Position numbers and translations under genes: made by a program. Positions 1 through 64,000 of a stretch of 64,000 nucleotides of DNA are shown here, one piece after another; positions within the stretch are counted from its first letter, which is position 1, and each line of letters begins with the position of its first letter. A model generated the notes under the pieces. That model ran no database searches. It worked only from the letters and a program-made list of their open reading frames with translations, and was not told where the DNA came from. This DNA is from Heteronotia binoei (lineage: Eukaryota): the NCBI RefSeq assembly GCF_032191835.1, contig NC_083228.1:101060001-101124000 (forward strand), given 5' to 3'.

Positions 1-257
1 CAACATAAAAATGATTAACACTCCAGTAGTAGCATTAATTAATGATAAAAAGTCACCAAGACAAAACAAAATAAAATCAACAGCTGTTACCAGTACAAAC
101 ATCATCCATTTTCTGAAAGTCTCCTTTCCTAGAAGAAGCTAACTGGAGCAGTAGCCAAAGCATAACAGAACTATGGGATAACGGAATTCCTAGTAGGAAC
201 TCAGCAGTGTTACACCCTTCTATTACCACTCACTTCAATGGACTTAAAAAAAAAATC

Positions 258-468
258 CATTAACTTTATTTATATCCTGCCTTTCTCCCCAGTAGGCACC
301 CAAAGTGGCTTACATCATTCTCCTCTCCTCCATTTTATCCTCACAACAATCCTGTGAGGTAAGTTAGGCTGAGAAGGTGTGACTGGCCCAACGTCATCCA
401 AGCAAGCTTCCATGGCAGAGTAGGGGTTCAAACCTGGGTCCCCCAGATCCTAGTCCACACTGGCTGGG
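258..468 (-). mobile_element. tRNA-derived SINE with L2-type tail (Squam3-like)
   Basis: Reverse complement shows ggactaggatctggg...ccaggtttgaacccc head and gtgaggataaaatggaggagaggagaatgatgtaagcc body; same family recurs many times in the window. Confidence 0.8.
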
Positions 469-1326
469 TATAACTCTACTAATTGTAAGACAGCATATGG
501 AGACTCTCAGGTTATGTGCATGGCAGAGAGCATGGAAGTACTATCTTCATCAATCCATTTACCAGATTAATTTTTATGGGACAGTGATTCCTGGATGCCT
601 GAATATTTGCACCCATTTGTATAATAATCTCCCATTATGGTACTTGATGTCTGCTTACTACTTCTACTTACTGGAAAAGAACATCATAGGATTGGAACTG
701 AAATACAGTTCAGTGAGAAAATGTACTAAAGTGTACTAATGCACTGATTACTTCATTGACATCAGATGTGTATATGAGAAAGACTCATGTCTAGGGGTGT
801 GCATTTGTGTCTACCCAAAATGAAAATATACCTGGAAAACACTTCATTGGTATTACTGCTTTGCAAGAATATTGGTAGGACTTGCAACAGTGATTGAGAA
901 TACCATGTTTGGAAGCAAGTATCTAAAATGCTTGTCTTCTCTTACACCATTTTCATGAAAGAATGGTATAATGGTCTTAACTATTAAAAAAGGGTTGATT
1001 TTAAAAAGGCAGTTTTAAATTGTATTATACTGCTCCTAAGAGTGCTGTTTTACCTGACAGATAAATAGGTACACTGTTCTGCAATTTGGCTTTTGCCATT
1101 TGCCTTCCTCTGCACAGCAACCCAGGACTTCCTTGATGAGTTACTTCAAAATTACACTGACTTAAAATACTTTATGTGTAAGAGAGGAGACCAAAGCTAG
1201 AATATAACCATCATTTTCCTTGAAGTTGAGCATATCCATACTACAGACTTATAATATCCTTGAAACTAGTTTTATAAAAGGTCTACAGAACTTCAGCAAA
1301 GAATTCTGAAAGAAAAAAAAGCTGCA

Positions 1327-1332
1327 TTTATT
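1327..1332 (-). terminator. Candidate polyadenylation signal of COL4A4 (3' UTR about 1.8 kb)
   Basis: First minus-strand AATAAA I found after the stop codon, followed by a U-rich stretch; not validated. Confidence 0.45.
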
Positions 1333-3111
1333 GTAACCGCTGTTTTCCAAGCATCATCCTGTGAAGCCACACTTTCAGGTGTCATGCCTGCAATAACTGG
1401 AAACATCAGGAAAAAATTTTTATCGCTGGCATAGCCTCACTTCAATCATCCCAAGCTAAATTGCTATAGCAAATTAGATGGGAGAGGTTGCACTCCTTAA
1501 TTCTCACCTAAAAGACAATGCTCTGGAATAAGAACAGTTTGATAGCAACTCAATCTGTAGAGTAGTCAAGAAAACAGTGGGATTGCTGGAAAATTGTAAC
1601 AAGAACTTATCCAACCCATTATTGAGTCTTCTGTTTAGCAATGTTCTCTACAAAGATCTCTAGTGCAATGCATGGGTAGAAGGGAGGGACAAAGTACTGA
1701 AATGTATTTGAACCAAACTTAACAAAATGGGGAAATCTGGGCTGTGTAATAGCACAATCACTTATTACCAATAAAGTCCGATAAGTGGCAATCTTGAGGA
1801 ACAAGGCTATGGAAGGATATCATTTCTATTCTTGACCAACATTTTGTAGGCTTCAGTCATTAGCTGCCAGGTGAAATAGCCTCTGGTGTTCATGAGAAGT
1901 CCCCATACAACAGAGTTTGACCTTTGGTACTTAAACTTCTTGCTGCCTTTGTACAGGTTTTATAGTCAGCAAACCACCACTGGAATAGGTGGTGGGGATT
2001 TTTTGTCATGCTTCTTTAGCAATGGCTAACATTCCTAGTAATATACTGCTATACCCTTTTGGTCTCATGCAAAGTCTTGAATACTGTCTTGCCTGGTTAA
2101 TCACTTACACTTCAGTTGCTTGAATCATTACAGGTAATTGTTCTTTATAAACAGAGAAATCCTGTTTTCTCCGCCTTTGGATCTGCCTGCTGAACTTTGG
2201 GTTCCCTTTGTAATAATCTGTTTTTTATCCTTGCTCTGATGAAATACTGTTGTATTTAGGTTTCACTGGCAGATATGCTCCTATTTCCATAGATTCTTTC
2301 CCTGAGTGTTGTTACTCTTATGCATACGTCAAGCATTGATGTGATTAGTTTCTTTTAAGGAGATATTATAGATGTGTCAGTGACTTTATCTGTTGGTTTT
2401 GTACCACATACCTTAGCATTTAGGACATTATGTATACAAAAGTTTTCTTTTGGCTTCTTCATGGTTCTGATGTAATTGTTTACCAGCAGAACAAACTACA
2501 GATAATGGCTTTCTCCTAAAACAAGCTAACACACCACATGGGCATTCCAAAATGGACTCCTGAGCATGATCCTTCCAACAATGCTTGAAGCTGATAACAT
2601 GCTCATCTATCAGAGCTGTGATCGTATCTACTGAAAACATGTGAACAACAAAAATTTTAACTGAGTTTGTGACTGATGCCATCAAAACTCTGATAGTTTG
2701 CAGCTACAAGTTAAATGTTAATGGAGATGAAAAAATATGTATCACAATGCTTTTTTGGCTTTGCTGAATAAATAACTGAATAGTTGAGTAGAAGCGCCTC
2801 CCATCAAGTCAGCCATTGCAAGGTAACTTATGATGACAGATACAAACAGGATCATAAAATTGTTACATTTTCCAAAGGTTTTCAGTTAGTGCAAGTGTAA
2901 TCTCATAAGTATTTCTGCAGTGAAGGTGTATAGAAGACCTACAATTCCTACTATTTGAAAATGGATTAATCTTGCAGAGTAGATGTGGCTAAAGTCTGCT
3001 TGTGTTGCACCATAATCAAACAAACCCCCCAAATTAGCACATTTACAACTATAGTGCAACTTAACTGGTGTTTCCTCTTGGAGTTATTTTCTATAAACAT
3101 ACAGGTTTTCT

Positions 3112-3375
3112 TTATCCATGTTTCATGCAGACCTGGCATCTGCCTATATGTCTGCGTTGTTCTTGCCCATTTTTAAGTGTCCTTGAGAAAGGAGCTGATG
3201 CAAATTGCAACTCTGGATTTACAGTAATTAACCAGAAGCTGTATTCATTTGCAAAAAACTGACATGTTCCTCGCTGACCCTGGCACTCAATAAAGGGTGC
3301 TGATCTGAAATCTTCAAGGCAGCTTCCAGTTGACATCAGAGATTGTCCACCTCCTTGGTCACCAGATCCAGTGTG
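3112..3375 (-). CDS. COL4A4: Terminal coding exon, NC1 C-terminal part (264 nt including stop)
   Basis: ttccag|CAC ACT GGA; [11 protein letters not shown]...CMKHG*; phase 0. Confidence 0.96.
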
Positions 3376-6300
3376 CTGGAAGAAACAGGCAAAAGAACTA
3401 TAAGGCATCAAAACTGTTACCTGATCCTATGCATGGTTATTCAGGAGTTAGTCTTCCTGTCAAGGCACAAGCTATAATTCATTACTTAGATGGTAATGAA
3501 CTCAGTGGTACTTCCTTATTGCCATACTTTAGCTAGGGCCGTAATTTATTAAATAATACATTTGAATATCTTTTATTGGATCAAGATGGATGAAAGCTTA
3601 TTTCAGTTATACAAATGGAAGGGTTGCTCCCAGAAGTCTATTCTTATATATTGTCTGTGGGAGAAACCCAGACATCATTAAGATAGTCCCTAGTTTTGCT
3701 ATAATTACTGAAAAAACCTTCACAGTATAAAATTGGTAAAAAAATATACTGGTGCTTAAAATTTTAGGCTGAGATTTTGTTATTACAATTCTGAATGGAT
3801 ATGTGTGAGAGAGGGAGTGAGAATTTATTTTGGTTTGTTATGATAACTCATGGGTTATTTCAAACATTCATTCATTCATACAGTTCCCACTAACTGTGTA
3901 ATGAGGCATAAGGGAATGAACCACAATTATTTTATTGAATGATAATCTGAAAAAAAAGTATAGTTTTTCAGTGATAAAATGCAGTTATCATGAAAGCAAT
4001 GTGTGGATTTTTACCAAGCCTCTGTAATGAACCAAGGCCAAAATAGTATTCATTCAGTCTTACCATCAAAAATGAATATCCTATCCAAAGACTTCTCCAG
4101 TTCAGCGGACATGGAGGAATGGATTGATCTTGACTATGAATGGCAACAGCTTGGGCAGGAGCTTCACATACAGCACATCTGCTAATGTAGGGCTGTATTT
4201 CTTCATCAGAGATGGGCATCATGGGTAAAGGAGCAGCACTTGACAACCAGTAAGATTTATCATTTCTGCTTGCATAGTAGCAGACCTGATTGATATTGCA
4301 ATAGGCAAAAGGCATGGTGCTGAATACAGAAAGACAAGATCCAGCCAAACCTAGAACAAAGGAAAACAAAAGCAAAGTTAAATGAAGATGAAGAATAGTT
4401 AAAGTCAGTCTTGTCCAACTCTGGACTATACTGCCCAGTAATGATTAACACTTAATTATTAATGGGAACTCACAGTGGCAGGTTTCCTCACAATGTATGT
4501 TGTTGCCACAAAAGCCTCGTTACATAGTAGGTAACTGCCATAGTAATGGAGTTCAATGTGCATGTAGTCTTCATCTATTAATTTTCAAGTTGGACTACTT
4601 CATAAACCAAAAGGATTGTTATCAGGATAATATGGAGGAGAGACGAATTATGTATGCCACCCTGAGTGTCTTGGAGGAAGGGAGGGATAAACATTTTACT
4701 AAATGAATAAATAAAAATTCACACCCATCTGATATTTACAGTTATGGGAAAATTTCATTTTTGACACGGGAGAGTAAAACTCACAATCTCACAGTCATTT
4801 CTTGAGGATCAAGAAATTACTACTGGAGGTAACAATCAGAAAATATACTGTTGCAGGTGGTAATTTTGCCTAGTTGAATATGGTGTAAAAACAGTAAGTT
4901 TATTGTTTATTTATTTTATTGTCTGCAAACAATCAGTTTTTCTTGGGTTGTGTGTGTGCTATATCTTTATGTACTCTTTGGCTGATTCCGCAGTCAGCTT
5001 TCTCCAGGGCAGGCTTCCGTTTCTGGGCAGAGCAAACTGGCAATTTCGTTCCAGTTGCTCTGTGCTGGCATTTTGTGCAGGGCAAACCCACGATTTGCCC
5101 TGCCACAGTGTAAACCTGAAAAAACAGGTTTACATTGTGGCGGGGCAAATCGCAGGTTTGCCCTGTGTAAAATGCCATCACGGAGCAACTGGTGTGAAAT
5201 CGCCAGTTTGCTCCGCCCAGAAACGGAAGCCTGCCCCAGAGAAAGGTGAGTGCAGAATGAGCCTGTGTGTAAAGTGCCATTAATTCACAGCAACTATCAT
5301 CACAGTTCATTACCTTCTGTCAACCCAGCAAGGCAAGAGAGAAGCAGAGGTGGTTTGCCATTCCCTTTCTCTGTAGGTGTCTTCCTTAAAAGAACCAACC
5401 CTGTTTTGAAATCTGATGAGATTAGGCTATATATTGCCTTCCTCCCATTTCTCATTGTACTCTGATACTTTCCTATAAATCTAATTATGAAATAATGGCA
5501 ACTGAAACAGGCCTTATTGATGTATTTTATATATTCCACTTGTATGAAAATACAGATGTGTTAAAATTCAAGCACTGACTCTGACGTGGCACAGTTCTGT
5601 ACCGTCTCATATATCTATTGTTAAGTTTGTTGGAAAAAATACAGTGTTTCACATGTGTGAAACCTTTACATGTTAGAGAGAACTATGAAATACAATAAAG
5701 TATGGGGAGAAATGTCATTTCTACCCAGATAAAAAGTTCACTGCTTACCAAGATCTTGATTATAGGCCTTCTCCTGTCCTTCAAGATACAGCAGACTGTA
5801 TCCAGTCCATAATTTTGCCATTCCCTCTGGACACAGTGGTTCTTGGTCTGATTGACTGTGCAGAACAAGTAAGAATCCACTAGCAGCTCTTGTTTCAGGC
5901 CCTGGTGGCCCTGGTATCCCAGTCTGGCCTGGAGGACCTTATGGAATGAAAATAAGATACATAACATCCCATTTTAAAGCAGGACATGTTTCTTTGATAA
6001 ATTAATACCTTTAGCTTCTCAGAGCAGATAAAAGGAAAGTTGTTAGGCTTCAGCGAAAGAATACTTGATCGTGTGTTGATCATTGTTAGTTTGAATGCAA
6101 GGCACTCCCTCAAACAAGTGAAAAAAGACCTTACATTATTTGACATACAGTTTTAGAGACACATGGTTTCATCTCAAGGCTGTAATAACTGGCGCAAAAA
6201 TTAAATGCAGTCGGCTGCAAAGTAGCACATCCTACCAAAGGGTGGTGAATGGTTGCAGAATGCTTACCTCGCAGCCCTGGGTATCCTTTTTCTCCCTTGT

Positions 6301-9300
6301 CCCCTTGATCACCAATGGGTCCAGGTGGCCCAGACAAGCCACTCTGACCTTGCAGACCTAGCAACCCTTCCTCTCCTTTTCTTCCTGAAATACAAAACAT
6401 TTATAATCAAAGATCACAATAATTAAACTCTGTACCTCAGCAACAGTTCACTGTGATGGTTCCCTTGTGTGAAGTGGCTCCCTTTATGTGGTTCTGCTGG
6501 GGAGTGGTCAGGAGGGGAAGGGCAAGACCATCCCTGTCAAACTGGTAGGAGAACCATCAGAAGGTCTGAGGCACTGTCTGGTTAGCAGTCCATGCTGATG
6601 TCAGCAACCTATGGTGGGAGCTACTAGCCAGACAAGAACCATGTGCTTGATTGGTATTGACCATGTCCCATTAGCTACTGCCCTCCACCATTGTGCTTTG
6701 CTTTTCCTGATTAATTACTCTACAGTGGCAACTCACCAGCAAATTGCCTCACCAGCCACTTCTACCATAACCACAAGGTTATATTATTACATCTCAAAGT
6801 ATACATTAAATAAATCAGAATTCTTCCCTGTGATATAATAATTTGATATATTTCTAGAAATAGTTGAAACTATTTTTCTTTCAAAAACAGACATTGAAAA
6901 TCAGTTCACATTCATTTGCTTCATTTGCCTGTTTATTTAAATTTAAAAACCTTATAATCTTAAAATGAGAAAACATAGTAGGAAGTATAGTTTTGCATTA
7001 AGTTCTAAAGAAAACCATCACCGGATTTTCTTAATTTTAGTAGATTTAACTGCAAGAACATGATAGGCACTGCAGTGTACATTAAAAACATAGTTAACCT
7101 CAAAAATCAAAACTGCCACCAAACTATTTTTTTTCAACCAATAGAATGCAGTAGATAGAATGTCACTCTAGGATCTGGGATACCCAGGTTCAAATCCCCA
7201 ATGGAAACCTGCTGGATGACTTGCACCAGTCATACATTCTCATCGTAACCCCCCTTGCAAGATTATTGTGAGTATATAATGGAGGAGGGAATGATATAAG
7301 TTGCTCTGGGGCCCCATTGGGAAGAAAGGTAGGGTATAAATGAAGTAAATAAGTAACATTCCAGGAAACAAATTCAAGGTTTTAAGCTAAATTTTCTTAT
7401 ACAAAATCAGCCAGTGAAATCATTACTTTTGCTAAAGTCCTACAATTGGTATGATCTCTTTGGTGAAAAGCGCAAAGGAAAATTGAATAAATGGTTAAAC
7501 TAAATGTGATAAGAAATGCAGGAACACTTAAGCACAAACAAGTCAATATGAAATTGTGTATGTTTCTGAGACTTTTGGACGCAAAAATATATACCATTGT
7601 AAGATTGGTCCCTTTTCCTCACCACACACCCTTCAGAGTCACAAAAGCTTTACCTTGAGGACCAGGGAAGCCTGGTGGTCCTGGAACTCCTATGGGACCT
7701 GGTGACCCTCTTTGGCCTAATACTCCGGGAGGCCCTGGAGTCTTGGGACATGAGGAATAATCAAGTTTTCCAGGTTCACCTAGGTCACCTGGAATATGCA
7801 ACAGCATTAAACAAGAGACAAGACAAGACAGCAAACAACTAACAATGTTAGGCACATAATTAGCAGAAATTCCACCTGATTTTGGATGGTTTTTCTACCC
7901 TTTATGTGACTACATAATTTTGACTTGCCATATATGTATGGGATGGGAAGCAGAATGCACAAGAAAATGTTACTAACACGTGGTACCCACTAGAAGCTGC
8001 TGGGACTACATGTGTTCTAATATCTTAAGAGTTCCCACTGCAACCCAGTGTTGGGAATAAACCCTTGTTTATATCTGCTGAGGACCACAGTTGGCATTAA
8101 CAGAGAGGTCTGAGCATACAGAAAAAGAAGCACACATGCAGAAATGTATTGTTTAAAAGGCACTCATCCTTCTCTATCTTACCTCTGCAACCTGGTGGGT
8201 TTGAATGCCGAGAACCAGACCATGACAGCCATTTCACATGCAGGATGAAAACAAGTATCATGCATACAGATTAGGAACAAGAATGCAATGGGAATTGTAA
8301 GAGCTTGCTGGTGGAATTGTTTTTCATCCTAATGTGATTGTTACAAAGCACATGATTATCCACCTCCAATAAGTGAATGACATGGAGAACTTCATTGCCT
8401 ACATAATCATCTAAATTTCCCAGTATAATTTTACATAGGTTTCAATGCATTTTAGTTTTTACTGCTCTTCCTCACTTTGTACTATGCTTATCAAGGCAGA
8501 GAGCTCAATTACATAATTACTGGTGTAAAAGCCATATAAATTCTTAGCCTGACGAACAGCTAAGCATGCCTTCGCTAGAAATTAGTATATCAGTTAAATG
8601 AAAAATAAGCAAATGTTAATACCAGAAACAAGCAATTCATAACTTGTTGCAGTTTTCTTCAGACTACTGTTCAGGTTTTTCATTGTCATACTACATCTGT
8701 TCCTAATGTCTTTATGAAGTATTTAATATCTAGCCAATAAAATATCCATGTGAGGTGTGGAAATATCAGATCAATATATGCTTGAAAATTTCAAATGGTT
8801 CAGAAACTGGCAGTGAGAATGATAACTAGTGTAGATACAGATATCCTGCAGCCAATCCTAAAATAACTTGAACGGCTTTCAATTCTTTGGGGTGCACAAT
8901 TCAAAATGATGATTCTTGACTTTAAAGTTCTGAATTGTCTGAGCAATGTCAGTCTCACTCCATCATCTGTTTGACTGACCTATCTCACAGGTTTGTTGTG
9001 AAGATAAAACAAGAAGGAATAACTATGTACGTTGTCTTGAATAACTTGGAGGAAGGGTGGGCTAAAAATGCCACAGACAGAGACAGACAACGGTTGACCC
9101 AGTTTTCAGAAGTGACCTGCCTCACCCATCTTGCATAGCATGTTCACATTAAGTGCCAGTTACATGTATGCAGATTTGTACAACTTTTTCATCTCTCATG
9201 ACAGCCTTATAAGGCTACTGTGAATATTATACAGTGATCTATATTTTGGGAATTGTAATATGAATACATGCACTCAGAAATGCTACTTTCATTCTACTGC

Positions 9301-12300
9301 TTATACCATCTATTGCCCTCCCCCACAATGGGCTATAAAACTACAATGAGCCAAAATATTTGTTTTTTTATCTGAAATATGTGCCTGCCCGCCTGTGTAT
9401 ATTTTTTGAGCTTTGTTTTATTTGTATATTATTGAGTCATTGCTGTATTTTAACTGTTTTATTATGACTGCAACCCGCCCTGAGCCAGTATGGGAAAGGG
9501 CGGAATATAAATCAACCAAATAAATAAAAATAAGTACAAGGTAGTGTCAAACTTATCAAGAAATACCTTTGGGACCCAGAGGTCCAGTTGATCCTCGAAA
9601 TCCTTGATCACCAAGTTCCCCTCGGGCACCCGGGAGCCCCTGTGGTCCTGGATTTCCCACTGGACCTTAACAAATTAGGATGAATTTGAATAAACACCAT
9701 AAACATGAACAATGTTTTGTTACTTGAATTTGCCATGTACTAAACTAGCAATCTCTAGCCGTACCTTTTGAACCCGGTCTCCCTTGCTTTCCTTGAACAC
9801 CTTTATTTCCTGGATTTCCAGGTAGACCAGGAACCCCAGGTAGGCCAGGGATCCCACAGTCACCTGGATCTCCTTTAACAAAAACAGTCTTTCCCTGCGG
9901 TCCAGTTTCTCCAGGAAGACCTGAAACAAAACTAGATACTATTAATAATAAATTTCCAAAATCTTATGAGATCTGAGAGAAAAAGGAATTTCCATAGGAA
10001 CCCAGATCCAACCACAGATGGTGCATGTAGAAACAGATTTATGAGCAAATATGTTCTGCTGGATTTCAAAACATACATACTAAAGTGCTGTATGTTTCTT
10101 TCAAACACTGGGTTGCATCTAGTGATCTAACAGTGAGCAGAGATTTTTCCTGCATTCCTCTCTCTGCAACAGTCTCATCCAATCCAAGGAAACTGCTGAG
10201 TCAGGACCTGCAATGATTAGTAGCCATGTGAGTTGGAGTCTACAATGTGGATGGGAAAAGAGACAACTTCACTCTAGATCTTTGATCCTTGAGGCCACAG
10301 ATTTCTGAATCTACTAGTTGGAGATGCATATGTAGTTGGACTAGGACCATTGGATTGGGAAGTAAAAGCAAACATATATTTGGTGCGATCAGTTTTGACA
10401 GTGCTAAGCAGAAGGGAAATCAGTACAGCCATTCTTCCCTCATCTTTGGTTTGCTGATTTCACTCATAGACTTCAGAAGTGCATCAAATTGTTCTAGAAC
10501 TCAACAGGCGAAAAGATTCTTCTGCAGAATCATTCACAAGGGGAAAACCTCCAAACATATTTTGATATGGCTCAAACAGGTAATGACAATCATAATCTGC
10601 CTTCTGACAAATTCTGGGGAAGGTGGTGTGCTTTTGTAAAGGTTTTTTTAGACACTATTAGATAGTAGTTGGTGGTGTAGGTTTTATACTGTTACAGAGG
10701 TGAAATTGTATTTCTGATGTTCATGGAATTACACATAATACAGAACTAGAATGTTAAAAATTAATGCAAATCTGCAGTAGAAGAGAAGTACATGATCAAT
10801 ATATACTTGCCTTGTCCTGACCCACATGGTTCAGGCTGACCTGACATTGGAAGCTAAGCAAGGTCACCTCTGCTGTATTTGGATGGGAGATCACCAAGGA
10901 AGGCCAGAGTAACTTCGCAGAGGCAGGCAATGGCAAACCACCTCTAAATGTCTCTTGCCTTGAAAACCCTATTTGGTCACCATGTCAGCTGCAGCTTGAT
11001 GGCACTCACACACACATGTGCTTTTCTTGGCTGAAGCCACCCCAAATAATGCTTCTTTGAATCATCATTATTAGGTAAGGTTTACAGTCTAACCTCTCAT
11101 GCAAAGCTAGAAAACAAGAATGTCAAGCTACTGAAAAGAATAAATTACCTATCAAAGGTTCTCCTCTTCCTAGTATCTTCAGTCACCCTAATCCGTCACA
11201 TATAGACTGTATGCAAGCTTGGGTCTTCTATAATGGACTTTTATTTTACTGCCTATGTGAATGCAAATGGCTGAAACTCCTGTATCTAGCACTCGTGAGT
11301 GCCATGAAAACTGAATCACTGACAGATAAGAGTATAACTAGACCAGACATTGGGGGCCCTGACCATGTCTTCCATCTGTTTAAATTTCTATTCATATTAA
11401 TTGTTTCTGTATGAAGTATGTGTGTGAGGAGAGAAAGCAGCATGGTATAGCCTGATCTTGTCAGATCTCAAAGACAAACAGGGTAGACACTTGAAAGTGA
11501 GACCACCAAGGAAGACTTTGCAAAGGAAAGCAAACTACCTCTGCTTTTCAGTAGTTTTGAAGCTTCTTGCTGGGGTTGCCACAAGTTGGCCACAATTTGG
11601 CAATACTTTATACACACACATGGGGAGTGTGTAAGGAAAAGACCGGAACTGTGGCATTTGGGAAGGGGGGGGGGTCGAACTCTTCCTTCCACACTGTTTT
11701 TCTGATGTTCCCTCTCTCCAAACTGGTATGTGCACTGACAGAAAATAATGTTTTCCCTTTGTTAAACTGCAGTCCAGTCCCAGTCCAATTACACCCCAAT
11801 TCCTTGTCCTGGTATATCAACAGACATGAGATCCAGGCATATCCTATTAATTTAGTCCTGAGCCTAAGTTAGTGATCTGTTTGATTAAATATTTTCATAG
11901 AAAATTAGTACCTCTGATGCCATCCAAACCAGCAGGGCCTTGATCACCTGGAGGCCCAGGTGGTGCATCTCCACATGGCTGTCCAATAGGTCCTGCAGGC
12001 CCAGGGACCCCTGGCTTGCCTGTAAGAAGCAAGTTGATCATTTTATATTTCAGAGTAGATATAAATATGTTTAATACTGTTTATGTTTAAGTCAATATGC
12101 CTGTCATTACCCAATGTTTTGTACATTCCAGGTTATGTTTCTGTGACAGTGCATTAGATTTTCATCACCTAAAATGCATTTCTTCCCTAGGCAGTGTGTG
12201 CACTGTGGCTGTTATGTGACATGTAGTTATGAGGGTATCAAGAACCTATTGGCTATAATTTCATTAGTGGCAAATGAAATACTTCACACCAACCCATGCC

Positions 12301-15300
12301 CAGTTACAGAAGGCAGTATGCTAATTTTCTGAGGTACTCATCCTACATTTTAGTGTTTTGTCCTGTACTCCTTAGACCACGGGTGTCAAACATGCAGCCC
12401 AGGGGCCGAATCAGGCCCCCAGAGGGCTCCTATCAAGTCCCCAAATAACCGACTGTTATCTGCTTCCTTCTCCCTCTCTCTTGCTTCCTTCTGCCTCTCA
12501 GCTTGCTTTGGCAGGCTTGCTCAATTGCACAGGAGCTACAGTGTAAAACCCTCAATTTTCCCCATTGGTTGAGGCTCCTCCCCCTCCTGCTCCCCTGAGG
12601 AGGGAGGGAAAGAGTCAGAGCTTCCTTTGCCCAGTTCCCTGGATCCCATGGGAGAAATACAAAGAAAGCACCTTTAAGACCAACAAGTGCTAATGTTTTA
12701 AGCATGTTTTATTTTAAGTTTTTTTTAAAAAAAAACTAGTTGTGTTTGTCTGTGTCCTTTACAAAGTTTATATCACTGCTATGTAATTTTAAATAGGTAC
12801 ACACATGGCCCAGCCCAACATGGCCTAGCTCAACAAGGTCTGATTTATGTCAGACCCAGCCCTCATAACAAATGAGTTCAACATCTCTGCCTTAGACTTA
12901 TTTTTTAAATCACTCTTCTTCCACAGCAAGGCTGCATCCCATCAATTAACTAATAACAGGATGTTGTGCATTTGAACAACATATGAACATATGAAGCTGC
13001 CTTATACCGAATCAGACCCTTGGTCCATCAAAGTCAGTATTATCTTCTCAGACTGGCAGCGGCTCTCCAGGGTCTCAAGCCGAGGATTTTCACCCCTACT
13101 TGCCTGGACCCTTTTTGGAGATGCCAGGGATTGAACCAGGGACCTTCTGCTTACCAAGCAGATGCTCTACCACTGAGCCACCGTCCCTCCCCATTTATCA
13201 GGGCTGGTATGGATCCTACCATTATTCTACAACGGAACCGAAGTTTGAAGCCTTACTCCAGTCTAAGAATCCTTCCTCTAACTTAACTGGCACATCTTTC
13301 TTATCTCTGAGCTAGAAAAATTAAAATAAATATTTTGAACTTGATGCATAGTTTTGAGAACCTCAGTGTAAAGGCTTAAGTTGTTTACATGTGCATCTCT
13401 TAATAAAGATATTTATCGAAACGGGAAATATAACAATCAAAATTCCGTTGAGAACCTACTTTATGCAGTGTTGAGTATTCTTTACATATTCCTTGGAAGC
13501 CTGGAATTGTATTGGTGGTTTGGTTTATGTATTTTTTACCATTGTATTTGTTGGCAACAGTGTGTGTGTTACAACATTTTGACTTTTTTGTCATATGTAT
13601 TACTAGTGTTTTATATATTTTTCATGTCTTTCTGTAATTAAATACATTGTTTTAATTGAACAAGGGAGATATCTGGTGTTTTCTGGTTGCTTAGTCTTTC
13701 TCCCTGTCCCTGTTTTTTCATTGTTGCTACTGATCAACAGCAGCCACTCTATGAAAACAAGTATGGTATAGGGAGACCCAGGTTCAAATTCCCATCTCAC
13801 TGTGGAAGCTCACTGCGTGATTTGGGACCAATTACAGACTTCCAGCCTAATGTACCTCACAGTGTTGTGAAGACAAAAAGGAGGAGAGAAGAATAATGTT
13901 AGCTGCTTTGGTCTCCATTGTGGAGAAGGGTTAGGTATAAATGAAGTAAATAAGAAATAAATAAAGCTGAAGATGGGAGACAGATAAAAGGTAGGTTGGT
14001 GAATGGCTGGGAAGGAGAGAATGAGGAAAGGAAAGAGGACAGGATATGGAGGTTGCCCATGGGAGGGAAACAGGAAATAATGCGGGGAGGAGAACACAGG
14101 AAACTGAGGTGCTACCCCACAAGTCCTTGAACGTTCCCTATTATGCTAGTAGGCTTGGCTCAATGGCCAACCCCACACCTGGGCCAGTTTTCCTAGGCAG
14201 AAGCTGCTAAAGGGAAAGCTTAAAACAGAAGGGCAGGTAAAGATAGGTTGGCCGGGAAGGAGATAGGGTTGCCAACTCCAGATTTGAAAATTCTTAGAAA
14301 TTTGGGTGGAGCTTGGAGAGGTGGAGTTTGAGGCACTAAAAGATCCCAGAGGCAAAATTCCTCCCTCCAAAGCAGTCATTTCCTCCAGGGGAACTAGGGG
14401 TGCCAACTTCCAGGTGGGTACTGGAGATCACCTGGAATTACAACTGCTTTCCAGACGACAGAGATCACTGCTGTTTTGCAGGGTGGACTGTATGGAGAGG
14501 TTATGGGAAATGGAAAGAGGAAATAGTAGGGGAGAGGGAAAGATGCCTCCTGGCATTCCTTAGGAATTCCCACTTGTGGTAGTATAATGTGCTTTGGGGG
14601 GGGGGGTTGTTTTTTTGCTCTCCTCAATTTAGATGTCCTGTTAAAATAATCAGGAAAAGAATTTCAGAGGGATACTGAGTCTGTACAGTGAAGGGTAGAG
14701 ATTACGCCTGATCTACAAGGGAATTGGATCTCGCCCCATTTTTGCTATTTCTCTGTTGTTGAGTAGGAAGCATCCTGCTGGGATAAATTTCTGACATGGA
14801 CAGCTTTTTTTCTCCAGTGACTTACACCTTCCAATGCTTTGGAATGAAGACAGAGTGCAACAGCTGCCATTACTTGCATATTCAAACTGGGGAGAAGTAT
14901 CTCACACAAAGCAATTTGGCTCACAAACAGTTCTAGTAGACCTAACTCTCTGCAATTCCTGGCAGGTTCCCAGCTGCCAGGGGGCCCACAATGTGTTTAA
15001 ACTTGCTTCTGATCGCAGTGCTTGTGTACTTCCTTAGCCTAATTAACTAAACCAACTGGAGAAATGAGAGCCAACAGAAGCCTCTGGAAGAACATTCTTG
15101 TGGGTTTGAGGAACTATCAGGCAGTCCGGCTTTCTTGCATGGAAAAAAGATCTACAACTGGCACAGACTCTTCCCTGGAGGAATGAGGAAGGAATCCTCC
15201 CTCTGGGACCAGATGGGCAAATCCCCATTCTGAGGATGCCTCTTGATGAGAAAGAAACTTTAATTTCTTCCATGAAATCTGAAGTAACTTAAGATTTCCC

Positions 15301-18300
15301 AATATTCAAAATTAATTTCATAAGTCAGTGTGTTCCTTACTAATGTTTACAAAGAGGTACATTCTTGCATACTGTTAGCAATAACAAACTTTGCAATTAA
15401 ATAACAGCCATCTGTTAACACAGGGATGTCAAACTTATTTGTTATGAGGACCGGATCTCACATAAATGAGACCTTGTTGGGCCGGGCCATGTCAGGCCAG
15501 GCCATGTGTACTACCTATTTAAGATAAGGCAGTAACAGAGATATAAACTTTATAAAGGACACAGACAAACACAGTTAATTTTAAAAAAAACTTAAAACAT
15601 GCTTAAAATGTTAGTACTTGTTGGTCTTAAAGGCACTTTCTTTGTATTTCTCCCATGGGATTCAGGGAACAGGGCAAAGGAAGCTGTGACTCTTTCTTTC
15701 CTTCTCCAGAGGACTGGGGGTAGGAGCCTTAGCCAATAAAAAGATGACAGACTTGGCTTAGTAACTCTGCTGTGCAATTGAGAGAGCCCGAGAGAACAAG
15801 CTCTGTCTTTCCCCTTCCTCAACAAGGGAGGAACCTCATCCAATTGAGGAAACAAAAATTTTGCTCTGTAGCTCCTGTGTGATTGAGCAAGCCTTGCAAA
15901 GCAAGCTGTTATGCAAAAGGAAGCAAGAGATAGGGAGAAGGAAGCAAGTGATGGCCAGTTGCTTGGGGACCTGTAAGGAGCCCTCCGGGGGCCTGAATCA
16001 GCCCCTTGGCAGCATGTTTAACTCCCCTATGTTAACTGAAATCCCAAGCATATGTGCTTCATATACTACTCATGAATAGCGCAGCAAATGTTAGTTAATA
16101 ATTAGTTAATTAGTTATTGGAGGAATACTTACCAGGTGGCCCTAACAAGCCTATATCTCCTGGGGGTCCTGGGAGGGAAATTCCTGGGGGTCCAGGTTCT
16201 CCTCTACTGCCTTTTGATCCAGGTTCTCCAGTGCACCCTGGAGGCCCCATTTCACTTAAACCTTTATAGAAAAGTAACTGCACAATGTAAAGCTTTATCT
16301 GAATGAAAAGACAGATTTTTAGAATGGAAATCCCAACTGAAGCAATAATTCTTCTTTTCCAGGTAAGTCTGGAACCCCATGAGCAACATCCCCCCCACAA
16401 AAAAAGCCTCTTAAATTTAATAAGTGTGCCTGAGCAGCATCCCTAAAAGCATAAATGGCTATAGCCACAGAACTGGCAAAAGAAAATCTCAAGAATACAA
16501 GAATTGCTTTACACATGCACATAGGCTTCTCTGGATCTTTGAGTTTGGTTGCAACAAGATTGCCAGCCTGAGATGAAGCAAATATTACAAAGATTTTCAA
16601 CTGCATAACTATTGCTCTTCGCATAAATTATTTTAAAATTCAGTTTTATTAATAAGATTTCATGATCTGGTTCATTCTCATCATGTTGACAGTAATTAAT
16701 TATAGCTGAATCCAAGCTTCAAATATTTGAATAATAAATTTATACCATTGTACTTCCAGATATAGCATGATTTTCATAAAGTCAAATGGTGATCATATTA
16801 CGTTCGTTTTGTAGAAAAAGCCCAGCAAGAGCTCATTTGCATATTAGGCCACACCCCTTGATGCCAAGCCAGCCCAAACTGCATTCCTGTGTTTTCCTAC
16901 TCAAAAAAAGCCCTGCTTTCATACTAAAAATACTTAACATGAAGTCTGTATATCACTTATTCTTTACCTGGAGATCCTGGTAAACCTTTTTGACCCCGTA
17001 GTCCATTCAAGCCATCTATTCCAGGCAATCCTGGAGGGCCTATGAAATATTGCAATAAAATATAAATAAAATGCTGAATACATTTTTGCAATTTGAACAT
17101 TGACATGGATGTTTACTGAAAATGTCTGGCAGGTGGAAAATATGCTGCATCATTAGAAGATGTGGACTTTTTTAAAGTAAAAAATTACATTTAGGAAGTT
17201 GAAGCAAATAAAGTAAAATAATTTACTGCCTTTTGTACATTAACAACAGATTTCCTGGCATTAAAAATTGAGAGGATTTAATTCTTTAAAATAATTCCTG
17301 CTTTAGTCTTTTATTATTTAAGTATTACTAGCCTCTTTTTCAATCAAACAACAAACTCCAAAATAAAAGTAACTGTCATATTTCTGCTTCTCTTGGCACT
17401 TAAAATGAATAGAGGAGTTTTAGTTTAGGTGATGAGAGGTCTACCAGTTGCTTTAAGCAAAAAAGAGGAATCTTTAAGGTTTTTCTCTGCAACTTTGTTG
17501 TGTTCTTAATGCTAGGCATCAAAATAAAGAGACATCAGGCTAGGGTTGTCAGGGTCAAGGTGGGGCCTGGAGATCTGCTTTTACAACTGATCTCCAGATG
17601 GCAGAGATCAGCTCCCCTGGAGAAAATGGCTGCCTTGAAGGGTGGACTCTATGGCATGCTCCCCTGCTGAGGCCCCTCCCCTCCCCAAACCCTTCCCTCA
17701 CCTGGATCCACCCCCTAAGTCTCCAGGTATTTTCCAACACAGACCTGGCAACCCTTTTTCAAACAGGAGCACAGTTTAATAAGTCTAGTTCCTTCCCTAT
17801 CTGGAGCTATAATGAGTACAGTTTTCTCCCTGGTCCTGCCCATACCAAGTCTTGGAGAGACTAGGACAATCTATAACATTGGCCCAGATTACAGGAACAG
17901 AGTTGTCAAAACACTAAAAAAAAACTGAAGCAGGGTTACCAGGTCCCCCCTGGCCACCAGCAGAGGATAGGGTGTAGGGTTGCCAGCTTTAGGCTGGGAA
18001 ACGCCTGGGGAGGACAGGGAGCTCAGTGGGGTAGATTACCATAGAGTCCACCCTCCAAAGCATGCATTCTATCCAAGGGAAGTGATCTCTGTAGTTTGGA
18101 GATGAATTATAATTCTAGGGGATCCCCAGGTCCCACTGGAGGATGGCATCCCTACTTGAAGACAGAAGTGATTGGCTCTCTATAACTACTCTGTTCCATC
18201 TGATATGACCCAAAGAACCATAGTAACCATCATTATTGACCCAAAAATAGTATTCGTAACAATATTTGTGAAAACAGAAATGTATTTATGGCAGGTTTTT

Positions 18301-21300
18301 TTGGCTAAATGTTAGGCAAGAGATATATGGCTAGTGTGCAGCAGCTGACTCCAACATCAGTAAATATTAAGGATTAATCTTTGGAATCTAATATGCTGCT
18401 GATATCTCTCTTGATTCTTGGCTTATTTAACCATGATTGATGGTTCTGTTTACTTTGCTTTCTAACTTCTGCCAACAATCCATTACAACGACAACACTTG
18501 TAAGTCTATAATTGAAGCAGTCACAGTTCTGTGCTGCTAGATACGAGCTGAATTTGCTGCAATGGAAGTCAGCCATTATTTGCTACATTTTACAGCACAG
18601 TACTGTTTGAAACTAAGAACATAAGAACATAAGAGAAGCCATGTTGGATCAGGCCAACGGCCCATCAAGTCCAACACTCTGTGTCACACAGTGGCAAAAA
18701 ATGTTATATACACACATACACTGTGGCTAATAGCCACTGATGGACCTGTGCTCCATATTTTTATCTAAACCCCTCTTGAAGGTGGCTATACTTGTGGCCG
18801 CCACCACCTCCTGTGGCAGTGAATTCCACATGTTAATCACCCTTTGGGTGAAGAAGTACTTCCTTTTATCCGTCTTAACCTGTCTGCTCAGCAATTTCAT
18901 CGAATGCCCACGAGTTCTTGTATTGTGAGAAAGGGAGAAAAGTACTTCTTTCTCTACTTTCTCCATTCCATGCATTATCTTGTAAACCTCTATCATGTCA
19001 CCCCGCAGTCGACGTTTCTCCAAGCTAAAGAGTCCCAAGCGTTTCAACCTTTCTTCATAGGGAAAGTGCTCCAGCCCTTTAATCATTCTAGTTGCCCTTC
19101 TCTGCACCTTCTCTAAAGCTATAATATCCTTTTTGAGGTGCGGCGACCAGAACTGCACACAGTACTCCAAATGAGACCGCACCATCGATTTATACAGGGG
19201 CATTATGATACTGGCTGATTTGTTTTCAATTCCCTTCCTAATAATTCCCAGCATGGCATTGGCCTTTTTTATTGCAAACGCACACTGTCTTGACACTTTC
19301 AGTGAGTTATCTATCATGACCCCAAGATCTCTCTCTTGATCAGTCTCTGCCAGTTCACACCCCATCAACTTGTATTTGTAGCTGGGATTCTTAGCCCCAA
19401 TGTGCATTACTTTGCACTTGGCCACATTGAACCGCATCTGCCACGTTGACGCCCACTCACCCAGCCTCAACAGATCCCTTTGGAGTTCCTCACAATCCTC
19501 TCTGGTTCTCACCACCCTGAACAATTTAGTGTCATCCGCAAACTTGGCCACTTCACTGCTCACTCCGAACTCTAAATCATTTATGAACAAGTTAAAAAGC
19601 ATGGGACCCAGTACCGAGCCCTGCGGCACCCCACTGCTTACCGTCCTCCACTGCGAAGACTGCCCATTTATACTCACTCTCTGCTTCCTATTACTCAGCC
19701 AGTTTTTGATCCACAAGAGGACCTGTCCTTTTACTCCATGATTCTCAAGCTTTCTAAGGAGCCTTTGATGAGGAACTTTATCAAAAGCTTTCTGGAAGTC
19801 AAGGTAAACAACATCTATCGGGTCTCCTTTGTCCACATGTTTGTTCACCCCCTCAAAGAAATGCAACAGGTTAGTGAGGCAAGATCTTCCCTTGCAGAAC
19901 CCATGCTGAGTCTTCCTCAATAACCCGTGTTCATCAATGTGCCTACTCATTCTGTCCTTGATAATGGTTTCTACCAACTTTCCCGGTATTGAAGTCAGAC
20001 TGACTGGCCTGTAGTTTCCCGGATCTCCTCTGGAACCTTTTTTAAAGATGGGGGTGACATTTGCTACCTTCCAGTCCTCAGGAATGGAGGCAGATTTCAA
20101 TGAAAGATTACAGATTTTTGTTAGAAGATCCACAAGTTCAACTTTGAGTTCCTTCAGAACTCTCGGATGTATGCCATCCGGACCCGGTGACTTATTAGTT
20201 TTTAATTTGTCTATCAGTTGTAGGACCTCCTCATTTGTCACCTCAATCTGACTCAGGTCTTTCAACACCCCTTCCAAAATTAGTGGTTCTGGGGCGGGCA
20301 AAAAGTTCTCGTCTTCTACAGTGAAGACGGAGGCAAAAAATTCATTTAGCTTTTCAGCCATTTCCCTATCCTCCTTCAGTAATCCTTTTACCCCATGGTC
20401 ATCCAAGGGCCCCACTGCCTCCCTGGCTGGTTTCCTACTTCTAATATATTTGAAGAAAGTTTTATTGTTGGTCTTTATGTTTTTTGCAATATGCTCCTCA
20501 TAGTCCCTTTTTGCCTGCCTGATCACAGTCTTGCATTTGATTTGCCACAGCCTGTGTTCCCTTTTACTAATCTCACTTGGACTGGTTTTCCACCGCTTAA
20601 AGGAGTCCTTCTTACCTTTTACAGCTTCCATTACTTTATTTGTTAACCACGCAGGCCTTTTCTTATGCCTGTTTGTGCCTTTCCTAACTTGTGGTATGTA
20701 TTTTATCTGAGCTTCTAGGATTATAGTTTTAAATAGCGTCCAAGCTTTCTCAAGGGTTTTGACCGTATGTACCTTTCCTTGCCTTATTTAAACTAGCCTT
20801 ATTTAAATATATGTGACCATTTACTTCAAGGATAACTCAAAGAAGTACGGTTTCAGGACTGGACCATTAATTATAGATATGAGGAACACAATTTTAAAAC
20901 AGGTGTGTTAGGCATCCCTCATAATACCATTCCCTTATATTTAAAAATGGTGTAAATGAGCACCATTGTTTTAGTGCCTAAAAATAATGAATTCATTTGA
21001 CTAACAAAAGTTTTCATATAAACACACAATAAACTAATTGGGGGAAAACAGACATGACAGAGACCATGAGATCTCTAACTGTAAAATGTATCTCACAACG
21101 TCCCAGTTTGTACCAAGATCATGCAGAGAAGGAAGAGACTTCATTTACTTTACAGTTTTTAAATAAATCAGACACAAGGTAGTTCACATACATTTAAAAA
21201 CAAATACAAATAGTTTAACCCTTCAATCTTGGTTTTACTAACTGAAATTCCCCCCAACACAGAAAAGTTTTAGTACTTTAAAGAGAAAAACTTGTCCTTT

Positions 21301-24300
21301 AAATATCTTTTCCCCTTTAAAATGCTAATAAAAAGGGAGAGAGCCCAGTTTTGATTATGGTTATCAAATGGCCTGGAGAAAAATGGTATGTCCTTTCAAC
21401 AGAAGCTTAATGGGATGTTGTTTGCCAGATGTTACCTCCATGCCATGGAAAGTTTCACCTGCCAATTTCCACTCAATAAACCAGTATTAGAGGGATAGGA
21501 TATTCTTCTCCGGGCCAATTGGCAATCCTAGTTTTTATCAGTTAAATAAAGCTGTAATTGAAGAGTTGAAGTCCCTCATTTTTTCCTGCAGGGCACTGAT
21601 GAAAACTGTTTGGGGTTTGGATTAAGTGATTTGGGATTGAAGCCAATCCTTTACATATCTGAATGGGGCACAGACTACGTTATTATTATTATTATTAACT
21701 TCATTTCTACCTCTCCTTTCTCCCCAGTGGGAACCCAAAACAGCCTACATCATTCTCCTTTCTGCCATTTTATCATCACAACAACCCTATGAGGCAGCTT
21801 AAGCTGAGTGACTGGCCCAAAATAACCCAGCAAGGCTTCTATTGGTGCAATGGGGATTCGAACCTGGATCTCCCAGATCCTAGTCCTACACTCTAACCAC
21901 TACACCACACTAGCAGTATCTAACTGGCAAGTAAGATTTGCTTGCCAGCTGAATAACCATAATTACATATCACTTCCAAATATTAAATGTAGGGTTGCCA
22001 ACAGCCTGGAGGAAAAAATATCCTGTCCTTTAATAGAGGCTTCTTGTATAGAAATGGGCAAGTGACACATTTCATGACATGAAGGTAAGTACCACCACCT
22101 GGTAAATAACATCCCATTAAGCTCCTAATTAAATGGACAGGACATTTTTCTGTCTGGCAACATTAAATTTATAGGAATGAATCATGTCTTTAGGATGACA
22201 CATGGGTGTGTTCTGTCCTCATAACTCTGCTTCTGTTAGCCAACTAAATATACATCAGGGCATATGATCCAAGCAATTGTATCAGGCACCGTAAGCCAAG
22301 AAAAAAGGTGGGGTATAAGTATTTTAATTAATAAATAATATCACCTTCGATACACAGCTCTTGAAGTTCATGTTAAAATGTTCCTGCAGGAAAAGTCCAG
22401 GCTAGCATGCCATGAAGAGGTAACTACATTTGGATCAGTTCTTGGCTCAACTGTGCATACACGATAATATATAAAAGAAAGATGGCTGCTGACTCATATT
22501 CTACTGCCAAGTTTGATGTCCAACATTAGTTCATACCATCAATGCAAATACATAAGTAACTGTATCCCATCCTATCGATGTTTTCATTAATTTATTTTGA
22601 AAAGTTATATGCTACTTTTCCAGAGATCTGTTCCAAGCTGTTTATTTGCCTGTTTAGAGGCTCATAGCTTGGGGCCAAAAATAAAATCTGCATCCACAAT
22701 CTGTCTCAAACTTCCTCCTTTGAATAGGGTTTTAAAAATTCTTTCAGTTGATCAAATTTGGCCCCAAAAGAAAAGACATATCCCTGACTTCAATGTCAAC
22801 ATAGTTAGGCCTGAGGTGTATTTTCAAAGTACCCTGCATTTTATGACTTACAATTATATTTGCTGCCATTCATTCCATGCTATTACAACATTCAGGGTCA
22901 CATCTTGTAAAAGCTCTACCACTTACAATATTTACCTTTTCTACCTGGGGATCCAGATAATCCTGGAAAACCTGGAGGTCCCAAAAGGCCAGGGTTACCT
23001 TGTTCACCTGGAGTTCCTGCTAATCCTGCAGCTCCTTGAGCTCCTACAGGTGGAAAAGATGAGTGTCAAATCATATGAAGCTGCCTTATACTGAATCAGA
23101 TCACTGGACGATCAAGGCCAATACAGTCTATTCAGACTTCCAGTTGCTCTCCAGTGTCTTATGTGAAGGTTTTTTACATCACTTGTTCTTTTAACTTGAG
23201 ATTAAGGAGCTTCAAGACGCTAGGCAGATACTCTATTACTGAACTGCAGCCCCTCAAACAGCATTTACTACTTTCTTCTCACCTGTTCAGCCCCTCCTCA
23301 GCAGAAAGAATATATTTTGTCAAGGTGTATAGGGTAGGGTTGCCAAGTCCAATTCAAGAAATATCTGGGGACTTTGGGGGTGGAGCCAGGAGACATTAGG
23401 GGTGGAGCCAAGATCAAGGCTGTGACAAGCATAATTGAACTCCAAAGGGAGTTCTGGCCATCACATTTAAAGGGAGGGCACACCTTTTCAATGCCTTCCT
23501 TCCATAGGAAATAATGAAGGATAGGGGCACCTTCTTTTGGGGCTCATAGAATTGGACCCCCTGGTCCAATCGTTTTGAAACTTGGGGGTATTTTGGGGAG
23601 AGGCACTAGGTGCCTGTGCCCCCAAAAATAGCACTCCCAGAGCCCCAGCTACCCGCAGATCAATTCTCTATGATTTTCTATGGGACTAAATTTCCATAGG
23701 AAATAACAGAGTTCCCAGCAGACATTTCCCTCCCCTCCCCCCACTTTCTGACGACCCTGAAGCAGGGGGAGGGCCTCCAAACCGGGGGATCCTCTGCCCC
23801 CACCTGGGGATTGGCAACCCTAGTATAGGGGAACTCCAGAAGTTCACATAAAATCAACAATGCATTCAGACCAGCCTGGCTGTGGGCATACTACAGCAAC
23901 TATCACTTCTCAAATGTTTGTAACAGTCAAAGGCCAGTTGTCTTCTTTTCTTTTTCCGTTACTGTTAAGTTTTCTGATTTTATCCACTGTTCGCCTTACA
24001 GCTGATTATTTGTAATATTAGATTTAAACATTTTCTTTTTCACTTCTTCTTTACCTGGGAAACCAGGAGTTCCTGGGTATCCAGGTAACCCTTTGGGTCC
24101 TGGTCTTCCTGTTTCCCCTTGAATGCCTGGTACGCCTTGAACACCAGGTAATCCATCAAGACCTTTAAGAAACAAAAAAACAAACAAACCACAGTTTCTT
24201 CATGTAAAAGATTTCCAGTAGAGCATATTTCCATGCACATAGATTTGCTGTGTTTTGCAGCAGACAGCTTTTCAATAACATGCCAACATATTGCCTCTCC

Positions 24301-27300
24301 ATGAATGGTACAGAGCCCAAGGATACCCTTACAGGAATGCATACTGGCTCCAGTACAACAGCATCATAACTGATAACTCAACACTTCCCCAAAATATAGA
24401 ACTATTTTTTTAAAGCTGCACAAATTATTCCTTTCAATACCCAGGCAGATGGATTTGGTACATTCTAGGAACTTGCACTAGCCATTGCTCGATTTGATTC
24501 ACTCAGACTGTAGTTCACCATTGAGTGCTAAGTGAAGACTGTTCTGTATAACTACAGCATAGCTGTAATAATATTACTAATGTGTCATTCTACCTACTTA
24601 GCAATACATAATTTATGAACATATGCAAAGATATTGCTCGTCTTCATTTTCATCTCTGTATAAATGACAGATATTTTATACATATAGAAGCAAACCCAAT
24701 TTTAAATTATGATGTATTAATGTTGTGAAATTTTAATTGTTTATTGTGATTTTATTGTGAGCCGTCCTGAGGCTGCTTCGGCAGGGAGGGCAGGATATAA
24801 ATTGAATGAAAATAAAATTAAAATTAAATAAAGTTTGCCGCTAAGTAAATACTCAACAAGACGATGTGACCAAACATACATACAACATATGTATTTGGAA
24901 ACAAATGTATATTGTATTCATACTTAACATTTTTAGATGCATAGTAAATACTACATATACAGGATGATACTGTTGATAAAAATTAAAGTTTGGATGAGAT
25001 ACTATCTGCTTTCTGGTGTCTGAAAAAAGATTGTGGAGTTAAGATGGCTGCTGCATTGGTTGCATTTTGGGCCTACTAGGCCCAAATTGTATAAAATGTA
25101 GGCTTGTCAACCTCCAGGTCCAAGCAGGGGATCCCCTGGTTTTGCAGGCTCCTCCCCACCACCTGCCAGCTTGTCCAAGCAGCCACGATGTGCCTTTAAA
25201 CCTCTGCGGGCTTAAAAGAACCTTGCAAACTGCTTGCATTTTGGACTGTGTGTGTGCTTTTAAATCTCAGCTAGAGGAAAGCTGCATGGGCATGGTGAGC
25301 AAGCAGAGCTATGTGGTGAGCGTGTGAATAGGGTTGCCAAGTCCAATTCAAGAAATATCTGAAGACTTTGGGGGTGGAGCCAGGAGACTTTGGGGGTGGA
25401 GCCAGGAACAAGCTTGTGACAAGCATAATTGAACTCCAAAGGGAGTTCTGGCCACACCTTTTAAATGCCTTCCCTCCATTGGAAATAATGAAGGATAGGG
25501 GCATATAATATACTAGGTTCAATGCAATGAAGAGGTGTGGTGGTAGTGATCATAGCTCTTTATTAGGTACAACATAGTATAGGGATGCACTCTAAGGCCC
25601 TGTTCACACAGCGTGTTGAGTCCATGTTAAACTGACCCAGTTCTGCTCCAAATATCTTTGCTCCAGATATTATCGATCAGACTGCCATACTGCAATTCGA
25701 ATCACTCCACGGTGAAACCGTCTTCTGCCATCCACACGACGGCACATGCAGTTCTTTTTTTTGTTTCCTCCACCATGCCGCATAAGAGCATAATGCGCAT
25801 GTGCGCATTATGCACACATGCACATTATGAGCATATGCGCATAGGCTAAAAATGTGGTTGTGCGGTTATGCGCATATCGCTAAGTAGTAAAAAAATGGTG
25901 ACCATAAACCGGATGTCTGAGGCTCCTTTTGCTCTGGGACAGCCTTCAGGCATCTGGAAGTTGATTAATATCACAGCAGAACTATTCAGACTGAGAAAAC
26001 TACAAGGTGAAACCAGACAACTCAAAAAACACCACAAAGGAGCAGGTAACAAAATAATCTGGTTTGGAGAAGGATTGGAGGGGGGCGACAATGATTGACT
26101 ACCAGGAGGCAGATGTTGCTGTCTGATCAGCCACTTTTAATCCGGTAGGAAACAGCATCGACAACTGATTAAACTGTGCGTCTGAACAGGCCCTGAGGAA
26201 CTGGGCCACCGGGGCCAACTATATACACATCAAGGTTCCTGCACTAGCACACCATTGGGTCATTCAAGCCGGTCAGGGGCTTGTGATTGGATCATGGCAA
26301 CAAGTATTTGGATCCTACTGTCCATTGTTCCTGAGTCCCCAGGCTCAGTCCTTATGGCTCCAATGAGCCAGGCAGGAACACACACAAGAGTCTTCATTTG
26401 GGTCCGCATACACAACAGGGCACCTTCTTTTGGGGCTCATAGAATTGGACTCCCTGGGCCAATCTTTTTGAAACTCGGTGCCTCTATCTCAAAAAACAGC
26501 CTCTCCCCACCAGATACCCACAGATCAATTCTCCATTATACCCTATGGGAATCGGTCTCCATAGGGAATAATGAAGTGCCCAGCAGACATTTCCCCCCCA
26601 CCGCTTTCTGATGACCCTGAAGCCGGGGGGAGGGTCTCCAAACCGGGGGATCCATCTGGGGATTGGGAACCCTGTGTGCGAACCATGTAATAAAGCAGAA
26701 GTCCCTCTGGTTTTTTTGCATTGGTTCCAGAAGTTGTGTATATAGTAAAATGGCATTAACTAGAACATGATTATGGAATGGAGGAAAACTCCACCCCCTA
26801 GGCTGCTCTACTTTTGTTTTCCTGTCAGACTGAAAAAGTTGGTTGAAATACAGCAGATGGTCACATTCAGCAACTCCTGTGAGTAGATAACCAGTAAGAT
26901 CACAAAAGCTGTTCATTCTGGCTGCTTTGTGAGTGTGTGTTTGTGTATTCACTTTTATTTAGTGGAAGTGCAGCTGCTGGGGGCAGGGCTGGATTAACAA
27001 TTAGGCCAAGTAGGCACTGGCCTATGGGCCCGGATGCCTTTAGGGGCCCCAGGCTGGCTTTCCCCCCCTCAGTTTTCCCCCTGCTTGCAGCCCTTGGAGC
27101 CTGCATGCGCAGTCAGCAACTGAGTCACTCTTTGCCTGGTGAGGCTGCTGCTAATGTCATCACCAAGTTTGCCTCTCTGCCTCTCTCCTGCAGCTTTCTC
27201 AAAGGGGCTTTTGAGAAGGTGTCTGCAGACTACAGTGAGGGCAACAGGCAGTGGGATAGGTGATAGTTTGTAAGGGGGCCCTCAAGATTTTGACTGCCTA

Positions 27301-30300
27301 GGGTCCTCCACGGGATTTAATCTGGCACTGGCTGGGGGGATGAGGAAATGAAGACTATATTCAGGAGAACTGCACTGCTGTATTTTTATTTATTTATTTT
27401 AGGGGACGGGAAAGTCTCCTGGCTCTACTCCCAACGTCTCCTGGCTCCACCCCAAGGCTCCAGATATTTTCTGAGTTGCACCTGGCAACCCTAACAAATT
27501 CACGTAAACCTGTTTCGTTGCTTCACAAGTGGCTGGGATCAGGTCATTTGGGGATTTGGAGCATCTTCAGTTCCCATTACACAAGCCATCTCAGATATAG
27601 ATTTCAAATATAATGTATTAAGTGGTCTGGAATAAGCATATTGTAAGTATTCCTGTTCTCCTTTCCTATGACAATTACAGGTATTTGTCCAACACAGGCT
27701 GGAGAGCAACATAACATTTTTATTAGGTGGTAGCATAGACCCTACGGCCACTTTATAAAACAAATATGGTTGTAGGGTTGCCAGTTCTGGGCTAGGAAAT
27801 ACCTGGAGATTTTCAGGGTACAGCCTGAGGAAGCCAGGGTTTGGGGAGGGGAGGGGCTTCAATGGGGTCTGATGCCATATTGTCCACAACCCAAAGTGAC
27901 CATTTTCTCCAGGTGAACTGACCTTGGTCACCTGGAAATCAGTTGTAATAATGGAAGATCTCCAGCCACCACCTGAAAGTTGGCAACCCTATGTTGACCC
28001 ATTAAAGTATGGGGAGGTGAAGGTGTGGAGCTGCCAGATACTGCGTCAGGCAATTGGTTCATCTAATCCAGCACTGTCTCTGAATTCTTTGGAATAGGTG
28101 TTTCCCAGCCCTGATACTGGAGAAGCCAGGGACTGAACTGGGAACCTTCTTGATACACACTACAGAATAGATAAGGCTTTTTTAAAAAGTAAAAATATTT
28201 ATCCTGTACATAACTTTGAATCCATAAGAGAAAAACTACTGACAATTAAAAGACTATAAAAGACATTACAAAATGTATACATAGAGTAAATACATAATAA
28301 CCCTAACCCCTTCATATGTTATGATATGCACAGAAGACATCCAGCATTCATGTGGTGAATATGTCTGCCACATAAAGCTGAACCAGTCATACCTTAACAA
28401 TTTAAGGATCAAAAGCCTGTTAGCCATAAATATGTGACGTCATAAATATGTCACAAAATCTGCCAACAAATGAAAATCCAGTAAAGGAAAATAAGCAGGT
28501 GAGTAATTTAGTCAACCTGTTTTTATTACAAAATAACCAGAAACACTGTCACCTGGCAATCCTTGATTTCCTACAGGACCTCTCTTCCCAGGCTGGCCAA
28601 TGTGAGGAGACTGATCACCTCTGCTACCTGTACAAGTTAAAAATGGAGACTGCTCATAAGCGAGATATATACCATACCCAATAGGTGAACAAGTTTCGCA
28701 CTTTATGTTAACAAAAATATATACATGGCCACAATATCTCCAAAACTGTGGATGACTGCTCCCCCCCCACCCCCCGAACAGTATAAAGGAAGCAGTCAGA
28801 GCCCTGCCACAGGAGGAGGAATCATAAATTTCCCTTCTATGGAAATTTCTACTGGATCCAACACATTTTGTTTTTTTCAGACCTCCAAACACCATTTAAA
28901 AATTACTTTCATATCAGGCCCTCCAACATAGCTTGTCAAAAAGTGCATTGTTTTGAATTTTTAATTGCTTTGCATTTTGATTTTTAAAGGATTTATCCTG
29001 GGGGGGCTCTTTCCAGATTGTTCCTGTTTTAAGTTTATTTCCTGGCATTCTTCTGGTTCTGATTTTACAGTTCCGTGGTTATTTTGAAGGTTTTTTTTTT
29101 TTTTGCATTGTGTTTTCTGGGGTAGTGATTTTTAGGGTATTCCTATTAGTTTTGAAAATTTGTTCTGAAAGAAATTTCTGGTTAGGTGCTAATAATAGTT
29201 AAATGTAGGTGATTATTTAGGGATTAAAAATACAAATTTCAGTTTAGGATTTAGTGTTTCTTTTCCCTCCCCCAAATGAGGCTTTTGTTGGCCAGTTTGG
29301 TATAGTGGTTAAGTGTGTGGACTCTTATCTGGGAGAATCGGGTTTGATTCCCCACTCCTCTACTTGTAGCTGCTGGAATGGCCTTGAGTCAGCCATAGCT
29401 CTTGCAGGAGTTGTCCTTGAAAGGGCAGCTGCTGTAAAAGCGCTCTCAGCCCCACCTACCTCACAGGGTGTCTGTAGTGGGGGTTAGGGTAAAGGAGACT
29501 GTGACCGCTCTGAGATTCAGAATATAGGGCAGGATATAAATCCAATATCTTCTTCTAAAATAAGAATAAGTCAGTGGTTTAAAAATAATAACTGGAGCTT
29601 AGGGCCAATTTGAAAAAAAAATTAGGCTGGCCTGAGCAGGGCCGGATCTAGGGAGGGGGCAGAGGGGGGTGCTTGCCCCGGGCACCGATGGAGGGAGGGC
29701 GCCGAATTGACTATGGAGTCCATTGTATTCTATGAGACCATGAGATAGAATGGCCCATAAGGGGGTGCCATTTTTTAATTTTGCCTCCCCTCAACATGTA
29801 GATTCGGTCCTGGGCCTGAGCTTCAAAACAATTGAAACCAGGTGCATTTGGGGGGAAAGGCAACTGCAGATTAGCAGCGGGTGGGAAAAGTCAATGGCAG
29901 CAGGTTAATAAGTCAGTTTCAACAGCAAGTTTGTTAGTGCTCTGAGTCAGAGTACAGTGTAGCCTAGTGTAGCACTGGTTAAAGTTGCCAGGTTCTCCTG
30001 GGCCACCAGGGGATGGCCAGATTCAGGTTGGGAGACTCCTAGGGATTTGAGGATGAAGCCTGTGGAGGACAGGAACCTCAGTGAGGTACAATATCATAGA
30101 GCAGGGGTGGCCAACGGTAGCTCTCCAGATGTTTTTTGCCTTCAACTCCCATCAGACCCAGCCAGCATGGCCAATGGGTTGGGGCTGATGGGAGTTGTAG
30201 GCAAAAAACATCTGGAGAGCTACCGTTGGCCACCCCTGTCATAGAGTACACCATCCAAAGCATCCATTTTCTTCAGAGGAATTGATCTCTGTAGTCTGGA

Positions 30301-33300
30301 GATCAGCTGTCACTCCAGGGGATCCCCAGGTTCCACATGGAGCTAGCTTACTTTGGTGAACTAGTCCAGGGGGACAGGATGACAAATAGGAGGGAAGTGC
30401 AGTGGGGCCCAGGGAGAAGACTAAGCAGAAGTGTAGTAAAGCAAAGAGAATGGGGAGAACTGCATCTTTCCCCAGACCAGTGTGGAGCACTGCCGCAAGG
30501 CAGTCTTCTCCTACCCCATCCTCTGGGGTGGTACAATGAAAAGGCCTGCTTCCTTGAAGCTACTGATGGACAGCTGCTTACAGAGGTGCCTGAAGTAGAT
30601 ACTGGCACCAGGCTGTTGTTTAGCCTGATCTCCTCCAGCTGTTATGACTCTGCAGCAGCACAAGGAGCAACCTGAGATGTCTTTGGGGTTGAACTTGGGG
30701 AATAATAAGCTTTGGATCAGAATTATAATCTTTTGTTTCCAATAAATTATTCCTGGTTATATGCTTATCTTTTCTAATGCATGTACCAGAAATGTACCAA
30801 AAAAAGTATTTCTATGTATTCATTAGATCTTTTGTCATTGTACCATTACCTTTACGTCCTCTTGCACCATCAAATCCTGGTTTTCCCAAAATACCTGGTA
30901 GTCCCTGTGCACCCTGATTATTTTAATAAAAGAAATTGTGTGCATTAGTTATACTATATAAAATAGGGACATTCTGTAACAACATCTGTTTTGTCTCTAA
31001 TCCCTGTGAACAAAATGTATATTGTACTAGTTTAATAATATTTATGTGCTAAATCCTGAAATAATAATAACAGCAGCAGCAACAACAATTGTTGTTAGTT
31101 AATACAAATAATATAATTAGAGTAATATGCTGGATAGTCTGAGGAGCTAAAAGGTCTTGCAACTGAATTATGTAGATAATTCTGACTGACATTTATTCTA
31201 TGTTTGCTCGTGCAGCACCATCTGGAGGAACAATGCATAAATGTGACAGGAGAATAGATTTCATTGATTGACTCTTAAATTCCTGAAAGGCTTGCATATA
31301 TGGATGGGAAAGAGTTACTACAGCATCAGACTTCACTGGCATTCATCAGGGCTTTACATCCTTGTAATACTATTAATATACTGTGAAAATGCTTTAAGCC
31401 TTCCTCCTGACAGGCCCCTGTCTCAGTCTTCCTGGCTCTCACCCTATTTATGCCATTGTGTTGGCACTGTCCCAGATCACCTAAATTATGATATGACCCC
31501 AGCAGACTTTATTGGCATGGTATACCAGCTACCTATTTTTTAAAAAAACCCAAAGCATTGTCCAAATGTCGTGAGGAACAGTTTCAGTACTTGGAAAGTA
31601 CAAGCAATGGTAGAAATGTCTTCTAAACGACATGGTCTAAATTCTGTTCTTGTATGCTGTTGTATAATTTCATTGACTCTGGAGGCAATAAGACTACAAA
31701 TCAATGCAATTTCTACACTGTACACAGTGAATAGCTCACTGGATGTAAATACAGGTCAGAAAAGAAAATGGATTAGCTTCCCTAAATAGAATTTTTTTGG
31801 GGGGGGAGGGGGCAGAAATCAGTGCTGGCTTTAATGCTTAAGCATAAAGGAAATCAAAAGAATACTACAAGTTAAGTAATAACAGAACATTCATCATTTG
31901 TTAATGGTCTGGACTTTTGCTATACGGCATTCATTTACTCTTTATTACATAAAGAAGCTAAACACCAGTGTGGTTTAGTGATTAAAGTGTTGGACTAGGA
32001 TCTGGGAACCCAGGTTTGAATCCCTAATTTGTCATGGAAGTTCGTTGGGTGACCCTGGGCACATCACCACTCTGAACACACAATGTTGTTGTGAGGCTAA
32101 AATATAGGGAGAAGAGAACAATGAAAGCTGATTTGGATCTCCACCTGAAAGAAAATAAATAAACTGGATATAGAGCACATTAAAGAAACACGGCTAATAC
32201 AGCAAGCCACAGAATAGTTGTGATAATGTTAAAAGGTGAATTAGCAAATCTATTTATTGTTTACTGTAATTTTGAAGATGTCATGCCCCATACTCTCTGG
32301 GAAGCTTTTCATTTTGAACTCACCACCAGCAACAGCTAACTATCATGTCCTCAGACTGACTGTCTGGAACTGAAAAATTAATTTTTAAAAATAAAACCAT
32401 TGGGATCTCAGGCTCTTTATCTATCTTTTCCAGCATACCTGCTCACCCTGCTGTCCTTGAAAACCAATGATTCCTCTCAGTCCTGGAATTCCAGGTGGGC
32501 CTGGCAGCCCTTGCAAACCAATCTGACCAGCATCACCGGGTTCACCCTTTTGCAGAAGTCCACTTCTGCCTGGCAATCCTGGCATTCCTCTGAATCCAGG
32601 GCTGCCTTTGTCACCTGAAATTATTCCAAGCATTTGTTATAAATTATGTTTTGTAGATAACTCATAGCAAAAAAAAATCTAAACTATAAAACTTGAAATT
32701 GAAAGGATTCTTTATCTAGTACAGGGTTTCCCAAACTTTTCTTTCCCGTGGGCCGGTTATTTTTACACTTCTCCTTCGTGGCCCTCCTTCATGGAGGTGG
32801 AGCCAGGAGACTTTGGGGGTGGAGCCGGGAGACAGGAATTATGTCATTTCCTGTGACGTCAAGGACCCAGTGATGTCACTTCCAGGGCACACTGAACCAA
32901 AACTCCACCTTTTCCTGTGATGTCACTTCCAAGGCACTCCCCCAAACCTGCCTCTTCTTCAGAAGTAAATTCATTTTCAGAAAAATCTCTCTGAAACTCA
33001 TGCTGAGCCAAAATGGGGGTGGAAAGTGGGCGGTCCTCTCTTTTCACCCCCACACCTGCATGCACCTATCTGTTTGTGTATTCTTCTCCAGCTTGCAAGC
33101 ACTCCTAATTCCCATGTGCAATTGCCTGCACCACCTACACATCCCTTCCTCAACAGCACTGGCCAGTGTATGCAATTGGGAGCGCTGTTGCCATTGCCAT
33201 CAGGAGTGCCAGCACTGTGTACCACCCACACTGGGCCCTGGCAGCTGCTCTAACTCAAAATATGCTGACACATTTAGAAGGCCCTTCCTTCAGCTGCCAC

Positions 33301-36300
33301 TACTGGATCCCTGCCTCAAGGTACAACCAAGCTTGCTTGGTTTCAAGAAAATCTTTTGACAACTATTTTTCATACTTTTCTTTGGTTGAAACACAGGGAA
33401 ATTGCTGTGAAAGGTAGCAGAGAATTGTATTGCAATTAATGAATTAATTTCAAGTTATATGAAGTTCATACAAGCTTTTCCGCAGTTATCCCAAAAAGGA
33501 TATTTATGAGGGGCTTGCAGCTTTTTACTGGCTGTGTTTCCCATGCCTTTAAAAGCAACCTGTTGTGCAGATACTTAGCCAGTGAACTACTTTCATCCTT
33601 TTTAATATCTACAGGAGGAGTTTAATTTTGGTGTCAGACAGCTGTTAAAAGCAAGACCAGTAAAATGGTGCCAAGTTCATAGTACCATCTCTTCCGGTGC
33701 TGTTGTGATATACCGCAGTAATCTCCAATAATCTCTTTCTGCCCCACACCTCTCTCACTCACTCACACAGAAATCTCATAGAAGGCCACCTGACTACAAC
33801 TGGGGGTGCCAGCTTTTCATTGGCAGAGCTCCTATGTCTGCAACAACAGTTTGAAGAACAGAAAAGTTTCACCCAGTAAAAATGGAAGGAAAGAAAGAAA
33901 GGGAAAGAATGAAATGGAAGGAAAGGAAAGGAAAAGAAAGACATGGAAAGAAAGAACATAAACATAAGAGGAACCATGTTGGATCAGATCAGTGGACTAT
34001 CCAGTCCAAAATTCCCTCAAACAATGCCCCCGAAAAAAAACAGAATGTGCACCAGTGGGGCTAGGGCACTAGAAGCCCTCCCACTGTTGCCTCCCCCCCT
34101 CCCAGCACCAAGAATACAGACNNNNNNNNNNNNNNNNNNNNNNNNNNNNNNNNNNNNNNNNNNNNNNNNNNNNNNNNNNNNNNNNNNNNNNNNNNNNNNN
34201 NNNNNNNNNNNNNNNNNNNNNNNNNNNNNNNNNNNNNNNNNNNNNNNNNNNNNNNNNNACCCCAGCCAGCAAAAATTCTGCCAGGGGTTGTTTGGAAAAA
34301 AAAAATAGCTATTGGAATGCCCACTCCCCACCCCTCCCGGCTGAAAAAAAACTTACACAGCCTTCTTTGCCACCCAGGCCTCCCCGGGAAATCTCCCCAA
34401 AACAACATAATGCAAGGCACATGAAAGATCATACCTTGAAGAACACTTCATGGGTCTAAAGTGCCAGTGGATGCTAGCTTTTCTCTCAAACACTGGGAGT
34501 GGGGGAGAAGGAAGGAGAGGCAACCCAGCTCCTCTCTGCACAACACAGAAATGGGGCGGGGCTAGCTTTGCTGGGGGTGGGGCTAGCTTTGGCTTTTCTT
34601 ATGACCCAGTAGTGAGGCTTCCGTGGCCCGGTACCGGGTCACGACCCTGCAAATAGGAAACACTGATCTAGTACACTTTGCACAATTCCTAAATAGTACA
34701 TTTCCTAGTTGCTTAACTGTGGGTTTTGAGTACCTTCCAAAACCAGGTACCACCTGGAAGACATTAGAGTCTGAACTAAATATTTCATCCCGTGTAGCTT
34801 AGAAAACAGAATGTCTTCTTACCCTGTGTTCCTAGTAAACCTTCTTCACCAGGAAGGCCTGGCTCCCCATTTTGTCCTTTCTGAGCCAATAGAACAACAC
34901 AGCCATCTTCACCTGGAACTCCTCTTTCGCCTTACAAGAAGAATGCAAGAAGAATGTATGCTAATATTTTTCATTATAACTATAAATAAAAACTCTTTGT
35001 TGGGATCCAGATCCTGGCCTGTCTTGTACTTCTGAACAGATAGCATATTCTGCATATTTAGCTATTTCAAGGAGAGGGAATTGCCTGCCTTTGCTGATTT
35101 AGGGAGCACTCTGACTGAGTAGCTAAAATACAGAGGGAGCTTGCAGGAGCTGACAGGAGGGCAGGCATATAATTATTGTCTACCCACCTCACCGATGTTT
35201 GGCTGAAGACTTCTTGCTCCTTGTCTCACTTCTGTGTTCAATAGAACAGAAGAAAGGAGAAAACAAAGAGAAAAGAAAGTGCAGGACCTGTTTAGGAGAT
35301 CCCTTAAATGGGGGGGGGGGGGCGGAAACACTCCTCTATGCCCCAAAGATTGCTATTTAGGCAATAAGCAGAACAAAACAGCCTTTCTGTAGATGCATAC
35401 TGGAAAGAAAGAAGAAACATACATTTTCTTGCAGCAACATACAGCATAGATTAGAACAGGGGTGGCCAAACTGTGGCTTGGGAGCCACATGTGGCCTTTT
35501 CACACATATTGTGCGGCTCTCAAAGCCCCCACTGCCCTGTTGCCTGGCCTGGAGAAGGAATTTCTCTCCTTAAATCACTTCTCCAAGCCAAGCCAACCAG
35601 CAGCTTAGAAAATAGAATGTCTTCTTACGCTGTGTTCCTAGTAAACCTGTATTTAAAGTTAAAGTTGTTTTCTTTCCACCTCTCCCTCCCTCCTACCTCC
35701 CCTCCATCTTCCTTCCTTCCTCTCCTGTGGCTCTCAAACATCTAACATTCATGTCTTGCAGCTCTCAAACATCTGATGTTTATTCTATGTGGCTCTTACA
35801 TTAAGCAAGTTTGGCTACCCTTGGATTAGAACATGGGAGAAGTATAAGATGGGACAGCTAAAAGAGCAGATGGCACACCTCTTATATCTATGGATGAGCT
35901 GCCACTTGTTTTATCAAGACAATCACAACAGCAAGCACATGACCACAATGCTAAAATAGACATATGGTGTTTTTATTTTATTAATTTCTTTAGTGTATAT
36001 CCTATGCTTCTATGCTACTACGACACAGGACAGCTAATTACTTGTAATACACAGGATATGATTGGATGCATTAAAAAAAGACTTGGGTGCTGTACTGTGT
36101 TCCTTCAATAGAGAACTGAAACTATATTAGCATTTAAGTCTTAACAGACTTAAGTTAAGTTATACACACAATTAAATTATTACTTATTGAAAATTCTTTC
36201 CAAAGAGGCTTGGTAAAACAGTTAATTTTGGCTTGGAGAAAATTCAATGAGCAGCAGAAACAGTTATTTACAACTACATACCTTTGGAGCCCTTAGACCC

Positions 36301-37913
36301 ACATTCTCCAGGAGGGCCATGCTGACCTGTCTGTCCTTGTTCACCGTTTATACCAGGAACTCCCTTCTCTCCTTGTTTTCCTGGTAGCCCTAGGAAACCT
36401 TGCATTCCTTGGGATCCTTTGCTTCCTTAACAGAAATATTTAGATAATAGTGAAATTAAATAATATAGTACTGAACTGCTGAGTCTATAATGTCACAGAA
36501 AGTTCATGCTATAATTTATTTATTTAGTTAATTTCTATTCCGCCCTATCCCGCAAGCAGGCTCAGGGTGGATTACAACAATTTAAACAAGTAACAATGAA
36601 CAATAAAAATTAGGAATGAATTTAAACAGTTAAAACAATTAAAATTACTCCATTTCAATTGGAAGACAATTAATTGAGCCATAATACAGACAGAGCTGGA
36701 ACTGATGACTTCTCAGTAGGCCTGATAGAAAGTGGAATACCATAGCAAGGAAGGCCAAACTCAGACCAATTTCGCACTCACCTTACTCCACCCTCACGTC
36801 TGTCTTCTGCGTGTGGCGTCCTCCCGATTTCCCACTATTTGTGCCAGGGCTGCAGCAAACATCGCAATTTTTGCACAGCAAATGGAAACGGCTAAAAACC
36901 AATTTCCGTTTGCTGCAGCCCCAGAAACCGTTTGCTGCAGCCCCAACACAAATAGTGGGAAATCGGGAGGACATCGCATGGAGAAGACAGATGTGAGGGT
37001 GAAATAAGGTGAGTGCAAAATCAGTTTCAATGTACTGTGGGCATCCGTTGCCTCACTTAAAGGCCTCGTGGAACAGCTCCGTTTTACAAGCCCTACAAAA
37101 ACTTAGCAGATCAGGGCTCTAATCTTTAACGGAAGCATGTTTCACCAGGCCAGAGCAAGGGCAGAAAATGCCCCGGCTCTAGATGAGGCAAGACAGATGT
37201 CCTTAGGGCCGGGGACAACCAGCAGATGGTGATTAATAGAAAATAAAGTCCTTCAGGGCAAATATAGGGAGAGGCAGTCCCTCAGATATGTTGGTCCCAA
37301 GCCAAGCAGGGCTTTAGGACACTGCAGGACTCTATTTTTTTCTTGCTATGACTAAGTCTTCAACTTTATTCAGGTTTAACAGCCCATAAGCCATAAACCG
37401 AGAAAAAACAGTGAAGAAAAAATTGACCACATGAATTGTACAGGCTTTACAAAAGAAATGGTCTTAATTTGAGGTATCAAAAGGGACTGGAAATTTTAAC
37501 ACTGTAATGTACTCAGTGACAAGACGTGTTGAAGGCAACATACTTTATTAGTGGGTACATCACAAGAGGGACAATGGCGGGCCAGGTCCCGATTATATAC
37601 ATGCCCTGGAACAACCCTCTGTGAGGCCAGGTCCAATCCTGGTCAGTTAAACTTCCCGCCAGAGATCTTGATTGGCGGTGCGTATTAGCGAGCTACATCC
37701 GGGGACCAGTGGGGTTCCACTGGTCGCCTCTGTAGCGTGCGCTGTGCTATACATAGGGATTAGAATGCAGGACATAAAAACAATTCTCAAGAAATGTCTC
37801 ACTGGCAACAGTCTGTTTAAAATAGAGAAAAACATGTAAGAATGAATGAACCATTGACAAGGAATGATCACAAAAAGGAATCCCAGCAAAGTGCCACTTC
37901 ATGTGTAGTGCAT

Positions 37914-37964
<51 letters not shown>

Positions 37965-40900
37965 TTTTATTTCTATCCCGCCCTCCCCGCCGGAGCAGGC
38001 TCAGGGTGGCTCACAACAGAAAACACACATTACATCAATTATACTTATAAAACATGGTTAAAACAATTACAAATTATTAAAATTAACTTAACAATATGGC
38101 GTTATAAACAGGTTTCAGTAAATTTCAGAGAGTAAAAGCATTTCAAGAATAAAAGCATTTTCAGCAGCCTACCTAGTTTGTCACTAGTTTTCCACTAGTT
38201 GAAGGCCATCTTGAAGAGGTGGGTCTTGCAGGCCCTACGGAATCCATCTAAACATCGTAGGGCCCTCACCTCCTCAGGGAGTTGATTCCACAGTAATGGA
38301 GCGGTAATAGAGAAGGCCCAGTCCCGGGTGGCCTTCAGTCTGGCCTCCCTTGGCCCAGGGATATTCAACTGGTTTTTCCCAGATGACCTCAGTGCCCTCT
38401 GGGGCTCATATGGGGAGAGACGGTCCCTTAGGTAGGTAGGTCCTCGGCCATATAGGGCTTTAAAGGTAATAACCAGCACCTTGTAGCGAACTCGGTATGC
38501 CACTGGCAACCAGTGCAGCCCGCGCAGCCCCGGCTGTATGTGCTCCCACCTTGGGAGCCCCAGCAACAGTCTAGCCGCCGCGTTCTGCACCAGCTGCAGC
38601 CGCTGAATTCGGCACAAGGGCAGCCCCATGTAGAGGGCGTTGCAGTAGTCCAGTCTCGAGGTGACCGTAGCATGGATCACCGTTGCTAGGTCGCGGCGCT
38701 CCAGGAAGGGGGCCAACTGCTTCGCCCGTCGAAGATGAAAGAACGCGGACTTAGCAGCGGCCGCTATCTGTGCCTCCATTGATAATGAAGGCTCCAGAAG
38801 AACCCCCAGGCTCTTGACCTTGTGTGCCGCTTTAAGCTGCACACCGTCAAGAACTGGCAAGGGGATTTCCCCTCCCAGGGCACCGCGACCCAAGCACAGG
38901 ACCTCTGTCTTCGTTGGATTCAGCTTCAGCCTGCTTAGTCTGAGCCAGCCTGCCACGGCTTGCAATGCTAGGTCCAGGCTTTCTGGGACGGAGCCAGGCC
39001 GGCCATCCATTAGTAGATAGAGTTGGGTGTCATCAGCGTATTGATGGCACCCAAGCCCAAACCTCCAGGCAATCTGGGCAAGGGGGCGCATATAGATGTT
39101 AAACAACATCGGGGATAGAACTGCCCCTTGTGGCACCCCGCATGCTAGTGGGTGCCTCCGGGACCGTTCCCCCCCAATGGCCACCCTTTGTCCCCGTCCT
39201 TCGAGGAAGGAGGAAAGCCACTGTAAGGCCAATCCCCCAATCCCCGCGTCGGCGAGCCGGCGGGCCAGTAACCGATGATCAACCGTATCAAATGCGGCCG
39301 ACAGATCCAGCAATATCAGCACCGCCACGCCGCCTCGATCCAGATGCCGCTGGAGGTCATCCACCAAGGCGACCAGCACTGTCTCCGTCCCATAACCCGG
39401 ACGGAAGCCGGACTGGTGAGGGTCTAAGGCGGAAGTGTCATCCAAAAAACTCTGCAACTGTAACGCCACTGCCCTCTCTATAACCTTACCTAAAAATGGT
39501 AGGTTCGAGACTGGCCAATAATTTGCCAATTCGGCCGGGTCTGCTGTACTCTTTTTTAGGAGAGGGCGGACCATGGCCTCTTTCAAAGATGTTGGAAATT
39601 GCCCTTCCAAGAGGGATCTATTTATGATATCCCGTATAGGATATCTAAGCTCCCTCTGGCAGGATTTTAATTAGCCAGGAGGGGCATGGGTCAAGGTCAC
39701 AAGTTGTAGGGCGTACAGTTGAGAGGACTTCGTCGACTTCCCCAAGACTAAGCGCGTCGAAGTGATCCAAGATAACATCAGAAGACAGGCACGGAGCCCC
39801 GGGTTCATCTACTGCGTTCAATGTGGCAGGAAAGTCCTGGCGGAGCGACGAGATTTTATCTGCAAAAAATTTCGCAAAAGCCTCACAGCCTATTTCCAAT
39901 TCTCTCATATTTGGTCTGCCTTGGGGCAGAGTGGTCAAATTCTCAATTAACTTAAATAATTGTGCTGGGCGCGAATTTGCAGATGCAATCCTAGCTGCAA
40001 AGTATTCCTTCTTTGCGGCTTTGACTGCCATCTCATAAGACTTCATAAATGTTCTGTAGGATGTTCTCGTCGCTTCGTCACGAGTATGCCGCCACCGCCT
40101 CTCTAGTCGTCTGAGTCCCTGTTTCAGTTGGCGTAGCTCCGAGGTATACCAAGGAGCCAGCCTACTTCGGGGGCGCAGAGGACGCCGGGGTGCAATTTCG
40201 TTGATGGCCCTGGATAACCTGTCATGCCAGGTATTACAGCATGAACGTGTACATAACTCTTAATTTAGGTATCATAAACATGCAAAGACAAAATGGAAAT
40301 TCAAATTTTGCTAAATTTTGATTCCCAGATACAGCAGGAGAGCATTTTCATCTAGACTGTGGACTAGTGCCAATTCACATGTCCTTAGGAAGACCTTGTG
40401 ACCCCGACATGGTGACAATGAGTGCTTTTTTTTTTTTTAGTTTTTAACTTTTTTATTACATTTAACAACAACAATAACAATATATATATATATACACAAA
40501 ACATAAACTTAGGGATGTAGACAGCGGGATGCATTATATACTTATATCATTAGAATACAAATCCTTTGTTCTAACCTAAACCAAATCATACATACTACAG
40601 TTAACCCCTTTTTACACTATATTCTTATTATCTTTCCCCCATAACCATTCATACAATAAGTTCCATTTCCCCTCTGTTTGTCTATTTGCTAATTTCTTCT
40701 CTTAATATCTCCATCAGAGTATCTACCTCAGCTCAGTCTAGAACCAACCAAAAATACTTTCTTTCTTCTACACTGTGATCCAAAAGAACATTTGGCATTT
40801 CAAGTCATCTTACTTTATTTATAAATTACACAGTATCAATTTAATTCCCTGCAACAACAACAACAAAAACCCCCCAGCAAGTTTGGAATACACTTTAATA

Positions 40901-43900
40901 CAATAAGTTCCGTTTTCCTTCTATCTAATTGTTAATTTCTTCTCTTAGTATCTCCATCAGAGTATCTACCTCAGCTAAGTCTAGAACTAACGAAAAAGAA
41001 AACTTTCTTTCTTCTACACTGTGGTCCCAAAAAGAAGAAAAAAAAAACATTGGCATTTCAAATCATCTTACTTTGTTTGTGAATTGCATGGTATCAATTT
41101 GTTTCCCTGCAACAAAGCAACCAGCAATTTCGGAATACACTTTCTTCAGTTTTATTGGTGTAATATGCCAACGATATAACTTTAATGATTTGTCTCTCAT
41201 CGTCTGGCAGACCAATTCCTTCATTTTCCTCCTAATACACCTTATATAAACCTCTCTCAGCAGGCGGTGTTCCTTGAAAAAAATAAGGCAAGCTCTATAG
41301 CCATTTTCTATATCTTTCTCCAATTCCTTTTTCTTCATACCAAGAACTGGTGTCAAGATCTCTACTATCACTTCCTTTATATGGTCATACCTATCCTCTG
41401 GAATATTCTGCATTCCTGAAATATGCTCTACCTGCACCGTTTCTATTCTCACTAATCTGTCCCCTTCGTATTTTTGAACTTTTTCAATCTCCTCAGACTT
41501 TTCATTCACTACTTCCAACTTTCCTTCCACATATTTTGCAGATTGTGTCAAGCCATGAATCTCTTCCTTTACTTCCGTCAGTTGCTTTTGCAGGCCATCT
41601 AATTTCTTATTTACTCCATCTAATTGTTCTGTCAGATTTGCCTGCACCTGACTCAATGCATTCATAAAATACAATTGCATAGAATTCTGCACTTCCTCTA
41701 TAACTTCCTGTGAGGACATTATCTCCATCAGTTTTAAAGTTGCCAATAGTGGGACTAACCTATCTATTTTGTCTTACTTGTATGTCATACTCATTTTTCT
41801 ATTATCCAAGGTCTTACTGACACCCCAATTCCAATTCATATACTACTACTTCGCCTTACTTCACTCAAAATTCATACATCACCTTCCTTTAACACTCTCA
41901 CATACCAGTTGGTTTTTATATCCTTAAATTACTATTCTTTACCACCAAACACCCTTCACCTGAACATTCACATTAACTCATTACATATAGAAAATCATAC
42001 AGAAAATCAGCAGTCATCAAATTAACAATAGTTAATTATTCAATCCATTAATTATTTGTTAACTGTCTCTTTTGAATCCTTAATGTTCCCCAACCGCTTA
42101 TCCTTCTGTCTTCCTCTTCTTCTTCTCCTTTTTCTTCCTCTTCCTCTTCTTAATCTCAATCTCTGCTCCTCTCTTCTGCTACCAGTTCAAAAAGCCAGTT
42201 CAGTAAATCCATTCCTGTTCTTCCACATCTCTGCCAACGGAATTCCAGCTTCTCCACCTCACCTCCGCCCTTGCGTTCCTGGAAACTCTATACTAACATC
42301 AAAAGTCTCCCATCTTCAGATTCAACTCATTTCAAAGGTCCAGTGACTTTATTTCCACCCTGTATATTATAACCACTGTTGAGCCTTTATTTAGCTCCCT
42401 GTCTCTTTAAGAAAATCGCCATGCACAAGCATATGGGAAAAGGGAGAGGAAAAGAGGTTCGTGAAGGCTCCCTTTAAATCGTCAGAAATCTCCTGCTTCT
42501 TTCCTCTTTTCCCCCCTTCTTCACCTCCTCTGTCTCAGTGCTCTTCACAAACTTTTACAATCATAGCCAGTCTTCGACTCCCAACCTCTGCCGTTGCTGC
42601 CAAGGTAGTCCTCCACCACTCCTCCGCTTTCTACCTTTGTGCATTCGCCAAACCAGGTCTCTTTCCCCCCAGCGTCGGATTCCACTTGAAAGTAGGGGCA
42701 AAACAACGCACTTAGTAAGTTCTTTCCTTCGTTTATATCTCCAGTTTAGGGTCAGATATACTTTCCCCCCCCTTCTTCACCATTTATTCTGTCCTCCAAA
42801 TGCCGCTTCGCCTACTCCCCTTCTCCGGTGGTCACAGCTAATTCGCCATTAAGGCGTCTGGTCTATCCGGGCTTGAAGTAATATGTTGAACGGGCTCTAT
42901 GCTCAGAAAAACCGGCACAGAGCACCCAGCACTCCTCCGCACGAGTGCCCCTCCAACAGAGGCACCACCGAGTTCTTACCAACTGAAGAACCCCCCAAAA
43001 AAGACCAGCACAGACGCTGCAGAGCCGGAGCTCCTACAAACACGTCTGTTAGCACCGTGCCGTTACCGGAAACTCCGACTTCACAATGAGTGCTTTTGAT
43101 AAAAAGTCTGTACTTAGCCACAAGGGCCTTGTAAAATGTGAATCAGTCTGCCTTTTTGTATTAAACTCTACGATAATTATTGGATGGGGAGATTTGGCAG
43201 TAAGTCATATGATTAAGATATGATTCAAGAGCCCCATGGCTCAGAGTGTTAAAGCTGCAGTATTGCAGTCCTAAGCTCTGCTCACAACCTGAATTCAATC
43301 CCTGGCAGAAGCTGGATTTTCAGGTAGCTGGCTTGAGCTTGACTCAGCCTTCCATCCTTCCAAGGTTGGTAAAATGAGTGCCAGCTTGCTGGGGGGAAAG
43401 TGTAGATGACTGGGGAAGGCAATGGCAAACCACCCCCTAAAAAAAAAGGCTGCCATGAAAACGTTGTGAAAGCAATGTCACCCCAGAGTCTGAAACGACT
43501 GGTGCTCACACAGGGGACCTTTCCTTTCCATATGATTAAGTGAATTATTTTGTCCTGCTGTCTGTGAAATTTCTCCTAGAGAGAGGCTGGAACTGCAATC
43601 TTGCTTGGTAAGTCATCGCTGGCAGTAGTATATGTGAAAAGGAGCTGGGTGTCTTAGTGGACCATACAATGAATATGAGTCAGCAGTGCGATGCGGTAGC
43701 TAAAAAGGCAAATTCGATGTTGGGCTGTATCAACAGAAGTATAGCGTCCAGATCACACAAAGTGATGGTATCGCTTTACTCTGCTCTGGTTATGTCTCAC
43801 CTAGGGTACTGTATTCAGTTTGGGGCACCACAATTTAAGAAGGATACAGACAAGCTGGAAAGTGACCAGAGGAGGGCAATGAAGATAGGATTTTGAAGAC

Positions 43901-46900
43901 CAAGTCCTATGAGGAAAAGTTGAAGGAGCTTGTATGTTTCACCTGGAGAGGAGATGGCTGAGAGGTGATATGACTCACCATCTTCATGCACTTAAAAGGG
44001 TGTCATATAGAGGATGTTTTCTGATGCCCCAGAAGGTCAGACCAGAACCAAAAGAGTTTCCAGCTAAACATTAGGAAGAACTTCCTGACAGAGCAGTTCC
44101 TCGGTGAAACAGGCTTCCTCAGGAGGTGGTGGGCTGTCCTTTGGAGGCTTTTAAACAGAGGCTAGATGGCTATCTGGCAGCAATGTTGATTTTGTGAATG
44201 TAGGTAGAACTTAGAGGGGAAGTATTTTGTGAGTTTCCTGCACTGTACATGGGGGTTGGACTATATGACCCTAGAGGTCCCTTCCAACTCTATTCTATGA
44301 TGACTTTACATCTGTGTGATGTCATCATACCAATGACATCAGCACAGGTGGGGGGTGTACAGGGGTGAGGCTCCCCCACTGGCCAGCTGGGGAGAGGTGG
44401 ATTAGAGCCCCCAAAATTGGAGGAACCCCTGCCCAGACCAGAGGGCTGGCAACCCTAAGATGGACTGTATTCAAATGTCACACTGTATTAAAGTTTTATT
44501 AAACTCTCATTTATACAATGACTTATTATGACATTGAATGAAACTTTAATACTCCTGTTCATACCCACTTGAATATGTCATTATCTCTGGACTATAGGCA
44601 CAAATCCAAGTCTGAACTTGCCTTCCATCTGGCTTTTCAAAGCCAAGGAAATATGAGATTCAGTTGTTAGAAGTACAATACATGTAATAGACAGAGGAGT
44701 GATTCTGGAATATAAATGGTTTAGATGAGAGCTTACGTACCTTTTTGTCCCGGGAGGCCCCGCAATCCATTATCTCCTGGAAGACCTATATTTCCTCTTA
44801 AACCTGGAAGTCCAGGTGGCCCTGTTGTTCCAGGAACTCCTGGCATGCCTTTCATTCCAGCTGGGCCTGGTGGTCCCACATCTCCTTGTAAGCCTTTGGA
44901 GCCCTTGAAACCTGAGAAATAGTTTCATTGATATTACCTCAGAGCAGAAAGCACATCTTCCAGAAGCCCATGCCAATCAGTTTGTTTTTCTGAACTGCTT
45001 TGGTCCATGCAGTCAAAATTCCTTCCCTGTTACTTCTTCCATTGTCATAGCTCCTGGTCTTCTTACCACTTACCTTCTTTGGAACTTGTTTTTTTTTAGT
45101 GAAATTAAGATTATAATAAAAGGGAAACATATACAAATCCCTCCAACATTTCTCAGAGAAAAAGATGCTGATGGTCATTTCCAGACAAAACTACTATTAT
45201 GAGATGCAACCCCACCCCCCCAATCATCCTCAGGTACTCCATTACTTTTTAGAATCTAAAAACTCAGCGCTTGGAACTACTGACTTAGTACAACTGTAAT
45301 AAAAATTTCTGGGTGCCTTTACACTAACACTTTTCCTGATCTTCACAAGAATCTTTTTAAAATTTTTATTTTTTATTTATTTAATTCGATTTGTATTCCA
45401 CCCTCCCTGCCGAGGCAGGCTCAGGGCAGCTCACATATGCTCATGTGTATACATGAGTATAAACATATAATAAAAACATAAAGACAATAAAAGTAATTTA
45501 AAACATAGAAATTAACATTTCAGGTGCTATGATCTTAAGTTATGTTGCCTTGCTATTCCAGCTAGGTGTTCTCCACAAAGCAAATCTTAGTGGTCCAGAT
45601 GTTCTATATAGAGCAGATTGCAAGAGGTGGTCCAGATATTTTCAGAGACTGTAGTAGCCAGCGGAATAAATTGCGAATGCCTGGTGGAAGAGTGCTGTCT
45701 TACAGGACCTGCGGAAATGAATGCACTCTCGCAGGGTCCTGACCTTAGGGAGCTCATTCCACCAGTGTGGGGCTACTACAGGAAAGGCCCTAGCTCTAGT
45801 TGTCATGAGCCTGGCCTCTGTAGGGCTGGGGATTGAAATAAGGTTTTTAGACCCAGACCGAAGTGCTCTCCGAGGAACATGTGGGGAAAGGCAGCCCCTA
45901 ATGTATGCAGGTCCCTGACCATGGAAATAAATAAATAAAATATAGGGCTTTGAAGGTAAGAACCAGCACCTTGAAACAAAGCCGGTATGCATTGGCAACC
46001 AATGCAGCGCTTTCAGCACAGGTTGGACGTGTTCCCGTAGGGGAAGACCCGTTAACAACCTGGCTGCAGCATTCTGCACTAGGTGGAGCTTTCATCTGCT
46101 CTTTTAAATATACATTTCTTTAGGGGGGGGAGTAGTTTAAGGTGCTCCTCACCATACAGAACAACAAAAGTTCAAAGTGGAACACAGTCATTATTTTTAT
46201 TGACACATAAATGGGGAACAAAATTAACTGAAAAAAACTAGTCATTTAACTGAATTTCCCTTTTCAGGGTGGGAAAGTACTGGCAGTTACTTCCTCTTGG
46301 TAAGTGGGTCTCATGATGATCTTTTACTACTAATGGGAGGGTGATTGAGCCTATAGTCTGCAAAAAGCTCCCCTCCATTCTATAAACTTAACTGAAAATT
46401 AATCAAACATCACCATTTCATAGCATGCAACTTTCTGTACTTTTGAAATAAATCAACATGAAAGAGAAAACAAGAACAGGACACATGCTACCAGACTAGC
46501 TGACTAAGCTGGTGTGACGGTAATGAACGGGTTAACAAGAAAACTAAGGACGCATAGAGCCTGCGTCAGGTGATCTGAGGGTGGGGGCCAGAGTGCTCGA
46601 AACTCTCAGAGGTGATTGACAGCTAACGGCTGAGGGCAGTTAGTGACAGACAGAGTCTGAGGGAGACTGCTGAAGAGAGCAGTTGGTCTGAGAAGGAGCT
46701 GAGACAGGAGCTGAGGAGAGTCTTCGAGAGAAGCAAAGCTCACTGTTCACTCTATAAAGACAGCCACGGGGCTGTGTGACTAGAGTAGAGTCACAGTAAA
46801 AGACCTGAGAGGTCACAGACACAGAGACACTTCTCTTAAAAGCTAAAGAGGTGGTTGAGGGAAAGATGTGGGTCTAGAAATCTGAAGGGCTGGGAGAAGA

Positions 46901-49900
46901 GACACCAGTCGACTTAAGAGACTTGGCACATTATACCCAAGAGGCCAACCCAGAATAGTGTTGGAGAGTGAAAGCTGTAGGATCTGTGAAACCTGAGAGA
47001 CCTAAGTGAACTTGATATTATAAAGCCTAAACTACGAAGAAACTGTTAACTGCCTGAGATACAATATAGCCCATGTATATATTTCCCATTCCCCAGTTGA
47101 AGACGGTGTGTGTACATTAATAAATTTCTGTGGTTTACTTTAAAGTTCTCTGGTGCCAGTATATTGGGAAAACTATCAAAGCTGCTGTGATCCCCTACAA
47201 ACTGAGTTTATATCCATCTGAAAGCAAAACAAAACCCCCGAAGAGACTAGTAGTGAGAAATCCATATTACACCCGCCCCTTGAGTTCCATAGCCGTGAGG
47301 TAAAATTTTAAAAGAAGAACTGAGGCGGAAGAGAAACTGGGGTAGCCATAAGCCGCATATAGAAGCGATCCAGTGAGACCGCGAGGCGCGCTGGTTATAG
47401 CTAGTTCTAGCAGTAAGATAACTAGTTCTTCCTGGGTCCACATTAGGGCTAATATAAGAAAGAAGCACTCCATCCCCCCCCCCACTTAAGAGATTCTGTT
47501 ATAAGTAGAGTGGGTAGGCAGCTCTACTGGTAACACTGAGGCTGTGGTCAGATGACAGGCTTAGAGTGGTCTAACTCTGCCTCTGATTTCTCCATTTTAT
47601 TTTGTAACAGAGTTTTGATCAGTCATCCCACCTTGAAACCACTTCACCACATGCTCACTCCATAGTTGATAGATCAGATTACTGCTGCATGGCAACCACG
47701 GAGCGGGTGGTTGGGCAGCTTTTTTAAACCTATCTTTTGTGCATGCACATAACCACATATTCAAGGCACTGTGTAATACCACCCCCAAAATTGGCAGAAA
47801 GTGTTCCCCTTGAATTTGTCACTCAAAAAGAAAACCCCAGGGGGCTCCCAATCCAAACAAGGTATTTCACATGCAGAGCTTTACAGCTGTGGTACAAATA
47901 TGCAGTTATGCGCATATTACTAATTGATTTTTTAAAAAAACACCTGAAACCAGAACAGAACATTCAGATTTCCCAAACAGCTTGAGACCGTGATGGATTG
48001 ATCAGACACCTGGAAATGCAGGGTGAAACTACTAAAATCTGTAAAGACCAGGCTTTCCCTGATGTCAAATAACTCCAGCTCGAAGATGGATGAGAATAGG
48101 GTGCTGATGATTGGGGAACAGTAGACGGATGTTGCTGTCTGAACCTGCATTTTAAATCTGTAGGGCAACAGCAACAACATTGGATCAAACAGCTTGTCTG
48201 ATTGCAGCCTGAGAATGAAAACACAGGGTAAATGACCATTTCTTCTTTCTCTAGTGTTAGCAGGGTAGGACACTCTTTTCAAATATCAAAACAGCATTTC
48301 ATCCGCTAGAGTGGATAAGTAAGACTTGCATGCCAAAGGCTGTGTCTAGATATGAAAATATGGTAATTCTTAGAGTAAGTGTGCAAATAGCTTTCCATTT
48401 AACAGAACCACAGATGTTTTCAACTGAATGACTTCACTTGCAGTAGCATGGATGCTTCTCACAAGAAATGGACTGTAATTCCCTCTGGTGGATGCCTGTT
48501 ACTGATTACATATGCCCTGTGTGAAGCCACCCTTTTGCTCTTTTGTTTGCTCTTCAGCCCCAGAATCTGAAGCACCTTTTGAAAAGCTCAGCAAAAATTT
48601 CCCAGGGGAACAAGCAGTCTTCCTCTGTTTCTCTCCCTAGTTCTTGTTCTAAAAGTTCCCCTTTTTGTTGGGGGTTATTTACTTATTTATTTAATTTATA
48701 GTCCATAATCAAATTGAGGGTAATTCTACAGGGATATGATCCCAAGTACTCCATCAGATATAGTCTGAAATACAGACTTCTTACATCAGAGTATATATGC
48801 CTTTTTGTCCTAGGAGGCCCCCCAATTCATCATCCCTGTGAGTAGGCTTAGGCAACTTGGGTTCCCCAGACTGCCTTGGGGCCTGGTTCTGTAGGTGGGA
48901 GCTATTGGCTAGATTGAACTGTGGTAGCTGATCCCCAGCAGATCAAAAGAAACTCACACTTAGATGCATTCCTTTTCAAGAGTTACAATGACTATTGGAA
49001 CATTTCTCTATGCTTTTGTGTTTCTTGGCCTTCATATGGTGAAGCTTATGTTAACAAGCTGTTCAAGACAGCCTGCTAGGTAGACCTCTGGATTTCCTTG
49101 GCAACAGCCTTTCTAAACTAGGTAATTAAATTTAGATAACCCCCCTCCCTCAAATATCTGGGTCTGCCAGCAAATCTGTCCCTCCCTTTTCTCAGGTTAC
49201 TCACTACAACCTGGGAAACAGATGATAAGTGGGAAGGAGCAAGCACTACCGCTGCTGCCTGCTTTCACTAAGAGATACTCTTCCACAAAGAGATACTTCT
49301 AAGATATACTGCTTCCACTGAGAGATACTTCATTTCCACTAAGAGATACTCTGCTTCTTGCCCTCTGCCTCCTGCTGCCATAATGGAAGCAACATGGCAT
49401 AGAATCATGCTAACCATCATGTCAGCTGACCAGTTGGCTTTCTTTCCTGGACTAAAGGTTGGGAAAGAGCACTAAAGAAAAAAGCCACTGTGTATAGAAG
49501 TGGCTGCTTGTATATAATCTATCTCTCTGTCTACATGTGTGGTTTATCACCTCTCAATTTCTCATAGGAGGGGAAGTATTGCACTCAGGAGCACGAAAGA
49601 TCTCGACCTATTGGCAGTTAGGCAACAGGGTGCCAAGCTAGCTGTCAAAGCCTCCACTGTGCAGTGAATTGGAGTTTTGTTTTAGAAAAAGGAGGTGCAG
49701 GGGGGACATCCTAACAGTAGGAAGCCACACTCATGGCACATTTTCCATGCCCCAAACCAGAGCTGAAGACTTAAGCAAGTAAAGGCAACTCAGCATGCCT
49801 GGACATCTGGGGAGGACATTCTGTTTCTCTTTCCATCAGGACCTGATTGTGTGTATGTTTCATTCTTACTGAACAGGATGTCTCTCCTTGCCTAAAATGG

Positions 49901-50996
49901 GAGCTTCTCCTCCTCCTCCTCCTGTCTCTTGATGTTTTCCCCTTCTTCTCATGATCTTCCAAGAAGCAAGACCTTTCTGTGGCTCTCGCCCATAAGCAAC
50001 CATGCTGACTTTACATTCACCTAATACTAGACAAGACAGCTGGTTGTTTTAGGGGAAAGTATCCTTTAGACTGGGATCTTACCTACTTCTGCTACAATTG
50101 ATGTGAATCTACTTCAGTAAAATTATATTTTGTCTCCCCCCCCCCCCCCCAAATATATATATATATATTTGCTGTGTGCATGTTCGCTGAGCATGAATTC
50201 ACATTTTTGCTAACTGTGCAACTCTACTATACTAACCAATGAATAAATCCCAATACTAAGATGGTGTGAGTGGGAGAGAAGAAAAGTCATCAAAGAAATA
50301 TGGCAGGCTCCCTCCAACAGTAGCAGCAAGGAAAAAAAATCCTACTATTGCTACCTGGGTAGGCTGGTCTCAGTAATCATAGAAAAGCTCCTTCCCTTGG
50401 TCACACGAAGTCATCAAGGGATGCTGCTTGTTATCAAGAGATGGCATTTCCCAACAGTAATGACAGCACCACCCTGAGTAACACTGAAAGATGTGATGTT
50501 TTCTTTCCTCATTGTGCCGTGCTCACCTGGAGTGCCTGGGGGTCCAATGTAGCCTGGAGGTCCTGGTGGCCCCCACAAGCCTTTGTCACAGGTCAGACCT
50601 GGTGAGCCAGGGTAGCCTGGGACTCCAGTAGAACCTTTTTTTCCTCTAATACCTTTAGTTCCTGGGAATCCTGGTGTGCCAGGCTGCCCTGCAAAGAGAT
50701 TACATTTCTCAGAAGCAAAAAACATTAAAAAGACAACCACTTTGCTTTACAACTTTCTCATTAAGGTGGGAAGAGTTCTGTTTAATTCAGATCAACACAG
50801 ATTACTTAAACCTGGTATTGATTCATTTAATGAAGTTTTTAACCAGAATAGGGGTTTTTTTAATTGTTTGAATTTTAATTTCTGCACATGTACTTCCATG
50901 GGAGAAGGAAATAAGAACATAAGAACATAAGAGAAGCCATGTTAGATCAGGCCAATGGCCCATCCAGTCCAACATTCTGTGTCACACAGCGGCCAA

Positions 50997-51084
<88 letters not shown>

Positions 51085-54000
51085 TGTGGCTAATAGCCAC
51101 TGATGGACCTCTGCTCCATATTTTTATCTAACCCCTTCTTGAAGGTGGCTATGCTTGTGGACGCCACCACCTCCTGTGGCAGTGAATTCCACATGTTAAT
51201 CACCCTTTGGGTGAAGAAGTACTTCCTTTTATCCGTTTTAACCTGTCTGCTCAGCAATTTCATCGAATGCCCACGAGTTCTTGTATTGTGAGAAAGGGAG
51301 AAAAGTACTTCTTTCTCTAGTTTCTCCATCCCATGCATTATCTTGTAAACTTCTATCATGTCACCCCTCAGTCGACGTTTCTCCAAGCTAAAGAGCCCTA
51401 AGCGTTTCAACCTTTCTTCATAGGGAAGGTGTTCCAGCCCTTTAATCATTTTAGTTGCCCTTTTCTGAACTTTCTCCAATGCTATAATATCCTTTTTGAG
51501 GTGCGGCGACCAGAACTGCACACAGTACTCCAAATGAGACCGCACCATCGATTTATACAGAGGCATTATGATACTGGCTGATTTGTTTTCAATTCCCTTC
51601 CTAATAATTCCCAGCATGGCGTTGGCCTTTTTTATTGCAAACGCACACTGTCTTGACATTTTCAGTGAATTATCTACCATGACCCCAAGATCTCTCTCTT
51701 GGTCTGTCTCTGCCAGTTCACACCCCATCAACTTGTATTTGTAGCTGGGATTCTTGGCCCCAATGTGCATTACTTTGCACTTGGCCACATTGAACCGCAT
51801 CTGCCACGTTGACGCCCACTCACCCAGTCTCAACAGATCCCTTTGGAGTTCCTCACAATCCTCTCTGGTTCTCACCACCCTGAACAATTTAGTGTCATCC
51901 GCAAATTTGGCCACTTCACTGCTCACTCCCAACTCTAAATCATTTATGAACAAGTTAGGAGCAGAAGTGCAATTTTGGGACTGCCATTTGCCCAGCACTT
52001 TCCCCCATCAGTACCATGACTAAGGTATAACTCAGTGCTGTGGCTAAATAGCCTTCCTTTTGGAAGACTTTATGGGTTCAGATTAGCTTTGCCCCAACCT
52101 TAAACATTTGCATACTAGAAGCAAAAAAAAAAAAAGACATTCCCTGCTCTGGTCTTGTACTCATTTCTTTACTCTATACAACAAAGATGAGATAGAAGGA
52201 AAGTAGAATCACTGCTGAAAGCTGCTTCCCCAAAGCAATTGCTTCACAGTATTCCATGGTAAGGCCAGTCCCTTGTTCACTGTACAGATTCACAGGATGT
52301 TCTCCTCTCATTTCCCGAATTCAAAGACGCATTTAATATCCCCTTCCACAGTACAGTAGCAAAACAAACTACATCATAAACTAACTGTTTGGCTTGACCT
52401 TACATTTTGCATCTACTACCACTCTGGAAATCTTCAGAGTCATGAAAACTCTAGTAGCACAGAGACATGCCTCTACTTCAGCGGATCTGTGGCTTGTGGT
52501 TTACATAAAGAAAGGTCAGCACAGAATGTTTGAAGCAGGAATAATATTACTTCCACTCAGTGAAATAATATTACTTCCACTCAGTTTTGTAGACCTTCTG
52601 CATGCCAAGCAGATGCTCTGCCACAGAGGTTGTGCTATAGCAATATAAAAGGTCTACAAGTTAACAGCATATATTGTGTTTGCTGAACTTCATACTGGTT
52701 TCCCTTTCTGACACGTCCCTCTTTCTTAAACTTTTTCAACTATAGTTTCCAAACAGAGACAGGTCTTATGTTCTTCAGTTTCTTATGTGAGAAATACTAT
52801 TTATAAATATTTTGCTGCTTTCTACTCCACCCCCTCTCCAAGAATTGGGGACCCAAACAAAATCTTAAAAATGCAAGATGAATCTGTACAAATGTGTCTC
52901 ATACCTTGAAGTCCAGGTAGACCTGTGTCTCCTCTGATTCCAGACAAACCTGGTAGTCCTGGAAGGCCTCTGTTGCCTGCAATTCCTGGAGGGCCATAAC
53001 TGATGTCACCTGGAACACCCTTCTGACTTTGAGGCCCAGGAGCACCTGGCAATCCTGGAGCACCATCCACCCTGGAACCACTTCTACCTTCTTCACCTGA
53101 GTCACCAGTCTCACCCCTGACACCTAAAGAACAATGAAATCTCAGTAATCTTAAACTGCTTTAATGATATGAAATTGAAATTGTCGGTGTTTCACATACA
53201 TATATTTTAGAATAAAAAACAGGCTAGGATTTTCAATCTAGGCTAGCAGTGGGTCCCATATGCTATTTTTTTTTAAAGTAATCTCTACTGCTATCTAATC
53301 TATTTTGCCTAGAACAAAGTTTGAGTCCAGTGGCACCTTTAAGACCAATAAAGTTAGCCGCCCTGAGCCACCTAGGCGGGGAGGGCGGGATACAAATAAA
53401 ATCTATTATTATTATATAGCATACATATATGTTGAGGGTAAGCAGTAAATTAGCTGCCCTGAGCCTGCCTAGGCGGGGAGGGCAGGGTATAAATAAAAGT
53501 TTATTATTATTATTATTAAATTAGCATACAGCATAACGAAAATGTTTAACAGATTCAAGGACCAAACAGGTTGAACAAGCTTAGTTTATATGGACTGGTA
53601 ATTTCCATTTTATTGTATCTGAAGAAGTGTGCATGCACGCAAAACCTTATACCTTGAATAAAACTATGTTGATCTTAAAGATGCCACTGGACTCAAACTT
53701 TGTTCTGCTGCTTCAGACCAACACAGCTGCCCACCTGACTCTATATTAACTAGTTATGCAAGGAGCTGGATTAAGCTTTATGCTTTATCCAAAAGGCACA
53801 CAATCTATCACTGAGCCTCAGGTCCTTCCCGAAACAGAATTTAATGTCCATCCAACATTAAAATACTCGCTTACTGTGTGGAGTCTGCACAGTGTAAAAG
53901 GAAAAGAGGCAGAGCCAATTCAAGGTAATGGTTTGTACCACAGTGTGTGCATTCCCACATGTAACAAATAAAAATACTTCGGCCTTCTTGCACTTACCTT

Positions 54001-55991
54001 CAGGACCAGGAATGCCTAATGTTCCCGGTTTACCCTGCTGACCTTTTGGGCCATCAAAACCATTGGGGCCAGGTCTACCAGGTGGTCCTCTTGATCCTTT
54101 TGGGCCTGAATATGCAGAGAGAACACAAACTGATCATGACTTAGTTGAATATTTCTAAAATCTTCTGAAAAATACATTCAAAGTTGGTTGGATCCTTTTT
54201 TAAAATATAGAGGGATGGATTGTACCAACTTCTCTGCTTGATCTCACCTGATTATGCTCCTCAATTCAATTCTATCATACACGGGTTTTGTCCTATAATT
54301 CCCAGTTTCAACTTTTTCATGTTCAAAAAGGGCCCTTCCTCAATAATGAAAAAACATTAAATTATCCTTTAATTTTGTTATCACTGGCAATAATCTTGCT
54401 TTGTATTTCTCTTTTAATGCTGAGGGTTATTGCCTTATGCTTTATTTTTATAAATTTTAATTGTAGTGGCCTGTTTTATTCTCTGTAATTTAAAGATAGA
54501 TAACTGATCCTGATGAAGAGGGAAAATAATATATTTTGGTCTTTGAGGCATACCTGCTTTACCTAAAGGACCAGGTGGGCCTGGATTCCCAGGATATCCT
54601 GTTGCATGCCGAAGAATGCTTCCTAAAACAGAAAATTTGTCAACATTTCATTATTATTTATAAAATTCAATACTCCCTAACAAACCAATCAAGAATAAAT
54701 TCAGCTGTCTGATTGAAAATGTCAAGGTTGGGCAATAGGCAGCCACAGAACTAGAAGTAAATAAAATACTTCCTAGGGAAAGACCCACCACCAGGAAGTC
54801 TTTACAGTCCATTACAGGTTGAATACGTACAATCTCTCCAGAATCTAGGAACAATGCAACACTCAAGAAACATTCAGACTTATATCTANNNNNNNNNNNN
54901 NNNNNNNNNNNNNNNNNNNNNNNNNNNNNNNNNNNNNNNNNNNNNNNNNNNNNNNNNNNNNNNNNNNNNNNNNNNNNNNNNNNNNNNNNNNNNNNNNNNN
55001 NNNNNNNNNNNNNNNNNNNNNNNNNNNNNNNNNNNNNNNNNNNNNNNNNNNNNNNNNNNNNNNNNNNNNNNNNNNNNNNNNNNNNNNNNNNNNNNNNNTC
55101 AGACTATAATAATAATGGGAAGGATGAAATGTATTTCATTGCTATCATTGCAGGAAAAAAACCCCCTAAAGCTGCAATCCCAATGATGCTTACTTTGGAA
55201 CAAGTGCCACTGAACAAAGTTACACACGCAGTTGGACAATGGGACTACAAGCTAATATATCAATATTTTATTCACACTATAGCACTGTAATTAATACATT
55301 GATAAAGTTTCAAGAAAATATCCAACAACAATTACTTTTCTCTGAGTTGTGTATTTTAAGATTTACCTTTCTGCCCCTTGGGGCCAGGCAATCCTCTTAT
55401 ACCAGGGCTTCCTGGATCTCCTGGTAGACCACGGATACCTTGTGGACCTGAGATTCCAAGACCTGATGGTCCTGTGGGCCCTGTAGCACCAGGAAGTCCT
55501 GGAGGGCCAGGAAATCCCTTATCACCTGACACAGCAATCCCATCATCACCCTGTCAACAATTTACACAGATATCCACTATAGAATATACATGTATACAAT
55601 CTGAAAAACACTACAGCATTGCATTCAAGTAGGAGCTAGATCCTAATACAATCTAGTCAGCTGAAAATCAGCACACCTATTTAAATCCATACAATGACTT
55701 AAAATTATAAAAATATTTACAACATGGATGTTTTGTCCAGAAGATGCTACTTAACAAATGGGGTTTTGACTGAGTCCAGACTTTTAGTCAAGGAGCTTTA
55801 AATGGATTAAAGGAAAGGAAAGGCTGCAGAATGGGAAACAAAGAGCACCCCATAGGTAGGTGACAGTATTACATTTTATAATATTTTCACACGTTCAAAA
55901 TGTATTATAATTCCACATAAGAACATAAGAGAAGCCATGTAAGATCAGGCCAATGGCCCATCCAGTCCAACATTCTGTGTCACACAGCGGC

Positions 55992-56062
<71 letters not shown>

Positions 56063-59000
56063 TGTGGCTAATAGCCACTGATGGACCTCTGCTCCATATT
56101 TTTATCTAACCTCCTCTTGAAGGTGGCCATGCTTGTGGCCGCCACCACCTCCTGTGGCAGTGAATTCCACATGTTAATCACCCTTTGGGTGAAGAAGTAC
56201 TTCCTTTTATCCGTTTTAACCTTTCTGCTCAGCAATTTCATGGAATGCCCACGAGTTCTTGTATTGTGAGAAAGGGAGAAAAGTATTTCTTTCTCTACTT
56301 TCTCCATCCCATGCATTATCTTGTAAACCTCTATCATGTCACCCCGCAGTCGACGTTTCTCCAAGCTAAAGAGCCCTAAGCGTTTCAACCTTTCTTCATA
56401 GGGAAAGTGTTCCAGCCCTTTAATCATTCTAGTTGCCCTTTTCTGGACTTTCTCCAATGCTATAATATCCTTTTTGAGGTGCGGCGACCAGAACTGCACA
56501 CAGTACTCCAAATGAGACCGCACCATCGATTTATGCATCGATTTTATATGATACTGGCTGATTTGTTTTCAATTCCCTTCCTAATAATTCCCAGCATGGC
56601 GTTGGCCTTTTTTATTGCAAACGAACACTGTCTTGACATTTTCAGTGAGTTATCTACCATGACCCCAAGATCTTTCTCATGGTCAGTCTCTGCCAGTTCA
56701 CACCCCATCAACTTGTATTTGTAGCTGGGATTCTTGGCCCCAATGTGCATTACTTTGCACTTGGCCACATTGAACCGCATCTGCCACGTTGACGCCCACT
56801 CACCCAGCCTCAACAGATCCCTTTGGATTTCCTCACAATCCTCTCTGGTTCTCACCACCCTGAACAATTTTGTGTCATCCGCAAACTTGGCCACTTCACT
56901 GCTCACTCTCAACTCTAAATCATTTATGAACAAGTTAAAGAGCATGGGACCCAGTACCGAGCCCTGCGGCACCCCACTGCTTACCGTCCTCCACTGCGAA
57001 GACTGCCCATTTATACTCACTCTCTGCTTCCTATTACTCAGCCAGTTTTTGATCCACAAGAGGACCTGTCCTTTTACTCCATGACTCTCAAGCTTTCTAA
57101 GGAGCCTTTGATGAGGAACTTTATCAAAAGCTTTCTGGAAGTCAAGGTAAACAACATCTATCGGGTCTCCTTTGTCCACATGTTTGTTCACCCCCTCAAA
57201 GAAATGTAGCAGGTTAGTGAGGCATGATCTTCCCCTACAGAACCCATGCTGAGTCTTCCTCAATAACTCGTGTTCATCAATGTGCCTACTCATTCTGTCC
57301 TTGATAATGGTTTCTACCAACTTCCCCGGTATTGAAGTCAGACTGACTGGCCTGTAATTTCCTGGATCTCCTCTGGAACCCTTTTTAAAGATGGGGGTGA
57401 CATTTGCTACCTTCCAGTCCTCAGGAACGGAGGCAGATTTCAATGAAAGATTACAGATTTTTGTTAGAAGATCCACAAGTTCAACTTTGAGTTCGGTGAC
57501 TTATTAGTTTTTTATTTGTCTATTAGTTGTAGGACCTCCTCTTTTGTCACCTCAATCTGACTCAGGTCTTTCAACACCCCTTCCAACATTAGTGGTTCAG
57601 GGGTGGGCAAAAAGTTCTCATCTTCCACAGTGAAGACGGAGGCAAAAAATGCATTCAGCTTCTCAGCCATTTCCCTATCCTCCTTCAGTAATCCTTTTAC
57701 CCCATGGTCATCCAAGGGCCCCACTGCCTCCCTGGCTGGTTTCCTACTTCTAATATATGTGAAGAAATTTTTATTGTTGGTCTTTATGTTTTTTGCAATA
57801 TGCTCCTCATAGTCCTTCTTTGCCTGCCTGATCACAGTCTTGCATTTGATTTGCCACAGCCTGTGTTCCCTTTCATTAATCTCACTTGGACTGGTTTTCC
57901 ACCATTTAAAGGAGTCTTTCTTACCTTTAACAGCTTCCATTACTTTGTTTGTTAACCATGCAGGCCTTTTCTTATACCTTTTTGTGCCTTTCCTAACTTG
58001 TGGTATGTATTTTATCTGAGCTTCTTGGATTATAGTTTTAAATAGTGTCCAAGCTTCCCCAAGGGTTTTGACCGTATTTACCTTTCCTTTCAGTTTCCTC
58101 CTCACATGCCTCCTCATCTCAGAGAATTTACCCCTTTTAAAGTTAAACGTGGTTGTGGCGGTCTTTTTGGGCAACTCCCATGTGAATATAATGTGTACAG
58201 ATTATAATCTGGATCTGAAGAAGTGTGCATGCACACAAAATCTTATAGTTTGAATAAAACTTTCTTAGTCTTAAAAGTGCCACTGGCTCAAACTTTGTTC
58301 TGCCGCTTCAGACCAACATGGCAACCACTTGAATCTATAATAGGAAAGAACTGAACTCACAATTTCCCCCCTATTTAAAATTAATTTTCCTTCTTTAGAT
58401 GACTTTTCTTTTTGTGTTATCAATTCCCCAAAAGGCTGTAGCGTCACTACAGTGACTTTGACTAAGAAGCAGTCTTTTTGCCTATAATGGAATATGATGC
58501 TACTTTGTGAAGGTGTAAATCCCCCACCTCCCACCTTCTTCCAAATCTCTAACCATTTACTGGTTGTCCCTTCCTAAATGCAAGAATATAGATCCCATCA
58601 AAACCCTCCCTTTTCATTCTCTTTCAAAGGTTTGGGAAGGGGTAAGAGATGAAAGAAAGATATAAATTGCAGTAATACAGGAATTCCTGGTGTATTCATT
58701 TGCATATGGACCCATCCATGAAACATGAATTTGGTCTCTCAAATGTGCTGGAACTCTGCCCTTATGTTTCCTTTGTTTGGAAACTTTGCCTGGAAATTTA
58801 AATTTTTAAAGCATCTTTTAAGTCCTTTCTCCCCTTTTAAATAAAGTCTTTCTTCCCACTGCAAACTAGATTTCTGATATCCTGGAAAATTTAACACACA
58901 CCCTTCTAAATTCTTCTATATACCAATGACAGATCTAAATCCCAATGCTTTTATTGAGTTGTGCACAGCAGCAATCTTTTCTCCTTGCACAATGCCCCAC

Positions 59001-62000
59001 TGTACACATGGGGGGGGGGGGGAAATCTAGCATGGCTATTCTTCAATCCAGGTACATATATTACATAAACATAATTACTTCTCTGTGGTTATAATCAGCA
59101 ATGTGCACACACCAGGCCAACATGTACACTGTTGTTTATCAGCATGCTTTATCTCCTGCAACATCTCCAGTTGAATGCTCAAGCACCCTCTTTCTCCCTC
59201 CCACATATAACCAGATTGTATCATTTGATAGGAAGAGTTGATGAAAGAAAAATGATGTTACTACCTTATTGGATAATGATAAGGATAACTATAATGATAT
59301 GGATAATGATAACTATTCTAGAATATTATTCAAATGATAAATTGAACCAAATCCTAAAATTGATAATTTAGTTCTCTCTTTCCAGAAGCACTGGGAAATT
59401 GATTTGAATGAAGGATAAAACAAGACTATCAATTGTACCTGAGGTCCTTTTTCACCAGGAACTCCTGGATCTCCATCCTTACCAGGAACACCATTCTGTC
59501 CTGGAAGCCCAGGGTCCCCCTGAGAGCCTCTTTGTCCCTTTATCCCTTTAAGCAATTGAGAGATTACAATTAGTAACAACAAAATCAATATATCTAATTC
59601 TTAACATGGCCTCTCTGTGGATACTTATAACCAGAGACTGGGACCATGAATAGACATGACAGATTTTTCTACTAACCTGAGAAAAGCCTCAAGTTTGCAG
59701 GAAAATAAGAAATCTTTAAAAGGGGAGGTGTGACAGACTCAGGAACTTAGCCTGAGTGGCTGAGGAACAGGCTTGCAGCTATTGGCTGAAATGTTGCCCT
59801 AGCAACAAAAAAGTAACAAAATGATGCTTGCTTAGCAGTGGAACACCTCTGGACTTGAGTCTTAGCTGGGGCGTCTTCAAGAGAAGTCTTCAGAGAGAAG
59901 AAGTCTGAAATGAAAACTGTGGGCTTAGGCCGATCAATTGTGAAAGCAACTGGACAAGTGGCTGAGAACAGCCAGTTAGGCTGAGCTCCTTGTGGGGGAC
60001 AGGGCTGTGTGTAGTCTCTGTTTGAAAGAGAGAGTTTGAAAGCAGAAGGGGGCAAACACCAGGCACCTTCTGTAGACGAAACTCTACACAACCAGGCAAT
60101 CTCTGTGTACAAACTCACAAAGACACACTAAGGGGAGAACTGGATTCTGGTGGTCAGCAGGATTACCCAAGACTCAGACCAGAGGACTAGCTGTAGGGCT
60201 GAGATGCACCCAGTGTGAGGTGTGAGTCCTGGAAGGAAGCTAGTGAGAGAGGGTCTGTGAGGGAGAATTAGCTGACACCAGTCAGGAGCTCTCTCTATAT
60301 GTGTGTGTGTTGAGTGACAGTGAGTGTGTTGTTTTAAGTAGCCAAAGCCTAGGCTAAACAACTGAGCTGAAGAGCATTCTGAGTGCCCAGAAGGCCCACC
60401 CTGCCTGTAGTAGAATTTAGTAGGATTCTGAAGCCTGACCATTAGTGATTTAAAATCTTCTGCCAGCCATCTGCTGCCAACTGATTTGCTTTATTAATAT
60501 TGAACTGTTATAATCAATATTATTTTAGCCCTCTCCCTTGCATTTTTGTTATCTAATAAATATTTTTGTGGTTGAGAATGTTAAAACCGTTTAGTGCCTA
60601 TTATTTTGAGGTCTGACACGAATTCTGTGTATGTGTCTGAGGGACTGAGGGAAGGTGACTGGGGAAAAATTCATAGTGGTCACCCTTCCAAGAAGACTCT
60701 GACTGGGTCCCTCACAGGAGGCTAACCCCCCATAATGATAAAAAGGACCACTGTAGCTTTAAGAAACAGATGTCCTCAGTGGTGGTTGCTAGGCAACCAC
60801 AACAGTATTGGCAGCCATCAAGTCTTGGTTTATGTCAGAAAAAGACAAGGATTTTGATCATTGGAGGATTTATTGGGGCCAGGCCTGGCAACAACTTCTG
60901 AATGGCTTGCTGTGACACAACTTAACTCACCTAGGTGCACCTTGCTTCCTACTGTTCAACAGTAACCACCCCATGACAGCCAATGTGGTTTAGTGTGGGA
61001 GAGTCAGGTTCAAATCTCCACTGTTCTATGGAAGCTCACTGGGTGACTTTGGCCCAGTCAAACACTCTCAGCCACAAATCCACTACACCAGCCAACCCTC
61101 ACAAGATTGCTGTGAGGATAAAAAAGCAGGACAGGAGAATGATGTGAGCTGCTTTGGATTCCCATTGCAGAGAAAAGTGGGATAGAAATGAGGTGAATAA
61201 TAAATATTGCTAAAGGGGGCAGATAAAGGATAAAGGATGATTGGTAGATGGGAAAGAAAAAAGAAAACAAGGAAAGGTGAGAATACAGGGGTTGCCAGAA
61301 GGAGAGAAAGAGGAAATATTGTGGGAAAGGGTTGCATGGGAAAGTGAGGTACTTCACCTGTGTATCCTTGAAGGTTCCCCACCTTACAACTGAGCTCAAT
61401 TCAGCTCGCACTGTATATCTTGGACAGAGTTTTCCTATTAAGAGGCTGCCAAGGGAGGGAAATCTGAGGACAGGGGGGAGAAAGCTGAAGACAAGAGGGC
61501 AGATAAACCTTGGTTGGATGATGGGTTGGAAGGACTGAAAGAAGCAAGAAAAGGGGAAAGACTATGGGGGCTACCAGGGAAGGGAAAGAGGAAACAGTGA
61601 GGACAAGAAAATGAGATGTCCCCTGCAAGTCATTGTAGATCCCCCACAAGGTATATTTTCTGTTCACAGGTTTTAATGCTGTTACAAAGGACACAAAAGT
61701 CCTGAAAACTGGTGAGCTGATAAAACTACTGCATTTATAAAAGCTGTGCTACATATACCTTGTGTTTGGATAATACCCCCTCACACACACACACCATCAC
61801 TAGCAGCACTGTCTGTGTCATGTATACCTCTCTCATGTTGTTTCTCTATCCATCACACTCACACACCCATCTCTGTTACTGTCTGTCTCCGTCTTCTATG
61901 TGCATGGGTAAGCAATTCTAAGGAGGTCTACACAGAAACAAGTTGCATTTTATTCAATGGGGCTCACTCACAAGAAAGGATTACATCACTGCTTTTTCAG

Positions 62001-63913
62001 TCAGGTGTCTCCTTCCTTTCTCTGTGTCATCCATATTACATATGCCTGGCTTTATCATTCCTTTCCTCCTCCCAAGCTGATTCACTTGTTGTATGTGGTG
62101 TGGCTTCTCTCCCACAAGCAAGAACCAATATAAAATGTGGAGTAATCAAGGCAAAGTTCCACCACTTTTTAAAAAAAAACCTCATTGGTATAATAAGATA
62201 CATATTCACCTTTCATTGTTATCTTAACCGAGTCACCTTTCTCTCCTTTTTCTCCAGTGAATCCAGAGGGACCTGGCATTCCCTTATAATTTAAAAAATA
62301 TATACATTACAAGTAGAGACACACGAAGAACTCGCATAAAGGACATTCCATTCCCACTGCCTTTTGCTTCCTTCCTTCCCTCTCCTCTCCACCCTTTCTC
62401 TCCCAGTAAATGTTTCTGTCTCTTTCATCTTCCCATATCTCTTCTTCCACATAATCTCTGTTTCTCCCTCCCCCTAGCCATTTTTCAGTATGGTTCTCTT
62501 GCTCACCTCCCTCTCCCCTTCTCTCACAGTGTTTCTTTCTCTGGCTGTTAAGCCAGCAACTTCCTAACCAGGCTGGCCACCCCCATAGCTGTGCTTGCCC
62601 ACCTGGCCACTCTTCACTACTGTGTTGCCAAGCTGCCTACCTGCCAATGGCTCACATCATGGGTTGGCGGAAGATGGGGGATGCTTGGAGTTCAGAGAAA
62701 GCTCCTGCACCTCCTCACCCAGCCCCAGTGAAGGAGCAGGAGTGGTAGACCCATCTGCTTCAAACGCAGTAGCCTCAGCATCTGATGGTGGAGGAGGAGG
62801 CTCCCATTCCTCCTTCCCTAGTCACTGAGAGTGTAAGTTCTGGGCAGTTGACAGCGCATGTGCACTCAACTGTTTTCTGCTTTGGGTGTTTTTCTTTTAA
62901 AAAATAACCAACATCTTTTCTTTTGGGATTTTTCTGTAAACCTGGGATGTCCCCAACATTTGGAGAAAAGCCTTCCTAGTCTTAATGTGGCCCTAATCCA
63001 TGGTTTCAGTATCTTCAAAAGGGGGCATGTTTACTATTAGATATATATTCATAATTAATAACAAATAACTCTAATGAATACAAGTAGAGACAGCATCTGA
63101 CAGCATCTATTAGGCAGGCAAGATATGGGAACATAGTGACTAGAATATCTGGTGTCTTTTCCCTTCTCAGCTAATAGGTGACCTGTGCTTTCATTGATGA
63201 CAACACTGACCCAGAAAATTTCCCACAGTACCCATTCATGGAGATATTAAAGCATGCCTAGTGAAATGATCTTTTGACATTATACCAAAGCACATTCTGA
63301 TTTATCTTTTCAAAGCATGAGGAAATAGATCTTATATCCTCAGAAAGAGAACCAACAATATAAAAAATCATGGTGATTTTCTTCTTGGAAATTCAGAAAA
63401 TGACCTATTGGCTGAGGTTACTCACCATAGAACCTTGTTGTCCAGTTGTGCCAGGTAAACCTTGGTCACCTTTTTCTCCATATTTTCCAGGTAACCCAGC
63501 TTCTCCTTTTCTTCCAGGATTACCAAGTAGGCCTGATTTTCCTGCTAGGCCACAGGGACCAACTCCACATGAACAGTTGCCTGGACTCCCTATATGAGCA
63601 CAAAGAAAATAAAGCTTTGAGCCAGTTTTATAATGTAAAGTACTAAGCAATATAATAATGAATGCCAGTTTAAGGATATTATAATGCTACCCTAAGTGGA
63701 GTGACACCCTTCTATATCCACTACAGTTAATGGGTGTAGAAGGATATCTTTAAGATTGCATTGTTAATTATTAGATTACACAGATGTGAGATATCTGTTC
63801 TCTGAAAGATTCATACTTGCCTTTTCCTCCTTTTTCACCTTTTTCCCCTGATGGACCTCTTTGGCCTTTAGCTCCTGGTTGTCCAGGTGACCCTATCCCA
63901 CTGCAAGCAACAC
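3112..63913 (-). CDS. COL4A4: Collagen type IV alpha-4 chain, spliced CDS span (28 exons in window, 5' part outside window)
   Basis: Exons join in one frame (3698 nt = 2 nt + 1232 codons including stop). Gly-X-Y repeats with interruptions are followed by NC1 (GFLLVLHSQ...[21 protein letters not shown]...[38 protein letters not shown]...RCQVCMKHG*), which matches the alpha-4 paralog as I recall it. Confidence 0.96.
4064..4350 (-). CDS. COL4A4: NC1 exon (287 nt)
   Basis: ttctag|GT TTG GCT ... ATG|gtaaga; [18 protein letters not shown]...WIGYSFLM. Confidence 0.96.
4980..5263. mobile_element. Palindromic MITE (Harbinger-like termini)
   Basis: GGCTGATTCCGCA...TGCAGAATGAGCC; whole element self-complementary around aaacctgaaaaaacaggttt. 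Confidence 0.8.
5749..5937 (-). CDS. COL4A4: Exon at the helix/NC1 junction (189 nt)
   Basis: ataag| ... |gtaagc; [63 protein letters not shown]. Confidence 0.95.
6268..6384 (-). CDS. COL4A4: Collagenous exon (117 nt)
   Basis: tttcag| ... |gtaagc; [39 protein letters not shown]. Confidence 0.95.
7145..7356 (+). mobile_element. Squam3-like SINE
   Basis: ctaggatctgggatacccaggttcaaatcccc...gggtataaatgaagtaaataa. Confidence 0.75.
7654..7788 (-). CDS. COL4A4: Collagenous exon (135 nt)
   Basis: ttccag| ... |gtaaag; [45 protein letters not shown]. Confidence 0.94.
8183..8191 (-). CDS. COL4A4: Predicted 9-nt microexon (Gly-Cys-Arg)
   Basis: acccaccag|GTTGCAGAG|gtaagata; phase 1 to phase 1, one exact Gly-X-Y triplet; three TGCATG motifs within 75 nt. 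Confidence 0.8.
9567..9665 (-). CDS. COL4A4: Collagenous exon (99 nt)
   Basis: gttaag| ... AAAG|gtattt; [33 protein letters not shown]. Confidence 0.92.
9765..9920 (-). CDS. COL4A4: Collagenous exon (156 nt)
   Basis: tttcag| ... |gtacgg; [25 protein letters not shown]...GRPGSK. Confidence 0.94.
10812..11005 (+). mobile_element. 5S rRNA-derived SINE with Sauria/BovB-type tail
   Basis: Decayed 5S head (gaagctaagcaaggtc...tatttggatgggagatcacc) joined to gcaggcaatggcaaaccacctct. Confidence 0.7.
11441..11530 (+). mobile_element. 5S-derived SINE head fragment
   Basis: catggtatagcctgatcttgtcagatctc...gagaccaccaaggaa. Confidence 0.55.
11912..12019 (-). CDS. COL4A4: Collagenous exon (108 nt)
   Basis: ttacag| ... 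|gtacta; [36 protein letters not shown]. Confidence 0.93.
12378..12889. mobile_element. hAT-type MITE
   Basis: 8-bp TSD CCTTAGAC (12370-12377 / 12890-12897); termini CACGGGTGTCAAAC / GTTCAACATCTCTG. Confidence 0.88.
12976..13192 (-). mobile_element. tRNA-derived SINE with CR1-type tail (Squam2-like)
   Basis: tRNA A/B-box head (ggctcagtggtagagc...ggttcaatccc) and short tandem tail aacatatgaacatatga. Confidence 0.82.
13765..13965 (+). mobile_element. Squam3-like SINE
   Basis: ggagacccaggttcaaattccc...ggtataaatgaagtaaataa. Confidence 0.7.
14265..14500. mobile_element. Cluster of TAGGGTTGCCA-terminated MITE fragments
   Basis: Two tagggt(t)gccaac starts at about 14265 and 14395; boundaries approximate. 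Confidence 0.55.
15421..16029. mobile_element. hAT-type MITE, same family as 12378-12889, opposite orientation
   Basis: TSD TGTTAACA / TGTTAACT; internal sequence is the reverse complement of the 12.4-kb copy. Confidence 0.85.
16133..16261 (-). CDS. COL4A4: Collagenous exon (129 nt)
   Basis: ataaag| ... |gtaagt; [43 protein letters not shown]. Confidence 0.94.
16968..17039 (-). CDS. COL4A4: Collagenous exon (72 nt)
   Basis: tcatag| ... |gtaaag; [24 protein letters not shown]. Confidence 0.94.
17541..17757. mobile_element. TAGGGTTG-terminated MITE
   Basis: tagggttgtcagg...cctggcaaccct inverted termini. Confidence 0.7.
17932..18153. mobile_element. Composite TAGGGTTGCCA MITE
   Basis: cagggttaccaggtcc...tagggttgccagc...ggcatcccta; related to the 29985-30345 copy. 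Confidence 0.6.
18614..20780 (-). mobile_element. CR1 LINE, 5'-truncated, open RT-containing ORF2 fragment (18727-20631, 634 aa)
   Basis: [35 protein letters not shown] motifs; 8-bp tandem tail (aagaacat)n. Confidence 0.97.
21678..21912 (-). mobile_element. Squam3-like SINE
   Basis: Reverse complement gtgtggtgtagtggttagagtgtaggactaggatctgggagatccaggttcgaatcccc; (att)n tail. Confidence 0.85.
22936..23043 (-). CDS. COL4A4: Collagenous exon (108 nt)
   Basis: ctgtag| ... |gtaaat; [36 protein letters not shown]. Confidence 0.93.
23081..23262 (-). mobile_element. Decayed Squam2-like SINE
   Basis: catatgaagctgccttatactgaatcaga matches the 12976 copy. Confidence 0.6.
23335..23822. mobile_element. 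hAT-type MITE
   Basis: TIR TAGGGTTGCCAA / TTGGCAACCCTA; perfect 8-bp TSD GTATAGGG. Confidence 0.92.
24055..24162 (-). CDS. COL4A4: Collagenous exon (108 nt)
   Basis: ttaaag| ... |gtaaag; [36 protein letters not shown]. Confidence 0.94.
25329..25502. mobile_element. Partial copy of the 23335 MITE family (left end)
   Basis: tagggttgccaagtccaattcaagaaatatctg nearly identical to 23335. Confidence 0.8.
25596..26192. mobile_element. Harbinger-like non-autonomous DNA transposon
   Basis: TIR GGCCCTGTTCACAC / GTCTGAACAGGCCC, flanks taa / tga; internal palindrome gcataatgcgcatgtgcgcattatgc. Confidence 0.7.
26415..26672. mobile_element. Partial copy of the 23335 MITE family (right half)
   Basis: agggcaccttcttttggggctcatagaattggac...ggggattgggaaccct. 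Confidence 0.75.
26984..27330. mobile_element. hAT-type MITE
   Basis: TIR CAGGGCTGGATTAA / TTAATCTGGCACTG; 8-bp TSD GCTGGGGG. Confidence 0.85.
27773..27991. mobile_element. TAGGGTTGCCA MITE
   Basis: Inverted termini tagggttgcca / tggcaacccta; TSD not recognisable. Confidence 0.75.
28553..28627 (-). CDS. COL4A4: Collagenous exon (75 nt, weak donor)
   Basis: gtacag| ... CCAG|gtgaca; [25 protein letters not shown]. Confidence 0.88.
29288..29555 (+). mobile_element. tRNA-derived SINE (Squam3-like, longer subfamily)
   Basis: ggccagtttggtatagtggttaag...gggtttgattcccc head; ctctcagccccacctacctcacaggg body; gggcaggatataaat tail. Confidence 0.8.
29637..29812. mobile_element. hAT-type MITE
   Basis: TIR CAGGGCCGGATCTA / TAGATTCGGTCCTG; 8-bp TSD GGCCTGAG. 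Confidence 0.88.
29985..30345. mobile_element. Older MITE (17932 family) hosting a nested hairpin MITE
   Basis: gttgccaggttctcctgggccacc...ggggatccccaggttcc; boundaries approximate. Confidence 0.6.
30102..30238. mobile_element. 137-bp fold-back hAT MITE
   Basis: Perfect 40-bp TIRs; 8-bp TSD TCATAGAG. Confidence 0.93.
30850..30913 (-). CDS. COL4A4: Collagenous exon (64 nt, phase 0 to 1)
   Basis: aatcag| ... |gtaatg; [21 protein letters not shown]. Confidence 0.93.
31964..32165 (+). mobile_element. Squam3-like SINE
   Basis: ccagtgtggtttagtgattaaagtgttggactaggatctgggaacccaggtttgaatccc. Confidence 0.78.
32439..32614 (-). CDS. COL4A4: Collagenous exon (176 nt, phase 1 to 0)
   Basis: tttcag| ... 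CAG|gtatgc; [15 protein letters not shown]...GFQGQQGEQ. Confidence 0.94.
32722..34665. mobile_element. 1.9-kb non-autonomous hAT-type element with heterogeneous cargo
   Basis: Termini CAGGGTTTCCCAAA / ATAGGAAACACTG; perfect 8-bp TSD ATCTAGTA (32714-32721 / 34666-34673); contains an N gap. Confidence 0.82.
34122..34258. other. Assembly gap (137 N)
   Basis: Run of n. Confidence 1.
34823..34930 (-). CDS. COL4A4: Collagenous exon (108 nt)
   Basis: tgtaag| ... |gtaaga; [36 protein letters not shown]. Confidence 0.93.
35457..35823. mobile_element. hAT-type MITE carrying a captured COL4A4 exon-end fragment
   Basis: TIR CAGGGGTGGCCAAACT / AGTTTGGCTACCCTTG; TSD GATTAGAA. Confidence 0.9.
36282..36425 (-). 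CDS. COL4A4: Collagenous exon (144 nt)
   Basis: gttaag| ... |gtatgt; [18 protein letters not shown]...GECGSKGSK. Confidence 0.94.
36513..37320 (-). mobile_element. Old L2 3' fragment, interrupted by the 36764 MITE
   Basis: ttccgccctatcccgcaagcaggctcagggtgg tail and aggcctcgtggaacagctccg...gagaggcagtccctcagata body. Confidence 0.6.
36764..37026. mobile_element. Palindromic MITE (Harbinger-like, related termini to 4980)
   Basis: tttcgcactcacctt / aaggtgagtgcaaaat; arms complementary; ccgtttgctgcagcccca duplicated internally. Confidence 0.78.
37503..37782 (-). mobile_element. Short LTR-like sequence
   Basis: Minus strand TG...TATATAA...AATAAA...ATTACA; CpG-rich; no TSD found. Confidence 0.4.
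37914..40230 (-). mobile_element. L2 LINE, 5'-truncated, frameshifted ORF2 (39645-40046 and 38195-39610) with (TTA)n tail
   Basis: [44 protein letters not shown] motifs; (taa)n at about 37914-37962. Confidence 0.95.
40426..43082 (-). mobile_element. L1-derived element with 5' UTR, ORF1-like gene (41063-41746), duplicated 3' block and poly(A), no RT (half-L1-like)
   Basis: TSD ACAATGAGTGC(TTTT) at 40415 and 43083; AATAAA (40452-40457) then A-tail; coiled coil followed by QNIPE...IENGYR...LREVYI, resembling an L1 ORF1p RRM. Confidence 0.8.
43229..43529 (+). mobile_element. Sauria SINE (Squam1-like)
   Basis: gagccccatggctcagagtgttaaagctgcag head, ggggaaggcaatggcaaaccacc core, (ctttc)n tail; ATATGATTAAG on both sides. 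Confidence 0.88.
43630..44301 (+). mobile_element. Older CR1 3' fragment (different subfamily)
   Basis: [25 protein letters not shown]; ends ctagaggtcccttccaactctattctatgat. Confidence 0.88.
44741..44911 (-). CDS. COL4A4: Collagenous exon (171 nt)
   Basis: tctcag| ... AAAG|gtacgt; [24 protein letters not shown]...GLPGQK. Confidence 0.94.
45362..46095 (-). mobile_element. Decayed L2 3' fragment
   Basis: [12 protein letters not shown]...HWLP...[16 protein letters not shown]; tail ccctccctgccgaggcaggctcagggc. Confidence 0.85.
46513..47271. mobile_element. LTR-like element (TGTGA...TTACA), orientation ambiguous
   Basis: Plus-strand TATAAA and AATAAA, architecture similar to the 59729 LTR; minus-strand AAGGGGCGGG abuts its end; no TSD found. 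Confidence 0.55.
49264..49350. repeat. Degenerate minisatellite, five copies of an AGAGATACT-like core
   Basis: cactaagagatact / cacaaagagatact / ctaagatatact / cactgagagatact / cactaagagatact. Confidence 0.75.
50527..50688 (-). CDS. COL4A4: Collagenous exon (162 nt)
   Basis: ttgcag| ... |gtgagc; [12 protein letters not shown]...GLTCDKGLW...GPPGTP. Confidence 0.94.
50912..51957 (-). mobile_element. CR1 LINE 3' fragment, same subfamily as 18614, with long (TA)n(CA)n in 3' UTR
   Basis: ORF 51090-51998 nearly identical to the C-terminus of the 634-aa ORF. Confidence 0.96.
50997..51083. repeat. (TA)n(CA)n compound microsatellite
   Basis: Seen directly. Confidence 0.97.
52905..53123 (-). CDS. 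COL4A4: Collagenous exon (219 nt)
   Basis: ctttag| ... |gtatga; [43 protein letters not shown]...GLPGLQ. Confidence 0.94.
53306..53745. mobile_element. Penelope-like terminal-repeat fragments in inverted arrangement, with two tandem L2-type tails between
   Basis: agaacaaagtttgagtccagtggcacctttaagac (53312) is the inverse of gatcttaaagatgccactggactcaaactttgttct (53671); ctgaagaagtgtgcatgcac hammerhead-like core. Confidence 0.7.
53998..54105 (-). CDS. COL4A4: Collagenous exon (108 nt)
   Basis: attcag| ... |gtaagt; [36 protein letters not shown]. Confidence 0.94.
54554..54622 (-). CDS. COL4A4: Collagenous exon (69 nt)
   Basis: ttttag| ... |gtatgc; [23 protein letters not shown]. Confidence 0.92.
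54889..55098. other. Assembly gap (210 N)
   Basis: Run of n. Confidence 1.
55367..55550 (-). CDS. COL4A4: Collagenous exon (184 nt, phase 0 to 1)
   Basis: tgacag| ... |gtaaat; [14 protein letters not shown]...GPKGQK. Confidence 0.94.
55917..58178 (-). mobile_element. CR1 LINE, 5'-truncated, ORF2 broken in three pieces
   Basis: ORFs 57512-58174, 56544-57476, 56068-56538 collinear with the 18.6-kb copy; two lesions. Confidence 0.96.
55996..56061. repeat. (TA)n(CA)n compound microsatellite
   Basis: Seen directly. Confidence 0.97.
58208..58335 (+). mobile_element. Penelope-like terminal-repeat fragment
   Basis: ctgaagaagtgtgcatgcacac...gaataaaact...gccactggctcaaactttgttctg, homologous to 53617-53740. 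Confidence 0.72.
59439..59545 (-). CDS. COL4A4: Collagenous exon (107 nt, phase 1 to 0)
   Basis: ttaaag| ... CAG|gtacaa; [15 protein letters not shown]...GEKGPQ. Confidence 0.93.
59729..60716 (+). mobile_element. Solo LTR (988 bp)
   Basis: TGTGA...TCACA termini, perfect 5-bp TSD GGAGG (59724-59728 / 60717-60721), AATAAA near 60555. Confidence 0.9.
60977..61203 (+). mobile_element. Squam3-like SINE
   Basis: gccaatgtggtttagtg...ggttcaaatctcc...gtgaggataaaaaagcaggacaggagaatgatgtgagc. Confidence 0.78.
62210..62282 (-). CDS. COL4A4: Collagenous exon (73 nt, phase 0 to 1; internal in-frame alternative donor after 62237)
   Basis: tataag| ... AAAG|gtgaat; [24 protein letters not shown]. Confidence 0.87.
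63426..63589 (-). CDS. COL4A4: Collagenous exon (164 nt, phase 1 to 0)
   Basis: atatag| ... ATG|gtgagt; [19 protein letters not shown]...GQQGSM. Confidence 0.93.
63821..63913 (-). CDS. COL4A4: Collagenous exon (93 nt) ending in a GC donor
   Basis: aatcaag| ... AAAG|gcaagt; [31 protein letters not shown]. Only the GC donor keeps frame with the next exon. Confidence 0.85.
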
Positions 63914-64000
63914 CTTGATTACAAACAGATTACAAAGTTTTTCAATTAAATTCATTATAATTTTTTAAAAAATATTGTTAAAACAGCCTCATTCATAGAA

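What the first reader, a model, noticed from the sequence alone, without database searches (positions are those of the whole stretch)
8130..8275. 9-nt Gly-Cys-Arg microexon flanked by three TGCATG (Rbfox) motifs
Seen: at 8183-8191 (minus) ccaccag|GTTGCAGAG|gtaagata gives a strong donor, phase 1 on both sides and exactly one Gly-X-Y triplet. TGCATG occurs at 8135-8140 (downstream) and at 8237-8242 and 8259-8264 (upstream). Inclusion changes GPK-GDL to GPK-GCR-GDL, adding a cysteine and turning KGD into RGD. Established: TGCATG is the Rbfox element, and cysteines in the alpha3/alpha4/alpha5 helices support network disulfides. From memory, human COL4A4 has a 9-nt exon at about this position encoding Gly-Pro-Arg. 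Inference: a regulated microexon that toggles a cross-linking cysteine in the glomerular basement membrane chain. Automated annotation usually misses exons this small.
Basis: partly seen in the sequence, partly recalled or inferred. Interest (0 to 1): 0.75.

Follow-up and report, generated by a model that had tools for sequence, protein, structure and literature searches.

The report
Conserved 9-base exon of COL4A4
The 9-base stretch is very likely a real coding exon, the reptile counterpart of the known 9-base exon 43 of the human basement-membrane collagen gene COL4A4. It is therefore an ordinary conserved exon, and nothing here shows it is an Rbfox-controlled switch.

Summary
GTTGCAGAG sits at 8191..8183 on the minus strand, with AG before and GTAAGA after, in phase 1 on both sides. 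It lies in the intron between two Gly-X-Y exons (9665..9567 and 7788..7654) of a gene whose NC1 exons match collagen alpha-4(IV) best.

Comparative evidence says it is a real exon.
- The orthologous intron holds exactly one matching 9-base exon in a turtle, with identical letters (Gly-Cys-Arg).
- Four birds each have one, always Gly-Phe-Ile, differing only at synonymous positions.
- In a mammal, the desman, the one well-signalled candidate in the 4.1 kb before exon 44 encodes Gly-Ser-Arg.
- AG and GTAAG are invariant in all seven sequences.
- The exon with about 110 bases upstream is the only alignable island in the intron.
- Published human intron coordinates (c.4081+120, c.4217-24), plus the 126-base exon 44 of two non-human mammals, leave exactly c.4082-4090 for a separate 9-base exon 43 in the standard transcript.

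The 'Rbfox-regulated toggle' does not. Only the downstream TGCATG recurs in the turtle, one upstream site recurs in one bird, and the mammal has none within 150 bases.

This is an already known kind of feature and of low interest.

The parts
9567..9665 (-). Upstream coding exon (99 nt, phase 1 to phase 1), orthologue of human COL4A4 exon 42. It encodes [34 protein letters not shown].
   Evidence: tblastn finds the same exon in birds. The human exon ending at c.4081 and containing c.3990 is called exon 42 (PMC4267773; PMC8977549).
8192..8300 (-). Conserved upstream intronic block, including the acceptor AG at 8193-8192. It contains motifs shared with turtle and birds: CATTSCATTC, ATG..TGAAACTTG and CCTGC..AATGGC. 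It is probably a splicing enhancer or recognition region for the tiny exon (inference).
   Evidence: It is the only significant intron-versus-intron HSP against three birds (window 8300..8178, E about 1e-11) and against L002 (E 4e-8). Against the turtle the match is 73% over 192 nt, E 4e-26. Alignment.
8183..8191 (-). 9-nt microexon GTTGCAGAG, phase 1/1, adding Gly-Cys-Arg. It is the orthologue of human COL4A4 exon 43.
   Evidence: The turtle L018 9037-9045 has the identical 9-mer. Birds have GATTCATAG, GTTTTATAG, GGTTCATAG and GTTTCATAG, all Gly-Phe-Ile. The desman has GTTCCAGAG, Gly-Ser-Arg. Summary table.
8177..8182 (-). Donor site gtaaga. GTAAG is invariant in all seven species compared.
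8259..8264 (-). TGCATG at -72. It aligns with TGCATG in one bird (L002), but with TACATG in the other birds and TATATG in the turtle.
8237..8242 (-). TGCATG at -50. Only TGC is conserved here: the turtle has TGCTTG and birds have TGCAC.
8135..8140 (-). TGCATG at +44. It is conserved as TGCATG in the turtle; birds have TTCATG, and the desman has no GCATG within 150 nt.
7654..7788 (-). Downstream coding exon (135 nt, phase 1 to phase 1) with the interruption [11 protein letters not shown]. It is the orthologue of human COL4A4 exon 44, the exon carrying Arg1377.
   Evidence: Orthologous ORF fragments are P0001, P0002, P0018 and P0019. The mammalian exon is 126 nt with CGA at exon nt 39.
3115..4348 (-). 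The two NC1-domain exons used to identify the chain type (about 4096-4348 and 3115-3372).
   Evidence: The best single-chain PDB match is human alpha-4(IV) NC1, 5nb1: 173 and 152 bits, against 160 and 133 for alpha-2.

Best explanation
The 9 bases at 8191..8183 (minus strand) are a genuine coding exon of the COL4A4 orthologue. They are the counterpart of human COL4A4 exon 43 (c.4082-4090). The exon is spliced between the 99-nt exon ending at 9567 and the 135-nt exon starting at 7788. It adds one collagen triplet, Gly-Cys-Arg here, without changing the frame. The exon has been maintained since at least the amniote ancestor. Its recognition probably depends on the invariant AG and GTAAG sites and on a conserved block of about 110 nt just upstream. 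It is most likely included in the main transcript, as in the human reference mRNA, and is not used as a tissue switch. Shown: the sequence anatomy, the orthology and the coding-type conservation. Inferred: actual inclusion in this species' mRNA, constitutive use, and the enhancer role of the upstream block.
For: The gene is COL4A4. The candidate is the only AG|G-N7-G|GT in its intron. Exactly one such candidate lies in the orthologous intron of each of four birds and a turtle. The desman has one well-signalled candidate upstream of exon 44. AG and GTAAG are invariant in all seven. The three variable positions among birds are all synonymous: Gly GGA/GGT/GGG and Phe TTC/TTT. The turtle 9-mer is identical to the window's. 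The microexon region is the sole significant HSP between otherwise unalignable introns. Human evidence: exons end at c.3973 and c.4081 and start at c.4217 and c.4523 (PMC4267773). c.3990 is in exon 42. Exon 44 in two non-human mammals is 126 nt, and its CGA codon falls at c.4129 (Arg1377) only if the exon starts at c.4091. This leaves c.4082-4090 as a separate 9-nt exon 43.
Against: The acceptor is only moderate here (61% pyrimidines at -20..-3, against 78-83% in birds). The human exon size is deduced from coordinates and mammalian orthologues, not read from an exon table. The link of Arg1377 with exon 44 and c.4129 partly rests on my own knowledge. A teleost alpha-4-like gene could not be shown to share the exon.
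Confidence: 0.87

Rival explanations
1. It is a real exon but alternatively included. Rbfox proteins would bind the flanking TGCATG sites and set inclusion by tissue, toggling a cysteine and an RGD.
For: Three TGCATG lie within 130 nt around the exon, which is unusual locally. The downstream site, the position at which Rbfox usually promotes inclusion, is conserved in the turtle, which shares the Gly-Cys-Arg exon. Skipping stays in frame. COL4A5 has precedent 9-bp alternative exons, 41A and 41B (PMC7160674).
Against: Neither upstream site is conserved as GCATG across turtle and birds. Three of four birds have no GCATG within 200 nt, and the desman has none within 150 nt. The human exon is in the reference transcript. 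Two sites upstream and one downstream give opposing predictions under the usual Rbfox position rule. No RNA data exist.
Confidence: 0.1
2. It is a chance AG...GT pseudo-exon in a 1.8-kb intron and is never spliced in.
For: The bare pattern is common: roughly 18 intronic hits on the minus strand and 10 on the plus strand in 64 kb. The acceptor is only moderate.
Against: The 9-mer is identical in a turtle. A single homologous candidate recurs in every orthologous sauropsid intron examined. Splice dinucleotides are invariant, changes among birds are synonymous only, and human cDNA coordinates require 9 extra bases at this junction.
Confidence: 0.02
3. The conserved island is an intronic regulatory element, such as an enhancer or structured RNA, and the exon-like 9-mer is incidental to it.
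For: Conservation extends about 110 nt upstream of the 9-mer, further than splice signals alone need.
Against: The consensus fold is weak (-7.9 kcal/mol) with an unfavourable covariation term. In the desman, conservation collapses to the 9-mer and its splice sites, as expected for an exon and not for an enhancer.
Confidence: 0.01

Closest known systems
Human COL4A4 exon 43 (c.4082-4090 of NM_000092, 9 nt)
   Same: It lies in the same gene, at the same junction between the exon ending at c.4081 and the exon carrying Arg1377. It has the same length and the same phase 1/1, and adds one Gly-X-Y triplet. The non-human mammalian version, GTTCCAGAG in the desman, differs from the window's 9-mer by one base.
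   Different: The residues differ: Cys-Arg here and in the turtle, Ser-Arg in the desman, Phe-Ile in birds. The human residues were not verified. The neighbouring exons are 99 and 135 nt here, against 108 and 126 nt in human and other mammals.
COL4A5 exons 41A and 41B (two 9-bp alternatively spliced exons; Martin and Tryggvason 2001, cited in PMC7160674)
   Same: They are 9-bp, phase-1 exons, each adding one Gly-X-Y triplet to a type IV collagen chain of the alpha3-alpha4-alpha5 network. Skipping them stays in frame.
   Different: They belong to a different gene of the other chain class. By my own estimate they sit about 195 residues before NC1, against about 105 here. Their tissue-dependent alternative use is documented, whereas none is shown for this exon.
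Rbfox-dependent alternative exons with flanking (U)GCAUG
   Same: TGCATG is present within 75 nt on both sides in this species.
   Different: The motifs are not conserved as a set, and neither alternative use nor Rbfox dependence is shown.

Membership tests
Orthologue of COL4A4 exon 43 (9-nt Gly-X-Y exon) | The host gene is COL4A4. | tested here: met
   The NC1 exons score best against human alpha-4(IV) NC1 (5nb1), above alpha-2, alpha-1, alpha-3 and alpha-5. Alpha-6 is not among the solved chains. Alpha-2-like and alpha-6-like proteins carry different motifs from the window and the alpha-4 set.
Orthologue of COL4A4 exon 43 (9-nt Gly-X-Y exon) | It lies in the intron between the exon 42 and exon 44 orthologues, three coding exons before the collagen/NC1 junction exon. 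| tested here: met
   Exon order in the window and in the bird, turtle and mammal loci.
Orthologue of COL4A4 exon 43 (9-nt Gly-X-Y exon) | It is 9 nt long, phase 1 on both sides, with a first base G completing a Gly codon, no stop, and AG/GT borders. | tested here: met
Orthologue of COL4A4 exon 43 (9-nt Gly-X-Y exon) | The exon and its flanks are homologous to orthologues, with coding-type conservation. | tested here: met
   The 9-mer is identical in the turtle, the substitutions among four birds are synonymous only, and it is the only alignable island in the intron.
Orthologue of COL4A4 exon 43 (9-nt Gly-X-Y exon) | The human reference transcript carries 9 nt from a separate exon at this junction. 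| tested here: met
   c.4081+120 and c.4217-24 (PMC4267773), plus the 126-nt mammalian exon 44, plus the exon numbering of c.3990. This is an indirect deduction, and no exon table could be read.
Orthologue of COL4A4 exon 43 (9-nt Gly-X-Y exon) | It is included in mRNA of this species. | not testable with these tools
Rbfox-regulated alternative exon | (U)GCAUG lies within about 300 nt of the exon. | tested here: met
   Sites at -72, -50 and +44.
Rbfox-regulated alternative exon | The motif is conserved in orthologous introns. | tested here: not met
   Only the +44 site recurs in the turtle and only the -72 site in one bird. Three birds and the desman lack nearby GCATG.
Rbfox-regulated alternative exon | Inclusion varies by tissue and depends on Rbfox. 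| not testable with these tools
   No RNA data were available.
COL4A5 41A/41B-type alternative 9-bp collagen IV exons | A 9-bp, phase-1 exon encoding a single triplet in a type IV collagen gene. | tested here: met
COL4A5 41A/41B-type alternative 9-bp collagen IV exons | Alternative inclusion is documented. | not testable with these tools
   No RNA data were available. The human COL4A4 exon is in the reference transcript.

The most novel reading that the evidence does not exclude
In non-avian reptiles (gecko and turtle), this ancient exon carries Cys-Arg, which with the next exon also forms an RGD. Its inclusion could be tuned by the downstream TGCATG that both lineages share. The alpha-4 chain would then gain or lose a cross-linking cysteine by tissue, a regulation lost in birds and mammals.
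Probability: 0.08. Interest if true: 0.45.

Novelty: already known. Interest (0 to 1): 0.2.

Why it matters
The main use is for annotation. A 9-base exon can split or shorten gene models. The public Chelydra serpentina annotation breaks COL4A4 into two models exactly at this exon, and several database fragments from lizards, snakes and birds skip the region. The exon should be added when this genome is annotated. Biologically it shows that a single-triplet exon of COL4A4 has been kept for roughly 300 million years, with free variation in its X and Y residues. That variation includes a cysteine in gecko and turtle that could add one disulfide site to the alpha3-alpha4-alpha5 network. The result does not open a new question.

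Tried and rejected
- Boye et al. 1998, the original COL4A4 exon table, is not held. Text searches for '9 bp' and 'microexon' with COL4A4 gave nothing relevant.
- The one search of protein representatives, with exon 44, returned only ORF fragments and unrelated collagens, and no full-length alpha-4 chain.
- Database alpha-4 fragments of 377-403 aa (Podarcis, Pseudonaja, Corvus, parrots) skip many collagenous exons and say nothing about the junction.
- Contigs L001, L007 and L008 (other species; L008 is about 90% identical to the window) and the mammalian L015 and L017 end before reaching the microexon.
- The arowana alpha-4-like contig has a different or unresolved exon layout.
- A conserved RNA structure around the exon is not supported.
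- A second neat 9-nt candidate at 27931..27923 lies in repeat-like sequence and was set aside.
All searches used single exons by reference.
- No human contig was fetched. A human PDB protein (P0026) was used only to recognise and avoid human-derived hits. Primer sequences seen in a paper were not used.

Full report
**What is in the sequence.** On the minus strand the window reads ...acccaccag|GTTGCAGAG|gtaagata.... The 9-mer occupies 8191..8183, preceded by AG and followed by GTAAGA. The upstream exon ends ...GGT CCC AAA G at 9567. The downstream exon begins GT GAC CTA at 7788 and ends CAA G|gtaaag at 7654. Both junctions split a glycine codon after its first base. TGCATG occurs on this strand at 8259-8264, 8237-8242 and 8135-8140.

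**Chance expectation.** The pattern AG|G-N7-G|GT without a stop is not rare. There are 74 on the minus strand, most inside real Gly-X-Y exons and roughly 18 intronic, and 10 on the plus strand. The pattern alone would therefore not be convincing. This candidate is, however, the only one in its intron and the only intronic one followed by GTAAG. TGCATG is not enriched in the window as a whole (49 against 44 +/- 7.5). Three copies within 130 nt is unusual: about 0.02-0.04 for any such cluster on the strand and 3.5e-5 for a fixed region.

**The gene.** More than thirty Gly-X-Y exons with interruptions run along the whole minus strand, ending in NC1 exons. Those exons match human alpha-4(IV) NC1 (5nb1) better than alpha-2, -1, -3 or -5. 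They also carry the alpha-4 motifs that separate them from alpha-2-like and alpha-6-like proteins. The gene is the COL4A4 orthologue. The candidate lies three coding exons before the collagen/NC1 junction exon. I did not test that.

**Related sequences.** The exon-44 peptide retrieved ORF fragments from other species, and the NC1 exon retrieved many more. Their contigs gave the orthologous region in these species:
- an unnamed bird (L002);
- a second unnamed bird (L009);
- Dasyornis broadbenti (L013);
- Thryothorus ludovicianus (L016);
- the turtle Chelydra serpentina (L018);
- the desman Galemys pyrenaicus (L019).

In each sauropsid, the intron between the exon 42 and exon 44 orthologues contains exactly one AG|G-N7-G|GT candidate. 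In the desman, one such candidate with a good acceptor and a GTAAG donor lies 2.85 kb before exon 44.

| Species | 9-mer | Encodes |
|---|---|---|
| Window | GTTGCAGAG | Gly-Cys-Arg |
| Chelydra (turtle) | GTTGCAGAG | Gly-Cys-Arg |
| Bird L002 | GATTCATAG | Gly-Phe-Ile |
| Bird L009 | GTTTTATAG | Gly-Phe-Ile |
| Dasyornis | GGTTCATAG | Gly-Phe-Ile |
| Thryothorus | GTTTCATAG | Gly-Phe-Ile |
| Galemys (desman) | GTTCCAGAG | Gly-Ser-Arg |

- The three positions that vary among the birds are all synonymous.
- The turtle 9-mer is identical to the window's, and the desman differs by one base.
- AG and GTAAG are invariant in all seven.
- Intron-against-intron BLAST between the window and each bird gives a single significant match, always window 8300..8178 against the bird microexon region (E 4e-8 to 1e-11).
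- Against the turtle the match is 73% over 192 nt (E 4e-26).
- In the desman, similarity shrinks to the 9-mer and its splice sites.

This is the signature of a maintained coding exon, not of a chance match.

**Human counterpart.** No human sequence was fetched. Published polymorphisms c.3973+34, c.4081+120, c.4217-24 and c.4523-8 (PMC4267773), and the variant c.4217-1G>A (PMC11883019), fix exon ends at c.3973 and c.4081 and exon starts at c.4217 and c.4523.
- c.3990 is assigned to exon 42 of NM_000092.5 (PMC8370956; PMC8977549), so exon 42 is c.3974-4081.
- In two non-human mammals the exon with ...DSCPRIPG... is 126 nt.
- Its CGA codon is at exon nucleotide 39. That equals c.4129, the first base of codon 1377, only if the exon begins at c.4091.
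- That Arg1377 (CGA) is the site of a recurrent nonsense mutation assigned to exon 44 is my own knowledge.
- The 126 nt then end at c.4216, matching the next exon start at c.4217.

Nine bases, c.4082-4090, remain for a separate exon 43. Its residues (Gly-Pro-Arg) were not verified. The original exon table (Boye et al. 1998) is not held.

**Regulation.** In the six-way alignment:
- The -72 TGCATG aligns with TGCATG in one bird, but with TACATG in three birds and TATATG in the turtle.
- The -50 site keeps only TGC in the other species.
- The +44 site is TGCATG in the turtle and TTCATG in birds.
- The desman has no GCATG within 150 nt.

What is conserved upstream is a set of other short blocks (CATTSCATTC, ATG..TGAAACTTG, CCTGC..AATGGC). 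I take these, by inference, as the recognition or enhancer region such a small exon needs. A consensus fold of the region is weak and has no covariation support. With the human exon in the reference transcript, the simplest reading is constitutive or near-constitutive inclusion. The joined spliced model was deliberately not searched.

**Comparison and verdict.** The closest known thing is human COL4A4 exon 43, of which this is the orthologue. COL4A5 exons 41A and 41B (PMC7160674) are a mechanistic parallel in another chain, and their alternative use is documented. The cysteine, and the RGD formed with the next exon, are shared by the window species and the turtle. They are absent in birds and the desman, so they are lineage states of freely varying X and Y positions. 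The finding is a correct identification of an ordinary, already known kind of exon. Its practical value is for annotation, because the Chelydra annotation splits COL4A4 into two models at exactly this point.

Noticed in passing
L018:6576-10147 (Chelydra serpentina, GCA_018859375.1): The public annotation splits COL4A4 into two gene models, a 1384-aa product ending at 6740 and a 331-aa product starting at 10001. The unannotated 9-nt exon at 9037-9045 lies in the gap between them.
   Followed up: partly
window 57411-58081 and 20068-20772, minus strand: Three pseudo-exon patterns recur with nearly identical flanks and spacing (116 nt, then 546 or 580 nt). This shows a repeated element of at least 700 nt in two different introns of the gene, in the same orientation.
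   Followed up: no
window 27923-27931, minus strand: This is another tidy 9-nt candidate, tttccag|GTGACCAAG|gtcagt (Gly-Asp-Gln). It lies in sequence that looks like an interspersed repeat. Conservation was not tested.
   Followed up: no
window 8245-8252 and 8190-8197 (alignment A9, columns 81-86 and 147-152): The conserved upstream block (CCTGAA in turtle and most birds, CATGAT in the window) can pair with the microexon's acceptor (TTCAGG, or ACCAGG in the window). No compensatory changes support it.
   Followed up: partly
L019:10001-10957 (Galemys pyrenaicus): The database protein named 'Collagen alpha-4(IV) chain' (P0188, 318 aa) translates directly from 957 unspliced bases. It is a read-through of two NC1 exons and the intron between them, not a true product.
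   Followed up: no
P0143, P0144, P0148, P0149 (Corvus, Podarcis, Pseudonaja database fragments): These short alpha-4 isoform entries jump from far-upstream collagenous exons straight to the NC1 junction exon. They look like faulty models.
   Followed up: no
L020:1125-1288 (Scleropages formosus): In this teleost alpha-4-like gene, the motif GDPGEGGKPGCPG sits inside one 164-nt exon. The exon layout around the microexon position may therefore differ in fishes. The contig is too short upstream to decide.
   Followed up: partly
window 7789-8000 versus L008:200-416: A contig from another sequencing run is about 90% identical to the window for some 215 nt upstream of exon 44 and then diverges abruptly. 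This suggests an insertion or deletion in one of two closely related species.
   Followed up: no

Follow-up and report, generated by a model that had tools for sequence, protein, structure and literature searches.

A candidate HAL1-like LINE-1 derivative with an ORF1-type gene and no ORF2 in a gecko genome

Within a 64-kb stretch of gecko genomic DNA (the window), a 2,653-bp insert lies on the minus strand at positions 40430–43082, with direct repeats on both sides (Table 1). The two 15-nt copies of the repeat are identical (ACAATGAGTGCTTTT); a chance 15-mer repeat within a 2.9-kb stretch has a probability of ~0.004, an estimate that leaves out the adjacency of the A-tail. On the plus strand, the sequence at the upstream repeat is ...GCTTTT/GATAAAAAG, which suggests that the first-strand nick was made at TTTT/GA. 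An AATAAA signal is located at 40452–40457, and the tail consists of nine A residues on the minus strand (40430–40438), or 13 if those shared with the repeat are included. The original prediction of a 2.66-kb minus-strand insert between direct repeats, with a TTTT/GA target, an AATAAA, and an A-tail, is borne out in each of these respects, and the marks of L1-type insertion are all present: a 15-bp target-site duplication (TSD), a polyadenylation signal with an A-run, and a T-rich nick site. No second copy of the insert occurs within the 64-kb window.

Table 1. Features of the insert and its boundaries, in window coordinates.
Feature	Coordinates	Strand	Details and basis
TSD copy, A-tail (3′) side of element	40415..40429	.	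Perfect 15-nt match to 43083–43097, repeat family D13
Poly(A) signal AATAAA (40452–40457) and A-rich tail	40430..40457	-	Read off sequence
AT-rich terminal part, (TA)n and (TTG)n runs	40458..40640	-	GC 0.13–0.31
Tandem unit 2 of 3′ block	40641..40896	-	Direct-repeat families D1–D4, D6; blastn self-match
Tandem unit 1 of 3′ block	40897..41143	-	Self blastn, pairwise alignment, direct repeats
ORF, L1 ORF1p-type without CTD	41063..41746	-	227 aa from TTG; 221 aa from first ATG (41728)
Junction zone, ORF1 homology to 3′ block	41110..41180	-	HMM end, model, unit 1 start, contigs
Predicted RRM, model residues 103–192, motif QNIPE and conserved YR	41153..41422	-	AlphaFold2 and Foldseek
Predicted coiled coil, single long helix, model residues 6–100	41429..41713	-	AlphaFold2, segment pLDDT 88–98
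Leader / 5′UTR, 1,354 nt	41729..43082	-	CpG-rich start, 24 upstream ATGs
TTCCGGT, 12–18 nt from 5′ end	43065..43071	-	Core of lizard clade-1 L1 5′ terminus GACTTCCGGTG
TSD copy, 5′ side of element	43083..43097	.	Then GATAAAAAG on plus strand; nick TTTT/GA

The insert carries an open reading frame that ends in a stop codon at 41063–41065 (minus strand). A phmmer search with this ORF recovered 42 relatives (best match, 1.4e-19), squamate L1 ORF1 proteins among them, at ~30% identity and with none above ~31%. Several of the relatives carry Transposase_22, with P0005 passing the cut-off, and one, from Micrurus, is named as an L1 RRM domain protein. A profile from the ORF family matches human L1 ORF1p (2YKP) at 1.6e-13, and an HMM of 16 relatives aligns to the ORF with an E-value of 3.6e-36 across profile positions 44–236 of 351. 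A match to Transposase_22 or L1 ORF1 profiles had been proposed as a check on the original prediction; scanned directly against Pfam, the ORF gives coiled-coil noise only and no Transposase_22, and its link to these profiles is transitive only, through its relatives and human ORF1p. A word-indexed protein search returned zero matches for the whole ORF or for its tail, and exact-protein look-up from either start found no record; no parent L1 emerged from the protein searches.

The AlphaFold2 model of the ORF (mean pLDDT 84, with low confidence beyond residue ~195) predicts a long helix followed by an RRM of β-α-β-β-α-β-β topology, a fold like that of human ORF1p. Its best Foldseek matches are the human L1 ORF1p trimer (2YKO/2YKP/2YKQ) and the RRM 2W7A, the latter with a TM score of 0.73 on the target over 96 of 100 residues. 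The C-terminal domain (CTD) of ORF1 is missing: profile positions 237–300 are unmatched in all six frames, and similarity between the ORF tail and the CTDs of its relatives is at the level of shuffled controls (z ≤ 1.7). The ORF1 originally predicted is therefore present as to its coiled coil, RRM, and L1 ORF1 homology, but it is not a whole ORF1, two-thirds of that gene being retained. The six-frame HMM search and the shuffled controls give no support to the tail being a degenerate CTD. A second candidate for the tail (YRWHITP...L...C), the C-terminal Cys-motif region of L1 ORF2, was unsupported by any tool run; the tail and the downstream pieces have no Pfam domains, and the tail has no PDB match at E ≤ 10, human ORF2p being present in that collection.

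The ORF1 homology gives way to the 3′ block in a short zone, with the HMM alignment stopping at residue ~190 (window position ~41177), the last RRM strand of the model ending at ~41153, and the first tandem unit beginning at 41143. The first 81 nt of that unit code for the last 27 codons of the ORF plus its stop codon, and a further 633 nt separate the stop codon from the insert end, close to the ~640 bp first noted. The two ~247-bp units have 83% column identity (a difference of ~15–17%), and the window copy of the insert is ~1% from the consensus of the sequence reads described below; the 3′ architecture is thus much older than the insertion, which we consider to be recent. The composition of the AT-rich end fits that of lizard L1 3′UTRs (PMC5381506). 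The contigs of the closest relatives (L001 and L002) have no DNA similarity to either the leader or the 3′ block.

The 5′ end of the insert (minus strand) starts with GAAGTCGGAGTTTCCGGT, and the CpG observed/expected ratio is ~0.8 in the first 400 nt, compared with 0–0.4 deeper inside. This agrees with the CpG-rich 5′ end first noted, and 1,354 nt of leader precede the first ATG, in line with the ~1.3 kb first given. Lizard clade-1 L1s have long 5′UTRs (0.8–1.5 kb, ~45% GC) with the conserved terminus GACTTCCGGTG, and the 5′UTRs of Anolis clade-1 L1s are 1,268 ± 198 nt long with 45% GC (PMC5381506). The length and GC content of the gecko leader and its TTCCGGT fit this description, with the likeness to GACTTCCGGTG limited to the 7-nt core; TTCCGGT has only three matches on both strands of the 64 kb. 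We presume that the leader is an internal promoter, and promoter activity would be expected of it. The ORF pieces of the leader have no Pfam domains, and efficient translation of the ORF is doubtful because of the 24 upstream ATGs.

No remnants of endonuclease (EN) or reverse transcriptase (RT) coding were found in the insert; its other ORF pieces lack Pfam domains, and the ORF is the sole match in a six-frame search with the ORF1 HMM. The total length of 2,653 bp rules out an ORF2 within the insert, as had been predicted, and the span missing relative to a lizard L1 is ~4 kb, comprising the ORF1 CTD and the entire ORF2. An RT-bearing LINE lies 0.4 kb downstream (38195–40046, minus strand), and was considered as a candidate for the ORF2 of the element but rejected, since the element is already closed off at 40430 by its TSD and A-tail. 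The read-depth profile of this LINE is distinct from that of the insert, and its RT has QYADDTQLY-type motifs, which we take to be non-L1.

The original prediction hinged on the junction between ORF1 homology and 3′ block recurring outside this locus, and it does recur. Contigs crossing the junction at ~99% identity come from three other samples with two species labels, all of them RNA libraries. The X2 contig (1,351 nt, 40595–41945) has 11 differences and is unbroken at the junction, and the X3 contig, from the second species label, spans 41091–41426 with two differences from the window copy. Some differences are common to every covering run (e.g., 41372, 41581, 42015, 42250, 40672, and 40689), and at sites 41427, 40897, and 41692 variants are mixed inside runs. 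None of the four runs has any depth over the unique flanks of the insert (40324–40454 and 43075–43205). Word depth is 11.6–11.8 for the junction-bearing contigs versus ~6 for 5′UTR contigs. Run X1, which is presumed to be DNA, covers 41360–43026 only, which leaves out the junction and the 3′ block, and raw RNA reads are sparse across 40848–41371. In the metagenome and viral contig collections, 24-mers from the junction and ORF gave no matches.

On balance, we think it fairly probable that the insert arose recently by retrotransposition from a LINE-1 lineage with an internal deletion, similar to the half-L1 (HAL1) elements, and that it was mobilized in trans; the lineage itself is probably small and young. 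We infer that the deleted form is the replicating unit and not a by-product. The element would consist of a clade-1-type L1 5′UTR leading into the coiled coil and RRM of ORF1, fused directly to an AT-rich 3′ region in which a 247-bp sequence is duplicated in tandem and which also has the AATAAA and poly(A). Its polyadenylated RNA would be copied into a TTTT/GA site by the ORF2p of an autonomous L1, since the element itself is without endonuclease or RT, and target-primed reverse transcription would generate the 15-bp TSD. Mobilization in trans is suggested by the missing ORF2 together with the marks of target-primed reverse transcription.

The most serious alternative, which we nonetheless regard as unlikely, is that a full-length L1 repeatedly gives rise to spliced or deleted RNA, with each copy an independent, dead-end retrocopy resembling the SpIREs of human L1. 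SpIREs form by splicing inside the 5′UTR or from the 5′UTR into ORF1, and are dead ends. They are documented for human L1 (PMC5860796) and, like the gecko insert, retain both ends and are flanked by TSDs but have a precise gap in between; in the gecko insert, the missing span extends from where the RRM ends to the 3′ region. Such by-products would suit the fact that every junction-bridging record comes from RNA libraries, and the ...TTAAAG lying just 5′ of the junction zone would suit the end of an exon. If an unspliced parent sharing this ORF1 were abundant, however, the contig should branch at the junction, and the X2 contig is unbroken there, at a depth at least that of the 5′UTR contigs. 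Among the contig loose ends there is also no parent-type continuation into a CTD or ORF2, though a neighboring SINE dominated that table and makes it uninformative on this point. As a low-copy by-product, the insert would be an ordinary defective L1 copy. An independently evolved squamate HAL1-like family is plausible, and we put it no more strongly because the bridging contigs are RNA and could derive from a full-length parent RNA by splicing or deletion.

We give very little credence to the insert being a processed retrocopy of a host mRNA with a domesticated, L1TD1-like ORF1 fragment, even though the RNA is present in libraries and ORF1 domestication is a known phenomenon with precedent (PMC4161310; PMC12129022). 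The 5′ end has the clade-1 L1 terminal motif, the leader has the length and GC content of an L1 5′UTR, a 1.35-kb leader with so many upstream ATGs is atypical of host mRNA, and the variants mixed within runs suggest multiple sources. Least probable of all, and largely refuted, is an ordinary full-length L1 that lost ~4 kb at this locus after inserting: old L1 copies are often internally deleted, but contigs from the three other samples bridge the same junction, with shared differences and with the locus flanks uncovered, and this copy has a perfect TSD and lies close to the read consensus.

Interpreted in this way, the gecko insert adds to a kind of element that is already known. Mammals carry HAL1, or half-L1, elements (Smit 1999; Bao and Jurka 2010, via PMC5753468); descriptions of this type have so far come from mammals, with several independent origins reported (PMC5753468). 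Like mammalian HAL1s, the gecko insert is a non-autonomous L1 derivative with ORF1-type coding, no ORF2, and an L1-type TSD and A-tail. Unlike them, it belongs to another vertebrate class, with no shared descent, and its ORF lacks the ORF1 CTD and reads its final 28 residues from the 3′ block; furthermore, the gecko insert is known at the DNA level from one locus. No HAL1-type elements of squamates were found in a search of the literature, with Repbase and Dfam lying outside that search. The L1s of Anolis carolinensis clade 1 are 6.2–6.7 kb long, with a CTD and a 3.7-kb ORF2 (Boissinot and Sookdeo 2016, PMC5381506). Compared through this published description, the gecko insert shares with them a ~1.3-kb 5′UTR of ~45% GC with a CpG-rich start and TTCCGGT, the coiled coil and RRM of ORF1, and an AT-rich, repeat-bearing 3′UTR with AATAAA and poly(A); it differs in its 2.65-kb length and in having no CTD and no ORF2.

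Trans suppression of L1 has been reported for truncated human ORF1 proteins (Sokolowski et al. 2017, PMC5605252); these come from full-length L1 loci carrying stop-codon variants, and were tested in cells, whereas the gecko protein is a predicted one. We consider it quite improbable that geckos harbor a half-L1 lineage in active amplification, independent of mammalian HAL1, whose CTD-less ORF1p is functional, either through marking its own RNA or through dampening its partner. If this were so, the protein could flag its own RNA for the ORF2p of the partner, or it could co-trimerize with the ORF1p of the partner L1 and so dampen it, and interaction at the protein level would make the element a parasite of a parasite. 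Lizard L1s exist as many co-active divergent lineages, and a young, expressed, ORF2-less gecko L1, if real, would mean that lizard L1s spawn protein-coding parasites of themselves. A natural CTD-less ORF1p would also allow the coiled coil and RRM to be tested alone.

The host site of the insert is an intron of a collagen IV (COL4A4-like) gene; the insert lies there in sense orientation and brings a poly(A) signal with it.

The borders of the insert bear out most of what had been read from the sequence: minus-strand orientation, direct repeats, AATAAA, an A-tail, a TTTT/GA target and a single ORF all stand, with the length now set at 2,653 bp and the target-site duplication (TSD) at 15 bp, both copies perfect. 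The terminal A count rises from nine to 13 when the A residues common to the repeat are included. On the plus strand, GATAAAAAG directly follows the upstream repeat, and we infer from target-primed reverse transcription that the first-strand nick fell at TTTT/GA. A blastn self-comparison detected no second copy of the element in the 64-kb window.

Features of the insert and its surroundings (window coordinates)
Feature	Position	Strand	Remarks
Insert	40430-43082	minus	read directly on the sequence
TSD copies, 15-mer ACAATGAGTGCTTTT	40415-40429 and 43083-43097		both perfect; direct-repeat search
AATAAA	40452-40457	minus	then A-rich stretch and 9 A at insert end
Only long ORF	41063-41746	minus	227 aa from TTG; 221 aa from first ATG at 41728 (ORF listing)
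Tandem unit 1	41143-40897	minus	duplication begins at 41143
Tandem unit 2	40896-40641	minus	83% column identity with unit 1
Collagen IV NC1 (C4) exon	3971-4375	minus	Pfam E 5.5e-34
LINE fragment	38195-40220	minus	RT domain RVT_1, E 1e-32; QYADDTQLY motif, not L1-like
RT-bearing LINE, three near-identical copies	18727-20631, 51090-51998, 56068-58174	all minus	KFADDTKLF motif, long open frames

A Pfam scan of the ORF found no Transposase_22 domain and only coiled-coil noise, and a word-indexed protein search gave no match. Exhaustive phmmer recovered 42 proteins (best E 1.4e-19, identity 20-31% throughout); these are L1 ORF1 proteins, several with the Transposase_22 RRM profile, and they include a Micrurus 'L1 transposable element RRM domain-containing protein' and, from Gekko japonicus, a protein wrongly annotated as apolipoprotein A-IV-like. 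A profile built from the ORF and 13 matches finds the human LINE-1 ORF1p structures 2YKP/2YKO (E ~1e-13), and an HMM from 16 full-length relatives aligns with a single frame of the element (E 3.6e-36) across profile positions 44-236 of 351, which represent the coiled coil and RRM; the portion of this HMM for the C-terminal domain (CTD) has no match in any of the element's six frames. The AlphaFold2 model (mean pLDDT 84) has a single long helix at residues 6-100, a complete beta-alpha-beta-beta-alpha-beta-beta RRM at residues 103-192, and then a low-confidence tail, and its best Foldseek matches are the human ORF1p trimer and the isolated RRM 2W7A (TM 0.73, 96/100 residues). Profile, HMM, model and fold comparison thus identify the protein as an ORF1p with a coiled coil and RRM that lacks the CTD; the coiled-coil plus RRM-like ORF of the original prediction is upheld in L1 ORF1-type homology and fold, with the qualifications that Pfam gives no direct match and the CTD is absent. 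The closest ORF1 relatives (~30% identity) lie on two contigs from Logan run SRR13336341, one with a frameshifted ORF1 and the other with a normal 363-aa ORF1 and, after a gap of 45 nt, a second ORF, the arrangement of an autonomous L1.

The leader, predicted at about 1.3 kb with a CpG-rich 5' end, measures 1,354 nt, with a CpG o/e of ~0.8 across its initial 400 nt and of 0-0.4 beyond them. It agrees in length and composition with the 5'UTR of Anolis clade-1 L1s (1,268 +/- 198 nt, 45% GC), which have a conserved 5' terminus GACTTCCGGTG... (Boissinot and Sookdeo, PMC5381506). TTCCGGT lies 12-18 nt from the leader's first base and occurs only three times on both strands of the 64-kb window, which argues that the element has a genuine L1 5' terminus. 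In the Anolis elements there follow an ORF1 of ~1,066 nt, which encodes all three domains (coiled coil, RRM, CTD), and an ORF2 of ~3.76 kb, with a minimal or absent intergenic region between them; their 3'UTR, 194-570 nt long, is AT-rich, contains repeats and closes with AATAAA and poly(A) (PMC5381506). The gecko element corresponds to such an L1 minus ~0.5 kb of ORF1 and the whole of ORF2, plus a 0.25-kb duplication.

ORF1 homology ends between ~41177 (HMM alignment end) and ~41153 (the model's last RRM strand), and the ORF takes its final 27-28 codons from tandem unit 1; the corresponding stretch in unit 2 is closed. From the stop to the insert end are 633 nt, close to the predicted ~640 bp, and beyond the tandem units the 3' sequence is rich in AT and includes runs of T, (TTG)n and (TA)n. 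The ORF tail has no detectable likeness to the ORF1 CTD, nor any detectable similarity to PDB chains or Pfam families; the impression of a likeness to the Cys-motif region near the L1 ORF2 end, which no tool supported, is a lead only. ORF pieces of the leader and 3' block contain no Pfam domains.

An index search returned sequencing runs holding 32-57% of the element's words, and four were compared with window 39800-43700: X2, X3 and X7 are RNA libraries (X7 unstranded), and for X1 the label DNA is no more than a guess. Depth is zero in 4/4 runs across the unique flanks that adjoin the two TSD copies (40324-40454 and 43075-43205), although the interior has coverage. A 1,351-nt X2 contig (40595-41945, 11 differences from the window) and a 336-nt X3 contig under another species label (41091-41426, 2 differences) both bridge the zone where ORF1 homology meets the 3' block (~41110-41180), extending far over 31 nt to either side; the junction is therefore not unique to this locus, and deletion from an ordinary L1 after its insertion here is largely refuted. 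Raw X7 reads cover the zone thinly, raw RNA depth is low across 40848-41371, and X1 covers 41360-43026 only, without the junction or 3' block. At many positions (40672, 40689, 40928, 41280, 41372, 41581, 42015 and 42250) every covering run has the same non-window base, that at 41280 changing F156 to Y, the residue conserved in relatives; at 40897, 41427 and 41692 variants are mixed within runs. From these differences, the reads derive from one or more other copies, with ~1% private changes in the window copy, and the junction is older than the window insertion. Exact-protein look-ups of the ORF and 24-mer scans of metagenome and viral contig collections gave no match, and among all the material compared no further genomic insertion with a TSD of its own came to light. 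A further X2 contig (record 14) carries the first ~140 nt of the element (42930-43073) and then 345 nt not matching the window locus; this extension may represent the flank of a different copy or a 5' variant of greater length.

As the junction-bridging runs are all RNA libraries, a less likely alternative is a SpIRE-like origin, in which a full-length parent gives rise to a spliced transcript that is repeatedly retrocopied (PMC5860796). However, the X2 contig has no branch at the junction, and word depth is 11.6-11.8 in junction contigs vs ~6 in 5'UTR contigs, which speaks against the sampled runs containing an abundant full-length parent that shares this ORF1. For the ORF2-less element, transcription would begin at the L1-type 5'UTR, and the RNA, polyadenylated at AATAAA, would be captured by the ORF2p that an autonomous L1 supplies; the target would be nicked at TTTT/GA, with priming on the A-tail and a second-strand break 15 nt away.

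Like mammalian HAL1, for which several separate origins within mammals are reported (PMC5753468), the gecko element is an ORF1-coding L1 derivative without ORF2; unlike it, the element lacks the ORF1 CTD and is not related by descent. The HAL1-like reading is probable for the type, with an incomplete ORF1. Because the leader has 24 upstream ATGs, production of the CTD-less protein is uncertain. If made, it might suppress L1 in trans, by analogy with truncated human ORF1p, whose N-terminus-plus-coiled-coil fragments can do so (PMC5605252).

As the NC1 exon lies on the minus strand, the element is a sense-oriented intronic insertion, bearing AATAAA, in a collagen IV gene. The analysis met no run of N, and no sequence was flagged as resembling human DNA. 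About 120 bp upstream of the element, 43206-43600 is occupied by a repeat of very high copy number, presumably a SINE; its summed word depth reaches 8,894 in X1 and 256,136 in X2, and it contains numerous variant sites as well as internal joints. The LINE fragment ~0.2-0.4 kb downstream on the same strand, whose 5' part reaches depths in the thousands in RNA libraries and has none in X1, is independent of the element. The KFADDTKLF LINE looks CR1-like by eye, and its near-identical copies with long open frames suggest a young family.
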